This document shows positions 1-26,375 of a DNA stretch of 26,375 nucleotides, piece by piece. Both the position numbers and the translations under genes were made by a program. Source of the stretch: a virus (Duplodnaviria; Caudoviricetes); the IMG/VR virus record IMGVR_UViG_3300010052_000145, positions 1-26,375 of that record. One strand, written 5' to 3'. The notes below the pieces were generated by a model. It had not been told where the DNA came from. It worked only from the letters and a program-made list of their open reading frames with translations, and did not search any database. Numbering within the stretch: the stretch's first letter is position 1; every line of letters starts with the position of its first letter.

Positions 1-1020
1 CTAGCCAATTTCTGTTCTCTTCATGGTCTGCTTGGCCAGCCGGAGCCGGTTCGCTGCCTTGGTGTAGCGCTCAACTTCAGCCAAGGTCCGATGCCCCGTC
101 CAGGCCATGATCTGCTGCGACGAGGCCCCTTCTTCGGCAAGCTGCCGGGCCCGCGCTTTGCGCAGACCGTGCGCGCTGAAGCCGCGCGGCACCCCGGCCT
201 CGTCGCACCAGTCCCGGAATGTGTTGTAGAAGCCGTTCATCGTATACGCCGCGCCGGCCTCAGTTTGGAGGAACAGCATCTGGCCGGCCGGCAGGGCTGC
301 GATGCAAGCCGCCAATTCGTCGGTGACGGGGATCGTCATCTCTTCGCCCGTCTTGACCTGCCAGAAGTGCAGGGTGGTCCCGCCAGCGCGCAGGTGCTGG
401 CGCCCGAGCCGGATCGCGTCACTCTTCCGCTGCGCGGTCTGGATGATCACCTCAAGCGCCATCCGCTGCTTGGTGCCGACCGGCCATTTCGCGCGGTAGC
501 GCTCGATCACCTCATCCGGCCAATCGGGGTGGCCCTGCTTGCGTTCCGCCAGGCGCTGCCCGCCCGTCGCCGGATTGTCCGGTCGCCACTTGAGCGTCAC
601 GGCATGAGCGAACAGTGCACGGAGCAGGCGCAGAACATGGTTGGCAGCGGCAGGGGTCTCGGTCCGCTCGCTCACCAGGGCCTGGATGTTCTCTGTCGTT
701 GCGAGCCTGACCATGCGGGCGCCGTGCGCCGCGACAAGGCGCTTCAGGATGCGCCGCTGCACGGCCTGGGTGGACGCGGCGAGGTTGGTGAAGGCCGGCG
801 AGGTCAGCCACAACTGGCCGAGCTGCTCAAGGCTGCCGTCTTGCACGCGCTGAGGATGCTTTGGCTCTGTGGCGGCCAGCGCGTCGGCATAAGCCCTCGC
901 AAACGCCACTGACCCGATCGGGCCGGGCATGGCTACCTGCGGATAGCCAGGGCGGCGGAAGTAGATGCGCGGCTTGCCCCGGTTGTCCGTGTAGCTCCGG
1001 ACGTAGCGGAGCCGCGCCAT
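1..1020 (-). CDS. int: Tyrosine recombinase / phage integrase (339 aa)
   Basis: Catalytic set present: QRKSD (R), QVKTG (K), HGLRK (HxxR), GHRT (H), RYT (Y). N-terminal arm-binding-like segment YVRSYTDNRGKPRIYFRR. ATG at 1020 lies just after the xis stop. Confidence 0.95.
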   Translation of the reverse strand: MARLRYVRSYTDNRGKPRIYFRRPGYPQVAMPGPIGSVAFARAYADALAATEPKHPQRVQDGSLEQLGQLWLTSPAFTNLAASTQAVQRRILKRLVAAHGARMVRLATTENIQALVSERTETPAAANHVLRLLRALFAHAVTLKWRPDNPATGGQRLAERKQGHPDWPDEVIERYRAKWPVGTKQRMALEVIIQTAQRKSDAIRLGRQHLRAGGTTLHFWQVKTGEEMTIPVTDELAACIAALPAGQMLFLQTEAGAAYTMNGFYNTFRDWCDEAGVPRGFSAHGLRKARARQLAEEGASSQQIMAWTGHRTLAEVERYTKAANRLRLAKQTMKRTEIG

Positions 1021-1025
1021 CGTGG

Positions 1026-1307
1026 TCACCAGCCGGTTGCTTGTGCCGGCGCAGCCTGACGCCACGACGCGCAGGCGTCCAGCCAATTGACGGGCGGGCG
1101 GGTGCCGGCCAGGACCGCGAGGTAGAGGTCCAGGTCGTCCCGGAGCCAGACGCGCTGGCGCGGGGTAGGCTGGACCGGCTGCGGCGCCTTGCCGGCCGCC
1201 ACGGCCGCCAGGAAGGCGTGCTCGCCCAGCCCGAGGTAGAAGGCTGCCGCCGAGGCGTTCATCGCCGCTGGCGTGAAGGCGTAGCGCGGGGCGGCTCCGT
1301 CAGGCAT
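1026..1307 (-). CDS. xis: Excisionase / AlpA-like winged-HTH protein (93 aa)
   Basis: AAAFYLGLGE...GKAPQPV...RVWLRDDLD pattern; directly upstream of int; ATG 1307 overlaps the upstream stop (ATGCCTGA). Confidence 0.8.
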   Translation of the reverse strand: MPDGAAPRYAFTPAAMNASAAAFYLGLGEHAFLAAVAAGKAPQPVQPTPRQRVWLRDDLDLYLAVLAGTRPPVNWLDACASWRQAAPAQATGW

Positions 1308-1575
1308 CGCGCGCCTCGAAATGGGTGCCGCGCCAGCCGCAGCGGCCATCGAATGCGCGGGCGTATCTGCAATCCTCGGGTGGACCCAGTGTCGAGGATC
1401 CTCGCACCGGATCCCGCCTATTTCCGCGGACGGGCGGAGCGAGGCATTCGTCGCGCGGCAGGCCGAGCAGGCGCTGCAGCAGGGATGGGGCTTTGTGGTG
1501 ACGGCATGCGGTGCAGGGCCGGGTGATGTCGGGCGCAACAAGCGCGGGCGGCCAGGGTGGGGGCGTGCTACGCAT
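1300..1575 (-). CDS. Hypothetical Cys-containing phage protein (91 aa)
   Basis: SD GAGGG before ATG; CxxC plus three further Cys; stop overlaps the xis start. Confidence 0.6.
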   Translation of the reverse strand: MRSTPPPWPPALVAPDITRPCTACRHHKAPSLLQRLLGLPRDECLAPPVRGNRRDPVRGSSTLGPPEDCRYARAFDGRCGWRGTHFEARDA

Positions 1576-1696
1576 CGTCGTCCCTCGTCAGGCGGATGCT
1601 GATGATGGTCGGGCGCCACGCCGCGGCCCATGCGATGCCGGACGTGACGCCGAACAGGTAGGCGCCGAGCGCGATCCAGGGCCAGAGGTCAGGCAT
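1568..1696 (-). CDS. Small membrane protein (42 aa, MPDLWPWIALGAYLFGVTSGIAWAAAWRPTIISIRLTRDDDA)
   Basis: Translated by hand (not in the ORF track); SD GGAGG; one hydrophobic helix; overlaps both neighbours by 8 nt. Confidence 0.6.
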   Translation of the reverse strand: MPDLWPWIALGAYLFGVTSGIAWAAAWRPTIISIRLTRDDDA

Positions 1697-1961
1697 CGCG
1701 CCCCTCCCGCGCGGCCCGGGCAGCAAGACCTATCTTGCCGTAGCCGTAGCTCGCACCCGGTGTGCCAGGGGCGGGCATTTCAGCCCCCTGCAGCCGGCGG
1801 CATTTAATCGCCTCGTCCTCGATCTCCGCCAGCGCCGCGCGGAGGCGGGTGATCTCGGCGGCGCCTTCGTGGCGTAGATCGCGCAGCTCGCATTCGGCAT
1901 AGACGCCGGTCGGCGTCTGCAGCCTCTCCACGATGTCCGGCGGCGCGTGCGCGTCAGGCAT
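1689..1961 (-). CDS. Hypothetical phage protein (DIVERL...AAEITRLR type, 90 aa)
   Basis: ATG 1961 overlaps the upstream stop; common phage early-gene motif. Confidence 0.65.
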   Translation of the reverse strand: MPDAHAPPDIVERLQTPTGVYAECELRDLRHEGAAEITRLRAALAEIEDEAIKCRRLQGAEMPAPGTPGASYGYGKIGLAARAAREGRDA

Positions 1962-2295
1962 TGGCGATCTCCAGCAGCACGGCCGCGTGGCAGCAGTCCG
2001 GATCGTACCCCTCTGGCAATTCGCACCAGCAGGCGAGGTTCTTACCGCGCAGTTCGGCTTGAGCTGCGGCGACCAGCGCGGCGTTGAGCGGGGCATGCGC
2101 CTGGTAGAGGCGCCAGGCGTGGCGACGATCCTGCACCTTCCGTCCGGGGATCATTGGGTTGTCCCGGCCCGGGATGAAGATGTTCCCCCACTTCGTGGTG
2201 CGATCCACCTTCACGGTGTTCTCCGGCATCCGCCATCCCTTGAGCCGGCGGAGCTGGACTCGCTTCGGCTTCGTCCTCGCGCGCGCGTCACTCAT
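1954..2295 (-). CDS. DUF4326-family protein (113 aa)
   Basis: RVQLRRLKGWRMPENTVKVDRTTKWGN...ELRGKNLACWC...CHAAVLLEIAN signature; ATGA coupling. Confidence 0.85.
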   Translation of the reverse strand: MSDARARTKPKRVQLRRLKGWRMPENTVKVDRTTKWGNIFIPGRDNPMIPGRKVQDRRHAWRLYQAHAPLNAALVAAAQAELRGKNLACWCELPEGYDPDCCHAAVLLEIANA

Positions 2296-2726
2296 GCCCC
2301 GCCTCCGTCTGCGGGTGGCGCGGGGAGCGGGCGCCAGTGCGTGGGTGGATGCTCTGCGGTGAATCCGCCGTCCCACGACAGCCAATACGGGTCGCAGTAC
2401 TCGTATTCGGGGCACCTGCACTCGCCGCCGCAATCCCCGATCTGCGTCCTGCACTCCTCATCCGTGGTCCAGCGTCCCACAGTGACCCTGGCCTCCATCA
2501 GGGCGTCGTTGAACATGACTGATGGCGCGTAGAGAACGATGTCAGTCCCATCCTTCGGCGCCGTCTCGATCGGCTGCCACGCGATCTCCTCCACCGACAC
2601 GACCGCGAGGCCGTGGCGCGCGAGGATGGCGCGGAGGACTTGCGCTTCCTCCGACCATGTCTTTTTCGACGTCCCTGCGTACGCCAATTGGCGCAGCGCC
2701 TCGGCCAGCGGATCGCGGTCAGGCAT
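2292..2726 (-). CDS. DUF551-like domain protein (144 aa)
   Basis: WQPIETAPKDGT...PTHWRPLPAPP signature. Confidence 0.8.
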   Translation of the reverse strand: MPDRDPLAEALRQLAYAGTSKKTWSEEAQVLRAILARHGLAVVSVEEIAWQPIETAPKDGTDIVLYAPSVMFNDALMEARVTVGRWTTDEECRTQIGDCGGECRCPEYEYCDPYWLSWDGGFTAEHPPTHWRPLPAPPADGGGA

Positions 2727-2730
2727 TGCG

Positions 2731-3036
2731 TCATTCCCCATCTTCGCCGAGCCCCCATTCCTCGATCGGGCCATCCGTCTCAGTGACCATGCCGAGATAC
2801 ATCTCATCCCGGACGATCTGCACCACGCGGCAGGGCGGGAGCTTGGTGGCCTTGGCGAGTTCGCCGACCGTGACCGATGCGTACCAAGGCCGGTCGCTGT
2901 CCAGATGGCGGGTGATGAGGCGCCGCAGCTGCTGCTGCACGTAGCGCATCTCGATGGCGCGCGGATCGGTGATCGGCCTGCCGAGGCGATCCGAGTAGCG
3001 GCGCTTGGTGATGACGCGTTGTGTGTCAGCCTGCAT
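2731..3036 (-). CDS. Hypothetical protein, possible winged-HTH (101 aa)
   Basis: SD GGAGG; helix-turn-helix-like segment VTVGELAKATKLPPCRVVQIV. Confidence 0.6.
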   Translation of the reverse strand: MQADTQRVITKRRYSDRLGRPITDPRAIEMRYVQQQLRRLITRHLDSDRPWYASVTVGELAKATKLPPCRVVQIVRDEMYLGMVTETDGPIEEWGLGEDGE

Positions 3037-3439
3037 CGCGCGCCTCCCTTGCCTTGAGCGCAGCGGCGCAGAGCGCGAGCGCGGGGGTGGCGGCGAAGCC
3101 GCTGCATGTATCGCGTGGCGCGCGCCTCGTCGGCGGCCAGGTGTGCGCAATCGCCTTGTCGCCGGGCTCATGCCAGAACTCGCGCCCCCACCCCTCAGGC
3201 ACGAGCGACAGAGCCGCGTCGAGCGAGGCGGTGTAGGCGGGCGCGATGATCCGCCCCTTCCGCTCCTGCGACGCCAGGAAGCGCAGCGTTGCCTCTCGCG
3301 GCAGGACAAGCGAGCCGCCATCGTTGGGGCGCTCGTCGAACGCCATGACCCAGCCGATTTCCTCCGCGATGTCGCGGTCTAACTCGCGATCCGGCGCATC
3401 CGCGCGCTCGACCCGCGCGATGAGGTCAGCGAGGGTCAT
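3026..3439 (-). CDS. Conserved phage early protein, possibly ABA-sandwich-like (137 aa)
   Basis: Motifs DRELDRDIA...PAYTASLDAALSLVPEGW...TPALALCAAAL; SD GGAGG. Confidence 0.7.
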   Translation of the reverse strand: MTLADLIARVERADAPDRELDRDIAEEIGWVMAFDERPNDGGSLVLPREATLRFLASQERKGRIIAPAYTASLDAALSLVPEGWGREFWHEPGDKAIAHTWPPTRRAPRDTCSGFAATPALALCAAALKAREARDAG

Positions 3440-3665
3440 GGCGCGCGGCCTCCTCTACTGCGGTGGCGAGGGTGCGCGTGCTGTGCGGCCCTCTTGGATA
3501 GGGGCGGTCCATCAGGACATCGACGGCCGGCAGCGCGCGCAGGAAGGTGGCGACGCACTCCGCCGCCAGATCCTCGGCATCCCCGAGCAACTCGCCCGCG
3601 GCGGCACTGCCTTCCAGCGATTGCGCCGCCGCCCGCAGCGCGTCACGGATGGGCTTACTCTCCAC
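3426..3665 (-). CDS. Hypothetical protein (79 aa)
   Basis: GTG at 3665 with SD AAGGAG; overlaps both neighbours. Confidence 0.55.
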   Translation of the reverse strand: MESKPIRDALRAAAQSLEGSAAAGELLGDAEDLAAECVATFLRALPAVDVLMDRPYPRGPHSTRTLATAVEEAARHDPR

Positions 3666-4113
3666 GGCGCGGCTCCTTCTGCGCGAGCGCTCGGATGGCG
3701 GCGGCGATGCGAAGATCGCGCCCGAACACCTGTGCCGCCGAGAGAGGGCAGGGACCGTTATCAATCGGCCAGAAACAGAGCAGCGCCGCCGCCTGATCCA
3801 GCGCCAGCGCCCGCGCTTCCTTCATCTCGGCAGCAGCCTCTGACGCGTGCTTCTCCCGCTCCGCCTGCACGGCGGCGGCGACCTCGGCGGGGGTGAGGCA
3901 GGGGCCGAGGTAGCGAAGGCACCGATGCGTGACATAGGATTTCGGAGTGTCCGTTAGGACGCTTCCCTCCCACCAGCCCTTCAGTTCACCGTTCCATGTG
4001 GCATGCCATTCAAGAACGATGCGCCCACCAGCTTCATATTCGAGCCAATGCCACCCATCCTCTTCCGGGTTCTCGGGCCTGCCGTCCCACGGTGTTGCGG
4101 CCGCGTCAGTCAT
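3655..4113 (-). CDS. Hypothetical phage protein (152 aa)
   Basis: SD GGAGG; Trp-rich N-terminal domain (WDGRPENPEEDGWHWL...YLGPC). Confidence 0.7.
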   Translation of the reverse strand: MTDAAATPWDGRPENPEEDGWHWLEYEAGGRIVLEWHATWNGELKGWWEGSVLTDTPKSYVTHRCLRYLGPCLTPAEVAAAVQAEREKHASEAAAEMKEARALALDQAAALLCFWPIDNGPCPLSAAQVFGRDLRIAAAIRALAQKEPRRGE

Positions 4114-4552
4114 GGCGCGGGGCCTCCGCCGGGGCGAGCGCGGCGCGAGTGGCGTCAGCGAGGCGCGCTGCTTGATCGAAGTCCGCCAGCCACTCGACGG
4201 CAGTCATGGGCTCGTCACCATCCTCTTCGATGGCGATTTCCATGAAGCGTCGCAGGTTCCCGCCGTTGCGCGCCGCAGCCCGCGCCGCATCCCGCTCGGC
4301 CTCGGCGCGCATAGCGCGCTGGCCGGCCTTGAGGCTCTCATCTTCCGCGCGCTCGGCGTCAGCAGACGCCGCCTCGGCGCGAGCGAGCAGCCGACCGTTC
4401 TCGGCAGCAAGCTTCGACAGCACGTCCGACACCTCGCGATGCGCACGTAACGGCGAACCACGATAGTCAGCCGCCAGCCGCCGCGCTTGGCCCGCCAGCG
4501 CATCCAGGTGCTCACGGGTCAGAGGCACGGCCTCGCGTGTGGTGGCGGTCAT
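4106..4552 (-). CDS. Hypothetical coiled-coil phage protein (148 aa)
   Basis: ATGA coupling at 4549-4552; Ala/Glu/Arg heptad-like segment (RAEAERDAARA). Confidence 0.65.
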   Translation of the reverse strand: MTATTREAVPLTREHLDALAGQARRLAADYRGSPLRAHREVSDVLSKLAAENGRLLARAEAASADAERAEDESLKAGQRAMRAEAERDAARAAARNGGNLRRFMEIAIEEDGDEPMTAVEWLADFDQAARLADATRAALAPAEAPRHD

Positions 4553-4749
4553 GCGCGCCGCCTCAGAACGGCGAGCGCCCGCGTCAGATCCATGCTGGCG
4601 CGTCGCAAGGCGCCGCTCTCGCGAGGGGTGCCGATGGAGTACGTACGGCCGAAAGCCTCGTATGTGCCTTGCGCTTTCCGCCACTTCGCCACGCGAGACA
4701 GGAAGCGCTTCGCCTCTTCCTCCGCGGCCTTGATCTTGTCGGTCGTCAT
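4549..4749 (-). CDS. Small phage protein (66 aa)
   Basis: EAKRFL...SGALRRASMDLTRALA motif; ATGA coupling at both ends. Confidence 0.7.
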   Translation of the reverse strand: MTTDKIKAAEEEAKRFLSRVAKWRKAQGTYEAFGRTYSIGTPRESGALRRASMDLTRALAVLRRRA

Positions 4750-4964
4750 GCGCGGGTCTCCTGCAAGTGCGCCAGCCCCATGGACCGCAGGAACCGCGCG
4801 TGCTCGCCCTTCGCCCGCTCGGGCTCCGCCTCCGCGCGATACGCCTGCTCGATCGCATGCCGCAGCGCACCCTTGGTATCCATGTCGTACCAGCCGACGA
4901 CGCCCCATGCCTTCGCCGTCAGTTGCAGGCGGCGAACGGTGTCCTCCTCGACGCGGACCTTCAT
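4746..4964 (-). CDS. Hypothetical protein (72 aa)
   Basis: ATGA coupling to the recT stop and to the downstream gene. Confidence 0.6.
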   Translation of the reverse strand: MKVRVEEDTVRRLQLTAKAWGVVGWYDMDTKGALRHAIEQAYRAEAEPERAKGEHARFLRSMGLAHLQETRA

Positions 4965-5791
4965 TCCGACGCGCTCCCGTCGAGCGTGGGCATGTCCGTC
5001 ATGTCCACGGCCTCGCCCTCAAGCGCCATCGGCTCGCCAGTCGGCGCGGCCGGCGGTTCCTCGTCGCGGCGCAGCAGCGATTCCATCGGCGCCGCGTCCA
5101 TCGGCAGGTACTTCGCCAGGCGCCGCAGCACGGTCTTCCGCGCCATCTGGTCCCACCACTGGACCCACGGGCCGTTGCCCTTGGAGCGGCTGACGTTCCG
5201 CACCTTCTCGATCTCGGCCTTGCTCATCACCTCGGCCATCACGCTGCCGTCCTTCAGGCGCGCGATCGCATAGGCGCCGATCGGATTGCCGCGATCCACG
5301 GTCAGCGCGGGCGCCGAGTGCTCGACGGGCTTCTCCGGATCGGACGGGCGCCACACGAAGTCGTCCTTCTCGTAGACGACCTGCACGACCAGGGAGGCGA
5401 TCTCGCCGCTGTTCCGCGCCCGCTTCAGCACGCCGGCGATCATCGGCATGTACTGGACCTTGCCGCCCATCAGCACCAAGGCGGCCTCTCGCCCATCCGG
5501 AACCAGGCCATCCGCGGCGCACTTCACGCAGGCGCCAAGCAGCGACCGACGATCGGCGTTCAGCAGATCCGGCGCCATGTTCGCTGCCGTGATCACCACG
5601 TTCCGGAACTTCTCCGGGCTGACCGTGGAGGGGAGATTTTGCGCGATCTCCGGCAGGTTCGCGAGCTGGCGCCGCAGCACGTCGATGGGCCGCGCCGGGC
5701 GCGCCTCGGCCACCGCGCCGCCGCGCAGTTCGGTCAGCGACCGGCCGGGGCCGTCCTGCTCGCTATTGGTCGGGTTCAGTACCGCGCTCAT
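4961..5791 (-). CDS. recT: RecT-family single-strand annealing recombinase (276 aa)
   Basis: SLLGACVKCAADGLVPDG-REAALV...GAYAIARLKDG...PWVQWWDQMARKTVLRRLAKYLP; SD GGAGG; adjacent to an exonuclease gene. Confidence 0.93.
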   Translation of the reverse strand: MSAVLNPTNSEQDGPGRSLTELRGGAVAEARPARPIDVLRRQLANLPEIAQNLPSTVSPEKFRNVVITAANMAPDLLNADRRSLLGACVKCAADGLVPDGREAALVLMGGKVQYMPMIAGVLKRARNSGEIASLVVQVVYEKDDFVWRPSDPEKPVEHSAPALTVDRGNPIGAYAIARLKDGSVMAEVMSKAEIEKVRNVSRSKGNGPWVQWWDQMARKTVLRRLAKYLPMDAAPMESLLRRDEEPPAAPTGEPMALEGEAVDMTDMPTLDGSASE

Positions 5792-6603
5792 GCGTCCTCC
5801 ATCACTTGCTCGCCCAGCGCCCACACGGGCAGGTGCAGCGTCTCGATACGGTTGGGATATCCAGGCCACTCGCCGCGCCGCTCGCATTCGAGGTAGCGGT
5901 CAAGCGCCTCGCGGACTTGCGCGCGGCCGGCTTCGACGGCCTCGGCCGGCATCTCGTAGACGGCGATCAGGTGCGGCGATTCCTTCTCCACCGCGATGAA
6001 CACGAACGCCTCTGGCCGGAACCCGCCCGGCGCGGCGGCCAGGCCGTCGCGATACCAAGCGTCCTGCCAGTGCATCCGGAGGTCGGCGGCTTGGCGTGCG
6101 AACTTCCACGGCCCCGCGTCGGTCGTGGTCTTCACATCGAGGACCAGCCGCATGTCGCGCCGCACGCCGTCCATCCGGGCCCGGCACGGCGCGCCAGTGA
6201 TCGGGTCCTCCCAGATCACCGCCGTCTCCGTGGTCAGCCCAGGCGCCAGCAGCTCGCGCGCGATCGGATGGCGCTGCACCGCATCGCGGATGACCGCGAG
6301 CTTGTCGTATTCGCTCCGCTTGATGAGGATCCTGCCGGCGCTCGCCGCCTCGGCCTCTTCTTCCTGCCACGCTTTCGTGCCGCGCCGGTCGAGGTCCGTG
6401 GCCTGATAGCGCGCGTCGAACGACCACGCCTCCAGCACCGCCGAATGGATCACTCGACCGGCGCGCATCGCCTCGGTATCGGGCCGCGCGACATGCGCCA
6501 GCGCCGGCACCTTGGCGAACCGCTTGAGGACGCTGCAGGACACGGCCGGGACGGCGCGGTAGTCCTCGTCGCTCATGTCGGGGTAGACGCCCGGCGCGCT
6601 CAC
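5788..6603 (-). CDS. RecE/ExoVIII-like PD-(D/E)xK exonuclease, DUF3799-type (271 aa)
   Basis: GVYPDMSDEDY...GRVIHSAVLE...CRARMD...DVKTT...QDAWY...FVFIAVEKESP...EWPGY; GTGA coupling. Confidence 0.9.
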   Translation of the reverse strand: MSAPGVYPDMSDEDYRAVPAVSCSVLKRFAKVPALAHVARPDTEAMRAGRVIHSAVLEAWSFDARYQATDLDRRGTKAWQEEEAEAASAGRILIKRSEYDKLAVIRDAVQRHPIARELLAPGLTTETAVIWEDPITGAPCRARMDGVRRDMRLVLDVKTTTDAGPWKFARQAADLRMHWQDAWYRDGLAAAPGGFRPEAFVFIAVEKESPHLIAVYEMPAEAVEAGRAQVREALDRYLECERRGEWPGYPNRIETLHLPVWALGEQVMEDA

Positions 6604-6785
6604 CGCACGCCTCCCAGCACCATCGCGACGGCGGCCGGCAGGCCGAGCCACGCGGCGATATACATAGCGCCGATCGCGGCGAACGGCGTCAGCGCCCAGG
6701 CCACGAGCATGGAGACGTTGAAGCGCGCCATGTCGCTCGGCTCCTGCCGCGGCTCGCGGCGCACGAGGAACGAGAGCGCGCGCAT
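6600..6785 (-). CDS. Small membrane protein (61 aa)
   Basis: TGATG overlap at the start; long hydrophobic C-terminal half. Confidence 0.6.
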   Translation of the reverse strand: MRALSFLVRREPRQEPSDMARFNVSMLVAWALTPFAAIGAMYIAAWLGLPAAVAMVLGGVR

Positions 6786-7105
6786 CAATCGTCCCCCGCG
6801 TGCACGTAGAGCGCGGCGAACACGGCCCAGGAGATGCGAGCCCAAAGTTCATCGTTGGTTTCGCGGCGGTCGTACCGCACGCGACACATACGGAACGACA
6901 TTACCCAATCGCGGGGCAGCAGGCGGACGGCAAAGCCGTAGGCCCAATGCCCTGGAAGCTTCGCGGCCATCTGCAAGGCCCAAGCCTGCGACACCTGGGC
7001 ACTGTCGCCGTTTGCAACCTCTACGAAGGCCGCGATCGCCACCGGGTGCGCCCCTTTCCGGATTAACTGCCGCACGGTGAGCGTGCGTGTCTTTTCCTCC
7101 GCCAT
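6785..7105 (-). CDS. Hypothetical protein (106 aa)
   Basis: TGATG overlaps at both ends. Confidence 0.6.
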   Translation of the reverse strand: MAEEKTRTLTVRQLIRKGAHPVAIAAFVEVANGDSAQVSQAWALQMAAKLPGHWAYGFAVRLLPRDWVMSFRMCRVRYDRRETNDELWARISWAVFAALYVHAGDD

Positions 7106-7266
7106 CACACCCACCCCTTCATCGCCTCGCCGAGCACGGCGACGGACCACCACAGATGCCGGATTGCTGCGGCCACGAGCTGCGTGCCGGCCGCGAAATC
7201 CCAGGCGGCCAGCGCGGCCGCCGGGGTCAGCACAAGCGCGATGTGGCGCACGTCGCGGGCGGTCAT
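7105..7266 (-). CDS. Small hydrophobic protein (53 aa)
   Basis: ATGA coupling to the upstream stop; hydrophobic sequence. Confidence 0.55.
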   Translation of the reverse strand: MTARDVRHIALVLTPAAALAAWDFAAGTQLVAAAIRHLWWSVAVLGEAMKGWV

Positions 7267-8024
7267 ATCCGGCACACCCTGCACTGCATGTCCGCGATCG
7301 GATCGCGGCGCGGCTTCGGCACGCGGCCGGCCTCGAACTCGGCCTTGAGGCCGTCGAGCGACGCCGGCCACGTGTCCCGCCCCGGCGAGCGGAACGTGTG
7401 GCCGATCGCCCGCTCTTGCGCCGCGGCTTCCTCGAACACGTCGGGATGCTCGCGCCAGAGGTCGTGCCACTCGTGCAGGCGCTGGAAGAAGCACCTTCCG
7501 CAATCCGTGCGCTTCGGGATGGTGACGCCCCGCTCCGCCAGGTAGCCGAGCACGTCGCCCAGGCCCCACCCCCACTCGCGCATAGGGAAGACAGCCTCGA
7601 CGCCGGGCACCTTGCTGTAGTCCCCGCCCTCGCGCGCTTCCTCATCAGCTCGCAGGCCGACGTAGGAGATGACGCGGTAGTACCGGGCCGATTGCTGAGA
7701 CAGCCACGCCGCGTAGGGCTCGATCTTCAGCATCCGGGTGCACCAGCGCTGCCGCCAATTCGGCAATGCGCTCTGGTCGGTGATCAGGCCGTTCAGCCCG
7801 CGGCGATGCATGATCGGCAGCAGCGGCGAGCCCAGCAGATCGGCCAATTTGCGCCAGTGCGCGAACATTTCCGGCAGCTCATCGCCGGTCGGCGTGCAGG
7901 CGTAGGTGTAGCGCGTTGCGGGGTTCATCTCCTTCAGCCGTAGCGCCATGGCTGTGCTGTCCTTGCCGCCCGAGAGCGCGACGACGTGCAGCGTCGTCGC
8001 GAAGAGGTCCGTCTGCGCCTCCAT
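7263..8024 (-). CDS. PAPS-reductase-family PP-loop protein, probably Fe-S binding (253 aa)
   Basis: PP-loop VVALSGGKDS; RWCT, GLRADE, FPM, DCGRCFFQ and terminal CRVC; SD GGAGGT. Confidence 0.88.
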   Translation of the reverse strand: MEAQTDLFATTLHVVALSGGKDSTAMALRLKEMNPATRYTYACTPTGDELPEMFAHWRKLADLLGSPLLPIMHRRGLNGLITDQSALPNWRQRWCTRMLKIEPYAAWLSQQSARYYRVISYVGLRADEEAREGGDYSKVPGVEAVFPMREWGWGLGDVLGYLAERGVTIPKRTDCGRCFFQRLHEWHDLWREHPDVFEEAAAQERAIGHTFRSPGRDTWPASLDGLKAEFEAGRVPKPRRDPIADMQCRVCRI

Positions 8025-8323
8025 CACCGCACCTCCGGCCGCGCTGCGTCCTCGGACGCGCGGAACAGCAGGTCGCCCCACAGATCCAGCGTCGCGCGGT
8101 CGATGTGCACCAGCGTGTGGGATGACCCGAACGCGGCGCCGAAATTGGTCGTGGAAATCTTGACCGTGATCGCATCCGGCGCGTGCTGCATCACCGACAT
8201 GATGCAATGCTCCGGCCCCGCCTCGCGGCGCTCCAGCAGCCGCACGGGCTCTGGCTCCAGCATGACGTCCGGGCGGGACTCCTCCGGCGTCGTGTTGCGG
8301 AAATTGTCGCGGAAGCCGTCCAT
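8024..8323 (-). CDS. Hypothetical protein (99 aa)
   Basis: SD GGAGG; TGATG overlaps at both ends. Confidence 0.65.
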   Translation of the reverse strand: MDGFRDNFRNTTPEESRPDVMLEPEPVRLLERREAGPEHCIMSVMQHAPDAITVKISTTNFGAAFGSSHTLVHIDRATLDLWGDLLFRASEDAARPEVR

Positions 8324-8760
8324 CACGCGCGGCCCTCCGCGCGGGCGGAGTGGCGCACTCGGTTCGTGATTCTGCTGTGTTCGGAGTGGGAAACGACCTG
8401 CAGGTTCTCTAGCCGGTTGTCCGTCTTGTCTCCGTTGATGTGGTGGACGTCTTCGTCCGGTAGCAGCATGCGGCCCAACGCCGCTTCCACGATGAGCCGA
8501 TGCTTCTTGACGTGCTTCTGCGAGCCGCCAATCCAGATCCGCCCGACGACGTAGCCCTTCTGGTCCACCCACCAAGTCGACGGCTTACGGTTCTGACCGC
8601 CGTTCTTCGACCACATGCACGGCCTTGAGCAGAAGCGGCTGGAGGCGCGTAGTGGCCGGAAGGTGGCCGAGCAAGCCGCGCACGCGCGGTCCGCGAGCAC
8701 GCGATTCCTGCGGCCCCACGTATCAGTGAGAGGCGCCATCGGGCGATCAGCGCGGGGCAT
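8323..8760 (-). CDS. HNH endonuclease with N-terminal Zn-binding motif (145 aa)
   Basis: CAAC...FCSRPC; KHRLIVE...DVHHINGDKTDNRLENL...H. Confidence 0.9.
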   Translation of the reverse strand: MPRADRPMAPLTDTWGRRNRVLADRACAACSATFRPLRASSRFCSRPCMWSKNGGQNRKPSTWWVDQKGYVVGRIWIGGSQKHVKKHRLIVEAALGRMLLPDEDVHHINGDKTDNRLENLQVVSHSEHSRITNRVRHSARAEGRA

Positions 8761-8986
8761 GGATCGCCTCCACGATGGCGCGGGCCTCTACATCACCTTC
8801 GGCAGCGCGCTTGGCGGCGAAGTCGTAGAGCGTTGGTCCGGCGGCGATCAGGCGGGCGTTCTGCGCTCCGTGGACCGAGGCGCGGCTATAGACGACAGCG
8901 ACGTTCTCGCCATTGGGGCCGACAATCCACGACCCGTGCCCAATACCGCCGGCATCGGCCCACGGCCCCGGGGTTGGCTCAGACAT
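8747..8986 (-). CDS. Small phage protein, TPGPW...NARLIAA family (79 aa)
   Basis: PTPGPW and NARLIAAGP motifs; SD GGAGG. Confidence 0.75.
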   Translation of the reverse strand: MSEPTPGPWADAGGIGHGSWIVGPNGENVAVVYSRASVHGAQNARLIAAGPTLYDFAAKRAAEGDVEARAIVEAIHAPR

Positions 8987-9398
8987 GGCGCGCCTCCAGG
9001 CCCCGCTTGATGAAGAGGCTATGGCGCTCGCCACGCGACGTGCGGCCATGCGCTTCGCGGTCGGCGGCGTTCTCGGCGCGGGTCCCCCAAGTCAGGTTGG
9101 CCGCGCGGTTGTCCGTCTTGATCCCGTTCAGATGGCGCACTTCATGCGCGGCGCTCGGGCGAGGGGGCAGGTATGTCGCTGCGACCAAGCGATGGGCCGC
9201 CAGCCTTGTGCGCTTGCCGGAAACCGTCAGGCGGACAGACGGATAGCCGTGGTCATCCGGTTGTTGCGCCATCTCGCGCCGCCCATAGCCGCGCCAGTTG
9301 TGGCCGACTGAGAACACGCGGCCATCTTTTGTGACCTCGTATCCCGCCGTGTGCTGCGGCCCGCTCTCGGCTGCTGTGGTGCTGGTGCTCTCGGGCAT
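8979..9398 (-). CDS. NUMOD4-like/HNH homing endonuclease (139 aa)
   Basis: YEVTKDGRVFS, GYPSVRL, AHRLVA, VRHLNGIKTDNRAANL...N; SD GGGAGG. Confidence 0.9.
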   Translation of the reverse strand: MPESTSTTAAESGPQHTAGYEVTKDGRVFSVGHNWRGYGRREMAQQPDDHGYPSVRLTVSGKRTRLAAHRLVAATYLPPRPSAAHEVRHLNGIKTDNRAANLTWGTRAENAADREAHGRTSRGERHSLFIKRGLEARHV

Positions 9399-9422
9399 CT
9401 CGGCCTCCCTGTGGGTGGCCGA

Positions 9423-9474
9423 AAGGTGACTGAAACTCACATGAGGGTCAAGAGAAAAAGTGAGCCAAAGTCAC
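9423..9474 (-). promoter_or_regulatory. PL-like early promoter with two operators
   Basis: -35 TTGACC (9451-9446). Operators GTGACTGAAACTCAC (9426-9440) and GTGAGCCAAAGTCAC (9460-9474) flank it. Confidence 0.75.
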
Positions 9475-9635
9475 CTGCGGTTCAGCCCGCGCTCAGATCC
9501 CCACAAGAACGCGTGAGGCCGGCGTCGCCGAAGCGGATCTGGCGCGAGGTTGCGACTATCGACTCGTCATCGCTCGCAGGTTGCGTTAGCGTTGACGAAT
9601 GTATTTAGAATGGAGTCGAAATGGGGAAACAGTCC

Positions 9636-9676
9636 TAGACGCCCGCGGGTTGCGGTATTATGTTCCTATTTCGCTC
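9636..9676 (+). promoter_or_regulatory. Putative sigma70 promoter overlapped by an alphaproteobacterial LexA-like box, antisense to the repressor
   Basis: TAGACG(9636-41)-N17-TATGTT(9659-64). GTTC-CTATTTC-GCTC (9662-9676) differs by one base from GTTC-N7-GTTC. Confidence 0.55.
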
Positions 9677-9696
9677 AGTTGCTCGGGAGGCGCCTG

Positions 9697-9948
9697 GTGG
9701 GTAATCAGCAATCGTTAGGCCGCCTCATCCCCTTTCCGGACAGCAGATCCCAAAGCGCCGTTGGAGAGCCGCTTCAGGAACGCCTCAACGATGGCGCGGT
9801 CCTCGGGAGGTATCCGCTCGAAGAGTGTGAGAAGTGTCCGCTTGTCCGCATCTTCGGCGACATCCTCGCCATGCGCGCCAGGTTCGCGGGTGGACCAGCC
9901 GAGCAGGTAGTTCGGGCTGGTCCTGTAGTGGTGGGCAATGGCGATTAG
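9697..9948 (+). CDS. Putative antisense-overlapping ORF (83 aa), candidate antirepressor
   Basis: SD GGGAGG (9685-90) 6 nt before GTG, directly after the putative SOS promoter. It is in register with cI, so it could be a shadow frame. Confidence 0.3.
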   Translation: MGNQQSLGRLIPFPDSRSQSAVGEPLQERLNDGAVLGRYPLEECEKCPLVRIFGDILAMRARFAGGPAEQVVRAGPVVVGNGD

Positions 9949-10098
9949 CGTCTCGATACTCGGGTTGACATCGCCCGTCTCTAGCTTCGAGACATAGGTG
10001 CGGCTGCGGCCGATCGCGACCGCTAGGTCAACCTGATCCTCGCCGGCGGCCTCCCGCAATTCGCGGACGCGGCCCGGCACCAGAACATGCTCGGTCAT
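9715..10098 (-). CDS. cI: CI-like XRE-family repressor without S24 peptidase domain (127 aa)
   Basis: RVRELREAAGEDQVDLAVAIGRSRTYVSKLETGDVNPSIETL...NYLLG HTH; short helical C-terminus; divergent from cro. Confidence 0.88.
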   Translation of the reverse strand: MTEHVLVPGRVRELREAAGEDQVDLAVAIGRSRTYVSKLETGDVNPSIETLIAIAHHYRTSPNYLLGWSTREPGAHGEDVAEDADKRTLLTLFERIPPEDRAIVEAFLKRLSNGALGSAVRKGDEAA

Positions 10099-10107
10099 GC
10101 AGGCTAT

Positions 10108-10183
10108 GTGACACAAACTCACCACGCGTGAGTGAGCTAAAGGCACATTCGCGCTTGACCCGTGAGGTGATTTTGGCTCACAT
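10108..10183. promoter_or_regulatory. OR-like switch: three operators and PR promoter
   Basis: GTGACACAAACTCAC (10108-22), GTGAGCTAAAGGCAC (10132-46), GTGATTTTGGCTCAC (10167-81); -35 TTGACC at 10155-60. Confidence 0.8.
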
Positions 10184-10189
10184 AGGCGC

Positions 10190-10426
10190 ATGGATCTGGA
10201 ACGAGTGTTTCGCGAGGCTGGGGGGGTAACGCGCATCGCGCGTCACTTCGGTATTCACCACAGCGCCGTCTGCCAGTGGCGGGTGCGTGGAGAGATCCCC
10301 GCTGAGCGCGTGCCCGAGATCGCCCGTCTCTCCGGCGTCCCGCGCCACGAGCTGCGCCCGGATCTGTGGGAAGCGCCTGCCGGCGCCGATGTGGCCCCTC
10401 TCCATGCCCCGGAGCATCACCCATGA
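10190..10426 (+). CDS. cro: Cro/YdaS-family HTH protein (78 aa)
   Basis: GGVTRIARHFGIHHSAVCQW...IPAER...ELRPDLW signature. Confidence 0.9.
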   Translation: MDLERVFREAGGVTRIARHFGIHHSAVCQWRVRGEIPAERVPEIARLSGVPRHELRPDLWEAPAGADVAPLHAPEHHP

Positions 10427-10809
10427 GCGCGCCCGCGTCTTGGGACAATGCGTCCCATAAGGTCGCCGTTCTCGCGGCCATCCGCGCCTACGTCCGCGCG
10501 CACGGCAAGAAGCGCGGCCTCGCGCTCGCCGCCGAGGCCATCGGCATGGGGGAGCGTGCATGTCGGCACGCATACGACGGGGGCGACTTCGCCGCCGATG
10601 AGGAGCGCGCGCACCGCGCCGATGTCGCCCGGCTCGATCTCCTGCTGGCGGAGATCAACAAGCTGCACGCCGAGGCCGCCAGCATCACACCAAGGGGGCT
10701 CAGTCTTGCTTACATGGCTCGGGCGGTTGCTGACCGCGGCAGGGGAATGGTGCGCGCAGCGCGCGAAAAGCTGCTTCGCCCAGGCAAGGCGGGGCAGGTG
10801 ACCCCATGA
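10423..10809 (+). CDS. Putative HTH regulator in the CII position (128 aa)
   Basis: ATGA coupling to cro; HTH-like segment LAAEAIGMGERACRHAY. Confidence 0.6.
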   Translation: MSAPASWDNASHKVAVLAAIRAYVRAHGKKRGLALAAEAIGMGERACRHAYDGGDFAADEERAHRADVARLDLLLAEINKLHAEAASITPRGLSLAYMARAVADRGRGMVRAAREKLLRPGKAGQVTP

Positions 10810-11090
10810 GTTCCGCGCCGTTCCTTCCTGCGGCGCGCGACGGCGGCGGGGACGCGACACTCTCCCACGCGATCCCCGCCGCCAACCAGACCCCGAGCGC
10901 CGGCGGGCACTGCACCGGCGCGTTCCTGGACGTTTCCTCCCAAACTTCCGCGGCGGTCAGCGATGGCCGCCGCGGGCTTTTCTTGGCGGTGGCGAGATGT
11001 CCTGCGTGCCAGGACGACTTCCTGCCCCGGAAAGCCGGCGAGGTGCGGTGCGTCCACTGCGCGCGCAAGCAGCGGCGGAGGTGGGCATGA
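10806..11090 (+). CDS. Hypothetical protein with C-terminal zinc ribbon (94 aa)
   Basis: CPAC...CVHC; ATGA coupling at both ends. Confidence 0.55.
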   Translation: MSSAPFLPAARDGGGDATLSHAIPAANQTPSAGGHCTGAFLDVSSQTSAAVSDGRRGLFLAVARCPACQDDFLPRKAGEVRCVHCARKQRRRWA

Positions 11091-11437
11091 CCCCCCGTGA
11101 GCAGCATATCGCGCGCCTCTATTCGCTCGGGTTCCAGGCGACCGAGATCGCCCGGCAGCTCGGCATCTCAACGCGCACCGTCTACTGCCATGCCTATCGC
11201 GCGCGCCGGAAGAATGGAGCGGTGCCGAAGCTGGCGCTTGGCGCACCTGCGCGACGCGTGGACTACTTCACCTACGCCAACGATTTTCGCGCCGGCCTGA
11301 CGGTCACCGCGATCGCGGCCAAGCATGGCGTCTGGCCGTCCACGGTCTCGCGCGCGCTGCGCATCCTGCGGGATGCCGGGGCGACGCTTGCCGCGCCCCA
11401 GGTCGGCGGCGATCGCCGAAGCGGGGCGTCAGCATGA
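11087..11437 (+). CDS. Tandem-HTH DNA-binding protein, LuxR/sigma region 4-like (116 aa)
   Basis: TPREQHIARLYSLGFQATEIARQLGISTRTVYCH and GLTVTAIAAKHGVWPSTVSRAL. Confidence 0.8.
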   Translation: MTPREQHIARLYSLGFQATEIARQLGISTRTVYCHAYRARRKNGAVPKLALGAPARRVDYFTYANDFRAGLTVTAIAAKHGVWPSTVSRALRILRDAGATLAAPQVGGDRRSGASA

Positions 11438-11634
11438 CCGCCCCCATGCTCGTCATCCTCTCCTTCCTCCTCTTCCGCGCCGACTCCGACGCGCTCGACG
11501 CGGCCGAGCACGGCACCGTCACCGCGCGCTCGTGCGAACAGGCCGAGGCCTGGATCCGCGGCGCGCTGCGGCCGGGGCAGGAACTGCTCATCCACGGCTG
11601 CGGGCCGGTCTCGGTGGGGGTGGCAAGCCGATGA
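11434..11634 (+). CDS. Hypothetical protein (66 aa)
   Basis: ATGA coupling at both ends; hydrophobic N-terminus and two Cys. Confidence 0.55.
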   Translation: MTAPMLVILSFLLFRADSDALDAAEHGTVTARSCEQAEAWIRGALRPGQELLIHGCGPVSVGVASR

Positions 11635-12071
11635 GCAACGTGGCCCTCCTGCTCGGCGACGAGCCGCTCGACACCGCGATCCCGAGCCGCCGGCGCGCGC
11701 CGAAGCGCCGCACGCTGAAGGTCAGCGAGGGCACCGTCGTGAACGCGATCAAGTCGCGCCTCGCCCTCTACGGCTGCTTGGTCCAGGCCAACCCGAACGA
11801 GGCGCGCTCTGCCGCCGCGGGACGCGGCATGAAGATCCGCAACACGATCCTCGGCTTCCCGGATCTGACGGTGATCGGGCCCGATGGCCGCACCGCCTAT
11901 CTCGAGGTGAAGGCGCCCGGCGCAAAGCCGAAGAACGAGCACGACCGCGCTCACTGGCAGCGCCAGGCCGACACCCGCGCGACGCTGGCCCGCATGGGGC
12001 ACGTCACCGCCATGGTCCGCGATCAGGACGAGGCATGCGCTGTGCTGCGGGCAGCGGGGTGGCGCGTATGA
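11631..12071 (+). CDS. VRR-NUC-type PD-(D/E)xK nuclease, putative Holliday junction resolvase (146 aa)
   Basis: SE..V...I...L, GFPDL...YLEVK...Q...G motif. Confidence 0.85.
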   Translation: MSNVALLLGDEPLDTAIPSRRRAPKRRTLKVSEGTVVNAIKSRLALYGCLVQANPNEARSAAAGRGMKIRNTILGFPDLTVIGPDGRTAYLEVKAPGAKPKNEHDRAHWQRQADTRATLARMGHVTAMVRDQDEACAVLRAAGWRV

Positions 12072-12292
12072 AGCTCCCCGGCCTCAACTCCATGGACGTC
12101 TGCACCATGCTGCAGGCCGCCTGCCGCGCCGCTGGCGGACAGAAGGTCTGGGCAGATCGCCACGGCATCTCGCAGTCCTATGTCAGCGACGTGCTCAACG
12201 CCCGGCGCGAGCCCGGCGAATCCATCCTGCGCGCGCTGAAGCTGCGGAAGGTTGTCCGATACGTCGAAGTGCGTAGCGGGGAGGGCTCATGA
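12068..12292 (+). CDS. Small XRE-like HTH protein (74 aa)
   Basis: GGQKVWADRHGISQSYVSDVLNARREPGESIL. Confidence 0.8.
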   Translation: MKLPGLNSMDVCTMLQAACRAAGGQKVWADRHGISQSYVSDVLNARREPGESILRALKLRKVVRYVEVRSGEGS

Positions 12293-12477
12293 CCCACGCG
12301 CGCTTCGTCTCCGACCGGCAGGAGCTGCTCGCGACCCTCCGCGACTGGCTCGCGCGCGGCGCCGCCATCGCCGACGTGCGCGAGGAAGTCGCCGGCACGG
12401 TCTCGGCGATGAACCAGCTCGTGCGGCTGGCGGAGATGGACCGCGCGGCGCGCCCGCACCGGGAGGCCGCGGAGTGA
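12289..12477 (+). CDS. Hypothetical protein (62 aa)
   Basis: SD GGAGG; coupled at both ends. Confidence 0.6.
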   Translation: MTHARFVSDRQELLATLRDWLARGAAIADVREEVAGTVSAMNQLVRLAEMDRAARPHREAAE

Positions 12478-14498
12478 GCCTCGCCGAAACCGCCGCCTTC
12501 CTTGCGCAGCAATGGCCGGTCTTCGCCTGCGGCGCCGACAAGCGGCCGGTTACGGAGCATGGCTTCAAGGACGCCTCGCGCGACACCGACGCCGTGCGCA
12601 CCATGTTCCGCCGCCCCGGCGCGGCCCTGATCGGCGTCCCGACTGGCGAGGCGTCCGACCTGGCCGTGATCGACCTCGATGTGAAGGACGGTGCTTCCGG
12701 CCTGGAATGGCTGGCCGCCAACGAGCACCGCCTGCCGGCGACGCGGCGCCACCGCACGCGCTCCGGAGGGCTGCACCTCCTGTTCCGCTATCCCGCCGGC
12801 CGGCGCGTGCGCAACAGCGCGTCCAAGATTGCGCCCGGCGTCGATGTGCGCGGAGAGGGTGGCTACATCATCGCCCCGCCGTCCGACGGCTACGCGATCG
12901 CGGACGACGCCATGCCGGTCGCGATGCCGGCTTGGCTCGTGGACCTGCTGGACCCGCCCGCGCCGCCGCCGGCTGCCCGTCCAAGCGTCTCTCGCGAGTG
13001 GCGCGACACCTCTGCCGCCGGCTCGCGCTATGGCCTGGCCGCGCTCTCCGACGAATCCGACGCCATCTGCAACGCGCCGTTCGGCCGGCAGGAGATGACG
13101 CTCAACGAGGCTGGCCTGAAGATCGGGGCGCTGATCGCTGGCGGCGAGTTGGAGGCCGGCTTCGCCCGGGAGACCCTGATCCGCGCCGGCATGGCGATGG
13201 CGTCCGAGCCGGGCAAGCCCGCCTGGGTGCCGGAGGAAATCCGCAAGAAGGTCGAGCGCGCGATCGCTGATGGCAGCCGCAGCCCGCGGCAGGCGCCGGA
13301 GCGGCCGCAGCTCATCCGGCGCGTCACTGAGGAGTTCGCCCCGCCGGAGCCGCCGCCCCACGACGAGCCGCCCGCGCATTGGGACTACGAGCCCGACATC
13401 AGCGCGGACATGCACCGCCCGGCGGCGACCGATGAGCCCAAGGCGCCGTCGATCTTCCCGACGCTCAGCCTGGACGAAATCGAGGGGCTTCCGCCTCCGA
13501 CTTGGCTGATCGAAGGCCTGCTGGTCGAGGCGAGCAACGCCAGCCTGATCGCACCGCCGAAGTCGCTGAAGTCGTTCGTCGCGCTCGATTGGGCGCTGCA
13601 CATCGCCTATGGCCTGCCGTGGCAGGGGCGCCCCGTGAAGCAGGGCGGCGTGCTCTACATCGCCGGCGAGGGCGTTGGCGGCATGGGCCGGCGCATCAAG
13701 GCCTGGCGCGCCTTTCATGGCGTCGAAGACCGCAACGCCCCGTTCCGGCTGCTGGCCGTGCCCTTCCGCATCATGCAGGCCGATCACGTCAAGAAGGTGA
13801 TCCGCACCGCGCTGGCGATCGCCGAAGCCGACGGCATGCGCATCGTCCTGGCCGTCAACGACACGCTGGCCCGCAGCATGGCCGGCGCCGACGAGAACAG
13901 CGCGCAGGACATGGGCGTTGCGGTCGGCGGCATGGACGAGATCCGCACCGAGGTCGGTTGCGCGATCCTGACGGTGCATCACACCGGCAAGGACAAGGAC
14001 CGCGGCGCGCGGGGCAGTTCGGCGCTGCTCGGCGCTGTGGACACAGAAATCACGGTCGAGCGGCAAGACGCCACGCTGACCATCCAAGTCACAGCACAGA
14101 AGGATGCAGAGGAAGGCGATGCGATAGTCATCAAAGCCCGCAAGGTCGGCATGGACGGAGGCGAGCCCGGGGAAGGCGCGCAGACATCGCTGGTGCTGGT
14201 GGAGCTGGGTGCGGGCGAAGTCCCGGCCCAGCGGCCGTCCGGGCGATTGTCTGGCGATCAGGAGACGGCGCTTCGCATCCTCCATGATGCCCTGGCCTCG
14301 CACGGTGAGCCCGATCATCACGGCTGCCCGCCCGGCCTCCGGAGCATCCCGGACGGCTGGTGGCGCGAGCGCTTCTACGAGCGCGCGAAGCCTGGCGCCG
14401 ATCAGGACACGAAGCAGAAGGCGTTCCGCCGCGCTTCCGATGCCCTCCTGAAGGCGAACGTCATCGGCATGAACAGGGGGCGGGTATGGGTCATCTGA
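12474..14498 (+). CDS. Bifunctional primase-polymerase fused to an AAA_25/RepA-type helicase (674 aa)
   Basis: Prim-Pol motifs VFAC, VIDLD, TRSGGLHL and DVRGEGGYIIAPPS; Pro-rich linker; P-loop APPKSLKS, LYIAGEG, NDTLARS, DENS, VHHTGKD...RGSSAL; GTGA start. Confidence 0.92.
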   Translation: MSLAETAAFLAQQWPVFACGADKRPVTEHGFKDASRDTDAVRTMFRRPGAALIGVPTGEASDLAVIDLDVKDGASGLEWLAANEHRLPATRRHRTRSGGLHLLFRYPAGRRVRNSASKIAPGVDVRGEGGYIIAPPSDGYAIADDAMPVAMPAWLVDLLDPPAPPPAARPSVSREWRDTSAAGSRYGLAALSDESDAICNAPFGRQEMTLNEAGLKIGALIAGGELEAGFARETLIRAGMAMASEPGKPAWVPEEIRKKVERAIADGSRSPRQAPERPQLIRRVTEEFAPPEPPPHDEPPAHWDYEPDISADMHRPAATDEPKAPSIFPTLSLDEIEGLPPPTWLIEGLLVEASNASLIAPPKSLKSFVALDWALHIAYGLPWQGRPVKQGGVLYIAGEGVGGMGRRIKAWRAFHGVEDRNAPFRLLAVPFRIMQADHVKKVIRTALAIAEADGMRIVLAVNDTLARSMAGADENSAQDMGVAVGGMDEIRTEVGCAILTVHHTGKDKDRGARGSSALLGAVDTEITVERQDATLTIQVTAQKDAEEGDAIVIKARKVGMDGGEPGEGAQTSLVLVELGAGEVPAQRPSGRLSGDQETALRILHDALASHGEPDHHGCPPGLRSIPDGWWRERFYERAKPGADQDTKQKAFRRASDALLKANVIGMNRGRVWVI

Positions 14499-14500
14499 GG

Positions 14501-14625
14501 GCCGGACAAAGCCGGACAAACCCAGACATGTCCGGTTCTGTCCGGCCGGACATCCAGCCGGACATCACGGGGTTTCCCCCTTTAGGGGGAACCCGGAATG
14601 TCCGGGTGTCCCTGTCCGGTCCGGA
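14501..14625. repeat. CCGGACA/TGTCCGG repeat cluster with central palindrome, putative replication origin
   Basis: Eight exact heptamers in both orientations plus variants, around GGGTTTCCCCCT-TT-AGGGGGAACCC (14570-14594), directly after the primase-helicase stop. Confidence 0.7.
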
Positions 14626-14833
14626 TGCGTCCCCCGAGCAGTCAGCGCCCCGCCTGTCCCGCGCCGCCCGGGCCGCGGTGTGGGCAGCGCACGAAGCGCG
14701 ATGGACCGCCTGGCACCAGGCCGGAGCCGTGGGCGACGCGCCGCAGATCGACGAGATTCCAGGCGGCACGCAGGCACTCGACCACGCGTTCGCCGCCTGC
14801 ATGCGCTCGGGGCAGCGGGAGCGGTGGCGGTGA
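14528..14833 (+). CDS. Hypothetical protein, start uncertain
   Basis: Stop is GTGA-coupled to the next gene; the 5' part overlaps the repeat cluster. Confidence 0.35.
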   Translation: MSGSVRPDIQPDITGFPPLGGTRNVRVSLSGPDASPEQSAPRLSRAARAAVWAAHEARWTAWHQAGAVGDAPQIDEIPGGTQALDHAFAACMRSGQRERWR

Positions 14834-15192
14834 GCGAGATCTACGGCCCCTGGCTTTCAGCCAGCGACATCCGCACGCGGTTCCGTTTCCCGGGCGGGAG
14901 CATGACCGTGCTGCCAGAGTTCAAGCTGACCATGCTGGACGGGAAGCAATACCGCTTCGACTGGCACAGCTACCTCGGCCCGACGTTCCTCCGCAAAGAC
15001 GGCGAGCCGCTCGCTCGATATCCGAGCGAGCGCAACCCGATGTGGAAGGCGTTCAGCGCATGGGAGCGGCAGGGGAAGCGCGTGGACATGGAGGGCAATT
15101 GCGTGTGGCAGCCCGAGCCGCCGGAGCCAGAGCCGATCCTGCGTCACATCAAGGGGCGGCACTTCGAGGTCATCGGATGGGCCGCCGCATGA
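14830..15192 (+). CDS. Hypothetical phage protein (120 aa)
   Basis: GTGA start; FDWHSYLGPTFLRKDGEP...P...W motif; protein-like composition. Confidence 0.7.
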   Translation: MSEIYGPWLSASDIRTRFRFPGGSMTVLPEFKLTMLDGKQYRFDWHSYLGPTFLRKDGEPLARYPSERNPMWKAFSAWERQGKRVDMEGNCVWQPEPPEPEPILRHIKGRHFEVIGWAAA

Positions 15193-15223
15193 CCCCCGCC
15201 GCGCTCGCCGCCATCCGCTATGC

Positions 15224-15258
15224 GGTATCCCCGCGAGGCGGGGAACTGGTTGGATACC
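15224..15258 (-). terminator. Hairpin at the 3' end of the inverted cassette
   Basis: TCCCCGC-GAG-GCGGGGA stem, plus GGTATCC...GGATACC inverted repeat; no clear U tract. Confidence 0.3.
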
Positions 15259-15260
15259 CG

Positions 15261-15866
15261 TCAGCCCGGCTCCGTGTCCAGCGCATCCAACGTGGCGAGC
15301 CAGCGGCGCAACTGCCCTCGACGATTGCCGGCGACCGCGGCCGCACGCCGTCGCAGGTCGGCGAGGACTGCATCGGACGGCGCATCGCCGCGCGTGCCGG
15401 ACGCCCATCGCTGCGCGGTGCGCAGATCGACCTCCAGCAGCCGCGCGGTCGGCGCCACCCATTCCGGACCGAACAGCGCCTCCCCGATCCGGGCGAGTTC
15501 CTGGCGGCGCTCGTAGCGCGCCGCCTCCTCGGCGCGGGCCAGATGCTGCACGAACCGATCGTCGCCCAGGCGCTCCGCGATCTCTCGTGCCGCGCCGCGG
15601 GGGGTGTAGGAGAGTTGCCCGTCCTCGCCGGGGCTCCGGGCCACCCAGATCGGGTAGCCCTTCTGGGACAGCCGCACCGCGTCGTGGCCGCGCAGGGCCG
15701 CCAGGGCCATCCGGGCGAGCATCGCGCGGCGCAACTCGGCCCAATCCGCGGCACCGGCTGGAATCGGCATCGCCTCAGCGATCGCCTGGGCCCGCTCGGC
15801 CTCGCTCGGCACTCGCTCCGCGTCGAGGCGGGCCGCTGCGTCGCGCAGCCAGTTGGGGGATTTCAT
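15261..15866 (-). CDS. Protein with C-terminal HTH domain (201 aa)
   Basis: SD GAGGAGGG; HTH GEALFGPEWVAPTARLLEVDLRTAQRWASG. Confidence 0.75.
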   Translation of the reverse strand: MKSPNWLRDAAARLDAERVPSEAERAQAIAEAMPIPAGAADWAELRRAMLARMALAALRGHDAVRLSQKGYPIWVARSPGEDGQLSYTPRGAAREIAERLGDDRFVQHLARAEEAARYERRQELARIGEALFGPEWVAPTARLLEVDLRTAQRWASGTRGDAPSDAVLADLRRRAAAVAGNRRGQLRRWLATLDALDTEPG

Positions 15867-15878
15867 GCCGCCCTCCTC

Positions 15879-16328
15879 TCAGGCGTAGTAGGCGTAGCGG
15901 ACGGCCTGGCCGTGGAACTGCGGCTCCGCCAGCTCATTAGTGCAGACGAACGACCGGCCCCAGCCGGTGAACCGCAGAACCTGGCCGCCCTCGCCGAGCA
16001 CCGTCTCAGCCGGGCGCACGGGGGAATACTCCAGGTGCAGGACGCGGCGCTTCCAGGTGGTGCTGGGTGCCGAGAACGCCACGACATTGCTGCCGAGCGG
16101 AACCTCAACGGTGCGGGCAGTCTGGTGGGCGGAGCGCAGGGCGGCGAGACGGCGCTCGACGATCTCCATCTCGCGCTTGTTGCAGCGAACGACCTGCGTC
16201 AGGCCCTCGCGGCGGGTGAACGTCGGGATCGACATCGCTGCGCACACAGCCTCGATCACGGAGGCATCGCTGACCGTAACGGTCAGGAACGTCGTGGCGC
16301 CCGCCTTCTCGCGCTTGATTTCGAACAT
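15879..16328 (-). CDS. Hypothetical protein (149 aa), first gene of the inverted cassette
   Basis: SD AGAGG before ATG 16328; lies downstream of a promoter. Confidence 0.7.
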   Translation of the reverse strand: MFEIKREKAGATTFLTVTVSDASVIEAVCAAMSIPTFTRREGLTQVVRCNKREMEIVERRLAALRSAHQTARTVEVPLGSNVVAFSAPSTTWKRRVLHLEYSPVRPAETVLGEGGQVLRFTGWGRSFVCTNELAEPQFHGQAVRYAYYA

Positions 16329-16351
16329 CTCGGCCTCTCTGCCGTTCTGGA

Positions 16352-16409
16352 GCGGGCCAATCCCGCGTCCGTGGCCGCATATATGCGGCCAAATGTTGTC
16401 GGCCGTCAA
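16352..16409 (-). promoter_or_regulatory. Cassette promoter with palindromic operators and leader hairpin
   Basis: TTGACG(16409-04)-N17-GCATATA. Perfect 20-bp palindrome TGGCCGCATATATGCGGCCA (16372-91). Second GGCC-N10-GGCC site at 16387-16404. Hairpin GCGGG-ATTGG-CCCGC. Confidence 0.75.
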
Positions 16410-16423
16410 CAGGTATTTTCGGC

Positions 16424-16624
16424 ATGAGCAACGATTTTCGCGCCGACATCCGCTGCGCCCTGGCCCTGCTCGAGCACGGCTACGCCGACCGCGCGCGCTG
16501 GATCCTCGAGGACAACGCGCCGGCCGAGACCCAGCCCGCGATCAACATGCTCGAGCGCGGCGATACCGTCCGCGCAATGCGCTGGCTGCGCGACAGAGAG
16601 CAGATGGAGGAGGGTGAGGGATGA
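16424..16624 (+). CDS. Hypothetical protein with internal helical repeat (66 aa)
   Basis: ALALLEHGYADRARWIL resembles AINMLERGDTVRAMRWL; stop coupled to the next gene. Confidence 0.65.
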   Translation: MSNDFRADIRCALALLEHGYADRARWILEDNAPAETQPAINMLERGDTVRAMRWLRDREQMEEGEG

Positions 16625-16953
16625 GTGAGGAAGCCGACGATTGGCTGCAGCGGGTGTCTCGGCAGCACGATGCGTGGATCGCTTCTGGCGGTCCGCTGCG
16701 CCCGCTGCCTCAGGTGAGCGAGATGCAGGCGGCAATCCCGCGCCATGTGCGGCGTAGGCTCCCGAAGGCGGGGCTGCTCCATTTCGAGTGGGCGCCCGCG
16801 GTCCTGCGAGGGCGTCCGCTCCTGCAGCGGAACCGGCTAGCGAATGCCATCCGGTGGCGGATCGGCTCTCTGGCGGTGACGCACCGTGCGCCGTGGTTGC
16901 CCGACGTCGCGCGCGCCACTCACCCGCATCTGTTCCGGAGCCCCACACCATGA
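16621..16953 (+). CDS. Hypothetical protein (110 aa)
   Basis: ATGA coupling at both ends. Confidence 0.55.
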   Translation: MSEEADDWLQRVSRQHDAWIASGGPLRPLPQVSEMQAAIPRHVRRRLPKAGLLHFEWAPAVLRGRPLLQRNRLANAIRWRIGSLAVTHRAPWLPDVARATHPHLFRSPTP

Positions 16954-17261
16954 CCCACAAAACGACGCGCGCGGGGGATGAGGCGGGAGAGCGCAGCGCG
17001 TTTCACCCGCTGAAGACGTGGCCGGAGTTTTTCGACGCGGTGTGCGATGGCCGCAAGACCTTCGAGGTGCGGCGCGACGATCGCGGGTTCCGCGAGGGCG
17101 ACGTGCTGCTGCTGCAGAGGTGGGAGCCAGAGCGCGCGGATTACACCCGCGACGACGCAGGCCGCCCACTGATGCGGGCCGTGCGTGTCACCTACGTCCT
17201 AGCGGGCGGTGGCTTCGGCATCGAGGACGGGCATGTCGTGCTGGGCTTGGGGAGGCTTTGA
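16950..17261 (+). CDS. DUF3850 / ASCH-domain protein (103 aa)
   Basis: HPLKTWPEFFDAVCDGRKTFEVRRDDRGFREGDVLLLQRW...VTYV signature. Confidence 0.88.
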   Translation: MTHKTTRAGDEAGERSAFHPLKTWPEFFDAVCDGRKTFEVRRDDRGFREGDVLLLQRWEPERADYTRDDAGRPLMRAVRVTYVLAGGGFGIEDGHVVLGLGRL

Positions 17262-17515
17262 TGGAGCAGCCACCCGCACCTGACCGCGCGCCCGCCCCGC
17301 AGCTCGACGCGGGGGATGAGGCGCCGTTAATCGAGCGGCTGATGGCGGCTGTTTGGATGGTCGGCAACATGGACACCGCACACGACAAGGCAGCGTGGTG
17401 GGCCGACTACCGCGCCGTTTGGGATGAGGTGGCTAAGGAGCCGCGCGTGCAAGCATGGGCCGACCGCGAGAGCGAGAGGCACTGGAAGGAACGGGAGGCT
17501 GCCCGTGCAGGATAG
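17261..17515 (+). CDS. Hypothetical protein (84 aa)
   Basis: SD GGAGG; TGATG overlap. Confidence 0.6.
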   Translation: MEQPPAPDRAPAPQLDAGDEAPLIERLMAAVWMVGNMDTAHDKAAWWADYRAVWDEVAKEPRVQAWADRESERHWKEREAARAG

Positions 17516-17525
17516 GACTGCATCT

Positions 17526-17831
17526 ATGCCTGACACCCCCGCCCCTCTGCCGCAGCTCGACGCGGCCGGGCTGGTGGAGGCCGTGGCGGGGGCGCTTGAG
17601 CCCGGCACGTTCGCGCGGCCGAAGATCAACCTGTTCAAGGCGGACTACGACGCCGCTTATGGCAAGGCCCGCGCCGCGCTCGCGGCCGTGGCGCAGGCGG
17701 CGGGGGTGAGCGCTCTACGAGAAGCAGTGGACCTGCTGGACGGGTTCGCGGGCCTCAACCCTTCGCTCAGACCAGCACTCCTCCTCCTCCGCGCGCTGGC
17801 GGCGCACGCGCAGCCGGAGCGCAAGGCATGA
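17526..17831 (+). CDS. Hypothetical protein (101 aa)
   Basis: SD AGGA; stop coupled to the next gene. Confidence 0.6.
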   Translation: MPDTPAPLPQLDAAGLVEAVAGALEPGTFARPKINLFKADYDAAYGKARAALAAVAQAAGVSALREAVDLLDGFAGLNPSLRPALLLLRALAAHAQPERKA

Positions 17832-18091
17832 GCGGGCGGCGGCGCGCGTACCCCGTCGAGCAAGAGGGTGCCGACGGCTGGTCCGACTGGCTCGCGCCGA
17901 CGCCCGGCTACCGCATGGCCTGCTGCGATTGCGGACTGGTGCATGAGATGCAGTTCCGCGTGGACGACGCCGGCCGGGTCAATTTCCGGGCACGCCGGAG
18001 CTCCCGCCGCACAGGCCAGCTCAGGCGCCAGATGGTCCGACGCGGCGAGGGCATCGTTCGGCTGCGAGATGCGGGAGGCGGGGATGAGTGA
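17828..18091 (+). CDS. Small phage protein with CCDCGLVH metal-binding motif (87 aa)
   Basis: W..P...YRMACCDCGLVHEMQFR motif; ATGA coupling. Confidence 0.75.
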   Translation: MSGRRRAYPVEQEGADGWSDWLAPTPGYRMACCDCGLVHEMQFRVDDAGRVNFRARRSSRRTGQLRRQMVRRGEGIVRLRDAGGGDE

Positions 18092-18326
18092 GGCGGCGGC
18101 AATTGTGGCGCTGGTGCGCCCTGTGGCGGCTCGGATCGAGCCTCTGAGCATCGACGGGCGCATCACGCTGCTCTCGGCATTGCTGGCGCAGGAGCTTTGC
18201 AACCTGCCGCCGAGCGAGCGGGACGAGGAACTTCGCCGAGTGCTGCGCGATCTGCCCGGCATCCTCGACGCCACCGAGGCGGGGATGCGGCAGGCGCTGG
18301 TCGAGAACGCGAGGGACGGCGCATGA
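18084..18326 (+). CDS. Hypothetical protein (80 aa)
   Basis: SD GGAGG; 8-nt overlap with the upstream gene. Confidence 0.6.
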   Translation: MSEAAAIVALVRPVAARIEPLSIDGRITLLSALLAQELCNLPPSERDEELRRVLRDLPGILDATEAGMRQALVENARDGA

Positions 18327-18496
18327 CCCAGCACGGCGACCCGATGCGCGGGGACAGGGAGGAGTTCTGCTGGACGTGCCTCGGCCAAGGCTTCGTCTAT
18401 CAGGCGCTCCGCCGGACCTGCTGGCCCTGCCCGCATTGCGAGGGGGCGGCGCATCCCGCGCTTGGGCCGGCGGCGATCAGGACGCACGCACGATGA
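18323..18496 (+). CDS. Small DnaJ-type zinc-finger protein (57 aa)
   Basis: CWTCLGQG...CPHCEG; ATGA coupling. Confidence 0.6.
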   Translation: MTQHGDPMRGDREEFCWTCLGQGFVYQALRRTCWPCPHCEGAAHPALGPAAIRTHAR

Positions 18497-18729
18497 CCGA
18501 CCACCGCACGGAGCACGGCAGCGATGCGCCTGCGTGGCGCCGCAGCGAGATGACCATCGCCGAGGTCGAGCCCGCCCTGACCGCGCCGCAGCGCATGCGC
18601 CTGATCGAGATCGCCCACGAGACCAAGGACGAAGCGATCCGAGAGGCGGCGCTGAAAGAGCTTCGGCGCGCGTCTGTCGTCTGCGTCGAGCGGCCGGGGC
18701 TGACGGGGCTGGAAGTGAGGGGCGGGTGA
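18493..18729 (+). CDS. Hypothetical protein (78 aa)
   Basis: Coupled at both ends. Confidence 0.55.
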   Translation: MTDHRTEHGSDAPAWRRSEMTIAEVEPALTAPQRMRLIEIAHETKDEAIREAALKELRRASVVCVERPGLTGLEVRGG

Positions 18730-18872
18730 GCGAGGTGCGCGTCGTTCGCCTCCAGCCGTGGGCGCTCGAAGTCATCCGCGAGCGCGAGGACCGCCCTTGG
18801 GATGAGGCCCTTTCGCTGCACGGCAAGCGCAAGGACGCTGAACGCGCCGCCCAGGAGGCACGCCACCCATGA
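18726..18872 (+). CDS. Hypothetical protein (48 aa)
   Basis: GTGA and ATGA coupling; SD GAGGGG. Confidence 0.5.
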   Translation: MSEVRVVRLQPWALEVIREREDRPWDEALSLHGKRKDAERAAQEARHP

Positions 18873-19291
18873 ACGCAGTCCGCCGCATCGTCCTGCCTGA
18901 TGGCCGCAGCGCCGTGGAGATCCCCGGCGACGACGCCGGCGAGTTCGTCCTGTCCGCCGCCGAGGGCATCCTCATGCACCTGGAGGAGCGCTGCCTCCTC
19001 ACATGGCGCCAAGTCACCGCCGCGTCCACGCTCGCCCGGCTCTACGGCCTCGGCGGCGGGCGCTCGCCCTGGCGGCGCACTGGCGGTGCGGTGCGGGATG
19101 AGGAAGCAGTGGCCCGCGACCGCCGCGAGTTCGCCGAGCTGCTGCAGTACGCGCCGCAGCCCACCCGCTGGCCGCTGACCGTCCTCTCCATGGGCGAGTG
19201 GTTGGTCGAGCGCGACCCACTGCCGCTATGGCGCGACGGCCTGACCGCCATCGCGGATCATTTGAGGCTTGCACCAGAGGACGTGCCGTGA
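18869..19291 (+). CDS. Putative late-gene regulator in the Q position (140 aa)
   Basis: Last early gene before a promoter/terminator and the terminase operon. Pattern LTWRQVTAASTL...GLTAIADHL is reminiscent of DUF6456-type proteins. Function inferred from position. Confidence 0.55.
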   Translation: MNAVRRIVLPDGRSAVEIPGDDAGEFVLSAAEGILMHLEERCLLTWRQVTAASTLARLYGLGGGRSPWRRTGGAVRDEEAVARDRREFAELLQYAPQPTRWPLTVLSMGEWLVERDPLPLWRDGLTAIADHLRLAPEDVP

Positions 19292-19326
19292 TAGGTCGAT
19301 TCTCGTGACGCCAGAAGTGTGTCCAG

Positions 19327-19359
19327 AGCCCGCCCGGCATCGCGCCGCGGCGGGCTTTT
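19327..19359 (+). terminator. Intrinsic terminator (tR'-like) ahead of the late operon
   Basis: AGCCCGCC-CGGC-ATCGC-GCCG-C-GGCGGGCT-TTT. Confidence 0.7.
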
Positions 19360-19419
19360 CGATTCCGGCCATCCCGGTCGGATAGGCCGCTGCGGCGGTC
19401 GCTTCCTCGGAGAAAAGCC

Positions 19420-19665
19420 ATGGGTGTTGAGTATCGGGTGCGTCCCGTGACGCGCTTCATCGTGACGCGTTGGTTCGGCGATGACCGCAGCGGCGGGTGT
19501 GCGCCACGAGGCGAGTTCGAGCGCGCGGAGGTGGCGTACGAAGTCGCCTACGCGCTCTGCAAGGCAGAGCACGACGCGTCGGGCGAGCCAGTGAACTCGA
19601 TGAACTTCATCTACCCGAAGCCGGTCCTTCCCGAGCCGGCGGTCCCGCTGCCCGCGGCCCCATGA
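19420..19665 (+). CDS. Hypothetical protein (81 aa)
   Basis: SD GGAG; ATGA-coupled to terS. Confidence 0.7.
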   Translation: MGVEYRVRPVTRFIVTRWFGDDRSGGCAPRGEFERAEVAYEVAYALCKAEHDASGEPVNSMNFIYPKPVLPEPAVPLPAAP

Positions 19666-20057
19666 CCGACCGCGACCCGAAGACCGGCCGCTTCCCTCCC
19701 GGCAACGGCGGCTGGGGCGGCCCGGCCAGGGGCGCGCGGCGGTTCCAGCCAGGGCACTCAGTCGGGAGGCCAGCAGGCGTGAAGGACGGCGAGGGGCGCC
19801 AGACCGTCGCGGATCTCATGGCCGAGGCCGGCGCGCGCGAGATCGCCGCTGAGCGGTGGCTCGCCATCCTGAAAGACCCGAAGCACCCGAAGCACGCGGA
19901 GATGGTCGCCAAGGCCGCGGAACGCATGGACGGCGCCCCGGTGCAGCGGGTCGAAATGCGCGACGCCGATCCCGACAGCATGACGGACGAGGAACTTGCC
20001 GCTATCGCCGCACGAGGCCGCAGAGCGACTGCTGGCGCGGCGGAGGATCAGGACTGA
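19662..20057 (+). CDS. terS: Terminase small subunit (131 aa)
   Basis: RDPKTGRFPPGN...FQPG..GRPAG; C-terminal MTDEELAAIA; directly upstream of terL. Confidence 0.75.
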   Translation: MTDRDPKTGRFPPGNGGWGGPARGARRFQPGHSVGRPAGVKDGEGRQTVADLMAEAGAREIAAERWLAILKDPKHPKHAEMVAKAAERMDGAPVQRVEMRDADPDSMTDEELAAIAARGRRATAGAAEDQD

Positions 20058-21450
20058 TCTCGCAGCGTGGTGCGAGCACGCGCTCTCGTCGCGGGCACAC
20101 CGGCCAGCAGCTCATCACCGCTTAATCATCCGGGAGCTCGAGGCCGTTGCCCGCGGCGAGACTCAGGGCCTGATGCTGTTCCTGCCGCCAGGCTCGGCTA
20201 AGTCCACCTACGCCTCCGATCTCTTTCCCGCGTGGTGGCTGGCGCAAGGCGAGGGGCGCCGCATCATCGCGGCGTCGAATACCTCCGACCTCGCGGCGTC
20301 CTTTTCGCGCCGTGTCCGCGGCCGCATCCGGGAGCACGGGCCCTTGCTCGGCTACGGCCTGGACCGCGAGGCCGAGGGGCAATGGAGCACGTCGCACGAC
20401 TGCGAATACAAGGCGGCCGGCGTGGCAGTAGCCATCGCGGGCTTCCGCGCTGATCTCGGGCTGATCGATGATCCAATGCGCTCCCGGGCTGAGGCCGAGA
20501 GCGAGGGGCAGCGCGAGAAGGTCTGGCAGTGGTACCAGGACGATTTCGTTACCCGCCTTCGTCCAGGCGCGGCGCAGGTGCTGATCGGCACCCGCTGGCA
20601 TGAGGATGATCTCTTCGGGAGAATCCTAGATCGGCAGCCCGACGGGTGGCGCGTCCTGCGCATCCCGGCGGTGGCCGACGCCCCCGATGACCCATTGGGC
20701 CGGAAACCCGGCGAGTACCTGTGGGGCGATGACAGCTACGGCTATGCGGCGGACCTCGCGCAGAAGCGCGCGAAGGCTGAAGCGCGGACGTGGGCCTCGC
20801 TCTACCAGCAGCGCCCCGCGCCGGCCGAAGGCTCGCTGTTCCGGCGGCAATGGCTGGTCCGCGAGGCGCCGCCTGCGGCCGATCGGATGCGGGTCTATGG
20901 AGCATCCGACTACGCGGTGACCGCCGACGGCGGCGACTACACGGTGCATGTCGTGGTCGGGATGGACGCCGCCGGGCGGCTGCATCTGCTCGACGTGTGG
21001 CGGGCGCAGGCGTCCGCGGATGTGTGGGTCGAGGCCTTCTGCGACTTGGTCGCGAAGTGGAAGCCTTTGGCCTGGGCGGAAGAGAACGGCCAGATCAAGG
21101 CGGGCGTCGGCCCGTTCCTCGATCGCCGGATGCGCGAGCGAAGGACATTCACCAGCCGGCGGCAGTTCCCGACGCGCGGCGACAAGGCGGTGCGGGCGCA
21201 GTCCATCATCGGCCGCATGGCGCTGGACGGGCTGCGGCTGCGGCCCGATGCGCCGTGGATCGCTGACCTTGAGGCCGAACTGCTGGCGTTCCCCGCCGGC
21301 CGGCATGACGACCAGGTAGATGCGCTCGGACTCGTTGGGCAGTTGCTCGACGTGATGGTGCCGGCGAAGGCGCTGAAACCGGATACCGCCCCGCCGCGCG
21401 ATCGGTGGGACCGCAAGCGAGAGGATCCGGATTCGTGGAAGGTGGCATGA
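19996..21450 (+). CDS. terL: Terminase large subunit (484 aa)
   Basis: Walker A PPGSAKS, Walker B LIDDP, TRWHEDDL, YQQRP, nuclease motifs SDYA...D and FPAGRHDDQVDA; TTG start with SD GAGG. Confidence 0.95.
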   Translation: MPLSPHEAAERLLARRRIRTDLAAWCEHALSSRAHRPAAHHRLIIRELEAVARGETQGLMLFLPPGSAKSTYASDLFPAWWLAQGEGRRIIAASNTSDLAASFSRRVRGRIREHGPLLGYGLDREAEGQWSTSHDCEYKAAGVAVAIAGFRADLGLIDDPMRSRAEAESEGQREKVWQWYQDDFVTRLRPGAAQVLIGTRWHEDDLFGRILDRQPDGWRVLRIPAVADAPDDPLGRKPGEYLWGDDSYGYAADLAQKRAKAEARTWASLYQQRPAPAEGSLFRRQWLVREAPPAADRMRVYGASDYAVTADGGDYTVHVVVGMDAAGRLHLLDVWRAQASADVWVEAFCDLVAKWKPLAWAEENGQIKAGVGPFLDRRMRERRTFTSRRQFPTRGDKAVRAQSIIGRMALDGLRLRPDAPWIADLEAELLAFPAGRHDDQVDALGLVGQLLDVMVPAKALKPDTAPPRDRWDRKREDPDSWKVA

Positions 21451-21461
21451 GGGAGGGCGGC

Positions 21462-23213
21462 ATGGCTGAACAGCGCGATATGCTGCCCACGCTCTGCCAG
21501 TGGTTTGAAGACGCGGAGATGTCGACCGCGGACGCGCGCCAGAAGGCCGAGCGCGACCGCGATTACTATGACGGCAAGCAGCTCACCGCGGAGGAGCGTT
21601 CCGCCCTGGCGCAGCGCCGGCAGCCGGCCATCGTGGAAAATCTCGTCCGCCGCAAGGTCGATTACCTGACCGGGCTGGAGAAGCAGAGCCGGCAGGATCC
21701 GAAGGCGTTCCCGCGCACGCCGCAGCACGAGGGGGCGGCCGAGGCCGTCACGGATGGGCTGCGCTTCGTGATCGATGAGCAGCGCTTTCCGCAAACGGCG
21801 TCCCGCTGCTGGGAAAACCGCATCGTGGACGGCGCCTGCGGCGTGGATGTGTGCGTGGAAGAGGGCGGGGCGTTCGGCTTCCGCATCAGGATCAAGCGCG
21901 TCCCGTGGGACCGCATGTTCTACGACCCGCACAGCTCCGAGGAAGACTTCAGCGACGCGAAGTATCTCGGGCTGGTGACGTGGCTTGACGAAGAGGACGT
22001 ACTGGCCCGTTGGCCAGACGGCAAGGAGGCCATTGCGGGCAGCTACGCCAGCACGGCGCATTCCGACACCTACGACGATCGGCCCAAGCACGGCGTTTGG
22101 GGCGACGGTAAGCGCAAGCGCGTCCGCGTGGCGCAAATCTATTGGAACGCCCCCGAGGGCTGGCAATACGCGGCCTATACCAAGGGCGGGTTTCTCGATG
22201 AGGCGCAGCCATCGCCCTATGTGGACGAGGACGGCAAGCCGGCCTGCCCGCTGGTGTTCGGCTCGGGCTACATCGACCGCGACAATGCCCGGTACGGCGC
22301 GGTGCGCGATCTCATCGACATGCAGGATGAGGTGAACAAGCGCCGGTCGAAGGCGCTGCATCTGCTCTCCGTGCGGCAGCTTATGGCGGAGGTGGGCGCG
22401 TTCCCGGATGAGGACGAGGCGCGCCGTGAGTTTGCCAAGCCGGATGGGTTCATAATCAAGAACCCCGGCTTTTCCGCAGAAATCGTCCCGACAGGCGACA
22501 TGGCCGCCGGTCAGTGGCAGTTGCTCGCCGACGCGCGCAACGCGATGGCCGGCATGGGGCCAAACGCCAGCATGCAGGGCAAGCAGCAGGGCGTCGCTTC
22601 CGGCCGCGCCATCGCTCTATCGCAGCAGGGCGGGCTGATCGAGGTCGGGATGTTGCTGGACGCGCACCGCGACTGGAAGCGGCGCGTCTATGAGGCCGTG
22701 TGGCAGCGTATCCGCCAGTTCTGGACCGCCGAAATATGGCTGCGCGTCACCGACGACGAGCAGAAGCTCCGGTGGGTCGGGCTGAACGTCCCGGAGCCGG
22801 TCGGCGTGGACCCGTACACGGGCGAGCCGGTCATGGAGGTGCAGAACGATGTCGCCCGCACGATGGTTGACATCGTGGTAGACGAGGCGCCCGACGTGGT
22901 CACGTTGCAGTCCGAACAGCAGCAGGTGCTGGGCGACGTTCTGCGCGCCGCTCCGCAGTTCATGCCGGCGCTGATCGAGCCGTTCTTGCGCACGACCAAC
23001 CTGCGCAACAAGGACAAGATCATCGAGCGCGTGAACCAGATGCTGCAGGCGCCGCCGCCGCCCAACCCGGCGCTGCTTGAGGTCGAGCGCAAGGCGAAGA
23101 GGGATCAGACGGACGCGGCGCTGGACGGCGCTCGGCTGGAACTCGACGCTGCCAAGGCACAGCAGGACGCACTGGCGCGCATGGCGCAGCCGGTCAACGT
23201 GCTGCCGGCCTGA
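21462..23213 (+). CDS. Portal protein, P22-like (583 aa)
   Basis: DRDYYDGKQLT, FYDPHS..DFSDAKY, RYGAVRDLIDMQDEVNKRRSK, SGRAI...QQGG; position after terL; SD GGAGG. Confidence 0.92.
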   Translation: MAEQRDMLPTLCQWFEDAEMSTADARQKAERDRDYYDGKQLTAEERSALAQRRQPAIVENLVRRKVDYLTGLEKQSRQDPKAFPRTPQHEGAAEAVTDGLRFVIDEQRFPQTASRCWENRIVDGACGVDVCVEEGGAFGFRIRIKRVPWDRMFYDPHSSEEDFSDAKYLGLVTWLDEEDVLARWPDGKEAIAGSYASTAHSDTYDDRPKHGVWGDGKRKRVRVAQIYWNAPEGWQYAAYTKGGFLDEAQPSPYVDEDGKPACPLVFGSGYIDRDNARYGAVRDLIDMQDEVNKRRSKALHLLSVRQLMAEVGAFPDEDEARREFAKPDGFIIKNPGFSAEIVPTGDMAAGQWQLLADARNAMAGMGPNASMQGKQQGVASGRAIALSQQGGLIEVGMLLDAHRDWKRRVYEAVWQRIRQFWTAEIWLRVTDDEQKLRWVGLNVPEPVGVDPYTGEPVMEVQNDVARTMVDIVVDEAPDVVTLQSEQQQVLGDVLRAAPQFMPALIEPFLRTTNLRNKDKIIERVNQMLQAPPPPNPALLEVERKAKRDQTDAALDGARLELDAAKAQQDALARMAQPVNVLPA

Positions 23214-23247
23214 CACAGTTTCGGCGTGGGCAACCGCGCCGCATAGC

Positions 23248-23300
23248 CGCCGCCGGGCTCAACCGGGCGAACAGGGCTGCCGCCGGGCCTCACCGGGCGA
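23248..23300 (+). repeat. Two 22-nt direct repeats forming bulged hairpins upstream of the scaffold gene
   Basis: GCCGCCGGGC-TCA-ACCGGGCGA (23249-70) and GCCGCCGGGC-CTC-ACCGGGCGA (23279-300), 30-nt period. Confidence 0.75.
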
Positions 23301-23312
23301 TCGCGGGTGATC

Positions 23313-24203
23313 ATGGATCAGGAAATGACGGGCGCCCCGGCAATGGAGCCGGAGGCGAACAGCGGCCCTACGCCGCTGGGAGACATCTTCGGCCGGCACG
23401 AGCCGGTGGAACGGGCAGCGGCGCCGGAAGGGCAGCCGGCAACGCCGCCCGAGCCGCCGCCGACGCCGGAAACGGGCGAAGAGCCGAAGCCTGGACAGCC
23501 GCGCGATGAGCGCGGCCAGTTCGCGCCGAAGCCGCCAGTGGCGCCGCCGGCCACGAGGGAAGAGGACGGGCGCATTGCCGCGGTCAAGGCTGAGCGCGAG
23601 AAGCGCCAGGCCGTCGAGCGCGAGTTGGCGGATCTCCGGGCCAAGCTGGCGGCGCCTCCCGCGCCCCCGGCGGTGCAGCAGCCTCCCCAGCAGCCGGCGC
23701 CCCCGCCGGTGCCGCTGGAAGAGCTGCTGTTCCAGGATCCGGCGCGCTTCATCCAGACGTTCCATGAGCGTCAGGAGGAGGCGTTGCTGCAGACGCGTCT
23801 CGCGACGAGTTACGCGGTGGCGCGGCAGTTTGAGGGATACGATGAGGCGGAGGCGGCTGTGGCTGCCTACGCGCAATCGGGCACGAAGCAGGCCAACGAA
23901 ATTGCGGCCGAACTTCGCAGCCATCCCTCGCCAGCGGTCCGAACCTACGAAATCGGCAAGCACCTCCTCGCGCAGCAGCGTTGGCAACCGATTCTGCAGA
24001 AGCACCAAGACCCGGAATCGTTCATCGCCGCCGAGGTCGAGCGCCGCATGCAGGAGCGGCAGCAGCCCGCGCAACCCGTCGCGCCAGCACCCGCACCCCG
24101 ACTGCCCACAAGCCTGGCGTCTGCCACCTCCGTCGCGCCCCGCTCGGGGCCTGGCTGGGGTGGTCCGACGCCTCTGAGCAACGTCTTTGGGCGCAACGGC
24201 TGA
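23313..24203 (+). CDS. Capsid scaffolding protein (296 aa)
   Basis: Pro/Glu-rich N-terminus, PRDERGQF, coiled coil AEREKRQAVERELADL; lies between portal and MCP. Confidence 0.8.
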   Translation: MDQEMTGAPAMEPEANSGPTPLGDIFGRHEPVERAAAPEGQPATPPEPPPTPETGEEPKPGQPRDERGQFAPKPPVAPPATREEDGRIAAVKAEREKRQAVERELADLRAKLAAPPAPPAVQQPPQQPAPPPVPLEELLFQDPARFIQTFHERQEEALLQTRLATSYAVARQFEGYDEAEAAVAAYAQSGTKQANEIAAELRSHPSPAVRTYEIGKHLLAQQRWQPILQKHQDPESFIAAEVERRMQERQQPAQPVAPAPAPRLPTSLASATSVAPRSGPGWGGPTPLSNVFGRNG

Positions 24204-24229
24204 GGCCGCGCCCCTGAGGGGCAGCAATC

Positions 24230-25306
24230 ATGGCTGACACCACCCAGGCCACTGGCCTGACAGTCCAGCAGTGGGACGACAAGTTCTTCGTCGAATACCA
24301 CCAGGACTCCGTCTTCAAGCCCTACATGGGCTCGGACGATTCGGCGATCATCCAGGTCAATGAGGACCTGTCGAAGAAGCGCGGCGATTCCATCACCTTC
24401 GCGCTCGTGAACTCGCTGTCGGGCGCCGGCGTCACCGGCACCGCCACGCTGGAAGGTAGCGAGGAGGCGCTCGAGACGCGCAGCTTCCGCCTCTATGTGG
24501 ACAAGGTCCGCAACGGCGTGCGCGTGGCCGAGATGTCCGAACAGCGTTCGGCGATCGACCTCCGTGACGCGGCCCGCGGCGCGCTCAAGCGCTGGATCAT
24601 GAACAAGACCCGTGACGACATCATCACGGCGCTTGGCAGCATCAATGGCACGGCCTACGGATCGGCCTCCGAGGGCAACAAGGACGCGTGGCTGGTCGAC
24701 AACGCTGACCGCGTGCTGTTCGGCGCGGCCATCGGCAACAACGCCGCCAACGACCACTCTGCGGCGCTTCTGACCCTCGACACCACGAACGACAAGTTCA
24801 CGGCGGCGGCTGCCAGGCAGATGAAGCGCCTGGCGCTGGCGGCGAATCCGGCCGTCACCCCGATCGAGGTGAAGGGAGGCAAGCGCGTCTACGTGGTGTT
24901 CTGCGGCCCTCGGACCTTCCGCGATCTGCAGACCAGTCTGGAGACGATCAACCGCGATGCCATGCAGCGCGGCATGGACAACCCGATCATCTCCGGTGCC
25001 GACCTCCACTACGACGGCATGGTGTTCAAGCTCGTGGACAACATCCCGATCTATGCGGGCGTCGGCGCGTCCTCTGCGGACGTGTCGCCGGTGTACCTGT
25101 GCGGCGCGCAAGCGATCGGCGTCGGCTACGCCAAGCGCACCCGCTCGGTGACCGAAGTGTTCGACTACGCGGACAAGAACGGCGTCGCGATCGAAGAGAT
25201 CCGCGGCATCAAGAAGCTGATCTTCGGGTCGGGCTCGGGCGACACCGACGACCTCAAGGACAACGGCGTGGTGACGGGCTACTTCGCGGCCCCGGCCGAC
25301 GCGTGA
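24230..25306 (+). CDS. Major capsid protein, N4-gp56/DUF4043 family (358 aa)
   Basis: VQQWDDKFF, DLSKKRGDSITFAL, GVTG..TLEGSEE, LCGAQA, FDY...GIKK...D.GVV; followed by a terminator. Confidence 0.92.
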   Translation: MADTTQATGLTVQQWDDKFFVEYHQDSVFKPYMGSDDSAIIQVNEDLSKKRGDSITFALVNSLSGAGVTGTATLEGSEEALETRSFRLYVDKVRNGVRVAEMSEQRSAIDLRDAARGALKRWIMNKTRDDIITALGSINGTAYGSASEGNKDAWLVDNADRVLFGAAIGNNAANDHSAALLTLDTTNDKFTAAAARQMKRLALAANPAVTPIEVKGGKRVYVVFCGPRTFRDLQTSLETINRDAMQRGMDNPIISGADLHYDGMVFKLVDNIPIYAGVGASSADVSPVYLCGAQAIGVGYAKRTRSVTEVFDYADKNGVAIEEIRGIKKLIFGSGSGDTDDLKDNGVVTGYFAAPADA

Positions 25307-25312
25307 TGACTG

Positions 25313-25343
25313 AGCGGGGCGGGCTTCGGCGCGCCCCGCTTTT
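25313..25343 (+). terminator. Intrinsic terminator after the capsid gene
   Basis: AGCGGGGCG-G-GC-TTCG-GC-G-CGCCCCGCT-TTT with a UUCG loop. Confidence 0.85.
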
Positions 25344-25374
25344 CCTGTTTCTCCAGCCGAAGGAGCGCTGAGCA

Positions 25375-26151
25375 GTGGCTAATCCGCTCTTCGGCTTCGA
25401 CACCTTCGTCGCGACCGGCAGCGTGACCGGCTCGCTCACGGCCGGGACGCTGCTCCTGGCCGTGACGATGCCGGAAAAAACGACGGTGGCCGGGCTTGAT
25501 CTGTCGGTGTCCGTCCTGGACAGCGCGGCGATCCCGACCGTCACCCTCGACATTGGTGATGCGGCCGATGCCGACCGCTTCGTGGCTGACAGCGATGCAG
25601 CGCAGAGCGGCGAGCTGCTGGAATACCGACCAGCCAACACGGAGTGGTATCGCTACGGCAAAGCCACGCCGCTGCGCATCACGGTCGGAGATGCGGCCGC
25701 GACTTCGGCGACAGGCGATCTGTCGCTGGTCGTCTACGGCTACCCGAGCGCGGACATCACCGACGTGGTGCGCGCCACGCTGCAGACCATGAATGTGCTG
25801 GCCGAGGGCGAGACCGCCCGCGCCGAGGACGCCGCCCTGGCGCTGGAAGCGCTGCGCGAGGTCCATGAGGGGCTGCGCGGCAAGCGCCTCGCGAACCGGC
25901 AAGACATGGCGTGGCCGCTGGCATCCGTGCCGATGTTCGCATTCCGCCCCTATGCGGTGATGGCGGGCAACCTGCTGGCGGACACGTTCGGCCTGTCTGC
26001 GCTGCGCGCGCAGCGCCTCGCAGCGCGGGCGAAAGAGGCTGAGAACGAAATCCGGCGCCAGACGGCGAAGAAGTCGCTCGGCGGCCCGGTGAGCCTTGAG
26101 CCGTATCTCGAGGACCCGCCGCATATCCTTGACCTCGGAGTCCTCGGATGA
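25375..26151 (+). CDS. Virion protein: decoration/cement-like domain fused to a head-to-tail adaptor-like domain (258 aa)
   Basis: N-half LDS...TLDIGD..DADRFV (beta-rich); C-half DVVRATLQTMNVLAEGETARAEDAALAL (P22 gp4-like); SD AAGGAG. Confidence 0.7.
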   Translation: MANPLFGFDTFVATGSVTGSLTAGTLLLAVTMPEKTTVAGLDLSVSVLDSAAIPTVTLDIGDAADADRFVADSDAAQSGELLEYRPANTEWYRYGKATPLRITVGDAAATSATGDLSLVVYGYPSADITDVVRATLQTMNVLAEGETARAEDAALALEALREVHEGLRGKRLANRQDMAWPLASVPMFAFRPYAVMAGNLLADTFGLSALRAQRLAARAKEAENEIRRQTAKKSLGGPVSLEPYLEDPPHILDLGVLG

Positions 26152-26375
26152 GCGGCACTGCATCGCGATTCCAGACGCGCTTCGGCTACGGGCCCGGGCT
26201 GCGCGTTGGGCAATTCCCGGGACCGCAGGAAGCATCCCGTGTGGTGCCGGCGACGTCCTATACGCCGCCGACGCCGACACCGCTGACGCCGCCAAGACGT
26301 CCGGGCCAGGCGATGAACGAAGGCGCTGCCGACGCCCTCGGCGGCAAGGCCGCCGCCTCACAGGAAGGAAGCTGA
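26148..26375 (+). CDS. Hypothetical Pro-rich protein (75 aa)
   Basis: ATGA-coupled to the upstream gene; stop at the window end. Confidence 0.45.
   Translation: MSGTASRFQTRFGYGPGLRVGQFPGPQEASRVVPATSYTPPTPTPLTPPRRPGQAMNEGAADALGGKAAASQEGS

Follow-up and report, generated by a model that had tools for sequence, protein, structure and literature searches.

How could DNA damage induce a prophage whose repressor has no domain for cleaving itself, and could the inducer be encoded by a small open reading frame antisense to the repressor gene? Both questions arise at one locus in the window, by which we mean the whole 26.4-kb stretch of DNA analyzed. The window is a provirus record (63% complete) with integrase, RecE/RecT-like, terminase, portal, and capsid genes. 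The best named homolog of its cI comes from Falsiroseomonas (Falsiroseomonas sp. HW251, WP_430660524; 60% identity), which makes an Acetobacteraceae-type alphaproteobacterium the probable host. Searches with cI alone found no close relatives in viral contigs, phages, or 90% protein clusters, and the plasmid matches to cI were generic XRE regulators. The features of the immunity region are collected in Table 1.

Table 1. Features of the immunity region, in window coordinates
Feature	Position	Strand	Basis
Leftward putative operator pair, GTGA-N7-TCAC	9426-9440, 9460-9474		Repeat families D1-D3, I2, and I8
Predicted promoter: -35 TAGACG (9636-9641), 17 nt, -10 TATGTT (9659-9664)	9636-9664	+	Sequence
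Predicted LexA box GTTC-CTATTTC-GCTC, one mismatch to GTTC-N7-GTTC	9662-9676	+	Sequence; overlaps -10 and start region
Shine-Dalgarno (SD) site GGGAGG, 6 nt before GTG	9685-9690	+	Sequence
Antisense gene, 83 codons, GTG 9697 to TAG 9948	9697-9948	+	Open frame and codon-level selection; likely antirepressor
IPFP motif (family V/I-x-F-P)	9727-9738	+	Opposite the C-terminal tail of cI; FP invariant in 4/4
CxxCPLV motif	9826-9846	+	Invariant in 4/4; followed by a predicted amphipathic helix encoded opposite the interdomain linker of cI
cI-like XRE repressor, 127 aa	10098-9715	-	HTH_3 family match
Rightward putative operators, GTGA-N7-TCAC-like	10108-10122, 10132-10146, 10167-10181		Repeats between cI and cro
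cro-like gene (YdaS/P22 Cro HTH), 78 aa	10190-10426	+	Family matches; divergent from cI, co-oriented with the antisense gene

The repressor and its surroundings

A family scan of cI returned HTH matches only and no S24 domain, in agreement with an earlier note on this DNA, which had described the repressor as lacking the autoprotease. The predicted structure has an HTH domain (residues 10 to 66), a disordered linker (75 to 84), two C-terminal helices (81 to 112), and a disordered tail that ends in -DEAA. No S24 or M78 peptidase match was found anywhere in the window record, 63% complete as it is, or in any of the five records searched for each family (for M78, the window and four related records), one of which is complete; the complete phage G411 gave no match to either. 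A host protease might act on CI in place of an element-borne M78 enzyme. Because GTGA-N7-TCAC repeats occur on both flanks and a cro-like gene is divergent from it, we take cI to be the immunity repressor. The leftward repeat pair brackets the TTGACC -35 element of the leftward early promoter.

Two HNH endonuclease genes (8323-8760 and 8979-9398, minus strand) come first in the leftward early operon. The interval 9480-9635, some 150 nt that separate the boxed promoter from the leftward operators, contains more hexamers (TTGACG/TTGCGT) and is AT-rich in one patch. A 28-nt repeat, 89% identical, pairs positions 8761-8788 in an early gene with 9777-9804 in the C-terminal coding region of cI and is probably due to chance. 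Seven cI homologs known as proteins only (P0007, P0010, P0012, P0015, P0019, P0022, and P0042) keep tails of the form [RG][KE]-x-[DN]-x-x and R/G-A-x-x-A/T, features that would permit the same antisense gene; the Falsiroseomonas homolog P0004 has no such tail motif.

An antisense gene within cI

The promoter hexamers, box, SD site, GTG start, 83-codon frame, and 234-nt in-register overlap all lie where the earlier note had placed them. The overlap with cI (9715-9948) takes up 234 of the 252 nt of the antisense gene (93%), with codons in register with the opposite strand of cI. No credible minus-strand ORF near 9480-9660 competes for the site, as had also been stated: minus-strand frames from stop to stop within 9470-9665 span just 20 to 40 codons.

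Homologs of the encoded protein were recognized at three further loci (L141, L393, and L428). The four products are 68 to 83 aa long, the three others being 32 to 36% identical to that of the window, and a G, the FP pair, CxxCPLV, and an A are invariant among them. A predicted amphipathic helix (residues 48 to 62) follows CxxCPLV and the IxFP segment is unstructured, both in a weak, low-confidence model (pLDDT 55.7) that was too poor for a fold search. Metal binding or redox sensing is a possible role of the CxxC pair. Six of seven element-bearing genes, versus one of seven control XRE genes, have an FP pair among their first 14 antisense codons.

Outside these loci the protein is without recognizable kin. 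It matched nothing in Pfam, PHROG, or NCBIfam and had no homolog in a set of 5.8 billion predicted proteins, and an atlas search gave nothing at 0.9 or above; its profile matched no PDB chain at E values up to 1, and no family member turned up in class-wide samples of 301, 401, and 251 genomes. One CEKCPLV match (L448) was rejected as chance. Even so, since relatives share the layout and the antisense frame is under selection, its sequence very likely represents a real, unannotated protein-coding gene.

Evidence for dual coding

The in-register overlap lets cI force some likeness on its opposite strand, and codon tests were therefore applied to the window, L141, L393, and L428, leaving out L412 and L480, whose antisense frames have no Cys. 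The results below accordingly come from four sequences, with pair counts that are not independent and motifs that were named after the alignment had been viewed. An open in-register antisense frame is no evidence in itself, and the earlier caveat that such frames are common was borne out: the codon usage of the phage predicts one in about 0.8 of cases per sequence, and control XRE genes carry in-register antisense frames of 10 to 106 codons.

The cI codons opposite both Cys residues are ACA or GCA in 8/8 cases, compared with 0/36 of the other Thr and Ala codons among the last 65 codons; usage of ACA/GCA in the phage is 6%. Opposite the invariant Cys, cI alternates between T and A, and opposite the invariant F it alternates between K (AAA) and E (GAA). 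Identity at the first, second, and third cI codon positions is 0.55/0.61/0.35 in the HTH part and 0.45/0.58/0.45 in the overlap, where positions 1 and 3 are conserved symmetrically. Changes that are silent only in the antisense frame and changes that are silent only in cI stand at 13:48 in the HTH part and at 45:44 in the overlap. Under a synonymous-recoding null, antisense identity was 0.233 ± 0.021, compared with 0.305 observed, a value reached by 2 of 5,000 recodings and by 0 of 5,000 with each of two other codon tables. With realistic codon use, CxxCP arose in 0.02 to 0.9% of recodings per sequence. The conserved motifs of the antisense protein face the least constrained parts of the repressor, the linker and the tail.

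Other tests were negative. GC3 did not differ between the overlap and the HTH part (P = 0.41), L412 and L480, with their frames devoid of Cys, shared no antisense conservation (9 identities versus 11.2 ± 2.0 expected), and no variants in the boxed antisense element were present in two sets of DNA contigs. The features of the locus, each at chance level singly, are raised above chance by their conservation in other phages and by codon-level selection.

Promoter and LexA box

The predicted promoter scores 8/12, which is below the threshold of a sigma-70 scan (0 sites from the scan), and one-mismatch boxes are at chance level in the window (15 versus 13.0 ± 3.4 in shuffled sequences). The box departs at one position from GTTC-N7-GTTC, the consensus reported for Caulobacter LexA (PMC12700426). 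Among 23 host matches in 251 alphaproteobacterial genomes, the 8 sites with a GCTC half-site resembled chance sites inside genes; for this reason, tolerance of GCTC by LexA is not supported by these sequences. The promoter-plus-box architecture is like that before host genes of the PA0069 family, which are damage-inducible. The window box also shares its first half-site, T prefix, AT-rich spacer, and position over the -10 element with the perfect boxes of the seven relatives described below. No RNA structure signal was detected in the 5′ region (z = 0.62), and no strong terminator-like site was found between the boxed promoter and cro.

The same layout in other phages

A phage found only through its RecT (L004) has an SD site, a perfect box, and the same CCTAGAC promoter as the window, converging on an unrelated short cI. 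Patterns derived from the window and L004, and containing no repressor information, were used to scan viral, metagenome, and genome collections; one pattern scan took in 120 matches sampled from about 970, and loci past the first 80 were available as 300-nt flanks. Among 378 distinct promoter-plus-box sites screened, 146 of them in DNA of at least 55% GC, a converging short XRE repressor was present at seven (L141, L393, L412, L480, L494, L196, and L004). The box lies 24 to 51 nt beyond the repressor stop in these loci; the cI stop of the window is 39 nt from its boxed promoter. Among the screened sites, an XRE gene was in the sense orientation at only one, and only one site was inside a gene. 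A strict viral scan gave three matches, two of which had this layout, one of them (L004) having helped to define the pattern. Boxes are perfect in 7/7 layout loci, unlike the window's own; the pattern required this for L480 and L494, and also allowed GCTC for L141, L393, L412, and L196.

The spacing TAGAC-17/18-(T/C)ATGTT or CAGTGT is common to L141, L393, L412, L480, L494, and L004, and GGGA/GGAGG-type SD sites stand at the equivalent place in the relatives. Seven repressors scanned for families matched HTH families only, the truncated repressor of L412 being left out. Of 65 sites from a pattern scan of genome contigs, none showed the layout, and sites inside a gene (L257) and in an RNA-virus polymerase (L140) were set aside as chance matches.

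The conservation that the earlier note had proposed looking for behind short cI genes was seen at 7/378 sites, with perfect boxes. There were 17 RecT-related loci, and immunity regions were read in the two closest. The closest of all (L003, 95% complete) has a short S24-less cI (7290-7608) with no boxed promoter or element, no perfect box, and no M78 match; such phages can therefore do without a boxed antisense unit. L428 keeps the antisense protein, but its record, 62% complete, is without a box either upstream of the gene or elsewhere. Only two of the four loci found by protein alone have the box, which counts against the reading of the gene as SOS controlled that we favor below.

Several observations concern the neighborhoods of these loci. 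In L428, a lipoprotein-like gene has been inserted in the slot between cI and the leftward operators, and the antisense gene (1666-1872, minus strand) begins 7 nt beyond it; cargo genes occupy the same slot in L004, L141, and L494. In L004, recT (3935-4627) is on the cro side of the immunity region, opposite to its arrangement in the window. A second type of boxed antisense frame, next to unrelated short repressors, was seen in L004 (917-1111) and L196 (minus strand, behind a box at 1501-1556); these frames have CxACFF...CPE(A)C-like motifs with four to six Cys residues, off-register in L004 and in register, with no clear start, in L196.

Comparison with known switches

Coliphage 186 Tum, N15 AntC, and SPC32H Ant couple induction to the SOS response through LexA and a small antirepressor; all three are free-standing genes with an enterobacterial LexA box. 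The antisense protein matched no Pfam, PHROG, or NCBIfam model, those of the Tum, AntC, and GfoA families included, and this lack of likeness in sequence to any known antirepressor counts against our main reading. In ImmR/ImmA and DdrO/IrrE, XRE repressors are cleaved by a protease. These systems resemble the window in having a short XRE repressor without S24, and DdrO and the ICEBs1 XRE were the top PDB matches of cI; they differ in their M78 metalloprotease, found in 0/5 records here. In Gifsy-1 and Gifsy-3, the small LexA-repressed antirepressors GfoA and GfhA are reported to inactivate the non-cleavable repressors GfoR and GfhR (PMC3121763), the same logic as we propose for the window, although they act from outside the immunity region.

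The closest parallel is the AimX-AimC-AimL system of phi106-type arbitrium phages of Bacillus (PDB 9IAQ and 9SF2). As described, it has a short non-cleavable XRE repressor with a C-terminal helical domain, a divergent cro-like gene, and, beyond a LexA site, a small ORF that converges on the repressor gene and overlaps its 3′ end in antisense. In phi106 the ORF is a 29-aa aimX just downstream of the LexA site, with a 30-bp antisense overlap with the end of aimC (10.1101/2025.11.23.689978). The claim in the earlier note that no case of this layout had been described therefore fails. In the same preprint, recoding and start-to-stop tests indicate that the AimX protein acts, and not its RNA, by binding AimC and blocking its oligomerization and DNA binding (10.1101/2025.11.23.689978). 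Reported AimX ORFs measure 29 to 80 aa, against 68 to 83 aa for the antisense products here. AimX proteins are reported to be highly divergent (10.1101/2025.11.23.689978), so the absence of an AimX match for the antisense protein is weak evidence.

Of 18 PDB sequences, AimC (9IAQ) alone gave a convincing match to the cI profile that spanned both domains (E = 1.8e-8). Most of that match comes from the HTH, and the C-terminal profile by itself failed to find 9IAQ. AimC also ranked third in the cI fold search, with a different domain orientation. The window differs from arbitrium in several ways. It has no aimR or aimP and no RRNPP/TPR-type match among 44 ORFs scanned, and where arbitrium has aimR/aimP, the window has the leftward operators and HNH genes upstream of its small ORF. 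In comparison with phi106 as described, it has an alphaproteobacterial LexA box, an overlap of 234 nt in register (across the linker and C-terminal domain) instead of 30 bp, and the CxxC and IxFP motifs.

A proposed switch and its alternatives

The earlier note had proposed an SOS-gated convergent unit directed against a non-cleavable repressor and acting through antisense transcription, a nested antirepressor, or both. The unit is supported in that promoter, box, and SD site are conserved behind unrelated short cI genes; between the two modes of action, the nested protein is strongly favored over the antisense RNA because the antisense frame has its own selection signal and because AimX is reported to act as a protein in Bacillus. 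On balance, and with real room for doubt, we consider that the antisense gene probably encodes a LexA-repressed antirepressor that binds the C-terminal helices of CI in the manner of AimX. The observations comprise the anatomy of the locus, a repressor without a self-cleavage domain, the recurrence of the promoter, box, and SD site next to short, unrelated cI genes, and codon-level selection in the antisense frame. On DNA damage, RecA-dependent loss of host LexA from the box would open the promoter of the antisense gene. By analogy with AimX-AimC and Gifsy, the protein would then bind the C-terminal oligomerization helices of CI (residues 81 to 112) and stop oligomerization; CI would leave its GTGA-N7-TCAC operators, and transcription of cro and the early genes would start. 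The antisense transcript may help in cis, probably in a secondary role. The missing 37% of the prophage could hold another antirepressor.

The protein might instead be real and SOS induced and yet serve as a protease adaptor, bringing the -AA degron of CI to ClpX through IxFP, or act elsewhere in the host, for example on LexA or on cell division; we regard this as unlikely, though worth keeping in view. The N-terminal IxFP motif, unstructured in the model, may resemble ClpX-tethering motifs and is more widely conserved (6/7) than the CxxC helix. CI ends in -AA in the window, L393, L428, P0007, P0010, and P0022, and C-terminal AA is reported as a common ClpXP degron in Caulobacter (PMC11034885). 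However, -AA is not kept in L141, L480, and L494, the tail is also constrained by the antisense frame, and a site beside the repressor fits stoichiometric antirepressors of the AimX type.

A somewhat more doubtful alternative is that the transcript is decisive, through antisense pairing, polymerase collision, or read-through into cro, with the protein an accessory. Promoter and box are kept even as the antisense frames differ in sequence and, in L004, in register; L196 has no clear start, the frames of L412 and L480 are not conserved to each other, and the stretch from promoter to cro is free of a strong terminator-like site. Codon-level selection on the protein at four loci argues against this, as does L428, which retains the protein without the boxed promoter. 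In phi106 and phiW23, start-to-stop mutation is reported to have abolished the effect with the transcript remaining (10.1101/2025.11.23.689978).

A composite scheme, in our estimate improbable, would have repressor and antirepressor share their base pairs, the gene being born by antisense overprinting of the cI linker and tail, with the CxxC helix gripping CI, IxFP tethering ClpX, the -AA end of CI handed over on SOS induction so that a non-cleavable repressor becomes a protease substrate, and the Cys residues forming a metal or redox gate; other boxed promoters (L004 and L196) would have recruited other frames independently.

That the gene is real but escapes LexA control in the window prophage, either with a weakened box that allows leaky spontaneous induction or under another regulator, seems less probable again. 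The box has its mismatch, GCTC is unsupported in host promoters, L428 has lost the box, and the frame of the antisense gene is without a stop as far upstream as 9550, with other promoter-like hexamers ahead of it. The features that the box has in common with the seven perfect ones (half-site, prefix, spacer, and -10 position) speak for LexA control. Finally, it is very improbable that the ORF is a by-product of cI codons in GC-rich DNA, with a promoter-like sequence due to chance: open in-register frames are common, PLV is almost automatic given D-[EKQ]-R in cI, the box alone is at chance level, and GC3 is unchanged, but rare codons fall precisely at both Cys residues, the T/A and K/E switches in cI keep the antisense C and F, positions 1 and 3 are conserved symmetrically, promoter, box, and SD site recur at a fixed distance, and L439, with the same cI motif ERALxT, has no Cys on the other strand.

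Implications and further SOS-linked loci

The switch logic and the convergent layout are already described. What is new is their occurrence without arbitrium and in Alphaproteobacteria, with 93% nested dual coding and a CxxC motif. The literature searched, most of it outside subscription journals, contained no alphaproteobacterial case and none nested almost wholly in register within the repressor gene; the AimX candidates and overlaps tabulated with the preprint may bear on the point. Many alphaproteobacterial prophages have repressors unable to cleave themselves and no annotated inducer, and the opposite strand of the repressor would be the hiding place of one such inducer, where antisense genes are dropped by gene callers. 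The proposed switch would extend the AimX type beyond Bacillus arbitrium phages. With its codon-level evidence of dual coding, the locus is also a clear example of an antisense overlapping gene in a bacterial virus; the regulator and the repressor that it presumably targets would have to coevolve on shared nucleotides.

Perfect-box promoters were also seen before free-standing small genes at four other loci, in phages or a chromosome (L093, L110, L126, and L468), the gene in L110 being umuD-like; these are candidates for further SOS-linked cargo.
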